In this document: positions 1 to 64,000 of the stretch, one piece after another
How the letters are laid out: each line of letters opens with the position of its first letter
Numbering within the stretch: the stretch's first letter is position 1
Assembly (NCBI RefSeq): GCF_018350175.1
Contig: NC_058368.1
Location: forward strand, 107,510,001-107,574,000
Direction of reading: 5' to 3'
DNA from: Felis catus
Taxonomy: Eukaryota
Length of the DNA stretch: 64,000 nt
The notes under the pieces: model-generated
What the model was told of the DNA's origin: nothing
What the model saw: only the letters and a program-made list of their open reading frames with translations
Database searches by the model: none
Position numbers and translations under genes: made by a program

Positions 1-458
1 TTCTCTCCTTGACCAAACTGTAGTCAGGTTCCTCTGAACTCTCTTTCTACTAGGTCACATCTGAGAGCATGTCTTCAAGAGCCCAGTTTTAGCAAGAATC
101 CTGCTAGGTCTTTTTAGGCTGAATTCCCACTTACAATATCTGTTCACCCTTAATTCCTCATCCCCTGCTATCTCCCAGGTTATGTGTGATCATAGTGGCT
201 TGCCTTCAGCTAGAATCCTATTTGGACAGTTTAGCCAGAATTCTCTCTTACCCCGATGTTTCCTCTTAATAACTTTCTATATGCCACACACTCTGCTCCT
301 TGACTAAAAATTCCCGCTTTTCCATCATGTATTTAGAGTTGAGCACATTTTCTCTCCCCTACTGAAAAACCCCACTGCAGTAGACCCTTTACCTATTGTG
401 ATAGTCCTGAGTAAAGTCTGCCTTTCCATTTTGGGGTCACAATAAGTTTTCTTTAACA
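1..458 (+). mobile_element. ERV1-class solo LTR (MER34/MER39-like), 5' part outside the window
   Basis: Repeated 'agcaagaatcctgct / tttagccagaat' motifs, an AGTAAA polyA-like signal, and a terminal '...ctttaaca' at 458. Confidence 0.6.
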
Positions 459-798
459 CCATCTATATAGGGTGAATTTTTGTAGTAATGTGTGTGATAA
501 GCAGTTTATGGTTATAAATTATAAAAATGTATTTCTTCTCCTCTTATACGCAGTGCCAGAGTTTCAAACAGACAATTTTCTTTAAGGGAAAATTAAAGTT
601 TACTACTAGACTATAGGTGTGGACCTTAAAGATCTCATTTTATAGTGGTGATCTTTTAATAGACATCTCAGTTTAGGTGGGCCCGAGGCTTGGTCTCCTA
701 ACCACTGAATTCTGAAATGCTTCAAAATTAAAGCTCGAATTAATTCATTTTGGTAATGTCCTTAAGGGTTAAAAAATCAGCTTTCATGTTCCGTTTAC

Positions 799-1148
799 CT
801 TTATCAGCTTCTGATTATTGCTTACTTTTTTGACAGTTCTCCAATGCATCTAAGATATTTAGCCTTTTTTAGTTATATACAATGGTCATATCTGTCCAGA
901 GAAAATGCCATACTGTTGGACAGGCATAAAAATGTCTTACCTTGGTAAAAGAAAATAGTTTTATTTTTTGAGTCTATACGTTTTACCCAAAATAGCAAAT
1001 GTGTGACTCTGTCTAGGTAATCTCTTATGTAAATACAATTCCATGTGGCTTGACTACTTACATATGTAGACCTTTGCTTTTGCACCTCAAACTGTATTTT
1101 TCTCTTTTCAGTGTTTGGTTTATTTTATTTCTTTTAATCAACTTCATC
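799..1148 (-). pseudogene. Candidate decayed coding exon H of an unnamed minus-strand gene
   Basis: Acceptor tgtttatgtcccttatattag|1148. Phase-0 frame reads DEVD*KK*NKPNTEKRKIQFEVQKQRSTYVSSQATWNCIYIRDYLDRVTHLLFWVKRIDSKNKTIFFYQ. Strong donor AAG|gtaagac at 941/940. Coding-like sequence continues after a 1-nt shift (...DMTIVYN*KRLNILDALENCQK) to a second donor AAG|gtaaac at 799/798. Confidence 0.5.
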
Positions 1149-1169
1149 CTAATATAAGGGACATAAACA

Positions 1170-1415
1170 GGCAGCAAAGAGAAGCAGTTACCAGCCCAAA
1201 TTCTGGAATCTTGGTTTTTCTACTTAATAGCTGTGAGATCTTGGGAAGTTATTTAATCTCTAGTTGCCTTGCTTTCTTCATTTGTAAGAAAGGAATAATA
1301 AAGATATTTAAGACATGGGGTTTTCCTGAGGATTAAGTGGGTTACTATGGTTAATGTGTTCACAACATTGCCTTGCACATATTAAGTGGTTTGTAAATAT
1401 GTAATATCATTATTA
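1170..1415 (+). mobile_element. MIR SINE
   Basis: MIR core 'tagctgtgagatcttgggaagttatttaatctct...ttcttcatttgtaa...gaggattaagtg'. Confidence 0.8.
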
Positions 1416-2189
1416 TAAAGAAAAGCATTTAAACCCCAAAGCATAATAGTCCTGATAGTCCTTCGGACTTAAAAGAAAAAATGTAAAATAGTAACTTAAA
1501 GAAAAGTTTAGACTTTATTATTCATGCCTTTTCTTCCCAGTAACAAACACAGTCAAAACTTAGCTATTAAAAACTATCTTGCAATTGTTTTTAGACTCTT
1601 TCCTGGCTCCTAACATAAAGAGGCAATATGTTTGGGTATTCAAGGTGCTTTTGGTGGTTATTTCATTATGGAACATCCAAATGTGGAGCTTGCTTTCAGA
1701 ACATCCCTATGATAATTACTAATGAAGCCTCAAATTTGCCATAACCCTTCAAGAAGTAAGAATAACACTGCTGTTGTTTGTGGATAGCTGTAATTTTCAT
1801 AAAGTTCTACTTCCTCCTGTATCATAAACAATCTCCATCTAACTTCTATGTCTTGTGTTTTGTCCTGCCACCTAAGTGATGTATCTACTCCATCTTCCTG
1901 TCAAAACGGAAACTACCACTTCCTCTACAAATAAATGTATCAAATATTTTAAAAGCTTTTTGGGAAAAATAAGTATTTAAATGTTAGCTCCCTTCTTTAA
2001 TTTTATTCTTTTTTAGAAAAATAAATCCTTCAGCTTATTCCCCCCTATCTTCTCTCCTTCCCTCTTTCCCTTACTTCCATCATAGCCTTCAGAAAATACA
2101 TATCATATGCCTTCAAGTCTTCCCTTCCTTACAGTTTTCCACAAAGCTTACCTTTATGAAATAGTTTCACAACTATTCACTGTTCTGTT

Positions 2190-4300
2190 TCTTTCAACAC
2201 TTCACTTTTCCAACTGCTATCTTTAAAATGTAGCTCAAAGTAGTGAAGAAAGTGCTCTTTTCATTTCCTCCATTGCCCTGGCTACCCTGGTGCTGATGCT
2301 ATAAACCTTCCTCAGTTTTTATGTACCAAATCCCACTTGGCTCACAATGAGCTTGAGGTCCTTCAAAATCCTCAAGGACTTTCTACATTAATTGCTTTAA
2401 TAAATGACTCCAACATTCATAATGCAGTTGTGCACTTGAAAATTTACCCTAAAACAGGAGTTTTATATTTATTCCTGTTAAATTATATCTTACTACTTTC
2501 TGGTCATAATTTGAGGCTATCAAGGTATCTCCTTGTTGATTTGACACTTCTTCCCATTATGTGCCAAACAGAAATTTGAAAAATCTGCCTTCCATTGTTT
2601 TGTCCACGTTATTGAGTACATTTTCCCATATCCCTTCACATATCCTTTTAGCATGCACCTCAGATACCAATCTGTTGATAAATATTACTTTCATTTATTT
2701 ATTCAATCCATTAGGTCTCCCCAAACTCTATCACTATGTGAAAACATTTTCTGTTCTTTCACTAAGGATGTATTAAAAGGCTTTATTAAATGCCATACAA
2801 AATTTTAAATTTATTTTATATACATGCTATTCATCTGATCTGCCAATTTGGAAACTATCCTCAAAAAACAAACTATTTTAATTTTCCATGACATTCTAAG
2901 TCAATTCATTCTTATTCCTAGAAAATGTATCTTTATTTAAATGTTCATGAGCCATCTGTACAAAAATCTTCTCTAGAATTTTGCCAAAGTATATTTTAGA
3001 TGCATTTAACTGTAGCATATAAAATTCCTTTTTCCATGTCTGAAAATCTGGAACAACATGTGCTAGTGTTTAGATATCTGGCACTCTCTTATAGTCAGTG
3101 GGTTCCCAAAACTTTCTGAAAAGGCTTTACGTTATCTTGATGTCTGATGAATTTATTTTCTCAGCACCCTGTAACTTATTTCCTCTGAATGCAGGTGCTT
3201 TGAATTCATTTAGAAAGATGCATTACTTCACTGTCTTATTTGGTATCTCACTTGGTGATCACTTTATAATGTTGGTAGTATCTGTCCTACTCCTTCCAAT
3301 GTGAATGTAATTCTGGTAGATGGAGAAGATAGAAGCGGACACAGCTTGTGTAATACTATTTCTTTTTTTCTCATCTTTCATTACTGACTTAATGAAAAAT
3401 TGAGTTGGTTCCTTGTATTTTTTTTCATTCACTCATATATTTTGAAATTGTTTTTAGTCTTCTTAATTTTCTTTATTTTTAAGCTTCAATAAAACGTTGT
3501 GACTGTTGGTCTAGTGAATTACATCTTTTAACATTGGTAATGCTCTTTGATCATGTGCCCTTATTTCCTAATTCTTTAAATCATAGTCTTTCAGTAGGTT
3601 TTTTATTTGGGCAAATTTTTTATTAATTGGCTCCTTCTTGTCCTCATCTATATTTTATAAAACTTTATTTGAAGACCTTACCGTCTTCAGTCAGAATACA
3701 CTTTAGAGTTTCTAGTTGTGAGACAAAACATAGCTTTTCTCATATTAAAAATTAATCTGATTTCTTAAAGTCTGGTGTGCATGTATCTATCTGAATGTGT
3801 TAATTACTCAGTTCTCGTATTGTTAGAATAATCAAAATTCTATTTTCATTTTCTCCCAAACTTTCTATTACTTCTGTACTATTTGTCATTTCTTTTTTAA
3901 CTCCAGAAACAAGTCAAGGTTAACAATAACCCCTGCTCCTTATTCTAACTTCTATAATCACTTTTAGTAGATGATTACCATTAGAGGTTTAGATAGTTGA
4001 TATTTTTTAATCACTGAATATTTTGCTGCTATAATGATCCATATTCTTTATGTATCTAGAATATCTGTAGCATATTTATTTCTCCTGAAATACTGCTTTT
4101 TTCTTCCTTGGTGTTAACTTGTATGTAGACTGTCAGCCTCCACCCTTAGTCCATCCCACAACTCTTGAATTTTTGTACAAATAAATGCAATTATTTTTAA
4201 CCCCTAAATGCCAGTTTGTTTCTTATTCTCATGTGAAGGCCATAAATAATGCTCAGAAGTCTCAGATTTACTCATAAGAACAAATAAATTATTTTTTTAA
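2190..4300 (-). mobile_element. Ancient CR1/L3 LINE, ORF2 (EN-RT) relic
   Basis: Minus-strand remnants of CR1 motifs in the expected order: LNEFKAP..RVL (3213-3161, cf. LNEFKSPGPD..PRVL), GKILE (2985-2971), SCQTNLISFFD-like (~2895-2840), WAPHFKK-like (~2240-2221). Confidence 0.7.
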
Positions 4301-4427
4301 AGCTTTTTCTACCATCTACACTGTGTGCAATAAAACATATGTATATGAAATCATCTATCTTTGACATGTATTGTGTGTGTATTTACAGTGTCATAGATAT
4401 ATGATTGTATGTGTTGTGTGTGGATAT

Positions 4428-4431
<4 letters not shown>

Positions 4432-4458
<27 letters not shown>

Positions 4459-4470
4459 TACGCACACACA
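4432..4470. repeat. (CA)n microsatellite
   Basis: Directly visible. Confidence 0.95.
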
Positions 4471-4834
4471 GCACGTGTATAACATATGCACATATGTAAG
4501 TATTGTTCCTGACCGCCATCTTTAGTTCCCCCCTGGCGATTACTGAAATATTTTCCACACTCTTTTCTTCCTGTTTACAATACAACTTTGTCCTACATAG
4601 TATATGGGTGTCTAATGTAATTTAGTATTGTAGTCTTCTCTTGGTTTCAAAGCTCACTTCAGTGCTTTGATAAATTCTATTGCCTACCAAAAACATTCAT
4701 GCTAATTTCCTAGAGAGTACCTTGCTTCTTGGTGATAGCCCACCATCTAATATTCTGACCCTCATCTATGAAATAAGCTTTTCTACAGTGTCAAGTATGT
4801 TAAATTTTGAATTAAACAGTTTGGAAATTATTAC

Positions 4835-5030
4835 TTCAGCAAACATGTAATAGGTTCTGGGGTTGAAGTGGTATCAAGACTAACATCATTCTTGTCCTTA
4901 TGGAACTCACACTTCTGTGAGCGTGACAGCTAGCAAATGACTAAATAAAAAAATTATCGAATGTTACCAGAGCTTTAAAGGAAGTACGCAAAGTTATGTG
5001 AAAGGGAGTAAATGAAAAAGGGGAGACTCT
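4835..5030 (-). mobile_element. L2 3' fragment
   Basis: 'ttcagcaaacat...cttgtccttatggaactcacacttc' matches the reverse complement of an L2 3' end. Confidence 0.55.
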
Positions 5031-5089
5031 GTTAGTTATGTGACTGCCAGAATAGATGTCAAGTTGAAGAAAAGATAAAAACAAAATTA

Positions 5090-5822
5090 ACGTTTTTGTT
5101 CTACTCTGTTTCCTTTCTGTGTTTTTAAGAGACTCGAGATATATTCATTCCCATGTGAGTCAGCTGAAGTCAGTGGATTTGAAATTTTTTAGGAAGGTTT
5201 TTGAATACATTAATATTCAAGGGTGAGATGTGCAGAGGCCTGGACCCAACTTGATTCTGGACATGCTGATTGGTGTGTTAACCTTGGCTCTGGGCATAGG
5301 TGTCTGGTGGTGATGGGCTTGCTGTTTTGGGAGACATAGAGTTCTGCCTTGCCTTGGACTTGCAGTGTGACTCTTTTCCCCTCTTATGCTATATCAAGGT
5401 GATGAGCTCAGTTGCAAATAAATCATTTTTTGTTGTTAAGAAACCTAAAACTTTGAAGATAACGACCGCCATTGTTAGTTCTCTCTTCTTCCATGTCTGT
5501 TTATAGACTCACTAAAAATGAAAACCCTTCTTTTCTCTATGGGGCTGTTAAAAGGATGCAACCATTTTTATTTGGGACTGTTTATTCATCTTAAAGTTAT
5601 ACTGGATATTTGTTGTTGTTATTTCCTCAGAACATCCAGCTTTATTGTTCTTTTCAATGGGTAAAAAATATAGCTCAAAAGGGTTTTTATCTTCCTCCTT
5701 TTTCTTCATTATGTGATTTGATTTATCAGCCTCTTGACACTGGTTTTGGTTTTCTTCTTTATTTTTAGATTCTTTGTTTTTGTAAAAATCTCTTTTATCT
5801 TGCCTAGTAAAACTCTTTATCT
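5090..5822 (-). pseudogene. Candidate large exon G of the minus-strand gene (3' boundary uncertain)
   Basis: Good acceptor tcctttacttcttaacag|5822. Only the phase-1 frame is open, for ~90 codons (E-IKSFTRQDKRDFYKNKESKNKEEN...KMVASF*, stop at 5548). Interrupted coding-like sequence follows (HKRGKESHCKSKARQNSMSPKTASPSPPD...PLHISPLNINVFKNL). Confidence 0.5.
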
Positions 5823-7820
5823 CTGTTAAGAAGTAAAGGATACATAGGTGTTTCTCAAGATTACTAATGATATTCACAGGCATAGTGATTCCCATCGCAG
5901 TCCCCTATGGGAGGCTTACAGAGAAACATCTCCTCCTGTGCTTCTATGTATTCCACTCCTCCAGAGAAAACCAAATGACTGACCCAGCACTGAAATGGGT
6001 CATTCAATTCCAGTCAAGTGGTCTTTTCAGCATACAACAGGATGAAATAGAGATTTGGTTAAGTTTCCAGTTTCTCAGCATGTGTACTGACCGTTGGTGG
6101 TTAAGAACCCCCAAACCCACTTTGAGTTTGTATTCTGAGTACATAGACACATTGATTAAATAAAATGGGTGATTTCCACACTTCATCTATTTTGAGAAAC
6201 ATGGGAAAAAGGCAAAAAAGGATCCAATATGTAATAATTAAAAGAATAAAGTTGAGCATCTGATGAAAGTTTTGAAATTATGATCAACATATTATGTCAG
6301 TGTGTGCATTCAAGCAGTTAAAATGGTTTTAAATTAAAAGCCTTGTATCTTTAAGATACCAACTTCTTTATATTTTTTATTCTTTACACAGCATATTTGT
6401 TAAATATTCCTGAACGTAGTTGTGTCATGTGGAACTGTGCATATCAAACCTCACAGCCACAGTGATTTTTCCCAGTTTATCAACCTTTTAGAGAATTAAT
6501 TCAAAATTGAACTCTTTATGATATTTTAGGAGTGGAAATATGAAGTTCTGTAGACGCTAAGATGACCATTTCTCCCTTACAGTAGGCACTGGGTGCATTT
6601 ATCTTTTTATGGATTTGTAGATTAGGCATAAAATTTTGATGGCTATGGTATATTTTTGCTATGATGTGTATTATTTTCAAGCTTGTGTTTATAGCCTAGT
6701 TGATTTTTAGGGAATTTTAATCATAAATACAATCTTCAGTGAAATAATAAATGACATTATCTACTCTTGACAGATTAATAATATAAAGTTTAATGTTTGC
6801 CACTATGAACATAGGAAAAATAAATTTAGTTAACACATTAAAACTGTATTTTGAAAATTAATCAGTTACTTTTGCCTAGAGCTTTTCCATGTTTTCTGAA
6901 AATCAGGCATTGTAACAAGCAAATATATGCCTGAAACAAATTGACTTATTTATTTTGCAAGCTATTATCTCTTCAAATTCTCCCATTTTAGAATATAAAA
7001 ACAGCAGAACAGAGTGACTAGTGTTCAAACTAGGTGAATGTCAGGGTACTCACTGGAAAAGACAGGATGACTAAAAAGTCTTCTCTCATTTTGGAAGGCA
7101 CAATATGCAGGCAGCCTTTTATGGGTCAATCTTTGCTAGTATGTAAAGATAGCTTTTGTGAACTCTATTTTCTTAGTTCTCCTTTACTGAGCTTAATTCT
7201 ACCAGAAAGAACATGGTTCCTTTGAGTTTAAATGTACAAAAGTATTAGGATCACTGGGCCAATGGGTACATTGAAATTTGAAGTTTCTTCTTGAGTACTA
7301 TAGTTTTCTCAATATTGAATTGTCAGTAAACAACCACATATTCATATTAAGCTCTATAATGTTTTATTGTGTAACTAATTAATGATACATGTCCATTAGG
7401 AATATTAGAAAATATGCTGTAAGCAAAGTGAAAAATTCAAACATTCATATTACTACCAACCAGAGATAACATTTTGATGTATATTCTTTCTATTTTTTGA
7501 AATACAATTTTGAATTTTTATCTTAACCTGTTTTTTTCTTTATTCTCATTCTCTGCTCTTTCTCCTTCACTAAAAATAGCTCTTTCATAATACAGAGATA
7601 TCTTTTAAAAAACCATTTAAATGCAGGTCAAAAAATGATGTTTAATGGCTAATGATAGAATTTAAACAAATTTTAAAGCTGAGAATTTTAAAATGAGAAC
7701 GGTTCATTGAAAAATACTTAAGAATTACTCTTCAGAAACTTCCTAGAAACAGTAGCCAATGAAAAGTCCAAGCATGCAACATATTCTGTAGTCATATTTG
7801 ATTCAGTAATTTTAGGAAAC

Positions 7821-8119
7821 CTTTCTGAAATTGATTTAAGTCTTTAATACTTCAGGGTCCATCAAAATGCTGCTGCTGCTGATGTTGATAATGGTAACAG
7901 ATTGTTCTCAGTTCCACCAGGCATGATATATAAACTTATGGTATGTTTATTTCACTTACACAAAATAAATACATTCCTTTGTAATGTAATAATCACTATG
8001 GGGGCCTACACTGCTGACATAGTTCACAAAATGTTTTTTGACCCAGAAGGTGAAATAGCCAATAAGCCTAATTTGTGCTCCACTGACCAAATTGCTTTGT
8101 GAATATTCAGTTGATTTCC
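7821..8119 (-). pseudogene. Possible heavily decayed exon F
   Basis: Open stretch KSTEYSQSNLVSGAQIRLIGYFTFWVKKHFVNYVSSVGPHSDYYITKECIYF, then a shifted frame VYISCLVELRTICYHYQHQQQQHFDGP*SIKDLNQFQK ending AAAG|gt in phase 1, which matches exon G. Splice sites are weak. Confidence 0.3.
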
Positions 8120-8199
8120 TCAAATGTCAGAAAGCATGATGAATTATCCAAATTATGAAAAAATGAACACATCTGTGCAGTTATAAACTAGATTTTAAA

Positions 8200-11100
8200 G
8201 TAGAACATTATCTCCACTGCACAAACCTTTCAACATTCTTTCCCATTCACTAACAACCCTTCTCCATTCTTTAGTCATATTCTGGCATTCTGCCCTCTGA
8301 CCCCAGAGATTAGCCCTAAACTTTATGTAGATAAAATCATACAGTTTGTAGTTTTTAATTTGTGGCTCTTACTTCTTTTGCTCATATTGTATGTGCAAGT
8401 TTTTTCCACATTGCTCCACATGGAAGTAGTCTATTCATTTTCTTCACTGGATCATATTCCATCATATGAATATGCCACAAGTTATTCATTCAAGTATGAG
8501 TAATACTGCTCTTAACATTCTGGTTTATGCCTTTTTACCTGCACATGTACCCATTTGTTCTGGCTTTTTACTTGTGATCCACATTGTTGGCCTGTAGGTT
8601 ACACTATATGCTCAACTTTAGATTCTGCCAAATAGAATTGATGGTTTAACAAGAACCACATGATCCTCTTAATAGATGCAGAGAAAGCATTTGACAAAAT
8701 ACAGTATGCTTTCTTGATAAAAAACCCTCAAGAAAGTAGGGATAGAAGGATCATACCTCAAGATCAAAAAAGCAATATATGAAAGACCCACCGCTGATAT
8801 CATCCTTAGTGGGGAAAAACTGAGAGCTTTCCCCCTAAGATCAGAAACACGATCAGGATCTCCACTCTTGCCACTGTTATTCACCATATATTGGAAGTCC
8901 TAGCCTCAGCATTTAGACAACACAAAGGAATAAAGTCATCCAAATCATCAAGGAGGAAGTCAAACTTTCAATCTTTGCAGGTGACTTGATACTCTATATG
9001 GAAAACCCAAAAGATTCCACCAAAAAATGGCTAGACCTGATCCATGAATTCATCAAAGTTGCAGGATATAAAATCAGTGCACAGAAATCAATTGCATTTC
9101 TATACGCCAATAATGAAGCCACAGAAAGAGAAATCCCATTTACAATTGCACCAAAACCCATAAAACACCTAAGAATAAACCTAACCAAAGAGGTAAAAAC
9201 TCTATACCCTGAAAACTGTAGAAAGTCTATGAAAGAAATTGAAGACACACAAAAAAAGAAAAATATTCCATGCTCATGGATTGAAAGAACAAATATTGCT
9301 AAAATGTCAGTACTACCCAAAGCAATCTACATATATAATGCAATTCCTATCAAAACAAAACAAACAAATAAACAAAAACAGCGTCTGCACAGAGCTAGAA
9401 CAAAGAATCCTAAAATTTGTATGGAACCAGAAAAGACCCTGAATACCTGAAGCAATCCTGAAAAAGAAAACCAAAGCAGGAGGCATCACAGTCCCGGACT
9501 TTAAGCTTTATTACAAAGTTGTAATCATCAAGACAGTATGGTACAGGCACAAAAAACAGACACTCAGATCACTGGAACAGAATAGAGAACCCCGGAATGG
9601 ACCTACAAACGTATGGCCAGCACATCTTTGACAAAGCAGGAAAGAATTTCCAGTGGAATAAAGACAGTCTCTTCAGCAATTGGTGCTGGGGAAACTGGAC
9701 AGCAACATGAAGGTGAATGAACCTGGACCACTTTCTTACACCATACACAAAAATAATGGCAAAATGGATGAAACATAAGACAGGAAGCCATCAAAATCCT
9801 AGAGGAGAAATCAGGCAACAACCTCTTTGACCTCGGCCACAGCAACTTCTTACTTAACACATCTCTGGATGCAAGGAAAACAAAAGCAAAAATGAACGAC
9901 AGGGACCTCATCCAGATAAAAAGCTTCTGCACAGTGAAGGCAACAATCAGCAAAACTAAAAGGCAGCCGACAGAATAGGAGAAGATATTTGCAAATGACA
10001 TATCAGATAAAGGGTTAGTATGCAAAATCTGTAAAGAACTTAGCAAACTCAACACCCAAAAAACAAATAATCCAGTGAAGAAATGGGCAAAAGACATGAA
10101 TAGACCCATTTCAAAAGAAGACATCTAGATGGCCAACCGACACATGAAAAAGTACTGAACATCACTCATCATTAGGGAAATACAAATCAAAACCACAATG
10201 AGATACCACCTCACAGCAGTCAGAATGGCTAACATTAACAACTCAGACAACAACTGATGTTGGCAAGGATATGGAGAAAAGGGAACTCTTTTGCACTGCT
10301 GATGGGAATGTAAACTGGTGCAGCCACCTGGAAAATGGTATGGAAGTTCCTTAAAAAATTAAAAATAGAACTATCCTATGACCCAGCAATTGTACTACTA
10401 GATATTTATCTCAGGGATACAGGTGTGCTGTTTCAAAGGGACACATGCACCCCCAGTGTTTATAGCAGCGCTATCTACAATAGCCAAAGTATGGAAAGAG
10501 CCCAAATGCCCATCAACAGATGAATGGATAAAGAAGATGTGGTATGTATATACAATGGAGTATTATTCAACAATCAAAAAGAATGAAATATTGCCATTTG
10601 CAACACCGTGAATGGAACTAGAGAGTATTATGCTAAGCAAAATTAGAGAAAGACAAATATCACATGACTTCACTCATATTTGGAGTTTAAAATATAGAAC
10701 AGATGAACATAAAGGAAGGGAAGTAAAAATAATATAAAAACAAGACATAAGACTCTTTAAAATATAGAGAAGCAACAGAGGGTTGCCTAAGGGGTTGTGG
10801 GTGGGGAGATGGCTAAATAGGCAAGGGGCATTAAGGAAGACAATTGTTGGGATGAGTGCTATATGTGGGAGAAGAATCAATCACTGGATTCTACTGAAAT
10901 CATTATTGCACTTTATGGTAAGTAACTTGGATGTAAATAAAATAAATTTTAAAAATAATGTTTAATTGTACTAATTTATACTTCTAACAGCAGTGTAGGA
11001 ATGTCTCAGTTGCTTGGCATGTTTACTAATTTTGTGATTACTTTAAAACTAATAGCCATCATGGTGTGGGTAAAGTGGTATTTCATTTGGATTTTAACTA

Positions 11101-11880
11101 TAATTCTGGATGACTAACAAGGTTGAGCACCCTATCATATGTTTATTGGCCATTTGGTCATATTCTTTTGTGAAGTGCCTCTTCAAATGTTATCTTGTTC
11201 TTCTGTTGGGTTGTCTTTCTTTTTTTCATATTGGTCTACAAGAGTTGTTTATATATAGTTGGATGAAAGATTATTGTGGGTTTTATATGTTTTGAAAATA
11301 TCTTCTCTTTCATTCTGCAGCTTGACTTTTCACTTTCTTAAGGGTGGCCTTTAATAAACTGATTTCCCTAATTTTAATGTAGTTGAGTTTATCAATCATG
11401 ATTGCTGTCTGTTCTGTGTTGTGACATATTTTAGAAAATTTTGGTTATATAAAGACCAGTAAGATATTTGTCTTATTTCCTAGATATATCATTGTTTTAT
11501 CTTTCATAATTAGATTTATAATTCCCTTGAAGTTGACTTTTATTTATAGTATGAGGGGGTAATGTTTAGTTTTTCATTACATTTGAATATACACTTGACC
11601 CAGGCTTTTTTTTTTTTGCTCCACTGCCCTGCTCTTCAGAGTCACCTTTGCCACTACTTAAGTATTTATAAATATGTTAATCATCAGAATCTGTTCTCTT
11701 CCATTGGACACTTTGTCCTTATTCTTTTATTCTATTCTTACAAAGAATGTGACTTTACTATAAGAGTTCCTATTCAGTAGTATAAATCTCTAATTTTGTT
11801 CTCCTTCAGGACTGCCTTTGCTATCCTTAGCTCTTGGTATTTCCATATAAATTTTAGAAACTGCATGTTAGTTTTTTAAT
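8200..11880 (-). mobile_element. Old L1M (L1ME/MD-like) 3' region, split by a younger L1 at 8651-10955
   Basis: Antisense L1 3' end/ORF2 C-terminal sequence at 8200-8650 resumes colinearly at ~10960 ('ttgtactaatttatacttctaacagcagtg'). Confidence 0.75.
8651..10955 (+). mobile_element. 5'-truncated carnivoran L1 (RT to 3'UTR/polyA)
   Basis: Starts at [21 protein letters not shown]2 fragments ([30 protein letters not shown]), G-rich 3'UTR and A-rich tail. Many frameshifts. Confidence 0.95.
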
Positions 11881-13660
11881 GTAATGGTGTTAAGTCTATA
11901 GATCAGTTATGAGAGATTTTAGTCTTGAATTTTTTATTTCATGAACAAGATGGTTTATCAGGAAAAGGCCAAAAACATCACCTTGCATAATTTTCTGGGT
12001 AATCATCCTCTTTTCTACACTGTTCAGGGAGTGCATGAAGTTCCTGTGCCAAAGACTAGGGAGCTGAGTGAAGCCATTTCCACCCCTCTTGCACATGCGC
12101 ACATGCACACTGATCCACGACAGTGAGCTAAGCAGTGCCACCTAGTGGAGAACAAAGCCAGTATACCAAGCTTTGCACAAATGCACCCTCCAAGCACATC
12201 CCCCAGAAGACCAGCACAAGTCCCTCCACCTGCTTAGTGTAGGGAATTTTGAGTGCTTCATAGTTTGACTTCTAGGGGAAACTGAATGTAACTACATTTG
12301 GGTGTCATTCTGTTTGCTGGCTCATTTATTTATTTCTTTTCTTTGCTTCTCTTTTTGCTTAAATCGTTTTCTTTTTTATTTTTCATTCTTGGATACGTAA
12401 AGAGAAAAATTGTTTTTTATTTTTATACTTAATTAAAAAAGTTTTATTCTATTTCATTTTCTTTATTTTATTTAACTCTATTATATAATTTTTTTAGTTT
12501 TAAAAATTGTTCTTTTTTTTTTCTTTCCTTTCCCTTTTTTCTCTATCCTAGCAGGCTTCTTTCAACAAGCAGACCAAAACACACCTAGGATCTAGCTTCC
12601 TTTATTTAATTTTTTTGTTTTGTTTTTAATTTTTAATTTATATTTTATTAATTTTTTTCCCTCCAAAATGACAAAATTAAGGAATTTAGCCCAAAAGAAA
12701 GAACAGGAAGAAATAGTAGTCAGGGGCTTAATCAACACAGGTATAAGTAAGATGTGTGAACTAGAATTTAGAACCACAATAATAAAAATACCAGATGGGT
12801 TTGAAAAAAGCATAGAATCATTTTCTGCAGAGATAAAAGAAGTAAAATCTAGTCAGGATGAAATTAAAAATGCTATAACTGAGAGGCAATCTCGAATGCA
12901 TTTCATGGCAGCAAGGATGGATGAAGCAGAGCATAGAACCAGCAATATAGAAGACAAAATTATGGAGAATCATGAAGAATAAAAGGAAACTAAGGCAAAA
13001 GAGAATGATATAAGAAGTAGAGAATTAAGTGACTCATTAAAAAGGAATATCATCCAAATCATAGGAGTACAAGAAGATGAAGAGAGAGAGAAAAAGGTTT
13101 ATGTGAGCAAATCATAGCAGAAAACTCCCCTAACCTGGGGAAAGACACAGGCATAAAAATCCAAGAAATAAAGAGAGCTCCCACTAGATTCAACAAAAAC
13201 CAACCATCAACAAGACATATCATAGTCAAATTCACAAAATACACAGACAAGGAATGAATTATTAAAGCAGCAAGGGGAAAAAACTCATTAACCTATAATG
13301 GAAGAAAGATTCCCAGCAGACCTATCCACAGAAACTTGGCATGCCAGAAAGGAGTGGCATAATGTGCTGAATCAGAACAAAATGCAGTCAAGAATTCATT
13401 ATCCTGCAAGGCTGTCATTCAAAAGAGGAGAGATAAAGAATTTCCCATAGCCCTGCAAGAAGTTTTAAGGTGGAGTTTGGGTGGAGAAAAAAGGAACAAA
13501 GCAAAAAACAACAAAATAACAAAGAAATGACTAGAAGGGACCAGAGAACATCACCAGAATCAAAGAAAGACTAGAAAGGACCAGAGAACATAACCAGTAA
13601 CACCAACTCTACAAGCAACACAATGGCGCTAAATTCATATCTTTCAGTACTCACTCTAAA

Positions 13661-13877
13661 ATTTTTTTAATGTGTATTTATTTTTGGGAGAGAGAGAGAA
13701 AGAGTCTCTCTGTGAGTGGGGGAGGAGAAGAGAAAGAGGGAGACACAGAGTCTGAAGCAGGCTCCAGGCTCTGAGCTATCAGCACATAGCCCGACGCAGG
13801 GCTCAAACCCACAAACCATGAGATCATGACCTGAGCTAAAGTCAAACGCTTAACCAACTGAGCCACCCAGGTGCCCC
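13661..13877 (-). mobile_element. CanSINE (SINEC_Fc-like) inserted at the start of L1 ORF2
   Basis: tRNA-derived head. TSD tttcagtactcactctaaa at 13642-13660 and 13879-13897. Confidence 0.95.
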
Positions 13878-15017
13878 ATTTCAGTACTCACTCTAAATGT
13901 CAATGGGCTAAACCCTCCAATGAAAAGACATAGGCATCAGAATGGATAACAAAACAAGACCTATCTATATGCTGCTTACATGAGACTCATTTTAGACCTA
14001 AAGACACCTGCAGATTGAAAGTAGGGAGATGGAGAACCATCTACCATGCTAATGCTTGTCAACAGAAAGCTGGAGTAGCCATACTTATATCAGACAAACT
14101 AGATTTTGAAATAGACTGTAACAAGAGATGAAGAAGGACGTTTTATCATAATTAAAGGGTGTATCCACCAAGAAGATCTAACAATTGTAAGTATATATGC
14201 CCCCAATATGAGGGACTCCAAATAATCACAAACATAAAGATCAATTAATCATAAACATAAACTCATTGATAATAATACCGTAATAGTAGGGGACTGCAGC
14301 ACCCCACTTATAACAATTGACAGATCATCTAAGCAGAAAATCAGTAATGAAGCAATGGCTTTGAATGACACACTGGACCAGATGGACTAACCAGATATAT
14401 TCAGAACATTTAATCCTAGAGCAGTAGAATACACATTCTTCTTGAGCGCACATGGAATATTCTCCAGAAAAATCACATAGTGGGACACAAATAAGCCCTC
14501 AACAGGTACAAAAAATTGAGATCATACCTTACATATTTTTAGACCACAATGCTATGAAACTAGAAATCAACCACAAGAAAAAATTTGGGCAGACCATGAA
14601 TACTTGGAGATTAAAGAAAATCCTTGTAAAGAATGAATGTATTAACCAGGAAATTAAAGAGCAAATTAAAATGTACATGAAAGTCAATGAAAATGATAAC
14701 ACTACAGCTGAAAACCTCTAGGGTACAGCAAAGGTGGTCATAAGAGGGAAGTATATAGCAATCCAGGCCTTCCTAAAGAAGGAAGAAAGGTCTCAAGTAT
14801 ACACACTAACCTTACACCTAAAAGAGCTATAAAAAAAAAAAAAGAACCAATAATGCCCTAAACCAGCAGAAGACGGGAAATAATAAAGATTAGGGCAGAA
14901 ATCAATGATATCGAACTCAAAAAATAGAACACATGAATAAAACCAGGGGCTGGTTCTTTGAAATAGTTAATTGATCAACCCACAGCCATATTGATCAAAA
15001 AGAAACAGGAAAGGACT

Positions 15018-15253
15018 GGGGTGCCTGGGTGGCTCAGTTGGTTAGGTGCCCGACTTCGGCCTAGGTCATGATCTCACCATTGGTGGGTTCAAGCCCTGCG
15101 TCAGGCTCTATGCTGACAGCTCAGAACCCAAAGCCTGCTTTGGATTCTGTGTCTCCCCCTCTCTCTCTCTCTGCCCCTCCCCTGCTGGTACTCTATTTCT
15201 GTCTCTCTCAAAAATAAATAACCATTAAAATTTGTTTTTAAAAAAGAAAGAAA
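15018..15253 (+). mobile_element. CanSINE inside L1 ORF2
   Basis: Head ggggtgcctgggtggctcag, (CT)n, A-tail. TSD aaaagaaacaggaaa(g/t)gac. Confidence 0.95.
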
Positions 15254-17737
15254 AAAAGAAACAGGAAATGACCCAAATAAATAAAACCGATAATAAAAGA
15301 GGAGAGATTACAGCCAACATTGCAGAAATACAAACAATAATAAGAAAATATTATGAACAATGATATGCCAACAAACTGTGCAGTCTCACAATCTGGAAGA
15401 AATGGACGACTTACTTGAAACATATAAACTACCAAAACTGAAACAGGAAGAAAGAAAATTTGAACAGCCCCATAATTCAGTAAAAACATTGAATCAGTAA
15501 TCAAAAATCTCCCAACATACAAGAGTCGGGGGCCAGATGGCTTTCCAGAGGAATTCTACCAAACATTTAAAGAAGAGTTATCACCTATTCTTTTGAAGCT
15601 CGTCCAAAAAGTGGAAATGGAAGGAAAACTTCCAAACTCATTCTATGAGACCAGCATGACCTTGATTCCAAAACCAGACAAAGACCCCCTTAAAAAGGAA
15701 AACTACAGACCAATTTCCCTGATGAACGTGGATGCAAAAATTCTCAGCAAGATACTAGCAAACTAGATTCAGCAATACTTTAAAAGAGTTATTCACCACA
15801 GTCAAGTGGGATTTATTACTGGGATGCAGGGCTAGTTCAGTATCTGCACATCAATCAATGTGATATATAACATTAATAAAAGAAAGGATAAGAACCAGAT
15901 GTTCATCTCAATAGATACTGAAAAAGTATTTGACAAAATACAGTATCATTTCTTGATAAAAACCCTCAAGAAAATAGGGATAGAAGGATCATACCTCAAG
16001 ATCATGAAGGCCATATACAAAGACCCACAAGTAATATCATCTGCAATGGGGAAGAACTGAGAGTTTTCCCCCTAAGGTCAGGAACACAAGGATGTCCACT
16101 CTCACCACTGTTACTCATCATAGTGTTGGAAGTCCTAGCCTCAGCAATCAGACAACACAAAGAAAAGGTATCCACATTGGTAAGGAGTAAATCAAATTTT
16201 CACTCTTCACATACGACATGATATTCCATATGGAAAACCCAAAAGATTCCACCAAGAAACTGCTAGAGCTGATCCATGAATTCACAAAGTTGCAGCGTAT
16301 AAAATCAGTGCACAGAAACTGGTTGCATTTCTATACACCAGTAATGAGGCAGCAGAAAGAGAAATCAAGGAATGAATCTCATTTACAATTACACCAAAAA
16401 TCATGAAATACTTAGGAATAAACCTAACCAAAGAGTTAAAAAATCATGAAAACTGTAGAATACTTATGAAAGAAATTAAGGAAGGCACACAAAAATGGAG
16501 AAAGATTCCATGCTCATGGAGTGGAAGAACAAGTATTGTTAAAATGTTGATACTCTATGAAGTAATCTACATATGCAATGCAACCCCTATCAAAATAACA
16601 CCCACATTCTTCACAGAGCTAGAAGTAATAGTCCTAAAATTTGTATCAAACCAGAAAAGACCCCGAATTGCCAATGGGATCCTGAAAAAGAAACCAAAGC
16701 TGGAGGCATCACAGTTCTGGACTTCAAGCTGTATTACGATGTGGTAATCATCAAGACAGTATAGCACTGCCACAGGAACAGACACACAGATCAGTGGAAC
16801 AGAATAGAAAACCCATAAATGCACCTACAAAAATATGGTGAACTCATGTTTGACCAAGCAAGAAAGAATATCCAATGGAAAAAAAAAAACGACAGTCTCT
16901 TCAGCAAATGATGTTGGGAAAATTGGACAGCAATTCAGAAGAATGAACCTGGACCACTTTCTTACACCATACACAAAAATAATGTCAAAATAGATGAAAG
17001 ACCTAAACATAAGACATCAGAATTCTGTAGGAGAAAGCAGGCAACAACTTCTTTGACCTCAGTCCAGCAACTTCTTACTTGACCTGTCTCTAGAGACCAG
17101 GGAAACAAAATCAAAAATGAACTATTGGGACCTCATCAAGATAAAAAACCTTCTGCTCAGTGAAGGAAACAACAGCAAAACTAAAAGGCAACTGACAGAA
17201 TGGGAGAAGATATTTGCAAATGACACATCAGATAGAGGGTTAGTATCCAAAATCTATAAAGAACTTGTCAAACTCAATACCTAAAAAACAAATAATCCAG
17301 TGAAGAAATGGGCAGAAGACATGAATAAATACTTGTCCAAAGAAGACATCCAGATGGCTCAATATTAGTCATCATCAGGGAAATACAGATCAAAACCACA
17401 ATGAGATACCACTTCACACTTGTCAGAATGGCTAAAATTAACAACTCAGGCAAACACACATGTTGGCAAGGATGCAGAGAAAAAGGAACCCTAATGCACT
17501 GTTCATGGGAATGCAAACTGGTGAAGCCACTCTGGAAAACAGTATGGAGTTTTCTCAAAAAATTAAAAATAGAACTACCCTATGACCCAGCAATTACACT
17601 ACTATGTATTTATCCAAAGGATACAAGAGTGCTGATTTGAAGGGGCACATCCACCCCAATGTTTATAGCTGTACTACTGACAAAGTATGGAAAGAGCACA
17701 AATGTCTGTTTACAGATAAATGGATAAAGCAGATGTG

Positions 17738-17739
<2 letters not shown>

Positions 17740-17785
<46 letters not shown>

Positions 17786-17871
17786 CACATGTGTATATAT
17801 ATACATATGTACATCTGTATATGTGTGTGTGTGTATATATGTGTGTATATATGTATATATATGTGTGTGTG

Positions 17872-17912
<41 letters not shown>
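17740..17912. repeat. Compound (TG)/(TA)/(CA) microsatellite
   Basis: Directly visible; expanded inside the L1 ORF2 3' end. Confidence 0.95.
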
Positions 17913-17915
<3 letters not shown>

Positions 17916-18242
17916 GAATGGAGTATTACTAGCCAATCGTGAAGAATTAAATCTTGCCATTTGCAACAACATAGATTATGATAAGCGAAATAATAAGTCA
18001 GAAAGAGAAAGACAAGTATCATATGATTTCACTCATATGTGGAATTTAAGAAACAAAACGTATGAACATAAGGTAAGAGAATTAAAAAAGATAAAGACAG
18101 AGAGGGAGACAAACCATAAGAGACTCTTAAATACATAGCCACCCATTTGGAAGGGGACAGTTGGAATATATATATATAGAATGAGACAGTTGACTAGGTA
18201 TTTCTTAATATCCCACTTTGCTTCAATATTGAAGTTTATTAT

Positions 18243-18469
18243 GGGGCGCCTGGGTGGCTCAGTCAGTTAAGCACCAGCTCAGGTCATGATCTCATGGTTC
18301 ATGGATTCAAGCCCCATGTTGGGCTCTGTGCTGACAGCTCAGAGCCTGGAAGCTGTTTCAGATTCTGTGTCTGCCTCTCTCTCTGACCCTCCCCCGCTTA
18401 AACTCTCTCCCTGTCTCTCTGTCTCTGTATCTCTCAAAGATAAATAAGCTTTAAAAATTTTAAAAAAAT
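18243..18469 (+). mobile_element. CanSINE
   Basis: Head ggggcgcctgggtggctcag. TSD atattgaagtttattat. Confidence 0.95.
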
Positions 18470-18578
18470 ATATTGAAGTTTATTATTTTTTAAATACTAT
18501 TATTTATACTCCTGTTTCCATGGAAAATAAGTGGTAATTATCTATTATATGTGAATCGATAGAAGCATTAGTGACAAA

Positions 18579-18667
18579 AGAATAGAATAGGAATAGAATA
18601 GAATAGGAAGAGAATAGGAGAGAGCAAGGAAGAGGGGAAGATGAGAGAGATAGAGACAGAGAAAGAG
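18579..18667. repeat. (GAATA)n grading into a GA-rich tract
   Basis: Directly visible. Confidence 0.85.
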
Positions 18668-18916
18668 TGACTTCCCTTAAAATGTATTTTTAAAAATTTG
18701 AACCAAACACATCTCTTTTGGTTCACAGCAGGGGGCATGTTCAATTCTACAAATCCTGTCAGTCTTTGTGTAATTTTTTTCTCAATAAATATACATATTC
18801 ACTGCTTTGTATGCATTTTATCACGTACTCATCGCAAGGCCAATGAAACAGGCTTTTTTCTTTCTAAAATTAAAGAAGTTAAGGTATACAGAGGCCAAAT
18901 AATTTTCCAACATTAC

Positions 18917-19028
18917 CAGGATGAATGGCAAAGCTGAGGATGAAATCCAAGGTTGTTCTCTAAAGGTCACATTGTCATCTGCTTTGGTATATATCTTTTC
19001 CCCGTTAACAGACCACTCCCAGTGATTC
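18917..19028 (-). pseudogene. Candidate exon E
   Basis: Acceptor ctcactgggcccctccttag|19028. The only open frame is phase 2: (R)NHWEWSVNGEKIYTKADDNVTFREQPWISSSALPFIL. Donor CTG|gtaatg. May extend to ~18700. Confidence 0.55.
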
Positions 19029-19479
19029 CTAAGGAGGGGCCCAGTGAGAATATTGTACAACACATGCTCTAGGACAAGATATGAAATGTCAATGGAATGA
19101 TATCATTTATTTCTAATTTAAAGGTTATCCTTTCTTGTACTGCATTCTTTGAATTTTTAATTTGGCAAGCTAAAAGTTTGGGAAATGTTTCAAAATTGAA
19201 AATTCTTAGCAGTCAGTGGTGCTCAAATAATCCATAAATTTATATCAAGCGCATGGCACTTGAATATTTATTGAAAATACAGATAGGTTCAGAAAGATAA
19301 AATTTCATAATTAATGTGTTTTGTGACTTATAGTACCTCTGTAGTGCAAAGGTACTTTAGTGCTTTGTATTTATAAAGCTTGTTACCTAAATGTAATTTA
19401 ATAATGGTTGTTTTAGTTGTGGTGAAGCTTGAAAGGAGAAAATCCAGATAAACTGCTGTGTTCTCTACTGGGCACCTAC

Positions 19480-19667
19480 CTTAGAGTGCATCATCCAATC
19501 ATGAATGAACATCTCACAGCAGCCTTGACCTGCTCGCCTCCTCTGTTTTCCTTTGCAGTGGGTAATTTTTTAAAAATCTGCTGGCACCCTGGATTCACTT
19601 TTGTCTTAGATATTTTATTGTCTTTTATTGGGGTATATTTGCAGATGTTGGGTAGGGTTCTTTGAAG
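19480..19667 (-). pseudogene. Candidate exon D with an in-frame TGA
   Basis: cag|LQRTLPNICKYTPIKDNKISKTKVNPGCQQIFKKLPTAKENRGGEQVKAAVRCSFMIG*CTL-AG|gtaggt. Ends in phase 2, matching exon E. Acceptor pyrimidine tract is poor. Confidence 0.5.
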
Positions 19668-20186
19668 CTGTACAGTATTTTTATTTGCTAAATATTTGAA
19701 TTCCCTGCAGAACTTTTGTGTGACAATAGTAAGATGCTGAATGAATCCATAATTTCCAAAGATTAAATAGGCTTAATGGTGGAGCATGGATTGAAGTATA
19801 TGGCTACTCTACTCAAAATGGTCACTGTTTATTATAAGATAAGGAGAGCTCACAATGAGATGAAATCACCAGATGGGCCCCTTGAATCCTGGAGCTTGTG
19901 ATTGGAGACAGTGTTTAAACTGACAATTTCCTGTTTTCCTAAAAAAATTCCAAATTCCTCTTATGGCATGTAGGTTGGATTTTTTTAACACAGTAAAAAG
20001 GTGATTGAAAATAAGTTCCAAAGGAGGAGAGTTTATATTTTTGAGCTAAACTTGTCATATTGAATCACCCACATGTAGGATGTTCACTCAACAAATTCTC
20101 CTAAGAATCTAAAGTGAGAATTGTATCTGTTTTCTTTCTATAAGGAGGCTACAAACAATTTTTAAAACTGCTTTTGTTAAATCAGG

Positions 20187-20190
20187 CACA

Positions 20191-20238
<48 letters not shown>
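20187..20238. repeat. (CA)n microsatellite
   Basis: Directly visible. Confidence 0.95.
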
Positions 20239-20242
<4 letters not shown>

Positions 20243-20295
20243 ATTTAATTATTCTGTGGCAAACATTTGTCTTTGAATTTCCTTACTAATACTGA

Positions 20296-21080
20296 TTGTC
20301 TTAGTTTCCTCCAGAAGCTGACCCAGAGTCAAAGATTGAGGTGCAAGCAGTGTATTTGAGAAGTTGTAAGGACATTGGTAGGCTAGTGAGGAAGAGAAAC
20401 AGAAGGGGAACCAACCATGACGGAGCAACTGGAGCTAAATCGTGTAGGGAAACTCTGGAATATGATGCCTAACACACATCTCAGAATTGTACCTCCAATG
20501 GATACAGCATAGCCATGGCTGAAGAATTGCTCCCTGGTGGGTGTTAATTCTTTGTCTTCTGGTCTGGTCTGCTTCTGGGCAGAGCAACCATGACAGACTG
20601 TATTTTTCAAACATGACCACAGTGAGATTTCTCATCCTGCATGCTGTTCAAACGTTATGACTGTGACACTCTTCTCATCTGGATAAGGGATTTTTATGTA
20701 TCCTTTTCTTGAATTTGTGCATAATTATGGTCACAGTGGAAACAATGCTTTATGACTTCTAAGCCTAGATCATAAAAGGTGATACAACTTGTACTTGGTT
20801 CTTTTGGAATACTTTCACTTGGAACCTAAGTGTCATGCTGTGAGGAGGCCCATGGCTTCCTGTGGAGAAACCCAAATGGAGAAGAACAGGCCGCCAGCAT
20901 CAATATGCCAGCTATGTAAGTGAGCCATCTTGAAAGAGAATCCTCCACTTCTAGTAGAGCTATCCCACTTAACACTGCATGGAACATGATCTAATCCTGC
21001 CGAACCCTGCTCATTTTATTAAATGTAACAAAATAAGTGACTTTTGTTGAATCAAACCATTACTAATTTGGGGTGGCATT
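20296..21080 (+). mobile_element. Nested MaLR LTRs (an MLT1 LTR with an MLT1G/H-like LTR from ~20590 whose end resumes at 26302-26338)
   Basis: 'atgacttctaagcctagatcataaaagg...catgctgtgaggaggccc' motifs. The terminal 'aatagataattggtaca' lies beyond the L1. Strand refers to the inner LTR. Confidence 0.7.
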
Positions 21081-21082
21081 TT

Positions 21083-24000
21083 ATTTTAATTTATTTATTT
21101 TAATTTACATACATTAATTAGCATATAGTGCAATACTGATTCCCAGAGTAGGTTACAGCAATTCATCCCTTGTGTATAACACTGAGTGCTTATCCTAGCA
21201 AGTGTCTTTCTTAATGCCCCTTTACCATTTAGCCCATGTCCCCACCCACAACCCTCCAGCAACCCTCTGTTTGTTCTCTGAATTTAAGAGTCTCTTATGT
21301 TCTGTACCCCCTCCTTGTTTTTATATTACTTTTGCTTCCCTTCCCTTGTGTTCTTCTGTTTTGTATCTTAGATTCCTCATGTGAGTGATGTCATATGATA
21401 GTTGTCTTTCTCTGACTAATTTTGGTTAGCACAATACCCTCTCGTTCTAACCACATAATTACACAAGGCAAGATTTCACTCTTTGATTGCCGAGTAATAC
21501 TCCATTGTATATACATACCATGTTTTCTTTATCCATTCATCTGTTGATGGACATTTGGGCTCTTTCCAAACTTTGGCTATTGTAGATAGCACTGCTATAA
21601 ACACTGGGTGCATGTGCCCCTTTGAAACAGCACACCTGTATCCCTTGGATAAATACCTAGTAGTGTAATTCCTGGGTCATAGGGTAGTTCTATTTTTAAT
21701 TTGTGGGGGAACCTCCATACTGTTTTCCAGAGTGGCTTCACTAGTTTGCAACCCACCAGCATTGCAAAAGAGCTCCTCTTTCTCCTCATCCTCACTACCA
21801 TATGTGTTTGCCTGAGTTGTTAATTTTAGACATTCTGACTGTTGTGAAGGGGTATCTCATTGTGGTTTTGATTTGTATTTCCCTGAAAATCAGTGATGTG
21901 GAGCATTTTTTAATGTGTCTGTTAGATATTTGGATGTCTTCTTTGGAGAAGTGTCTATTCATGTCTTTTGCCCGTTTCTTCACTGGATTATTTGTTTCCT
22001 GGTGTTGAATTTGATAACTTCCTTATAGATTTTGGATACTCTTTATCTGATATGTCATTTACAAATATCTTCTCCTATTCTGTTGGTTGTCTTTTAGTTT
22101 TGCTGATTGTTTCCTTTGCTTTGCAGAAGGTTTTTATTTTGATGAGGTCCCAATAGTTCATTATTACTTTTGTTTCCCTTGCCTCCAGAGATGCGTTGAG
22201 TAAAAAATTGCTATGGCTGAGGTCAAAGAGGTTTTTGGCTGCTTTCTCCTCGAGGATTTTGATGGCTTCCTTTCTTACATTTAGGTCTTTCATCCATTTT
22301 GAGTTTTTTGTGTATGGTGTAAGAAAGTGGTCCAGGTTCATTTTTCTTCCTGTTGCTGTCCAGTTTCCCAGCACCATTTGCTGAAAAGACTGTCTTTTTT
22401 CCCATTGGATATTCTTTCCTACTTGGTTAAAGATGAGTTGGCCATACATTTGTAGGTCCATTTTTGGGTTTTCTATTCTGTTCCATTGATCTCTGTGTCT
22501 GTTCTTGTGGCATTGCTATACTGTCTTGATGATTACAGTTTTGTAATAAAGCTTTAAGTCTGGGACTGTGATACCTCCAGCTTTGGTCTTCTTTTTTAGG
22601 ACTGCTTTGGCTATTCGGAGTCTATTCTGGTTCCATACAAATTTTAGGGTTGTTCTAGCTCTATGAAGAATGCTGGTGTTATTTTGATAGGGATTGTGTT
22701 GAATATGTAGATTGCTTTGGGTAGTATTGACATTTTAACAATATTTGTTCTTATCCATGAGCATGGAATATTTTTCCATTTTCTTATTCTTCTTCAATTT
22801 CTTTCATAAGCTTTCTATAGTTTTCAGTGTATAGATTATTCAGCTATTTGGTTGGGTGTATTCTTAGGTATTTTATGGGTTTTGGTACAATTGTAAATGG
22901 GATCGATTCCTTGATTTCTCTTTCTGTTCCTTCATTTTTGGTATATAGGAATGCAACCGATTTCTCTGCATTGATTTTATACTCTGCAACTTTGCTGAAT
23001 TCATGGATCAGTTCTGCCAGTTTTTTGGGGAATCTTTTGGGTTTTCCATATAGACTATCATTTCACCTGTGAAGAGAAAAAGTTTGACTTCCTCCTTGGT
23101 GATTTGGATGCCTTTTATTCCTTTGTATTGTCTGACTGCTGAGGCTAAGACTTCCAATACTATGTTGAATAACAGTGGCGAGAGTGGACGTCCCTGTCAT
23201 GTTCCTGACCTTAGGGGGAAAGCTCTCAGTTTTTCCCCATTGAGGATGATTATTAGCCGTGGGTCTTTGATATACGGTTTTTATGATCTTAGGGTATGAT
23301 CCTTCTATCCCTACATTCCTGAGGGTTTTTATCAAGAAAGGATGCTGTGTTTTGTCAAATGCTTTCTCTGCATCTTTTGAGAGGATCATGTGGTTCTTAT
23401 CCTTTCTTTTCTTGGTGTAAGGTATCACATTGATTGTTTTGCAGATATTGAACCAGCCCTGTGTCCCAGGAATAAATCCCACTTGGTCGTGGTGAATAAT
23501 TCTTTTAATGTATCATTGGATCCAGTTGGCTAGTATCTTTTTGAGGATTTTTGCATCCATGTTCATCAGGGAAATTGGTCTGTAGTTCTCCTTTTTAAGG
23601 GGGTCTCTGTCTGGTTTTGGAATCAACGCCAATGCTGGTGTCATAAAATGAGTTTGGAAGTTTTCCTTCCATTTCTATTTTTTGGCTCAGATTCAAAAGA
23701 GGAAGTGTTAACTCTTCTTTAAATGTTTAGTAGAATTCCTCTAGAAAGCTATCTGGCCCTGGACTCTTGCTTTTTGGGAGATATTTTATTAGTAATTTGA
23801 TTTCTTTATGGGTTATGGATCTGTGTCAATTTTCTATTTCTTCTTGTTTCAGTTTTGGTAGTTTATATGTTTCTAGGAACTTTCCCATTTCTTCCAGATT
23901 GCCCTTTTTATTGGTATGCAACTGCTGATAGTATTCTCTTACTATTGTTTGTATTTCTGCCGTGTTGGTTGTGATCTCTCCTCTTTCATTCTTGATTTTA

Positions 24001-26301
24001 TTTATTTGGGTCCTTTCCTTTTTCTTTTTGATAAAACTGGCTAGGGGATTATCAATTTTGTTAATTATTTCAAAGAACCAGCTCCTGGTTTCATTGATCT
24101 GTTCTTTTTTTTTTTTTTTTTTTTTTGGTTTTGATATCTTCGATTTCTGCTCTAATCTATTATTTTCCATCTTCTGGTTTTCATTATTTGCTGTTCTTGT
24201 TCCAGTTCTTTAAGGTGTAAGGTCAGGTTGCCTATCTGAGACCTTTCTTTCTTCCTTTAGGAAGGCCTGAATTGTTATATACTTCCCTCTTATGAGCACC
24301 TTTGCTGTGTCCCAGAGGTTTGGGGCTGTGGTGTTATCATTTTCATTGGTTTCCATATACTTTTTAATTTCCTCTTTAACTTCTTGGTTGGCTCATTCAT
24401 TTTTTAGTAGGATGTTCTTTTGTCTCCAAGTATTTGTTGTCTTCGCAAATTTTTTCTTATTGATTTAGAGTTTCATGGCACTGTGGTCTAAAAATATGCA
24501 AATTATGATCTTGATCTTTTTGTACTTGTTGAGGGCTGATTTGTGTCCCAGTATGTGATCTATTCTGGAGAATATTCCATATGCACTCTAGAAGAATGTG
24601 TATTTTGCTTTAGGATGAAATGTTCTGAATACATCTGTTAAGTCCATTCGGTCTAGTGTGTTATTCAAAACTATTGTTTTCTTGTTGACTTTCTGTTTAG
24701 ATGATCTGTCCATTGCTGTAAGTGGGGTACCATAATACCTACAATTATGGTATTGTTATCAATGAGTTTCTGCATATTTGTGATTAAGTCATTTATATAT
24801 TTGGGCATTTCCATGTTTGGAGCATAAATGTTTACAATTGTTAGTTCTTGGTGGATAGACCCCTTAATTATTATATAATGCCCTTCTTCATCTCTTGTTA
24901 AAGTCTTTATTTATAAGTCTAGATTGTCTGATATAAGTACAGCTACTCTGGCATTGTTTGGCAACCATTAGCATGTTAGATGGTTCTCCATCCCCTTACT
25001 TTCAGTCTGAAGGTGTCTTTAGGTCTACAGTGGGTCTCTTGTAAACAGCATATAGATGGATCTTGTTTGCTTATCCATTCTGTTACCCTATGTCTTTTGT
25101 TTGGAGCATTTAATCCTTTGACATTTAGAGTGAGTACTGAAAGATAAGAATTTATTGCCATTATGTTGTCTTTAGATCTGGAGTTTCTGGTGGTGTTTTC
25201 TGTCCTTTCTAGTCTTTGTTGCTTTTGGTCTTGTTTTGTTTTTGTTTTTTGTTTTATTATTTTTTTTGTCTTTTCTCCCCTCAGAGAGTCCCCCTTAAAA
25301 TTTCTTGCAGGGCTGGCTTAGTCATCACAAACTCCTTTAGTTTTTCTTTGTCTGCGAAACTTTTTATCTCTCCTTCTATTTTGAATGACAGCCTCGCAAG
25401 ATATTGAATTCTTGACTGCATGTTTTTCAAATACAGCACATTGAATATATCCTGCCACTCCTTTATGGACTGACAATTTTCTGTGGCTAGGTCTGCTGTG
25501 AACCTTATCTGTCTTCCCTTGTATATTAAGGACTTTTTTTCCCCTTGCTACTTTCATAATTCTTTCCTTGTCTGAGTATTTTGTGAATTTGACTATGATA
25601 TGCCTTATTGATGGTCAGTTGTTGTTGAAACTAATGGTAGTTCTCTATGCTTCTTGGATTTTTTATGTCTGTGTCTTTCCCCAGGTTAGGAAAATTTTCT
25701 GCTATGATTGGCTCACATAAACCTTCTATCCATTTTTCTCTCTCTTCATCTTCTGGGACCCCTATTATTCGGATGTTATTCCTTTTTAATGAGTCATTGA
25801 GTTCTCTAATTCTTATATTGTGCTCTTTTGCTTTACTTTCCCTCTTTTTTTCTGCTTCATTATTCTCCATAAGTTTGTCTTCTATATTACTAATTTGCTG
25901 TTCTGCTCATCCATCCTTGCTGCTGTGGCATTCATTCGAGATTGCATCTCAGTTATAGCATTTTTAATTTCATCCTGACTAGATTTTACTTCTTTTATGT
26001 CCTTAGAAAGCGATTTTATGCTTTTTTCAACCCCAGCTAGTAGTCTTATTATTGTGATTCTAAATTCTGGTTCAGACATCTTGCTTGTAGCTGTGTTGAT
26101 TAAGTCCCTGGCTGTCATTTCTTCCTCTTCTTTCTTTTTAGGTCAATTACTGCTGAGTTCTGTGCTTCAAGTTGTGCAGACTGTTGTGTTAATCCTCAAA
26201 TCAGTTTTCTACGTGTGCAAGATGCTTTGGTGTTGATCTAGCTGCATTTAAGGGAAGAGAGAGGCAGAAAAACTTACTCGCTGCTCTGCCATCTTCACCC
26301 C
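21083..26301 (-). mobile_element. Carnivoran L1 with intact 5' terminus but most of the 5'UTR and the ORF1 start missing (candidate spliced L1, SpIRE)
   Basis: 5' end ggggtgaagatggcagagcag at 26301. After 152 nt it joins ORF1 (…KKEEEEMTARDLINT). Full decayed ORF2, 3'UTR and A-tail at ~21083. Degenerate TSD tggggtggcatttt / tggactggctttt. Confidence 0.92.
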
Positions 26302-26439
26302 TGGACTGGCTTTTTAGCTAACAATAGATAATTGGTACACTTTTTTTCTGTACCAGCTACCATGAGTGGCACCTAAGTTCTCCCCTTGAAACCATCACAT
26401 GAACCTTTGTAACTGCCGTAACCATATATTTGAATTGAG

Positions 26440-26510
26440 TATTTTAAGTATAATACTGTATGTTAATTATACTGGATTTTTAAAAATAAATAAATAAAAA
26501 TTTAAAAAAC
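26440..26510 (+). mobile_element. Very short L1 3' terminus with A-tail
   Basis: 'tataatactgtatgttaattatactgg' followed by an A-rich tail. Confidence 0.6.
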
Positions 26511-26569
26511 ATAGGATAAATAGAAAAAAAATGCAGTTGCAGTTGTAGATCAGCATTTTGATGTTTAGG

Positions 26570-27110
26570 AATATAGCAGATTGCATTTAACAAGGTGGCC
26601 AGAATAGTATCTCCCTTCCTGCAACGTTTTCTAGAATTTTACCTCCAGTCCATCAAAATGTGCTCCCCCCCCCCCACCGCCAGATATTCAGTGGATGTTT
26701 GTGACTGACTTGTCCAACAGTATATGGCAGAAATGTTGTTATGTGACATCCACGGTTAGGTCTTAAAAAAGTCCACTTCTTCCTTGTTCACTTTAGACAC
26801 TTATCCTGAGAATCCAGCCACCATATCCAAGCAGCCTATGGAAAGCCCACATGGAGGGAAACTGAGGTTCCATGCCCATAACTCCAAGTGAATCTCAGCT
26901 GACACACAGTATCTACTTGATCTGGACAGTCATTTTGGAGTGAATCCCAATTTTCATTCAACCCATGACACCTGATCGCATATCATATCACTTGGAGTAA
27001 AGATAAGCTTCCCTATTAAGCCCTGAGAAAACTGCAGACTTGTTGTCAAAATTAATGATTATCATTTTAAGTTACTAAGATGGGGGTGACAGTTTACACA
27101 CAGAGTTATG
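26570..27110 (+). mobile_element. MaLR MLT1G/H-like LTR
   Basis: 'gcccacatggagggaaactgagg', 'aattaatgattatcattttaagttactaag' motifs. Confidence 0.7.
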
Positions 27111-27523
27111 TACACTGGGTTAGGCAAAGAGATATTGTGACACAAAGCACAATCTATAGAAAATATTGATAAATTTAATTTTCCCAAAATTAAAATCTCT
27201 GCAATTCAAAATACATGGGTAAGGAACTTTAAGGACAAACCACAATGTGGAAGAAAATATTTGCAAAACAGATACCTGATATAGGACCTGTATCTAGAAT
27301 ATATAAACCATCTTAAAACTCAACAATAAGAAAATAAATTTTTAAAATGGTATGAGAGAGGGACAAAAGACTTGAATGGACACTTTACCAAAGATGACAC
27401 ATGGATGAAAATAAGTGTGAAAAATGATGTTCAATGTTATTAGTGTTTAGCAAAACACAATTAAAACTCACAATGAGATACTTGTATGCACCTATTAGAA
27501 TGTCTAAGATTAAGAAGATTGAG

Positions 27524-28434
27524 ATCCTGGGAAGATGGCAGTGTAGGAGGACGCTGGGCTCACCGCACGTCCTGCTGATCACTTAGATTCCACCTACACC
27601 TGCCTAAATAACCCAGAAAACCACCAAAGACTAGCAGAACGGAGTCTCTGGAGCCAAGCGCAGACGAGAGGCCCACAGAAGAGGGTAGGAAGGGCGGCGA
27701 GGTGGTGCGCACTCCACGGACTGGCGGGAGGGAGCTGGGGTGGAGGGGCGGCCCGCCGGCCAAGCAGAGCCCCTGAGTCTGGCTTGCAAAAGCGGAGGGG
27801 CCGGACGGAGTGTGTTCCGACAGCAAGCGGGACTTGACATCTGGAAGGTTATAAGCTAACAGCTCTGCTCGGAGAACTGGAGGGCTGGAGGACAACGGGA
27901 GGGAGAGTTGTTGAGCCCTGGACGACAGAGCTCAGCTTGGTGCTCGCCAGCGCCATCTCCCTCTCCCATTCCCCAGCCAAAATCCCAAAGGGAACCAGTT
28001 CCTGCCAGGGAGCTTGCTTGCACCGTGCAAACACCCATCGCTGTGCTTGTGCGGATCCATCCCTCCAGCGTCGGGTGTGACTCCCTCCCGGTGCCGCAGG
28101 GCCCCTCCCAAAGCTGATCACCGAAGGATAAGCAAGCTAAGCCTGCCCCTCCTGCCCCTGTGTACCTTGCCGATCCACCCCAGCTAATATGCCAGATCCC
28201 CAGCACCACAAGCCTGGCAGGGTGCAAGTAGCCCAGACGGGCCACGCCACCCCACAGTGAATCCCGCCCCTAGGAGAGGGGAAGAGAAGGTACACACCAG
28301 TCTGACTGTGGCCCCAGCAGTGGGCTGGGGGCAGACATCAGGTCTGACTGCAGCCCCGCCCACCAACGCAAGTTATTCAAGACAGCACAGGGGAAGTGCT
28401 CCACAGTCCCACACCACTCCAGGGACTATCCAGA
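27524..28434 (+). promoter_or_regulatory. L1 5'UTR internal Pol II promoter region (CpG-rich)
   Basis: Most CpG-rich segment of the window. AAGATGGC YY1-type motif near the 5' end. Confidence 0.7.
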
Positions 28435-29326
28435 ATGACCAAACAGAAGAATTCCCCTCAGAAAAACGTCCAGGAAATAACAACAGCTAACGAACTGATC
28501 AAAAATGATTTAAACAATATAACAGAAAGTGAATTTAGAATAATAGTCATAAAATTAATCGCTGGGCTTGAAAACAGTATAAAGGGCAGCAGAGAATCTT
28601 GCTACAGAGATCAAGGGACTAAGGAACAGCCAGGAGGAGCTAAAAAATGCTATCAATGAACTGCAAAATAAAATGGAGACAACTACAGCTCAGATTGAAG
28701 AGGCAGAGGAGAGAATAGGTGAACTAGAAGATAAAATTATGGAAAAAGAAAAAGCTGAGAAAAAGAGAGATAAAAAAATCCAGGAGTATGAGGGGAAAAT
28801 TAGAGAACTAAGTGATGGACTAAAGTGAAATAATATACGCATAATTGGTATTCCAGAGGAGGAAGAGAGAGGGAAAGGTGCTGAAGGGGTACTTGAAGAA
28901 ATAATAGCTGAGAACTTCCCAGATCTGGGGAAGGAAGAAGGCACTGAAATCCAAGAGGCACAGAGAACTCCCTTCAGATGTAACTTGAATCGATCTTCTG
29001 CACGACATATCATAGTGAAACTGGCAAAATACAAGGATGAAGAGAAAATTCTGAAAGCAGCTAGAGATAAACATGCTCTGACATATAAAGGGAGACCTAT
29101 AAGACTCGTGACCGATCTCTCTACTGAAACTTGGCAGGCCAGAAAGGAATGGCAGGAGATCTTCAATGTGATGAACAGAAAAAATATGCAGCCAACATTC
29201 CTTTATCCAGCAAGTCTGTCATTTAGAATAGAAGGAGAGATAAAGGTCTTCCCAAACAAACAAAAACTGAAGGAATTCATCACCACTAAACCAGCCCTAC
29301 AAGAGATCCTAAGGGGGATCCTGTGA
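28435..29326 (+). pseudogene. L1 ORF1p (RNA-binding), disrupted
   Basis: MTKQKNSPQKNVQE... ARHIIVKL, YPASLSF, KPALQEIL. Frameshift near 28600 and a TGA near 28826. Confidence 0.93.
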
Positions 29327-29376
29327 GACAAAGTACCAGAGACATGGCTACAAGCATGAAACCTACGCACATCACA

Positions 29377-32300
29377 ATGACTCTAAACCCATATCTTTCT
29401 ATAATAACACTGAATGTAAACGGACTAAATGCGCCAACCAAAAGACATAGGGTATCAGAATGGATAAAAAAACAAGACCCATCTATTTTCTGTCTACAAG
29501 AGACTCATTTTAGACCTGAGGACAACTTCAGATTGAGAGTGAGGAGATGGAGAACTATTTATCATGCCACTGGAAGTCAAAAGAAAGCTGGAGTAGTCAT
29601 ACTTATATCAGACAAACTAGACTTTAAATTAAAGGCTGTAACAAGAGATGAAGAGGGCATTATATAATAATCACAGGGTCTATCCATCAGGAAAAGCTAA
29701 CAATTATAAATGTCTATGCGCTGAATACGGGAGCCCCAAATATATAAAACAATTACTCACAAACATAAGCAACCTTATTGATAAGAATGTGGTAATTGCA
29801 GGGGACTTTAACACCCCACTTACAGAAATGGATAGATCATCTAGACACACAGTCAATAAAGAAACAAGGGCCCTGAATGATACATTGGATCAGATGGACC
29901 TGACAGATGTATTTAGAACTCTGCAACTCAAAGCAACAGAATATACTTTCTTCTTGAGTGCACATGGAACATTCTCCAAGATAGATCACATACTGGGTCA
30001 CAAAACAGCCCTTCATAAGTATACAAGAATTGAAATCATACCATGCATACTTTCAGACCACAATGCTATGAAGCTTGAAATCAACCATAGGAAAAAGTCT
30101 GGAAAACCTCCAAAAGCATGGAGGTTAAAGAACACCCTACTAAAGAATGAGTGGGTCAACCAGGCAATTAGAGAAGAAATTAAAAAATATATGGAAACAA
30201 ACGAAAATGAAAATACAACAATCCAAACGCTTTGGGATGCAGCGAAGGCAGTCCTGAGAGGAAAATACATTGCAATCCAGGCCTATATCAAGAAACAAGA
30301 AAAATCCCCAATACAAAATCTAACAGCACACCTAAAGGAAATAGAAGCAGAACAACAAAGACAGCCTAAATCGAGCAGAAGAAGAGAAATAATAAAGATC
30401 AGAGCAGAAATAAACAATATAGAACCTAAAAAAACTGTAGAGCAGATCAATGAAACCAAGAGCTGTTTTTTTGAAAAAATAAACAAAATTGATAAACCTC
30501 TAGCCAGGCTTCTCAAAAAGAAAAGGGAGATGACCCAAATAGATAAAATCATGAATGAAAATGGAATTATTATAACCAATCCCTCAGAGATACAAGCAAT
30601 TATCAGGGAATACTATGAAAAATTATATGCCAACAAACCGGACAACCTGGAAGAAATGGACAAATTCCTAAACACCCACACATGTCCCAAACTCAATCAG
30701 GAGGAAATAGAAAGCTTGAGCAGACCCATAACCAGTGAAGAAATTGAATCAGTCATCAAAAATCTCCCAACATATAAGAGTCCAGGACCAGATGGCTTCC
30801 CAGGGGAGTTCTACCAGACGTTTAAAGCAATGATAATACCTATCCTTCTCAAGCTATTCCAAAAAATAGAAAGCAAAGGAAAACTTCCAGACTCATTCTA
30901 TGAAGCCAGTATTACTTTGATTCCTAAACCAGACAGAGACCCAGTAAAAAAAGAGAACTACAGGCCAATATCCCTGATGAATATGGATGCAAAAATTCTC
31001 AATAAGATACTAGCAAATCGAATTCAACAGCATATAAAAAGAATTATTCACCATGATGAAGTGGGATTCATTCCTGGGATGCAGGACTGGTTCAACATTT
31101 GCAAATCAATCATTGTGATACATCACATTAATAAAAGAAAAGATAAGAACCATATGATCCTGTCAATCAATGCAGAAAAGGCCTTTGACAAAATTCAGAA
31201 CCCTTTCTTAATAAAAACCCTTGAGAAAGTCGGGATAGAAGGAACATACTTAAAGATCATAAAAGCCATTTATGAAAAGCCCACAGCTAACATCATCCTC
31301 AGTGGGGAAAAACTGAGAGCTTTTTCCCTGAGATCAGGAACACCACAGGGATGTCCACTCTCACCCGCTGTTGTTTAACATAGTGTTGGAAGTTCTAGCA
31401 TCAGTAATGAGACAACAAAAGGAAATCAAAGGCATCCAAATTGGCAAAGATAAAGTTAAGCTTTCACTTTTTGCAGATGACATGATATTATCCATGGAAA
31501 ATCTGATAGACTCCACCAAAAGTCTGCTAGAACTGATACATGAATTTAGCAAAGTTGCAGGATGCAAAATCAATGTACAGAAATCAGTTGCATTCTTATA
31601 CACTAATAATGAAGCAACAGAAAGACAAACTGATCCCATTCACAATTGCACCAAGAAGCATAAAATACCTAGGAATAAATCTAACCAAAGATGTAAAGGA
31701 TCTGTATGCTGAAAACTATAGAAAGCTTACCAAGGAAATTGAAGAAGATATAAAGAAATGGAAAAACATTCCAGCTCATGGATTGGAAGAATAAATATTG
31801 TCAAAATGTCAATACTACCCAAAGCTATCTACACATTCAATGCAATCCCAATCAAAATTGCACCAGTATTCTTCTCGAAACTAGAACAAGCAATCCTAAA
31901 ATTCATATGGAACCACAAAAGGCCCCGAATAGCCAAAGCAATTTTGAAGAAGACCAAAGGGGGAGGCATCACAATCCCAGACTTTAGCCTCTACTACAAA
32001 GCTGTAATCATCAAGACAGCATGGTATTGACACAAAAACACAAAAAGACCAATGGAATAGAATAGAAACCCCAAAACTAGACCCACAAACATATGGCCAA
32101 CTAATCTTTGACAAAGCAGGAAAGAATATCCAATGGAAAAAAAGTCTCTTTAACAAATGGTGCTGGGAGAACTGGACAGCAACATGCAGAAGGTTGAAAC
32201 TAGACCACTTTCTCACACCATTCACAAAAATAAACTCAAAATGGATAAAGGACCTGAATGTGAGACAGGAAACCATCCAAACCCTAGAGGAGAAAGCAGG

Positions 32301-33183
32301 AAAAGACCTCTCTGACCTCAGCCGTAGCAATGTCTTACTTGACACATCCCCAAAGGCAAGGGAATTAAAAGCAAAAATGAACTGCTGGGACCTTATGAAG
32401 ATAAAAAGCTTCTGCACAGCAAAGGAAACAACCAACAAAACTAAAAGGCAACCAACAGAATGGGAAAAGATATTTGCAAATGACATATGGGACAAAGGGC
32501 TAGTATCCAAAATCTATAAAGAGCTCACCAAACTCCACACCCGAAAAACAAATAACCCAGTGAAGAAATGGGCAGAAAACATGAATAGACACTTCTCTAA
32601 AGAAGACATCCAGATGGCCAACAGGCACATGAAAAGATGCTCAACGTCGCTCCTCATCAGGGATATACAAATCAAAACCACACTCAGATACCACCTCACG
32701 CTAGTCAGAGTGGCCAAAATGAACAAATCAGGAGACTCTAGATGCTGGAGAGGATGTGGAGAAACGGGAACCCTCTTGCACTGTTGGTGGGAATGCAAAT
32801 TGGTGCAGCCACTCTGGAAAACAGTGTGGAGGTTCCTCAAAAAATTAAAAATAGACCTACCCTATGACCCAGCAATAGCACTGCTAGGAATCTACCCAAG
32901 GGATACAGGAGTACTGATGCCTAGGGACACTTGTACCCCAATGTTTATAGCAGCACTCTCAACAGTAGCCAAATTATGGAAAGAGCCTAAATGTCCATCA
33001 GCTGATGAATGGATAAAGAAACTGTGGTTTATATACACAATGGAGTACTATGTGGCAATGAGAAAGAATAAAATATGCCCCTTTGTAGCAACATGGATGG
33101 AACTGGAGAGTGTGATGCTAAGTGAAATAAGCCATACAGAGAAAGACAGATACCATATGTTTTCACTCTTATGTGGATCCTGA
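29377..33183 (+). pseudogene. L1 ORF2p (EN/RT), disrupted
   Basis: MTLNPYLSIITLNVNGLN, CLQETH, GDFNTPL, SDHN, YRPISL, QGCPLSP, FADDM and the C-terminal HCWWEC. Several frameshifts and stops (~29660, ~29735, ~31365, ~31630, ~31770, ~32028). Confidence 0.95.
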
Positions 33184-34444
33184 GAAACTTAACAGAAACC
33201 CATGGGGGAGGGGAAGGAAAGAAAAAAAGAGGTTAGAGTGGGAGAGAGCCAAAGCATAAGAGACTGTTAAAAACTGAGAACAAACTGAGGGTTGATGGGG
33301 GGTGGGAGGGAGGAGAGGGTGGGTGATGGGTATTGAGGAGGGCACCTTTTGGGATGAGCACTGGGTGTTGTATGGAAACCAATTTGACAATAAACTTCAT
33401 ATATTGAAAAAAAAAGAAGATTGAGCATACTAAGTATTGTTGCAGATGTGAATAAATGGGCCCTCTCATACACTACTAGAAGGAATGTAAAATGGTGTAG
33501 CCATTTTGGAAAATAGTTTGGAAGTTTTCAAAGAAAAATGAAAGCATATGGCCATACAAAGATTTGTATTTTAAATGTTCGTATCAACTATCTATGTAAT
33601 AATCACAACTGAGGAAATGTCAATGTCCATCAACATGTGAGTGGGTAAACAAAGTGGCATATCCTTATATACTCTTCAGCAGTAAAAACAAACAAAATAT
33701 GAATACACGTTACATACAACTTAACTGGATTTCAGAATAATTATGCTGAGTGAAAGAAGTCAGCCCCCAAAAAACTACACACTGTGTGATTCCATGTATT
33801 TAAATTCTAGGGAATGCACATTTTATGTTTGGTGACAGAAAGCAAATCTGTGGTTGCCTGGGGCTGGTGGTGGGGATAACAAAGATTATAATTGCATACA
33901 CGGAAACATTAGGGATGATAGATATATCGATGGTTTTTACACTCTTCTTTTTAATTTTTTTTTAATTTGAGTATAGTTGACACAATGTTAACATTGTTAG
34001 CTGTAGGTGTACACTACAGTCACTCACCATTTGTATGCATTCTGCCATGCTTGTCACAATTGGAGCTATCATCTGTCACCATACAACACTATTACTATAC
34101 CAATGACTAGATTCTTTATACTATGCCTTTTATTTTCATGACTTATTCATTTTATAATTTGAAGAGTGTATCTTTCCCAATCCTACACTCATTTTGTTTA
34201 TCCCCTCACCTCTCTCCCTTCTGGTAACCATCAGGTTGTTCCTTTTATTTATAAGTCTGATTCTTTTTGTTTGTTTATTTGTTTATTCATTTGTTTTGTT
34301 TTTTAGATTCCATGTATATGTGAAATCATATGGTATTTGTCTTTTTCCATCTTTTTTCATTTAGCATAATATTCTCTAGGTCCATCCATACATCCATGTT
34401 GTCACAAATGGCAAGATCTCATCTTTTTTAATGGCTTCATACTA

Positions 34445-34447
<3 letters not shown>

Positions 34448-34479
<32 letters not shown>
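34448..34479. repeat. (TG)n microsatellite
   Basis: Directly visible. Confidence 0.95.
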
Positions 34480-34481
<2 letters not shown>

Positions 34482-35302
34482 ACCACATCTTCTTTATCTA
34501 TTCATCTATAAATGGACATAGGTTGCTTACCTATCTTGGTTATAGGAAATAATGCTGCAGTAAACACAAGGGTTCATATATATTTTTGAATTAGTGTTTT
34601 TGTTTTCTTAGGGTAAATACCCAATAGTGGAATTAATAGATTACATGGTATGTCTATTTTTAAGTTTTTTAGCAACCTTCATACTGTTTCCCACAGTGGA
34701 TGCACCAGTTGGTATTCCCACCACCAGCGCTCAAGACTCTCCACATCCTCACCAACAATTGCTATTACTTGTCTTTTTTGTTTTAGGCATTCTGGCAGGC
34801 ATAAGGTGACCTCCCATTGTGGTTCTGATTTGCATTTTCCCGATGATTAGTGATGTCAAGCATCTTTTTGTGTGTCTGTTGGGTATCTTTAATGTCTTTC
34901 TTTGAAAAATGTCTGTTCAGGTCCTCTGTGCATTTTTAAATTGCATTGTTTGTTTTTTTGGTGTTGGCCTCTATGAGGTCTTTAGATACTTTGGATATTT
35001 AGCCCTATTGGCTCTATCATTTGCAAATATCTTTTCCCATTCACTTGGTTGCCCTTTTTTTTTTTTTTTTTTTGATGTTCGTTTCCTTTGCTGTTCAGAA
35101 GCTTTTTATTTTGGTGTAGTCCCATTAGTTTATTTTCACTTTTGTTTCCCTTCCCTTAAGGGACACATCTAGAAAAATGTTACAGCAGCTAATATCAAAG
35201 AAATTACTACCTGTGCTCTCTTTTAGTGCCTTTCCACTATTCTTATTAAGTGAGCGGTATTGTCTTTTCCTCTTCCCCCATCTTCACTTTAAATGCACCT
35301 GA

Positions 35303-35556
35303 GGGGGGTGCCTGGGTGGCGCAGTCGGTTGAGCGTCCGACTTTAGCCAGGTCACGATCTCGCAGTCCATGAGTTCGAGCCCCGCGTCAGGCTCTGGGCT
35401 GATGGCTCAGAGCCTGGAGCCTGTTTCCGATTCTGTGTCTCCCTCTCTCTCTGCCCCTCCCCCGTTCATGCTCTGTCTCTCTCTGTCCCAAAAATAAATA
35501 AACTTTGAAAAAAAAAATCTTAAAAAAAAAAAAAATAAATAAATAAATAAATAAAT
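35303..35556 (+). mobile_element. Young SINEC_Fc
   Basis: CpG-rich near-consensus body, (TAAA)n tail. TSD aaatgcacctga at 35291-35302 and 35557-35568. Confidence 0.97.
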
Positions 35557-38500
35557 AAATGCACCTGAATAAAAAGCAATGACAGTGAAAAATTAGAAAC
35601 CTGGAATATATTTCCACTACTCAAATAAATTGTCAGTTGTTTGGTAGAATCCTTTAATACCTCTGGGTCCTGTTTTCTACATAGATAAAATAGGAATAGT
35701 CATATTCCATACTCTTACTGGTTTGATTATCTTTTTTTAAACCTGGAAAATGATTTTTTATTTACTTTTAGTTAACTTTTTAAATTGAAGTGTCATTGGC
35801 TTAAATTCATGAACCTGATCAAGAGTCACCTGAGATCTAAGCCACAGAGTTAGCCAGCCAAGAACCTCCCATTTTGATTCTTTTACATGTGGCTGTCCAG
35901 TTTTTCTAATACCATTTATTGAAGAGACTGTCCCCTACCCATTTTTATATTTTTCCTCCTTTCTCATAGATTTTATATTTTTCCTCCTTTCTCATAGATT
36001 AATCTGCCATATAGATATTGGTTTATTTCTTGCCTCTCTGTCCTGTTCTGTTGATATGTTTTATTTTTCTACTAGTACTATACTGTTTTGGTTACTATAG
36101 CTTTGTCATATATCCTGGTATCTGGAATTATAATACCTTCAACTTTGTTCCTCCTTCTCAAGTTTTCTTTGACTCTTTGAAGATTTTTGTGGTTTCATAT
36201 GAATTTTAGTGTTGTTTGTTCTAGTTCTGTGAAAAAAATGCTTTTGGTATTTGGGTATATATTGCATTGAGCATATATATTGCTTTGGGCAGTATGGACA
36301 TTTTTGCCATATTAATTCTTCCAGCTCATTACCACTTTATATTTTTTTTGTTTGTGTTGTCTTCAGTTTTTTTTCATCAGTGACTTGTAGTTTTCAGAGT
36401 ATAGGTCTTTTACCTTCTTGGCTAAACTTATCTGTAGGTATTTTATTCTTTTTGGTGCAGTTGTGAATAGAATTATTTTATTAATTTCTCTTTCTGCTAC
36501 TTCGTTATAAGCATATAGAAATGCAAGAGATTTCTGAGTATTAATTTTGTACCTTGCAACTTTACCAAATTAATTTATCACTTCTAATAGGTTTTTGGTA
36601 GAATTTTTAGTGTTTTCCATATATCATATCATGTTATCTGCACATAGTGATAGTTTTCCTTCTTCCTTACCATTTTGGATGGCTTTTATTTCTTTTTCTT
36701 GTCCTACTCCTATGGCTAGGGCTTGCAGTACTATGTTGAATAAAAGTGATGAAGGTAGACATCCTTGACTTGACCTTGATCTTGACCTTAAAGGAAAAAC
36801 TCTCAGTTTTTCACCATGAAGTATGATGTTAGTTTTGGTTTATTTATGGCCTTTATCATTTTGAGGTACATTCCTTCTGTACCCACTTTGTTGATAATTT
36901 TATGTTTATCATAAATGGCTGTTGAATTTTTTCCAAATGAGTTTTCTGCATCTATTGAGATGATCATATGATCATCTTTCATTTTGTTAATGTGGTATAT
37001 TACATTGATTGATTTATGAATATGATCTGCCTTTGCATCTGTGGAGTAAATCCTACTTGATTGTGGTGAATGATTTTTTAAATACATTTTTACGTTTGGT
37101 TTGCTAATATTTTGTTGAGGATTTTTGCATGAATGTTCATCTCTTCTCTTTCTCTCTCCTCTTTCTGGGATCCCTATAATAGGAGTTTTATTATGCCTGA
37201 TGATGTCACTGAGTTCCCTTAACCTATTCTTAGTTTTTATTATCCTTTTTTCTTTTTGCTGTTCAGCTTGGGTACTTTTCATTACCCTGTCTTCCAGATT
37301 GCTGATCCATTCTTCTGCATCCTCTAAATCTGATGTTAATCCTATGTGAGCTCTGTGTGCCTTACTATTTTTCTGCACTGCATTTGCCTTCATTCTTGTC
37401 TGCTGTAATGACCCACTTTGTCTGCTATGGATGCACTAGGCAAGATTTGGTTCCTGTACTGTTGAGAGGCCTTTCTGAGGTCACTGTGGGCTTGTTAGCA
37501 GGCAGGCTAACACATACCTTAGCTGTCTGTCATCAACCCCTCTTCCACAACTGTAGGCATACCAAAGAGCAGGGCCTGCTCTCTGCACAGCCAACTCAGA
37601 GGCTTCATTGGTGTGTGGGGCCACCAGTTAGACTGGGTATCTGTAACCAGCTCTCTGCCATAGATGCAGCCATACACAATGGCAGGGCTTGCTCTCTATG
37701 CAGCCACCGGAGGCCCAGCTGCTAGAACTGTGAGTGTGCTGGTCTAAGGGGTTCTCTCCCCTTCTCTCCAGGGCAAGGATCACTTTAGAGTATGTTGGTG
37801 CAGTTGTTGAAAGACATAAATGTTATAAGCCTTGATAATGTCCACTAAATGCAACTGAGTATTAAGAAGGGTGCGCTTACTACCCTGTCCTCTCCCACAG
37901 AGAGATAAGAGCAATAGACAGAGCCTAAGAGCAAAGTTGAGGGATTTGGAGAGACATCATTAGCTGCAGCAGTAGGAAAAAGGATTCTGAACAAGGGAGG
38001 GTAAGTTTTCAGAGCACACAAGAAGCTGTATAGTTGTGAACTCTGCTCATCTGGCAGGCGAGATAAATTTTGTTAGTCCAAGTGATTTTTAAGGCTATTT
38101 GTAAAGCTGGCTTTAATATACCTTAATAGGGATTCATTAAGGAAATGGCTTGTTACCATTCATGTGTTTAATGATTATGGCATATTTCCTTAACTAGACA
38201 TGCAATTGATTGCTTTAAATACCCAGCTCTGCAAGGCTATTTCTGTACTTTGCTACGTAAAATAAGCTTAGTTATAGAAATGTTTCTATTTACTGGGAAG
38301 AGACAGTATTTAAACAAACTATAAAATAAAAAGGGGTATATATTAAATACAATGATAGTGATTTTATTATCAAAACTATAATTTTTCAGCGGCCTTATAT
38401 TTCATTTTGGTTATTAAGTGATATTAGGTGCGCATGCAGTGGTGGGAGATTACAGAATAATTAATTACAGACAAGGAAAGATTCAGAGTCTTATCAAGGC

Positions 38501-38729
38501 TAATATATTTGTCTACGTTGCTATTTTCTCCTTCTTGACTTTATTAGGATAACTATCTTAATTATTTCTAATACGCTCCTGTGAAAGTGGTTAATAATGG
38601 TTTTAGTCCTGGTGACTCCATCAATGAGCCTGTGGCAAGTAGCAGACATCCAGCAATTTAACATCTATATGTTATCTGCAGCCATCTTCCACATCCTTTA
38701 TTTGTTTATTTGGCAAATATCATTACTAG

Positions 38730-38932
38730 AGAGAGGCAGGCATTGTTGTGGAGTAAAAGTAACCCAGACAGGAAGTCTAAATGGAAGTCTGAAGATATCA
38801 GTTCTAAGTTCTTCTTCTACAACCTGAGTAAGCTTGAAAAATCATTAAAAACTATCTAAGCCTATACTTTGCCACCTGTAATATAGAGATAACACCTTCA
38901 CTGTCTTACCAAGTTGTTGTAAGAATCCGATA
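38730..38932 (+). mobile_element. MIR SINE
   Basis: Degenerate MIR core ('ctaagcctatactttgccacctgtaatatagagataacacc...gttgttgtaagaatc'). Confidence 0.6.
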
Positions 38933-39169
38933 CATTCATTTCAGCCAATATTTATTCTTCTATACCTACCATAAGGTCTGATACACACTATGACATAGAA
39001 GATACATAAGACAAATGAAAGGATGCATTATAGTATCATATTAAGTCACTTTTTTCCCTCTAGGCTTAAGTTATATCTAAGGATCTGGTAGTAACATTAA
39101 TTCTTTCTGGTCAATAAAAGATATGCAGGCTTGCAAATTTAACTTTTTCATGTTGTTCCTATAGGGCAA

Positions 39170-39790
39170 AGGAAGATTAAAAGTTAAAATATGGGGGAAG
39201 AAACATCAGACATTTATAAACAAAAGATAAAACTGACCTAGCTACTATATTAACATAAAAGAAGCTTATTTTAAGGCAAAAAAAAAAGTGACTGGTAATT
39301 AAAGATTACTATAAAATAATTTTAAAGGTTTAATTCAATGGGTGATACAATGCTAAATTCATAAAGACATAAAACAGAGCAACACACATATCAAGGAAAA
39401 TTGATAAGTCCACCATTTGATATTTTCTGAGAAATTTTAAATGTATTTTTCTTAGTAATTGATAGATGAAGCAGACAAAATAATCAGTACATATACAGAT
39501 TTGAAAAGTCTGTCTAAATGATTTTATAGATCCATGTACTGAATGCTTAGAAAATAAAGATTATTTTTCAAATACATGTGGAAATTTGCAAAACTTGACT
39601 AAATATTATGACATAACCAGAGAGGAAAACAATTTCAAAGAAGTGCTATCATTGGACACATTGTTTTGCAACAATAAATTAAGATGGAAATTGTTAACAA
39701 ATTAATTACTCTCCATATTCTTTGAAAGATAATGTGCCCAGTACATCCCATGTCAAAGAAAAGTCATAAAAGAAATCGAAAAGGAAGTTT
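39170..39790 (+). mobile_element. Ancient L1M ORF2 endonuclease relic
   Basis: Degenerate EN-coding sequence ('aaaagttaaaatatggggg', 'attgatagatgaagcagacaaaa', 'caaaacttgactaaatatt'). Confidence 0.6.
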
Positions 39791-39809
39791 AAAATATGTG
39801 AGATGACGA

Positions 39810-40130
39810 CATTATGATGTGTCAAGCAACGTTCTAGGATAGGTGAACAAAATAGACAAGGTTCTTGTTTTCATAAAAGTTTACATTCTTGGTGGGTAGG
39901 AGAAGACGATGCATAAGATGCCAGACATTGTAAACGTTAAGGAGAAAATAAAGCATAATAGGTGACAAAGGAGTCATAGGGGGAGAATGGGGCAAGAAAA
40001 GAATTCACTCGTAAGTGGAATGGTTACAGAAAATATCGCTGGGAAGGTGACATTGGAGCAAAGACATAGAGTTGATGTGAGAGCAAGCCGTGCATAAGTG
40101 TGTGAGAGAACAGCCAGAGTTTGGTGTGTG
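39810..40130 (-). mobile_element. L2 3' fragment
   Basis: 'tgtgtcaagcaacgttctagg...gtgaacaaaatagacaagg...ggaaggtgacattggagcaaagac'. Confidence 0.7.
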
Positions 40131-40530
40131 TGTTTTATTTCTGATTTAAATCAAGTTTTTCTAAAGGCAAGATAAAAGTGCAATGAAGGAGGTTAATTCT
40201 TACAACATGTCATATCCATTTAAGTTGAAAATGTCTTAAAGTCATAAATAGTTAATTTATTTTCTCTTTAGCATTCTATGGATGATTTAGCTTATTAAAA
40301 TGGAAATTTTTATGCATTTCCTATGATGCCATTTTATCATTTCACATTTCTAAAATAGAATATGCCATTTACTTTACATTTGAGCTAATATTGGCTGGGA
40401 ATATAAAGCAGCGATTGTCTGGCCAGCTGCCAAGATAAAAACATATTTAGAAAAGTAATTCAGGGATGTACTCTAAGTTAAAGGGTATAACAATTTTTGT
40501 ATTAGTCCTATTATCTTCTTCTTAATACAC

Positions 40531-40676
40531 CTTGTAAGGGACATGTGAACTGCCTCTTTTGCATTTCATTAATGCAGAGTCTCTGCAGTTTCTCAAGTTC
40601 TAAGTAATGCTCTCCATGGAAAAAATGCCAAGTACAGAAACCTGGTTTACCAAAACCAGCTACTTTGATCCTCAAT
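40531..40676 (-). pseudogene. Candidate exon C (open, 146 nt, phase 2 to 1)
   Basis: ctgtcttgaacactag|A-LRIKVAGFGKPGFCTWHFFHGEHYLELEKLQRLCINEMQKRQFTCPLQ-G|gtgtat. Confidence 0.55.
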
Positions 40677-40864
40677 CTAGTGTTCAAGACAGTTTTAATA
40701 TTTAGTAATGCCACTTTAAATATTACAATGAAATTCACGGTTATAAATAAAATGTAAATGAATGCTGGTGGTTTAAGACAAAATCATGTAGGGTTTTTCT
40801 CTCTGTTAAAAAGCAGCTTTCTAAAATGACAGACCTGTTGATGTAGGATTATTGCTACTTGAAA

Positions 40865-41080
40865 AAAAGTAAAACTGTAGACTTTGGCTTCGGAGTACTG
40901 AATCCTGAAACTTATCACTAATTTAATAATTAGACAAGTTATTGACTTCTCTTAGACTTGGTTTCCTCCTCTGTCAAATTGGCATAATAGTACTTAGTGT
41001 CAAAGATAATTGTGAGAATTGAACAAAAGTATAAAACACTTAGCACATTGTATTGTAAGTGTGTAGTAAATGTTACTGTA
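40865..41080 (+). mobile_element. MIR SINE
   Basis: 'agacaagttattgacttctcttagacttggtttcctcctctgtcaaattggcataatagtac'. Confidence 0.8.
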
Positions 41081-41167
41081 ATGTGTTTTTAAAACGGACT
41101 GGACTTAATGAGGTACATGTAGGGATCTCTATTACTCACCATTCCCTGGAGAAACAAAACCACTAAG

Positions 41168-41169
41168 AT

Positions 41170-41212
<43 letters not shown>

Positions 41213-41222
41213 TAGATATATA
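41168..41222. repeat. (GATA)n tetranucleotide microsatellite
   Basis: Directly visible. Confidence 0.95.
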
Positions 41223-41422
41223 TATGGGTATATGTATATTATGGGTATAAGTGCTAAGTACATGATAGGTATTACTATATAAAAATGTTAAAGTAAAGTT
41301 AAAGTAAAGTAAATAAAGTAATATTATGGGTATAAGTGCTAACTACATGATAGGTATTACTATATAAAAATGTTAAAGTAAATAACTATAGGAATATAAT
41401 TAAGAGAAGACATTTTTTCACC

Positions 41423-41565
41423 GGGGAGGTGCCTGGGGTTAAATGTCTGACTCTTGATTTCAGCTTAGGTCATGATCGCATGGTTGTGAGACTGAGCCCC
41501 ATGTGGGGCTCAGTGCTGGACGTAGAGCCTGCTTAAGATTCTGTCTCTCACTCTCTTTCTGCCAT
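41423..41565 (+). mobile_element. Older, 3'-truncated CanSINE
   Basis: 'tcttgatttcagcttaggtcatgatcgcatggttgtgagactgagcccc'. Confidence 0.8.
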
Positions 41566-41589
41566 AAAGAGGCAGCAACATTTCTTCAA

Positions 41590-43062
41590 TATACTTTTTT
41601 GTAGTGGTCTCACTGTTAGTATTATGGTAACAATTAACATATCAATAAGTCCATCAATCATTCATTTCAACCAGGTGTGTACGTAGAAGTTGGGGAGGAG
41701 AATGGGAAGGGATAAAATACAAACAGTAACAAATGAATCTAACTCTATAACAAATGAATAGTAGACCTAACCTGACAGAAGCTGGGAACAAAACAGCCAA
41801 ATGACTTTGGAATGACCAAAACTCTGCAGTTTTCACCAAACTGTACAGTTGATTGAAAATAATGTATACAAATATTGTGTGCTATTTATTAAGCTTGTTT
41901 CTCACAGAGTTAAGGATTAATAATTAAATTCTGGATCGACGTTATGCTTATTCGATTACTGGGGAAATAAATAAATATTTTGTGGATGAGAGCCAGGTTT
42001 CTCACCAATAGAAAGAAGTTAAAAATTAGGAGAAAGGGAAGGCTAAAATAAATACTGTGCTATTATATTAGTAATGGAACTATTGCTACATACTCATGAA
42101 TTTTAATATATGGACAGAGATATATAGGTGTGTGTGTGTTTTTGTATTGTGTTGTATGTGTGATCAATGCATATTTTTCCTGGCTTTTTCTGCTACGAGA
42201 GCCAGGAATCAATGACATCATAGTAGCAATATGTACAGCTAGCACACATGTATTGTGTATACCTGTTATAAATACCATTCTCCAATAAAAGGAACCAGAG
42301 ATTTTTTAGACTAATGGTTGATTCCAAGGATGGAACAGAGAAAATACTCAATGCAACTGTATTATCTTGAGGGACCAGAAAGTAAAAAAAATATTGTAAA
42401 AACTTTATTTTAATCTTTATTTATTTTTGAGAGAGAGAGAGAGAAACAGAGAGACAGAGAGTAAGCAGGGGAGGGGCAGAGAGAGAGGGAGACACAGAAT
42501 CATAAGCAGGCTCCAGGCTCTGAGCTGTCAGCACAGAGCCCTAATGCAGGGCTCGAACTTAAAAACTGTGAGATCATGACTCGAGCTAAGGTCAGACTTT
42601 CAACCGACTGAGCCACTCAGGCACCCCAGGAAACATTTAAAACATGATACCATGGAGTATATAACAAGAATGTAGAAGCTAATTTGAAGGTGTGCCCACT
42701 GACTAAATCTGGGACAGTTTAAGGTGAAATAATAACAATAGTGATGAGTTATACCCCATCAAATAAAATAAATGCCCATAAATCTATACTGATATAAATA
42801 AATAATGCAGTATATAAATTAATGGAGAAGGGACAACTCTTCTTTAATATGTAATTTCAGTAAATGTAGAAATAGTGAAGGAAATTAAAAAATTACCATT
42901 TAGCAAACACTACCTCAATTTGATTTTTTAGTGTTTACATGTTACATAATGTTAAATATGGTTATATAAAATGCTAATATTTGGGAAAGCTGGATGAAAA
43001 GTATACATAAACTCTGTATTTTGCAACGTTTTTATAAAGCTAAAATTATTTCAAAGTAAAAA
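41590..43062 (+). mobile_element. L1MC/MD-type 3'UTR
   Basis: 'ccattctccaataaaaggaaccagag...aatggttgattccaagg' and terminal 'ttttgcaac...aaattatttcaaagtaaaaag'. Confidence 0.7.
42402..42628 (-). mobile_element. CanSINE
   Basis: Reverse SINEC body ending 'gagccactcaggcacccc'. Confidence 0.95.
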
Positions 43063-43504
43063 GGAAGAAAATATATGCACGGGGAAAAAAAGATTTAAAA
43101 AATGAAAGAAGCCACTGTAGGGTAGGGCTGAGTTTTGAAGGCTTAGTAGGAGTTAGTTTTGGACATAATGAGTTTTGATTCACCCGATCACTAAAGTAGG
43201 AAAGACTAGAAAGCAGTTGCATATATGATGTCAGGACTAAAGACACGTTTAAGAGTTCTTGACTACTGGAGGATAGTAGAAATCAAATAGTCAAACAAAA
43301 TCAACCAGGAAGACTGCATACAAGGAGAAGTATGGAAGACGGGGTCCTAGAGAATATGGGCAGAGTAGAAATAACAAGAAAAAAGTTAAGAAAACCAAGA
43401 GAGGTGGCATCAAAAAGCAGACTTTAAAGAAGGAAGAAGTTTGCTTACCAAAAGTTTCAGTGGAGAAAAGAGAAAAGAGGAAAAGGAAGAGAAAAAGAGA
43501 ATGA

Positions 43505-43860
43505 GGAGACATGCTCTTAGATATACTGTGGCTAAATTGCTGAACTTCAAGGTCAAGAAGAAAATTTTACAAGCATCCCGATAGAAACGCTTTTTAAAAA
43601 GCCCTTGTGAGGTAGAGAATTTGCCATCTTCCACAGAGGATGCGAAGATACGGGGTAATTAGCTACAAATTATTGAGACCTAAGAATTGTGTTTCAAGAA
43701 AACTCTCTCCAGCTGAGATACAGGTTATCTGTCAAGTTAAAGAGGAACATTTTAGGCATGAAAGGATTTAGCAGGTCTACCAAATTATTTATCTGAGAAA
43801 ATGTTCCAGAAAACATTCTAACCATTAACGATTAAATTAAACACAGTTCTCACAAGATGA
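43505..43860 (+). mobile_element. Ancient L1/HAL1 ORF1 relic
   Basis: 'ttagatatactgtggctaaattgctgaacttcaaggtcaagaagaaaattttacaagcatcccg' resembles PRHILVKLLNFKDKEKILQASR. Confidence 0.6.
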
Positions 43861-44384
43861 AGAGACAGAAGATATGCAAAAGAGTGTTAGAATTTTTTGC
43901 AATTCAATTCTGAAGGGGTTATAAAGTTTTAAGATTCCCTAATACATGTGTTAATTATTTGTGAAATTTGAAAATGGGTGAAAAGAGGACTCTAATAATA
44001 GTGTAGAACCAAAACTTTTTTACTGTCTCTGGAAAGCACAAGATTCAAGTAAAGATGAGGTGGGAAATAAAACTTTCATCGTGAAGGAATGAGGCTCATG
44101 TACAGGAGCAATCACACATACGGTGTCTTAAGAGCATCCCTATTTTCACATTCACATAATTACATATTGTTTGTAAAATACCAAAGTTACAAAAGTTTTT
44201 GGATGCCAGAGATGGGAAGATAAACTTTTGTATAACAGAAAATCTTCCTAATGCCATCAAATTAACAAGAAAAATATAGTTAACATTGCCCCACCTTGGC
44301 AAAAGGCAAGAAAAAGAAAAAATAAACATGGAAAAAGAGGCTTGACTTCCTTCCTAGAATTCAATAACTTTACTTACTCCAGCT

Positions 44385-44448
44385 TATTTTTTTAATTTTT
44401 TTTAATGTTTATTTATTTTTGAGAGAGAGACAGAGAATGAGCGGGGGA

Positions 44449-44504
<56 letters not shown>

Positions 44505-44627
44505 CTGAAACAGGCTCCAGTCTCTGAGCTGTCAGCTCAGAGCCTATGCGGGGCTCGAACCCACGGACCATGAGGTCCTGACCTGAGCCGGTAGGACACT
44601 TAACAGTCTGAGCCACCCAGGAACCCC
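44385..44627 (-). mobile_element. CanSINE with expanded (GA)n (44452-44501)
   Basis: Reverse SINEC body. Confidence 0.95.
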
Positions 44628-45002
44628 TTTCTTAGTCCATTTTAAAATAAAAGTAGAAATGTGGGTGTAGAAATGAATAGCAAAAAAGCATTTTGAAAAG
44701 AGCAGGGTAATATTTTGAAACGATTTGGGTTGTTTATCTGCTCAAGATCTTTGATTCCTTCTATGTAAGCATATTTCTTATATTCCTCTCCTTCATGTGC
44801 TTTCTCATTCTACAAAACCATATTATTTCACATTCTAAAGAAATACATATCATTTCCTATGGCTCAAAAGTATGAGAAATTCTTATTTTGTAAATCTCCA
44901 CTAAAGGATTCATTAGGATTAGTATTTTGCTGTTTGTTTAAAGAGATAGATAACGCTTCTTTTTTATGCTGCTGCTTTGGTTACTTCCTATCACTGCCTC
45001 AC

Positions 45003-45139
45003 ATATTTCCCTGAAGGTTGACCCTATCCTTCAATGATTCTGTCTGCAACTCTGGTGATCTTTTAGTAGGTACATGACTCTGCGGAAACACTCTTCTGAA
45101 GTGGGAACTTGAAAGAAGTGCAAGATATCCACGATTCTT
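45003..45139 (-). pseudogene. Candidate exon B (137 nt, one base short of frame-preserving)
   Basis: cttcactcttttaaaataag|A-RIVDILHFFQVPTSEECFRRVMYLLK, then a shift, then RSPELQTESLKDRVNLQGN-AT|gtgagg. Confidence 0.55.
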
Positions 45140-45599
45140 CTTATTTTAAAAGAGTGAAGTTCTTCGTTACAGTAACAAAATGCACATTTGAAAGCACAAT
45201 ATACTTGTAAAATATAAGCAAATAAATGTAGTGTAAAATAAGATTTAAAGAAATACATGCATTAGACTGTTACTAGTTAGCCTTGTTTCCTCCCTAAACT
45301 CAGCTACTAACTAGAGTGCTCATGTAAATTTCCTAAGAGAAAAATTTGAGTTAGCTTACTCACATTTGAATATCCAAAATTTTCTCCATAATTTCAGTAT
45401 ACCTTTAGTGTCGTCTCTTGCAGAGCTAAAAGGAACTTGACTTATTCCAACCCGCCCTGTTATTCTTCAGCCAACTTCGTTATTAACTGCTTTTCTCCAA
45501 ATTCAGCTTTAACAAGGGCTTGAATCGGGCATTTCAGCCTATTATTCCTCATCCCAGGAAATCTCTCAGAAAAAATAAGAGGTTTCTGAGGAGAAGGTG

Positions 45600-45697
45600 T
45601 TGTAACATATTTCATTTATGACTCCACTTCTTGCACAGTGCTTGGCAAAGAGAGATCCATCAGCAAATGTTTATTGAATGATTGAACAAATGAATAA
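45600..45697 (+). mobile_element. L2 3' terminus
   Basis: 'gcacagtgcttggca...cagcaaatgtttattgaatgattgaacaaatgaat'. Confidence 0.7.
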
Positions 45698-46077
45698 AGA
45701 AATCAAGTAATAGAGTTGAAATCCCAGTACCTGCATACAGTTCTCTGATTTTTCAGAGTTCAGAAATGGAAGAGAATTAGGACTCTATTTTAAAAAGCCT
45801 TTAGTTAGTTTTCTCACATTAAGAAAAATTGTTTTGTGACAATCATTTATGTAACCTAAATAGCCTCTTATTAAGCTCTGCTAACAATGTTCCATCAGTG
45901 TTTTTTTTTTTTCATCCATTTACTGAAACTGAAATGTTGATAACTGTCATAAAAGAAGTTTTTGTGTGTGGCCAATATTTTCTGCTCTGAACAGTGTCAA
46001 TCACATTTTATAAACAGCAGAATGGAATTAATTCACATGTTCATTGATAGGAGTTTTTGTTATTTTGCCCTTAGATC

Positions 46078-46592
46078 TGTATAAATTTTCTTCAGCTGCT
46101 ATAACATATTACCACAGACGTAGTGGTTTAAAACAATACAAATTATTTTATAATCTGTAGGTCAGAAGTCCGACATAGGACTCACTGAGCTAATGTGAGG
46201 GCAGCAATGCTTTCTGGTGCCTCTAGGAGGAATCCGTTTTCTTACCTTCCAAATTTCTGGAGATTGCATGCATCCCTTGGCTTATCCACTCCCCCCACCC
46301 TCCCCCCATCTTCAAAGCCAGCAATACTGCAATGCTCTGTTCCTTCTTCTGTTGATCATCTCTGTGCACAGCTGGGAAGCGTTCTTACTTTTTAAGGACT
46401 GCTATGATTAGAGTAGGACCCCTGGGTAATCTGGCTAATCTCCCCAGCTCAAGGTTCATAACCTTAATCATATTTGCAAATCTCCTTTTGCCATGTAAGG
46501 TAACATATTCAAGGGCTCTGGTGGTTAGGGTAGGGACATCTTGGGGGCGAGGGCAGCGGGGGGGGGGGGGAGGGCATTATTCCAGTTACCAA
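46078..46592 (-). mobile_element. MaLR MLT1B/C-like LTR
   Basis: 'gctgctataacatattaccacag...ggtcagaagtcc...ttttgccatgtaaggtaacatattc'. Confidence 0.85.
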
Positions 46593-46733
46593 AGTACTTT
46601 TTAGAAATTTTAGAGACCTATTAGGATGGACAGAGATTCCAGAGTGTGTACCCTTTAAGGATAAAACAGGGTAAGATTGCAGGAAATCATCTTTGCCTCC
46701 GAAAAAACAGTAACAAAAACAAACTTTACCTCT

Positions 46734-46940
46734 TGTGGCAAAGTGAATGCTTGTGTCCCCTTGAAATTCATATGCTGAAATTCTTAATCCCAATGTGATG
46801 GTAATGGAAGGTAGGGCTCTTCCTCAGAGCATTCATGAATGGGATTAATGCCTGATAGACCAGATTTAGAGAATTCCCTCATTCTTTCCACCATGGGAGA
46901 ACACAGAGAGAAGACATTTGTCTGCCAACCAGGTTGACAG
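46734..46940 (+). mobile_element. MaLR MLT1A-like LTR fragment
   Basis: 'gaatgcttgtgtccccttgaaattcatatgctgaaattcttaatcccaatgtgatgg'. Confidence 0.75.
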
Positions 46941-47501
46941 CAGAAATGCCCCCCACCCAAATTGAGAATACAATGAGCTGTTTAATATTCACCTACTTCC
47001 TAAAATAGCTATCCTGTTTATCTGGAAAGAAATCTTACCTGTTTATTTTGGTTTGGTAAATTATCTGTACATGGGACTCTCACTCTATCTCTCTGTAAAG
47101 AATGATAGAGTGGTGCCACATTGAAGAGGAATTGCTCTGTGTTCCCAATTAATTATTTCAGTAAAATTTCTTCACCAATAGCATCACTCATACTGACTGC
47201 TTTTTAAGCCATTAAGTAAGCACTGGCTCTGGGTGACTTTTGGACATTATGCAGGAGTGTCATATGAATCTTCGGTTTTTATTGTCCTTGAAATAGTCCT
47301 TAGGGAACCATATGAACTCCAATGTATTTTTTAAAGATTTGCTTGAATTGGATTAGCAGAGAACATAAAATTCGTATGTATTATTTGGCATTGAGAGAAC
47401 ATTTATTTCAAAGTGCACAATTCATAGCTTAGTTGCCACAGAACATACACCAGGAAGTTACTTATTGAACAGAAAACCTAAAGGATTTTTTTCTCACTTA
47501 C

Positions 47502-47647
47502 GCTAAGTTGACAAACTGCAATCTGCAGGAAGCATATTCAGGAGTGTGGAGATCCCAGTTTTCAAGCTGGTTGATGGCATTCAACAGGGATTGGTGGTAA
47601 ACTGGGAATTCCAAAGCAGCAGCCCCTGTTGCTGTTTTCTCCTGCAT
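47502..47647 (-). pseudogene. Candidate exon A (possible first coding exon)
   Basis: ATG at 47647: MQEKTATGAAALEFPVYHQSLLNAINQLENWDLHTPEYASCRLQFVNL-GC|gtaagtgag, a consensus donor in phase 2. Confidence 0.6.
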
Positions 47648-48710
47648 ACGCAGTTCTTGGGGAGTTTTGTGGTTGTTGTTATTAATCAAACCAAGAAAAT
47701 AATGTTTTTGTTCCTTTTAGTAAAAATTACAAGTGTAATGCCATAGTTAGGCCATAAGTAAGACATCTTTTGATAATGGAATGGGTGAAGAGTGAAGCCT
47801 AACTGGTGAGGACAAATATTTTGTCATTTCTGTCATTTTGTCGTTTAGTCAGTTCCTAGTAAAGCACCCCCACAATCCAGGTGATATAACTCCTTGCTAA
47901 CCTCCATGACCTGCCAGGGAAAGAGAATAAACTCTATACTATGATTTATAAAAGTTAACAGATAATTAGTATGTGTTTTTAGAAGAGTTTTGTTGCTTAC
48001 CCAGAGGTTTAAGCACTAAATTTACTCTTTCAAAAACTCAGTCTCAACAAATTATCTTGCAAAGTGTTCGGATACAGGTCTAAAATGCTATCGTCTAAGA
48101 AACTCTGCAACCCACATACATTGCAGACGTGCCCAGAGAATATAATCCCTGAAGGGCTATTTTTCAACTCATCCCAGGAAAGAGTGCAGTAGGCCTACCC
48201 AAAAAAAGATGGAAAAGCTCCAAAAGCATGGTGAATTTAGTAATAGAGAAGGACATAGAAAATGGCATGAGAATGTAATGAGTGATAGGTAAGACTTAGT
48301 TAAATGTAAGATTCAAAAGCAACAAAGAAGGCTGAACTGGAATAGATGCCACCCGTTCTGCTACAGGAACATGGAAATACAGATAAAATACATTTTAAAA
48401 GAAGTAGAAATTGAGTCTCAAGAACTTTAACACAGCTCACGGGAGATTCCCACAGAATAGACATGTCTTATGGTAGCTGAATTCACAGTAGGATATTGTA
48501 TGTCATGAAAGAAAGTGAAACATACTGAGGAAGGATCAACAGATGCAAGAATTAGCACCCTCAGAAGCGGAAGTAGTAGGAAGATCTGGAAGAGGCTGTG
48601 AATGAATATATTTCACATGATTAAAAAAAATAAAGAAACTGAAGACATAATTTTTTCAAGAAACTATAAGGTAGAACAAATAAAGAGATTTATAAACATA
48701 ACCGAAAAGA

Positions 48711-48925
48711 GGGACACCTGGGTGGCTCAGTCAGTTAAGCGTCCAACTCGATTTTGGCTCAGCTCATGATCTCACGGTTTGTGAGTTTAAGTTCCACATC
48801 ACGCTCCGCACTGACAGTATGGAGCCTGCTTCATTTCTCTCCCCCCACCCCCTCTGTGCACCCCCACCCCCAATTTTCAGTGTTTCTCTCTCTTTCTCTC
48901 CAAATAAAGAAACTTAAAGAAAAAA
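48711..48925 (+). mobile_element. CanSINE
   Basis: Head gggacacctgggtggctcag, A-rich tail. Confidence 0.93.
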
Positions 48926-48932
48926 TAACCAA

Positions 48933-49177
48933 GGGGTGCCTAGGTGGCTCATTTGGTTAAGCGACTCACCTTGGCTTAAGTCATGATCTCACAGTTCATG
49001 AGTTCAAGCCCCACATAGGGCGGGGAGCTCAGAGCCTGGAGCCTGCTTTGGATTCTGTGTCTCCTCTCTCTGCCCCTCCTCTGCTCACCCTCCCTCTCCC
49101 TCCCTCCCTCTCTCCTCCTCTCTCTCTGTCTCTCTCTCTCCCAAAAATAAATAAACATTAAAAAAAAAAATTTAAAC
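48933..49177 (+). mobile_element. CanSINE
   Basis: Head ggggtgcctaggtggctc, CT tract, A-tail. Confidence 0.93.
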
Positions 49178-49199
49178 AATGCAGTATAGTCATGATACT

Positions 49200-49409
49200 T
49201 TATTTTTTCTAATTTTTTTTACAGTTTATTTTAGAGAGAGAGAGTACAATCAGGGAAGGGACTGAGAGAGAGGGAAACAGCATCTGAAGCAGGCTTCAGA
49301 CTCTGAGCTGTCAGCACAGAGCCTGACACAGGGCTTGAACTCACAAATGGTGAGATCATGACCTGAGCTGAAGTTAGTCGCCTAACTGACTGAGCCTCCC
49401 AGGCTTCCC
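49200..49409 (-). mobile_element. CanSINE
   Basis: Reverse body. Flanking agtcatgata(c/a)ttt TSD. Confidence 0.93.
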
Positions 49410-49619
49410 AGTCATGATAATTTAGGGAAGAAGATAGAGAAAAAAGGAGAGGGACGTTTCAAACTATTTGGTGTAAAACTTTACTTATTTTAAAAATAGA
49501 TTTTAAACAAATAAGGAAGAATGTTAAGTTTATGAAAAAATTTTGAGAGCTACCTCAGTTCTTTTAGGCTTTATTCTCTATTACTTCATAAAAAACAATC
49601 TTGAAAAAAAATAAATAAT

Positions 49620-50535
49620 AAATTCTAGGTTGCAAATCCTTTAGTTACTTGGCAATCATTTTGCTTGGCTTCTCAGCAGCATTTGACACAAATGACTACT
49701 TGCTGTCTCTTGAAACACTTGCCTTTGAAGGTGTTATGTTCCCATTACACTTTCAGGTGACTCTCTTTCTGGCCACTGTGTTGGGGAACCCCACGGCCTA
49801 CAGATGCCCACTCTTCTCATGTGTAATCCTTGGGTGATCTGTCTACTGTCATGACTTTTAAGTGCCATATTTACTAATGACTCCCAACTGTACCCTCTAG
49901 TCCCAACCTCTCTCCAGAACTCCTGATTCACATGATGCAGTGGGTTCCTCAGCACCGCAGATTTAACATAACTAAAACAAACTGCTTCCCCCTACACCCA
50001 TTCTTCACACAATATACAGAATAATAAGTCAGTCCCATGCAGAAATCTCTATTAGTATATCATGTCTATATTCCTTGCTATCATTTATTGGGCTTCTCAT
50101 GACCTGGCCTCCAGCTACTTCTCCAAATAGCTCCACAGCTTTTTGCCAAACAAATCACAAGTGCTTTTGCCTTAAGATCTCTGTTCTCACAGTTTTTTCT
50201 GCCTGGAAGTCTTCTCCAAAAATATTTTTAGTTCAAGGACTCATTTCCTTCAGTTTCCACTTAAATGTCGCCTATTCAAAGATGCATTCTGTGATCGTGT
50301 GTGATTCCTTGTATTCTATATGCTTACCCTGCCTTATATTTCCTTCATGATCACTTTTAACCTGAAATTTGATAAATAATATATTTATCTATTTTTGTCT
50401 TGTATGCTTCCCCCATGAGAATGTACATTTTACAAGGTCAGAGATCTTTGCCCATCTTGCTCACAGGCTTGTTCAGTTACCTTCAACAGTCTCACACAAA
50501 GTAGGTGTTGAATAAATATTGGTTGAATTGATAGA
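49620..50535 (+). mobile_element. L2 LINE fragments (RT to 3' end)
   Basis: LLGFSAAFDT (cf. LLDLSAAFDT) and 3' end 'gtaggtgttgaataaatattggttgaattga'. Confidence 0.8.
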
Positions 50536-52789
50536 TCAGTCATTGGTATATGGCTGCTTTTCAGTGTGTTTTAATTCTTCTATTATGAGTAAAGTACCAG
50601 TCATCTTACTAGAAAAATAAGATTTGCTAGCATTGTTTTCATCAAAAAATTATGTTCTGTAGACTTACAGAAACTATTTATTGAATAGGTCTGTGGTACA
50701 CTAACATTGTATTCTCATTTCTCCTCTCTCAGCAGTCTATTGCATTAAAATGGGGAAATGACTCTTCCTATGAAGGACTGAGCAACATTCACTTTCTAAA
50801 GCTATTGGGTTATAATTTAATACTTTAAACGTGGCATATGTATCAAATATTACCTTTATATAAGATTTCGTTTAACTCTAAATGGGAAATGTTATAGAAA
50901 AGGACAGAGGATCACTTTGTTTTTAGTTATCAGTCAGTCATGAGACGTGAGTAGTAAATATTAAAAACAAATGATATATGTGGTGTTATTTTATTAATCA
51001 AGAAAAATAACCAAAAAAAGGAAAAGTAGAATCTAAGCACTCTAATGGCACATTTGAATCTCTAGATGTCTAAAGAGTGGTGGGTGGCATTCACAGTGGG
51101 CCGTGGGAACAGTACAAAATGGAACCCTGAAAAGCCCAAACCCTGGTCCTCCACACTCATTCTAAGGAAAGCTCCCTGATGACATGCTCGGTATGCAATT
51201 AAAAAAAAAAACAACACACACAAACAAACAAAAAACAAGACAAAAAGCTTTTTTTATTTACTAATTAGTTTAACATTAGAGGGGCCTATTGAAAGTAACC
51301 TATTAGAAGCAGTTTTTTAGCCAAAGGGAAAATAAAATCAGATCCTTCAGAGTTTTAATTACTGGAAAGAAGTGTAAAGTTAAAAAAGAACAGTAGTGAA
51401 TGCATGCGTGGTTAACGCATGGCCAATTCCCAGATACTAATCCTTGAGAGTTTCCTTCCCTGATAAAGCTAGCAGGAGTTGGGGACCTGACAGATGGAAG
51501 GGGCATGGCTGATTGGATTGGTTATAAAAACAAGTAGCCAAAAAGTTTCTAGATAAAATAAATATGAGTCATAAAACAGTTCTTAAAGTCCTCTGTGGCT
51601 GAGGATCCTGAGAACCTTGTCTGATTCAATGGCAATAAAGGTAATTGTTTTCTAGAGCTGTCAGTCTAGGTCTTGGGCTCTGAAGGTGAAAAGTAAGCAT
51701 GCTATGTTCATAATTTTAACAAATCCTCCTTCCTCTGGAGGCTAATCATTGTTAATTTCTTGTTTCGTCTATTAAAGTAGTAATGCCATAATTACAAAGG
51801 GAGGGGACTGCATGCCCCCTGGATATAGATCTGTGTTTATGGATTTTGAGGTCCCAGTCACTCAATTTCTGGCAAGAAAAGAAGCTAAAAAAGACTGCAG
51901 CTGAGAATTCTCAGAGTTGAAAAGCAGTGGTAATTGTCACAAATTACCACATGAAATTGTTAGTTATATTCCTAAACAATGGCCCTACTTTAGCAATGTA
52001 CCCCAAAATTTCTTGTCACTTTCCTTTAGTAGAAAACTCGAGTGTTAACCTTTAATACTATTTTGAAAGTTGCTAGTTTGCAACCTGATTATACCCTGTT
52101 AAACTTAGTGGTATTTTAAAGCAGATGCTCTATCATTTCCCAAAAAGACTGTGTTGATCACAAAGCTCACTTGCACGTTGCTCACTTCTTGATTTTCTCC
52201 ATAACCATACATATAGAATAATGCTACCACACTCAAACATTTGTGTCATTACTAGGAATCATTTTTCCTAGTCAGTCCTGGATGTTGAATTTTTCTCATG
52301 CAAGTCATTTTGACTTAGAAAGGTTCTAAATAGTTTTTTCAGAAAATATGAGTAATATTCACTGGGTTTACGCAGAAACAAAAATATCAGGTGAAGCAGT
52401 ATATCTATTTTTGTTAATTCTGATCAGCAAAATGAGAAACGTGTCGTCAGTCAGAATCAAGTAAGCTGAAGTCCTTGAAGATATGAGCTTTTCTGTCATT
52501 ACATTGAATGTGCATAATTAACTGATCCATTTAATTAGGATTTGGTTAATCCTTGTAAGGGCTGAAATGGATACTCTTTCATTGTGGTTAACTCCACAAT
52601 GCTATCGAACTACAGAACATTAAGAGTATCACTTGACTTGCTGGCGTTTTTCAAACATCAAAGGCTAACAATTAAATAAAACTAATATTTGTATTGAAAA
52701 AAAAAATCACTCCTTATCTCAGGTTCCCCAAAATGGATGCCTTAAAATGCAAACAAGCAAAGAGACCCCATATTTTAAGAACAAGTGAG

Positions 52790-52960
52790 TTAGAATAATC
52801 TGAACAACTCTTTTAATTCTTACAACAAATCACACGTTGGCATAACTATTACCTCCTTATTACAAATGAAGGAATGGATACATGTAAGTGGTTTCCCTGA
52901 GGTCACATAAGTAATAAATGGCAGAGCTATGACTAAAACCTAGGTCTCATTTGATTCCAG
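52790..52960 (-). mobile_element. MIR SINE
   Basis: 'ttattacaaatgaaggaa...ccctgaggtcacataagtaataaatggcagagct'. Confidence 0.8.
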
Positions 52961-52984
52961 TGCTGAACAGTTGGTATCCACACT

Positions 52985-53240
52985 GGGGAGGCAGTACGAA
53001 ACATAAAGCTCTAGTCATTGCCCAAGGTCAAACCCTTGCCTCACAACTGGCTACCTTTGTAATCTGAGGACTTTAATTTATTTTCCTACATCTAGAGATT
53101 CTCAAAATGCAAAGTGAAGAGGATATTAATATAAGTTATCTCATTGGGGTGTTTTAAACTGTAGCTGTAGGAGAAAAGACATATAAAGTGCTGAGCATTA
53201 TCTCCAGCACATCCTAAGTGCTCAATGAATATTTTCTATC
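52985..53240 (+). mobile_element. MIR SINE
   Basis: 'ggggaggcagta...aaagtgctgagcatt...taagtgctcaatgaatatt'. Confidence 0.65.
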
Positions 53241-53856
53241 CCAATGTGCATAGAATTAGACACTCTCTAGGTGTCTAGGTGTAGGATTTCCTGGGTCCAT
53301 CTTAAGAGATATTGATGGCCCAGTAAGGAAGCTATAGATGGAAAACTTCGTTGGCTATTTAGTTATCATAAAGTCTAATCAGTAATGCAACCTATTTGTG
53401 GCATGTCTGATATTTTCCAATTGATTTACAAGGACCTGGAGATATGAAAAAGGAAGACATTTCATCTGTATTCAAGTAAACCACCCCCCATTTGTTGGAA
53501 TACAGCCAAATAATAAATAGAAAATGAAAACTAAAACCTGTTGAGAAAGGAACTCACAGATTCCCAGATCATCTCAAAAAGGGCTTTAAAGTGGAACTTG
53601 GAAAATCACACATGACTCTTCAGAAGTCTACATATCATTTTATGTATTTGGAAGGGATCTGAGTTGGAGACAGAGACGAAGCTGAAGATTTAAGAAAGGT
53701 TCATATAATAAAGGATAGTAAATGGTAGTCTGAAGAATTTCAGTTTTATCCTCTAAATAATAAGGATTTAATAAAGTATGATAAGTAGGAGATGGACACA
53801 GTTACATGGACACTTAGGAAATCCCTACAAAGATGGAGATTGGCTTGAAGATGCAC

Positions 53857-54270
53857 TGTATCAGGTGGATTAAGTTTGGCTGAATCGAACAGAAATCACA
53901 AAACAGCTGTGGCCACGGGCAAAGGTAGGCACACACGGAATGGATCTAGCATCTCTCTGTCATATTTTTAGTGCATGGCTAAAGTCATCAAGGTCACATC
54001 AGGATGACAGCTGAATATCCACTCCTATTGGATCTACATAGCGGTCATCAAACATGAAAAGAGGGAAAGAGGGAAAAATTGGTTGACCCAGCTGAGTCAG
54101 CCTCCCTTAAAGAGATTTATAGGGATCCCACCCCACATCTTACTTACTGCCTACTTCAGAATGGAAAAAAAGCTGTTATACACTGCTCTATGCAACAATA
54201 TAGGGGCTCAGTTACTATAAAAAGGGGCAAAAGAATTATTAAGTGATTAACTAGATGCCTGCGTGAGTAA
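53857..54270 (-). mobile_element. MaLR MLT1J/K-like LTR
   Basis: 'attaagtttggctgaatcgaacagaaa', 'ccagctgagtcagcctcccttaaa' motifs. Confidence 0.55.
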
Positions 54271-54447
54271 CACTGTTAAACACTTTTAAAGTAGTAGAAT
54301 TCCAGTGAGAATTGCTGCTAAGGTAGTATCTGTGAAAGTAGGAAGAAGGGACTCTATTCTTAGATCTCTTAAGAAAACAATTGTGCTAAGAAAAAAAAGC
54401 TACTTTTATCCCTTAGTATTCTACATGAATATAAAAATAGTTGTTCA

Positions 54448-54652
54448 GGGACACTTGGGTGGCTCAGTCAGTTAAGAATCCAACTTCATCTCAGGTCACG
54501 ATCTCACACTGTGAGTTTGAGCCCCGCGTTGGGCACTGTGCTGACAGCTCAGAGCCTGGAGCCTGCTTTGGATTCTGTGTCTCTATTTCTCTCTGTTCTC
54601 CCCTACTAGTGCTCTCTCTCTCAAAAATAAACATTAAAAAAAATTTTTTTTA
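54448..54652 (+). mobile_element. CanSINE
   Basis: SINEC body. Degenerate TSD aaata(g/t)ttgttcag. Confidence 0.95.
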
Positions 54653-54918
54653 AATATTTGTTCAGTCTTTTTTTTTCCCCAAAATATCTTATAGGAATTC
54701 TATTTGAAATTGCATTAAATTCCTTTATTAATATCAGTAGAGAATTCATACTTTTGTGACTTTAAGTCTTCTTATCTAAGAATATGATGAGTCTCTGTCT
54801 AAACCTTGTTTTATAATTTTTTTTAATTTGTATTTTTCTTTAGATAGCTCCATTGTCTTAATAATATAATAATATTTAATAACGTTTTCCTAATTCTCTT
54901 ACATTCTAGGTCATTCTT

Positions 54919-55149
54919 TTTTTATTTATTTTTTTATTTTTTTTTTCAACGTTTATTTATTTTTGGGACAGAGAGAGACAGAGCATGAACGGGGGAGGGG
55001 CAGAGAGAGAGGGAGTCACAGAATCTGAAACAGGCTCCAGGCTCTGAGCCATCAGCCCAGAGCCTGACGCGGGGCTCGAACTCCCGGACCGCGAGATCGT
55101 GACCTGGCTGAAGTCGGACGCTTAACCGACTGCGCCACCCAGGCGCCCC
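54919..55149 (-). mobile_element. Young SINEC_Fc
   Basis: Near-consensus, CpGs intact. TSD acattctaggtcattctt at 54901-54918 and 55150-55167. Confidence 0.97.
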
Positions 55150-55449
55150 ACATTCTAGGTCATTCTTGAAAATTAATTTTTATTATTACCACATGTAGGA
55201 GAATATTGCTTATATAAAGAAAAAGTATTAACTTTTTTGCACATACCTTGAATCCAGCCACATTATACAAATATATTGTTAATTCTAGCATGGTATTTCT
55301 GAATTCTCTTGTTTTTTGTAGTGATAAATCTTTATCATTGTAAAAATCAGTGTTTTAGCTCTACCTTCCCCATATTTATACTCTTACTTTACTCTTACTG
55401 CATTCACTTGAATCTGCAATTCATTGTTGAAATGTAATGGACATATTTA

Positions 55450-55672
55450 GGGGCATCTGGGTGGCTCAGTTGTTAAGCATCTGAGTCTTGGTTTCAGCTT
55501 GGGTCATGATCTCATAGTTTCATGAGTTCGAGCCCCCACATCAGGCTTTGCACTGGCAGCATAGAGTCTGCTTGGGATTCTCTCTCTCCCTCTGTTTCTG
55601 CCCTGCCCCCCCCCCCTTACACTGTGTCTGTCTCTCTCAATACAAATAAATAAACTTAAAAAAATTTTTTTT
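55450..55672 (+). mobile_element. CanSINE
   Basis: SINEC body. TSD aatgtaatggacat(a/g)ttta. Confidence 0.95.
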
Positions 55673-55927
55673 AATGTAATGGACATGTTTATTTTTGCTT
55701 TTTATTCAAAAATTTAATATTTGTCATTTAAAGTATATATTGTTTTAAAAAAAAACTAATATCCCTTAACAAATTTTATACTTTTTATTTTCCTTAGAGA
55801 GTTTCTTATAAATCACTACTAAATTAGATTAAATGCCTTAACAAACTTATTAAGTGGGTTTTCTTAATTTTCTTAGTTAATTTATTATTAACCTTATTAT
55901 GACATTTTTCATTATTTCGCTTTTTTA

Positions 55928-56028
55928 GGGATCCCTGCGTGGCTCAGTCAGTTAAGCATTGGACCTCAGCTCAGGTCACGATCTCATGGTCCGGGGGTCC
56001 AAGCCCGCATCAGACTCTGTGTTGACAG

Positions 56029-56059
<31 letters not shown>

Positions 56060-56090
56060 AGAAATAAGTAAACATAAAAAAAAATTAAAA
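55928..56090 (+). mobile_element. CanSINE with internal deletion
   Basis: Head, then 'gacagctc' joined directly to (CT)n and the tail. Confidence 0.9.
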
Positions 56091-56662
56091 ATTTTTTTAT
56101 ACCTGGAGTAAATGTTGACGGGTCATAGATGAAATCTTTTTACTTAAATCTCTCATGTATTTTCATTTGTGACTTTTGATCTGTATTTTTTAACTGTATT
56201 TGCTGCATTTTGTTATTATTTTATGCTAACTTTATAAAATAAATTGGGGCATTTACTATCATTTTCTATAGCCTAGATTAGTTTAACACTGGAATTACCT
56301 GTTTCTTATGGATTAAATTTGAAAATGGCAAAACGACATGGGCTTCATTCATGCCTTTTCCCGTGGTAGATTTGAATGGCGGTTCCAGCATTTTCTCTGA
56401 TAATTGATCTTTTCAAACACAAGCAAGGGATAGAATTTGAGGAGCCACTGGACTTTAAGAAGCATGTGGGATTGGGCAAGTAAAGACCAGGTTGACCACG
56501 AAGGTTGACTTCGTGAAGATCCTTCCTTGCAAAGATGTTTGGGATCTTTGCACACCCTTGAGCAAGGGCATGGGCTGGAGTACCAAGAATGGCTAAGATA
56601 AAATTTTCTATCAGACTAGGCAGATTGAGATCAGATTAAGTCAGATTGAAAGAAAAGATAAA

Positions 56663-56890
56663 GGGGCGCCTGGGTGGCGCAGTCGGTTAAGCGTTCGACT
56701 TCAGCCAGGTCACGATCTCACGGTCCAGGAGTTCGAGCCCCGCGTCGGGCTCTGGGCTGATGGCTCAGAGCCTGGAGCCTGTTTTGGATTCTGTGTCTCC
56801 CTCTCTCTCTGCCCCTCCCCCATTCATGCTCTGTCTCTCTCTGTCCCAAAAATAAATAAACGTTGAAAAAAAAATTAAAAAAAAAAGAAA
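56663..56890 (+). mobile_element. Young SINEC_Fc
   Basis: Near-consensus body and A-tail. Confidence 0.97.
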
Positions 56891-57141
56891 AAAGAAAAAT
56901 AGGTATGACCTTTCTCATATACTCAAGTTCATGAAGCAGAATTATATACCTGCATTCGTTATTAACACTACTTAAGCTAGCAGATTCAGCCAGCTCAGAT
57001 CCTAACCTTGACCCCTCTGCTGCTAAGCCAGAGTTTGTCCATTTTTTTATAAAACACCCTGACCATGTCCACAGCTGCATATGTACAGCTATATACACAC
57101 ACTTTATCACTAATACCACATTATTTTTGAATAAATTTTCT

Positions 57142-57335
57142 TTTTTTTTTTAATTTCAAAAAAAGTTTTTTTCGGGGTGCTTGGGTGGTTCTTTTGGTTA
57201 AGTGTCCAACTCTTGGTTTCGGCTCAGGTCATGATCTCATGGTTTGTGAGTTCAAGCCCCACATCAGCACTGTACTGACTGTGTGGAGGCTGCTTGGGAT
57301 TCTCTCTCGCTCTCTATCTCTGTCCCCTCCCCTTA

Positions 57336-57372
<37 letters not shown>

Positions 57373-57628
57373 TTTTCTCAAAATAACTAAACTTTAAAAA
57401 AAAATAAAAATAAAAATAATTTTTTTTAATATTTATTTATTTTTCAGAGAAAGAGACAGCATGAGCAGGGGAGGGGCCGAGAGAACAGGGAGACACAGAA
57501 TCTGAAGCAGGCTCCAGGCTCTGAGCTGTCAGCACAGAGCCCAACGTAGGGCTCCAACCCACAAACTGTGAAATCATGACCTGAGCCCAAGTCGGATGCT
57601 TAACCCCCTCAGCCTCCCAGGCGCCCCC
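57142..57628 (-). mobile_element. CanSINE (body 57420-57628, tail remnant 57142-57172)
   Basis: TSD ttttgaataaattttct at ~57125-57141 and 57629-57645 encloses both SINEs. Confidence 0.9.
57174..57418 (+). mobile_element. CanSINE nested in the tail of the neighbouring SINE
   Basis: SINEC head, (CT)n, A-tail. Confidence 0.93.
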
Positions 57629-58295
57629 TTTTGAATAAATTTTCTATTATTGAATGCTAAAGATGGCCAAATCAACAAATGAATGTCTCATAATTCCTAA
57701 AATAAATTGTGGGTATCCCATTTGAGAATTATTTTCAAACTTTAAGAATAATATGTATCCTGTATCTCTCTGTTGTCTTTTATTTTCATCCTCTTATTTT
57801 CATGCCAATCTCATTTTTTCCCTCAGATACATTCCGAAATACGCCCTAATATTTACATTGATTATCACAATATTTACATTGATTATGCATCTGCCATAAG
57901 AAGCAAAGGATGAGATAGGTCTCAACTATGAATATGACTAGTTTGCTGCAATTTTTACCAACTGCCAGGTTGTGTGACTGAAACAGCAAATTAGTTCAGT
58001 CAAATTGATTATGCAAAGTGTTGAGACTTTGCACAAAGAATTGGCCCCTACTCTGCAGAACATGGAGTCATTGTCACCCTCTCTCCCAGAGCCATACACT
58101 CGCTGGAAATGTGACTTTGTTTTGAAGGCATGCCACTTCTGTGGCCTTAATAAGATTTGTGGAAACTTTGCCTATCTGATCTCTCATAGAGCAGAAGCCA
58201 ACTTTTCCAAATCTGAATCCTTTGATCCTTTGATGTAGACATTAATATGGAGTCTTCTTTCTATGGAGTACGGTAGTCATTTCTATTCAGGAAAG

Positions 58296-58465
58296 TTGGT
58301 GATTTTGAGCTCCGTGTTGGGCTCTGTGCCTGACGTCTCAGAGCCTGGAGCCTGCTTTGGATTCTGTGTCTCCCTCTTGCTGCCTCTCACTTGCTCATGC
58401 TGTGTGTCTCTCTCTTTCTCTATCAAACAGAAATAAACATTAAAAAATTTTTTTAAGAAAAAAAT
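58296..58465 (+). mobile_element. 5'-truncated CanSINE
   Basis: Starts mid-body; 'ctcagagcctggagcctgctttggattctgtgtctccc' and tail. Confidence 0.88.
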
Positions 58466-58569
58466 AAATTAACACCCTCTATGTTTCTGGCCTTACCCTA
58501 AATGTTGTCAGTACAGCCGAGAGCAGCTACCCATGATAATATCATGGAATTTGCATTCTATTTTTTTTT

Positions 58570-59090
58570 AAGTTACATAAATAATACAGAGGATTTATAT
58601 TCTCTCCCTTTAATGTTAACATCTTACATAATCAGAGTGCATTTGTTAAAACTAGCATTGATACAGTATTACTGACTTTATTCAGAATTCACCAATTTAC
58701 CCACACATAGCCTTTTTCTCTTTCAGGATCCAATCAATGTAGGATACCACATGGCATTTAGTGATCTTGTTTGCTCAGTCTCCTCTGATCTAAGACAATT
58801 TCTTTGTCTTGTCTTTCATGAAGTTGACAGTTTTAAAGAGTATTATTGGTCAGGTATCTTGTAAAATGTCCCTTAATTTAGGTTTGTCTGATGTTTTCTC
58901 ATTGTTAGCCTGCGGTTATGGAATTTGGGGATGAAAACACCCCATTTATTTATTTTTCAAAAATAAGATTTAAGACTTTATTTATATTTGACCAGTTTTT
59001 ACCAAGATTTTCCTCTTCGTGTTCCAAGCTCTGATCCAGGATACCACGTTGTACTTAACTGTCGTGACTCTCCACTTGCCTTTAGTTTGT
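58570..59090 (-). mobile_element. L1MC-type 3'UTR fragment inside an L2
   Basis: 'aatgttaacatcttacataatc...caggatccaatc...gataccacatggcatttagt'. Confidence 0.7.
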
Positions 59091-59750
59091 GAGTTTACAG
59101 TCTAAATGGAGAGAGAGGTAGCAAAGAAGTAGATAGGCAGTAATAGTATAATGTAGTGATAATTGCCAGAAAGAAAATAAAGCAGGATAAAGGGATCTTG
59201 AATGCTAGAGGGAGGGGTCCAAGGAAGTGACAAGTATGGGGACACTCAAATTATGAGGAATAAGGCAAATCTAGGTCTGGGGTAAGAACAAATGCGAATG
59301 GATGTTCTAAAGTAGGGAATAGTCTAACATGTCTAGAGCAGCTTGCAGGGCAGCTCAAGGTGCAGAAAACTGAGGAAGGGGAACATTGGTAGGGGATGAG
59401 GTCAAGGAGAGGCATAGAAACTAGGTAGGTGGGGTCTTGTAAGACAAAATGTAGATATGGGCTTCATCCTAAGTGGCTCACCAGAGAGTTCCAAACAGGA
59501 CCACAATTTGATTAATTTTAATATGGCTTCTGTGCTAATATAAAACTATAGGGGGCAGTATGTTTGGGGACAGCAGTCAGGAGGCCATTGCAGGCATCCA
59601 GGCTAGAGATGTTGTTTGCACGAGAATGTTACCATGGAGAAGAGAAGTTGAAATTCAGAATGTGTTTTAAGGAGGAGGTAATAGGAGTTGATGATGGACT
59701 GAATGGGTAGTGGGAAGGAAAACAACAGATCAAGGATGATCCATTTGCTT
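59090..59750 (-). mobile_element. L2 fragment (its 3' part at ~58470-58560)
   Basis: 'gtcaggaggccattgcaggcatccaggctagagatg...gatcaaggatgat'. Confidence 0.7.
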
Positions 59751-61454
59751 ATTTCAGTCTCTGTGGAAGAAACAGCAAGAACAACCTGAATGAACTGCAA
59801 AACGCCCAAATACAGATTACAGTTATTAGAGAGTTGAAAACATAAGTAACTTGTAATCATCATACTGTTTCCATTTCGCATCAAGTTTTTATTTCCAAGC
59901 AGAATTTCAGCAAGATTTCCATTGATTTCTCCTCTTTCGGTTCAGTAATTTCAGTGTATTCTGCTTGCTTGGGAGGGAACCTCTGGGCAGTTGAATCTAC
60001 TAACATTAATTTTTCAGTAGTCCATATGGTTTCTCTTCTTCTGGCTAAGGTAGTTTTTCAAACATTTGTGAAAGTGAACAATTTTAGTAATATTTAAAAC
60101 ATTTCACTTCTTATTTTTCTATAGCTGGATGCCTTGCCTAATCAAATTTTCAGAAGGATATTGTGCTTAGCTTGTGAAAAATTATGAGATTTTGAGTCAT
60201 CATGACTTACACATCTTGATCTTCAAAAAAAAAAACCCTCCTCAGGTGGAGAAAAAATACATGGTTTCTAATCATTTAGAACAGTGAAATTCCTAAAGGA
60301 ACGTGGGGGAAGAAAAGGCCTGCGATTATCTCCAGCTCTGATCTCAAGACTAAATTTGTGATTTACCTGTAACAAAGAGGTTATTAAGATGGTATATGTG
60401 ACAGTGGAATGAAAGCATGTGGCACCAGGAACGTGGGGCTGTCCTGAGACCTATAATGTCTTATTCTCTGCCAGATCCTTAGTGCCTCACTGTTTTAATC
60501 ACACAGCTCAGCTAGACCAAGAGGAGAGAGCCTAAAGAGCATTTTGGTTTAAGCACGAAGACCTTTAAAACAGTTTCAGCCATCATTTCAAAGCATATAG
60601 CAAAGCTTCCAACAGGAACGCAATCACATTTGCAGCTCTGGCCACAGGTGGATGCCTATTGAATGGATTTTTAGTGTTCATTGCAAGAGTCCACCAGGGA
60701 ATTAAGTATCAGCTTCCTGTTATTCAAACAAGGAAATTCGCTTCAGCTATTTTCTGAAACCCTTCCTCTCTGCAGGTGCAAGTGCTGGGTTTGATTTTTG
60801 AGGAAGTAAAATAGATTTTTCTAAGTGGCTCAACCCTATAGCAAGAAAAAAGGCTGCTGTAGCTTCACAAGGTGCCTCCATACCCCTTTCAGCTGGTGAG
60901 AACTGCATTTCATGACCAGATGAAAGTTATTTACCTTAGACACCCCACCCCCTCCTGGCAACTGTTTGGCCTGGAGTCTGGCCGCTTCTGCCCTCATCAT
61001 CAGCTTTTCAAGTTTACTGTCCTCTTTGTAAGTCTCAGGTCTTGTAGATGTTTGTTTTACCTGCCGTATTTCATAATTTTTGCCAAGATCTGAAAAAAAT
61101 ACTATATTTACTAGGTAAGAGTAAGGCTTGCAAACTGAATTCGTCCTAAAAGGTGCCTCAATAAGGGCTTTCTTGATTAAGAGGAATATAGTTCTGTGGA
61201 TCTGTATTACTCAGAGACTGTGTAAGAGCAGGATGGGAATAAAAGGAACAAAAAAAGGGAAAAGTGAAGAAAAAGGAGAAGGAATCATGACAAACCCCAA
61301 GGGATAGGGACAAGGTGGGGAGAAACTGTCATGTGCTGAGTGTGTAAAGGTGTGTGGCATACATGAGTGTTGAGGACAGTCAACACCACGGGTGAAGTTA
61401 TTATTTCTTGACCAACCTTGTGTGTACTTGAATACCATTTATGGATAGCAATTG

Positions 61455-61679
61455 ATTAATTTTATTTTTTAAATTTATTTTAGCATTTATTTATTTTTGA
61501 GAGAGACAGTGCGCAAGCTGAGGAGGGGAAGAGAGAGAGGGGAGACACAGAATCCAAAGCAGGCTCCAAGCTCCGAGCTGTCCACACAGAGCCCAACGCG
61601 GGGCTTGAACCCATGGACCTTGAGATCATGACCTGAGCCAAAGGCGACCACTTAAACTACTGAGCCACCCAGGCACCCT
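61455..61679 (-). mobile_element. CanSINE
   Basis: Reverse SINEC body. Confidence 0.95.
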
Positions 61680-61738
61680 CTTAGGAAAAATTTTAAATGA
61701 AAATTTGACCTTATATATTAGAGTGAAAATGTTTTCTT

Positions 61739-61981
61739 TTTTTTTTTTTCCTTTTTATTTTTTTTAATATTTTTTTCAACTTTTTTATTTATTTTTGGGA
61801 CAGAGAGAGACAGAGCATGAACGGGGGAGGGGCAGAGAGAGAGGGAGACACAGAATCGGAAACAGGCTCCAGGCTCTGAGCCATCAGCCCAGAGCCCGAC
61901 GCGGGGCTCGAACTCACGGACCGCGAGATCGTGACCTGGCTGAAGTCGGACGCTTAACCGACTGCGCCACCCAGGCGCCCC
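61739..61981 (-). mobile_element. Very young SINEC_Fc
   Basis: Consensus-like with all CpGs and a long tail. TSD gaaaatgttttctt at 61725-61738 and 61982-61995. Confidence 0.97.
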
Positions 61982-62529
61982 GAAAATGTTTTCTTAATAA
62001 AAAAAAATAACGCATGTGGTTTCTAAAAATAAGATAGGAAATAAGATTCTTGAACACATAAATAATGCTTTCTCATAATGAAACACATTCTTCAAGGACA
62101 TTTTCTGCCCTTTTCTTCTCTTTGTGCTCTTTCTAGGCAGTGCCATTCAGCTTCACACTTCAACTCTCACTTTGCAATGGGTGAATTAAACTTCCTATCC
62201 AGGCCCTGACCTCTAGACCTAAAACTGCCATCTCCGTCCTGCCTGAAATCAACGTTGTGAATTTCTGCAGTATTCTTTTACAAGACAATCAGTTGGCATC
62301 ACTATTCTGTTTAAAAAATTAAACCTGTAACAAGTCATTATGCACTCTCCATTTTACTAGTTGAGGTTTTTTGAATTTTGCTCTCAGGCTGTCTTTTAAA
62401 ACCTGTTTTTACCACTACCTTTCACATTTGCTATATTCCACACGGTCTCATCTTGCCATTTGTCACAGACAAATGTCGTTTCTCTTTCTGTGCCTGATCG
62501 CCTTTACTCCCTAGGGCAACCATAGAGAT

Positions 62530-62945
62530 TTGTCATTCAGTCTCTTTAAGAGAAACTGCTACAGAGAGCAGAGTTAACTGAAAAGCTGCAGGAGCCAGCC
62601 CTGTAACTGCTGAGGCCACATTTCCCTGGGCTACTCCCAGCCAGTGACTGATCACAGCACATAAGGAGTACTGGCTTCTTCCTGCCCTACGCAGTATTTC
62701 TCAGTCTACTTTTTGGTCAGGAGCCCCTCTCCTGCCTGAGACTTTCTCAAAAGTGTGCTGTCATCTGAAGCTCTGATTACTTAATCCTCCTTCCCTCTAA
62801 CCTTTCAAAAGGGGCAAGATTGCAACACAATCTCAGGCCCTCCCTGTCTACTCTTGCATTTTCACTCTTTATTCTTCGTTAGTATTCCCCCCAATAAATC
62901 TCTAGCATGCGTAGACCCATATTGGTGTCTACTTCTCAAAAGAGC
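62530..62945 (+). mobile_element. ERVL LTR16-like solo LTR within L2 debris
   Basis: 'ctactcccagccagtgactga' and 'caataaatctctagcatgc...ttggtgtctacttctc'. Confidence 0.7.
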
Positions 62946-63735
62946 TTCTCATCCTTCAAGATCAAATTCAAATGCCATTCATCAACACTTTTCCAGTTAA
63001 CTGAAACTCTTTCTTCCTCTCATGTCTCATATTCTTTCATTTCTCTTTTCATGGTATTTTGCACCTTTTAAAATTTATGAATAAGACATGTTTAACGGTA
63101 AGATGAAATAAGTCATTGTTTGCAGTCACCTAAAGGCAGCTATTCCTATCAGAGGAAGAGGGTGAACACATAGGCCAAGCTTGAGAAAGAGGTTTGGTAA
63201 CCTTAGCTTGAAAAAACGTGGGTAGGCATAAAACCAATTGGAATATTATAACCATTCATTCACATTTGACATTGTCTTGTATGATATATAAAGGTATGAT
63301 TACTTTAAAAATATTTTAATTTGCTCTTCAAGGAAAATTGACATTCCAAGGATCAGTAACAAATCAATCCTGTGTATTCTCATTCTCTTCACACACGGCA
63401 GTATGTATGCTCTACCTTGGGATGGATGATATAGGACTATAATCTTTTTAGATACCCAGATTCACATGAGGGTCTTTTCCCTTTGTTTCTTTATCTTTCT
63501 TCCCTTTTTTCTCCTCTCTCTTTGTTACCACATTCTATCCCTCTCTCCTTGTCTACTTTTCTTTCTCCCATATTTATCTCTCACCCTTATCACTTGGAGA
63601 TAAAATGCAAAGTAGCATGTACAGAGCTCAAATAGAACCATGAAAATGTACTATTAGAGCACTATGAACAAGGAGATTATATCTGGAGAAGTAACTTCAG
63701 GGGATGAACTGCAAGCTATCTGAAAGAAAAAGTTA

Positions 63736-63945
63736 GGGGTGCCTGGATGGCTCAGTTGGTTAAGCCTCCCACCTCAGCTCAGGTCTGTGGTCTCATGGTT
63801 TGTGAGTTCAAACCCTGCATTGGGCTCTGCACTGCTGATACAGAGTCTGCTTGGGATTCTCTCTCTCCCTCTGCCTGTCTTCCCTTTCCCCACTTGCACT
63901 TTCTCTCTCTCTCAAAATAAATAAATAAACTTTAAAAAGAAAAAG
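63736..63945 (+). mobile_element. CanSINE
   Basis: Head ggggtgcctggatggctcag, CT tract, A-tail. Confidence 0.95.
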
Positions 63946-64000
63946 GCATAGGAAATTTCTAGGCAAAAGTAAATGTTTATACTGATAAAATTGACAAAAA

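Follow-up and report, generated by a model that had tools for sequence, protein, structure and literature searches.

We conclude that the L1 element starting at position 26301 on the minus strand of the window (the whole stretch of 64,000 nucleotides of Felis catus DNA analyzed here, positions 107,510,001 to 107,574,000 of NC_058368.1) is most probably a retrocopy of an L1 RNA spliced from the 5′UTR into ORF1, that is, a SpIRE; we put the probability of this reading at about 0.85. A copy made from spliced RNA is likely because the missing segment extends exactly from a GT to an AG and because the same join is present in other copies. The first-pass annotation had proposed this origin, and both the GT...AG ends and the recurrence of the junction support it. 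The element has the layout of a 5′UTR/ORF1 SpIRE, with the first 14 nt of ORF1 absent and an in-frame ATG remaining at 26118–26116. The hallmarks of retrotransposition are all present, namely a true 5′ end, an A-tail, a target-site duplication (TSD) and an endonuclease-like site.

Structure and age of the element

The element extends from 26301 to approximately 21084 on the minus strand and is full-length save for one junction. Its first letters at 26301 (minus strand) read GGGGTGAAGATGG. In three DNA runs (X1, X11 and X14), the contig depth outside the element is that of a single copy, starting at 26310, and the alignment of one paralogous contig (X1 record 8) reaches 26302. We therefore regard 26301 as the true 5′ end of the family, in agreement with the earlier claim. 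The degenerate TSD claimed at the same time was also recovered. Its 5′ copy (26302–26316) opens with an A-run compatible with an L1 endonuclease site, and its 3′ copy lies at 21069–21083. The two are identical at 12 of 15 positions (26316–26302 against 21083–21069), a match equaled or bettered at 31 of 2000 random window positions; the TSD is weak and above chance.

All parts of the element are on the minus strand. Exon 1, defined from family contigs and reads, consists of the first 152 nt of the L1 5′UTR (26150–26301) and ends in CAG at the donor position. It is followed at 26149–26150 by the junction. ORF1 (25281–26149) lacks its first 14 nt and its start codon, and its translation is broken by stops and frameshifts; the first in-frame ATG past the junction (26116–26118) is ORF1 codon 16. 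At 26117 this ATG is altered in about 9–11% of the contig depth, and most of the family depth retains it. The Pfam L1 RBD-like domain (PF02994) was recognized in ORF1 at 25637–25906 with an E-value of 5.6e-05. The first ORF1 piece matched four Pfam families, every match being below the curated cut-offs, and these four matches are generic coiled-coil; a Pfam search with the ORF1 piece of the copy at 12668 returned no match. ORF2 covers its whole extent (21368–25161, ends approximate) in a decayed state, with fragments resembling reverse transcriptase and endonuclease recognized by eye. The remaining segment (21084–21367) contains the 3′UTR and a degenerate A-rich tail and aligns to the 3′ end of the copy at 27525.

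From 26149 onward, the element is collinear with the window L1 copies at 12668 and 28436. Its largest gap against the 28436 copy is at most 38 nt; where the alignment with the 12668 copy opens large gaps, that copy contains extra sequence, and comparison with the window copies revealed no second large gap in the element. In ORF2, it differs from its closest relative in the window by 13.1% over 1789 ungapped columns, or ∼6.5% per copy, which indicates that the element is old. An uncalibrated estimate would place its age at tens of millions of years. The element is no longer active, and nothing points to a role in the host.

Two further features of the 5′UTR were noted. A GTAAGT at nt 25–30 (26272–26277, minus strand) is absent from the few family contigs aligned there and is probably a chance mutation. 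Rescue of ORF1 by an ATG at nt 10 was considered for the window copy and rejected: this ATG has a strong context and, read through the junction (26292–26150, minus strand), shares the reading frame of ORF1, but stops at nt 52, 91 and 133 intervene and close the frame. One of these stops is private, and no family change was seen at the other two among the rows listed.

The window contains other repeats. A full-length L1 of another family (27525–33320, plus strand) has a GC/CpG-rich 5′UTR of about 910 nt, an ORF1 ATG at 28436 and ORF2 open stretches of 578 and 391 codons, and differs from the 26301 element by 17% in ORF2. The related L1 at 12668–18140 (plus strand) is interrupted at 13642, 15014 and 17743 by insertions of ∼237, 256 and 167 nt, respectively, the first two of which match a SINE-like repeat that occurs many times in the window. 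Four SINE-like copies (35305–35555, 54914–55149, 56663–56902 and 61736–61981) are 92–95% alike and much younger than the other window copies.

The junction and the ends of the missing segment

Family members were compared over 26030–26420 at 80% likeness in four of the 24 listed runs: contigs were used for the three DNA runs and reads for one oligo-dT RNA run (X24). The records aligned were 2537 (X1), 2538 (X11) and 2320 (X14) contigs, and 4140 X24 reads from about 2% of that run. The runs derive from two organisms that carry the locus at 90–96% of its words, with no caniform among them. The splice had been suggested to exist in carnivoran L1; the suggestion holds for the runs of these two organisms, and its carnivoran-wide scope exceeds what was shown.

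Identity with the 12668 copy is 2–4 of 10 in the six 10-nt windows before 26149 and 6–9 of 10 in the ten windows after it, and the partner of 26149 is 12682, which is the last base of the fifth ORF1 codon in that copy. This step confirms that 152 nt of 5′UTR are joined to ORF1 at about codon 5, as first described; from the contigs and the alignment, the junction connects 5′UTR nt 152 to the third base of codon 5.

On the donor side, at least 51, 55 and 46 contigs in the three DNA runs, together with 159 RNA reads, diverge at 26150 into CAG/GTAC (the slash marking the boundary). On the acceptor side, the corresponding numbers are at least 26, 30 and 31 for contigs and 803 for RNA reads; these diverge behind 26148 into the ORF1 start, which reads AAG/GAAT in unjoined copies. 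Since the unjoined family reads CAG/GTAC on the left and AAG/G on the right, the lost segment is GT...AG, as expected by the first-pass annotation if splicing had occurred; GT and AG are at the exact ends in all three DNA runs and in the single RNA run. The textbook splice donor consensus is MAG/GTRAGT. The donor fits 7 of its 9 positions (counted by eye).

The acceptor region of the unjoined related L1 used for comparison (12594–12700, plus strand) contains a T-rich, AG-free stretch of 84 nt (12596–12679), the ORF1 ATG at 12668 and, as the first AG past that stretch, the AG at 12680–12681. The site had been called a typical acceptor. It is so in being the first AG after the tract; it is less typical in being an AAG and in being separated from the upstream pyrimidine tract by ∼16 purine-rich nt.

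Neither the window copy nor either of the two listed paralogues has a gap at the join. At the first base past it (26149), the window copy has one substitution, a T where the family has a G on both unjoined sides. No contig in the three DNA runs links the donor and acceptor sides in one unjoined element. A search of the 64-kb window for the donor-side motif, allowing up to 3 mismatches, found no occurrence, so neither the 12668 nor the 27525 copy can be used as a parent, and the window holds no unjoined full-length copy of the element's family. The 27525 copy also has a different, GC-rich leader, which gives no alignment to the 152-nt head. By what was seen, the missing intron is at least ∼130 nt, and it is probably far longer.

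Searches with the family head in other collections gave chance matches only. The long pattern found 0, 1 and 0 loci in the viral, metagenome and prokaryote collections, the one locus (L001) being a bacterial contig, and shorter patterns found 1 and 95 loci in those collections. Alignment of the 97 pattern loci to the family head produced only short, chance-level matches (best 36.8 bits), and the plasmid collection contained no match to the head.

The same junction in other copies

Among the 24 contig pieces listed of 7395, which were inspected for the junction, two span it without gaps. X1 record 3 (26109–26249) has 23 differences in 141 positions and a depth of 22, compared to 20.6 for unique flank; X14 record 20 (26057–26187) has 19 differences in 131 positions and a depth of 30, compared to 14.7. 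These paralogues are 84–85% identical to the window copy. An unjoined copy would mismatch 29 of the 38 head-side (exon) bases under X14 record 20, and the unjoined donor continuation fits only 10 of 30 bases under X1 record 3 (by eye). Because the unjoined continuation fits so poorly, we regard both as real joined copies, and the junction therefore exists elsewhere than at this locus, as the splicing proposal anticipated.

If the distance-to-end column is measured from whichever end of the aligned piece is closer, which is our decoding of it, X14 record 20 would carry the family G at 26149 and thus be a clean splice product. By the same decoding, X1 record 3 would depart from the family at 26139, 26149 and 26165 and agree with it at four other sites, and a further joined piece in the DNA runs would reach from 26128 to at least 26202. 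There are probably three joined paralogues besides the window locus. In the three DNA runs, 26149 has a summed depth equal to 1.3%, 0.8% and 1.9% of the value for 26157 (9–13 single-copy units), where depth is not equivalent to copy number and the numerator includes the window locus and some overhanging unjoined pieces. The junction-spanning contigs are 132–144 nt long and end short of the flanks, so that independent insertions, old duplications or one re-copied source would all be compatible with them.

RNA reads across the junction

In X24, 51 reads cover 26149, of which 50, from ∼34 starts, carry the family G. The direction that usually means L1 sense accounts for 42 of the 51. Relative to the reads at 26157, junction reads amount to 42/141 in the sense-type direction and 9/93 in the opposite direction, and the sense-direction share (42/141) compares with 1–2% in DNA. 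The ORF1 of the element is A-rich (45% A), and the excess may be explained by oligo-dT priming within an A-rich ORF1 or by one expressed joined copy. Since either could account for it, the excess gives only a hint of present-day splicing at this junction in cat RNA.

Two other properties of the X24 reads were observed. On the ORF1 start (26030–26148), reads run about 8–9 to 1 in the usual L1-antisense direction, perhaps because oligo-dT primed on the A-rich antisense tract that unjoined copies contain. Particular letters at 26229 and 26245 make up 6–15% of the DNA contig depth and about 35–65% of the X24 reads, and this enrichment indicates that only some of the loci, or a single subfamily, gave rise to the RNA reads.

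Origin of the junction

The spliced-RNA origin would involve the following steps. A full-length source RNA would have been spliced in cis between the donor past nt 152 and the AAG in codon 5 of ORF1, with the host spliceosome as the presumed agent cutting the L1 RNA at both sites, and most of the 5′UTR and the start of ORF1 would have been removed. Judging from the human case, the product could encode ORF2p, but its ORF1p could at most be a form that begins at codon 16 and lacks the basic N-terminus; by the same analogy, ORF1p was probably borrowed in trans. Insertion by ordinary target-primed reverse transcription is supported by the tail, the TSD and the endonuclease-like site. Decay of ∼6.5% per copy would have followed insertion, and the T at 26149 would be a later substitution or one made during reverse transcription.

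A related question is whether the joined copies form a small re-amplified L1 lineage, in which the 152-nt head would retain enough promoter, ORF1p would be 15 residues shorter or supplied in trans, and splicing at these sites may continue in cat RNA to the present. The hints in this direction are a junction share well above that of the human 5′UTR/ORF1 class, one paralogue that may have three rare letters in common with the window copy, and the sense-biased RNA excess; we think such a lineage unlikely.

The best-surviving rival is a single deletion by AGG microhomology, through a template jump of the reverse transcriptase or DNA repair, which would have produced a shortened source that was then re-copied or duplicated, the GT...AG ends being coincidental. 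AGG is common to both ends of the missing segment, so the join can also be read as a 3-nt microhomology join, and one event would be enough if the joined copies have a common source. Consistent with such a source, X1 record 3 and the window copy both seem to depart from the family at 26139, 26149 and 26165, to judge from the decoded letters; sharing at 3 of 7 testable sites would arise by chance in about 1–3% of cases at 7–10% divergence. Against this, X14 record 20 seems to have the family G at all three of the sites that in record 3 are either without it or uninformative (the letters at 26139 and 26149 being decoded), and the splice consensus itself predicts AG/G at both ends.

The coincidence that this deletion demands was gauged with 210000 random deletions in the full-length L1 at 27525, scored for GT...AG in any register; as this L1 belongs to another family, the resulting figures serve as guide values. 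GT...AG ends occurred in 1507 of the 210000 deletions (0.7%) and in only 287 of the 12468 in which the microhomology was 3 nt or longer (2.3%), and a donor of 7/9 or better occurred in none of the 210000. We thus consider a microhomology deletion improbable.

A chimera, in which trans-splicing or template switching united the 152-nt head of one L1 RNA or family with the ORF1 body of another, is more improbable still. Trans-spliced mRNA/L1 chimeras have been proposed in human (PMC13174262), no unjoined element linking head and ORF1 was seen, and the 12668 copy has no donor-side motif. However, the head and ORF1 sides are both high-copy, at similar depth and in the same genomes, 5′ truncation would explain the 12668 copy, and cis-splicing is the simpler route. 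Deletion after insertion, private to this locus, could draw on the age of the element and on the T for G at the join as a repair scar, and is largely refuted by the gap-free, identical junction in at least two diverged contigs.

Comparison with known spliced L1 elements

The leader of the present family is a carnivoran one, which we take to be unrelated to the primate L1 leader. In the searchable literature, SpIREs have so far been described for primate L1 only. We found no carnivoran spliced L1 retrocopy there, although subscription papers or Repbase/Dfam notes may record one, and the word SpIRE does not occur in the accessible portion of a 2026 review of canine retrotransposons (PMC13756887). 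The cat element would offer a second lineage for testing whether spliced copies are dead ends and whether the N-terminus of ORF1p is needed. That an AAG acceptor again lies in a basic ORF1 start suggests that a self-limiting splice recurs where the T-rich end of a leader precedes a lysine/arginine-rich start of ORF1. As a caution, spliced copies are included in the building of cat repeat consensus sequences and in counts of full-length L1s.

The closest counterpart is human SpIRE97/976, the 5′UTR/ORF1 class of Larson et al. 2018 (PMC5860796), who cite work by Belancio et al. 2006/2008. Both have an early GT donor in the 5′UTR and an AAG acceptor within ORF1 (at lysine 22 in human), both have lost the ORF1 start codon and keep a downstream in-frame ATG, and in both the remainder is complete with tail and TSD and several genomic copies exist. 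The donor lies past nt 152 here and past nt 97 in human, and the acceptor is in codon 5 rather than codon 22, so that a start at the following ATG would shorten the protein by only 15 residues, compared to 34 or 90 in human. The same paper reports that SpIRE97/976 RNA is immobile in cis and requires ORF1p in trans, and that a weak promoter and a non-functional ORF1p have been demonstrated (PMC5860796); the basic N-terminus is required by human ORF1p and is reportedly conserved in mammals (PMC5940361). SpIRE97/976 accounts for 11 copies among 6609 full-length L1PA1-6 elements (0.17%) in PMC5860796, compared to a rough depth share of ∼1–2% of 5′-bearing copies here, depth not being copy number. 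Unlike SpIRE97/976, the cat element belongs to an old family with a carnivoran leader.

The human intra-5′UTR SpIREs 97/622 and 97/790 are likewise spliced L1 RNAs retrotransposed with normal hallmarks, and human SpIREs make up ∼2% of full-length copies in all (PMC5860796). Their ORF1 is intact and they are capable of one move in cis, whereas the 26301 element has lost the start of ORF1. In the case of RAP1GDS1/L1PA2 (PMC13174262), a SpIRE was revived by a host promoter, and a spliced copy can thus seed more copies; unlike that case, no host exon lies upstream of the head of the 26301 element, for which re-copying is only a possibility. The probable spliced retrocopy described here has the known human 5′UTR/ORF1 architecture, in a carnivoran L1 leader.
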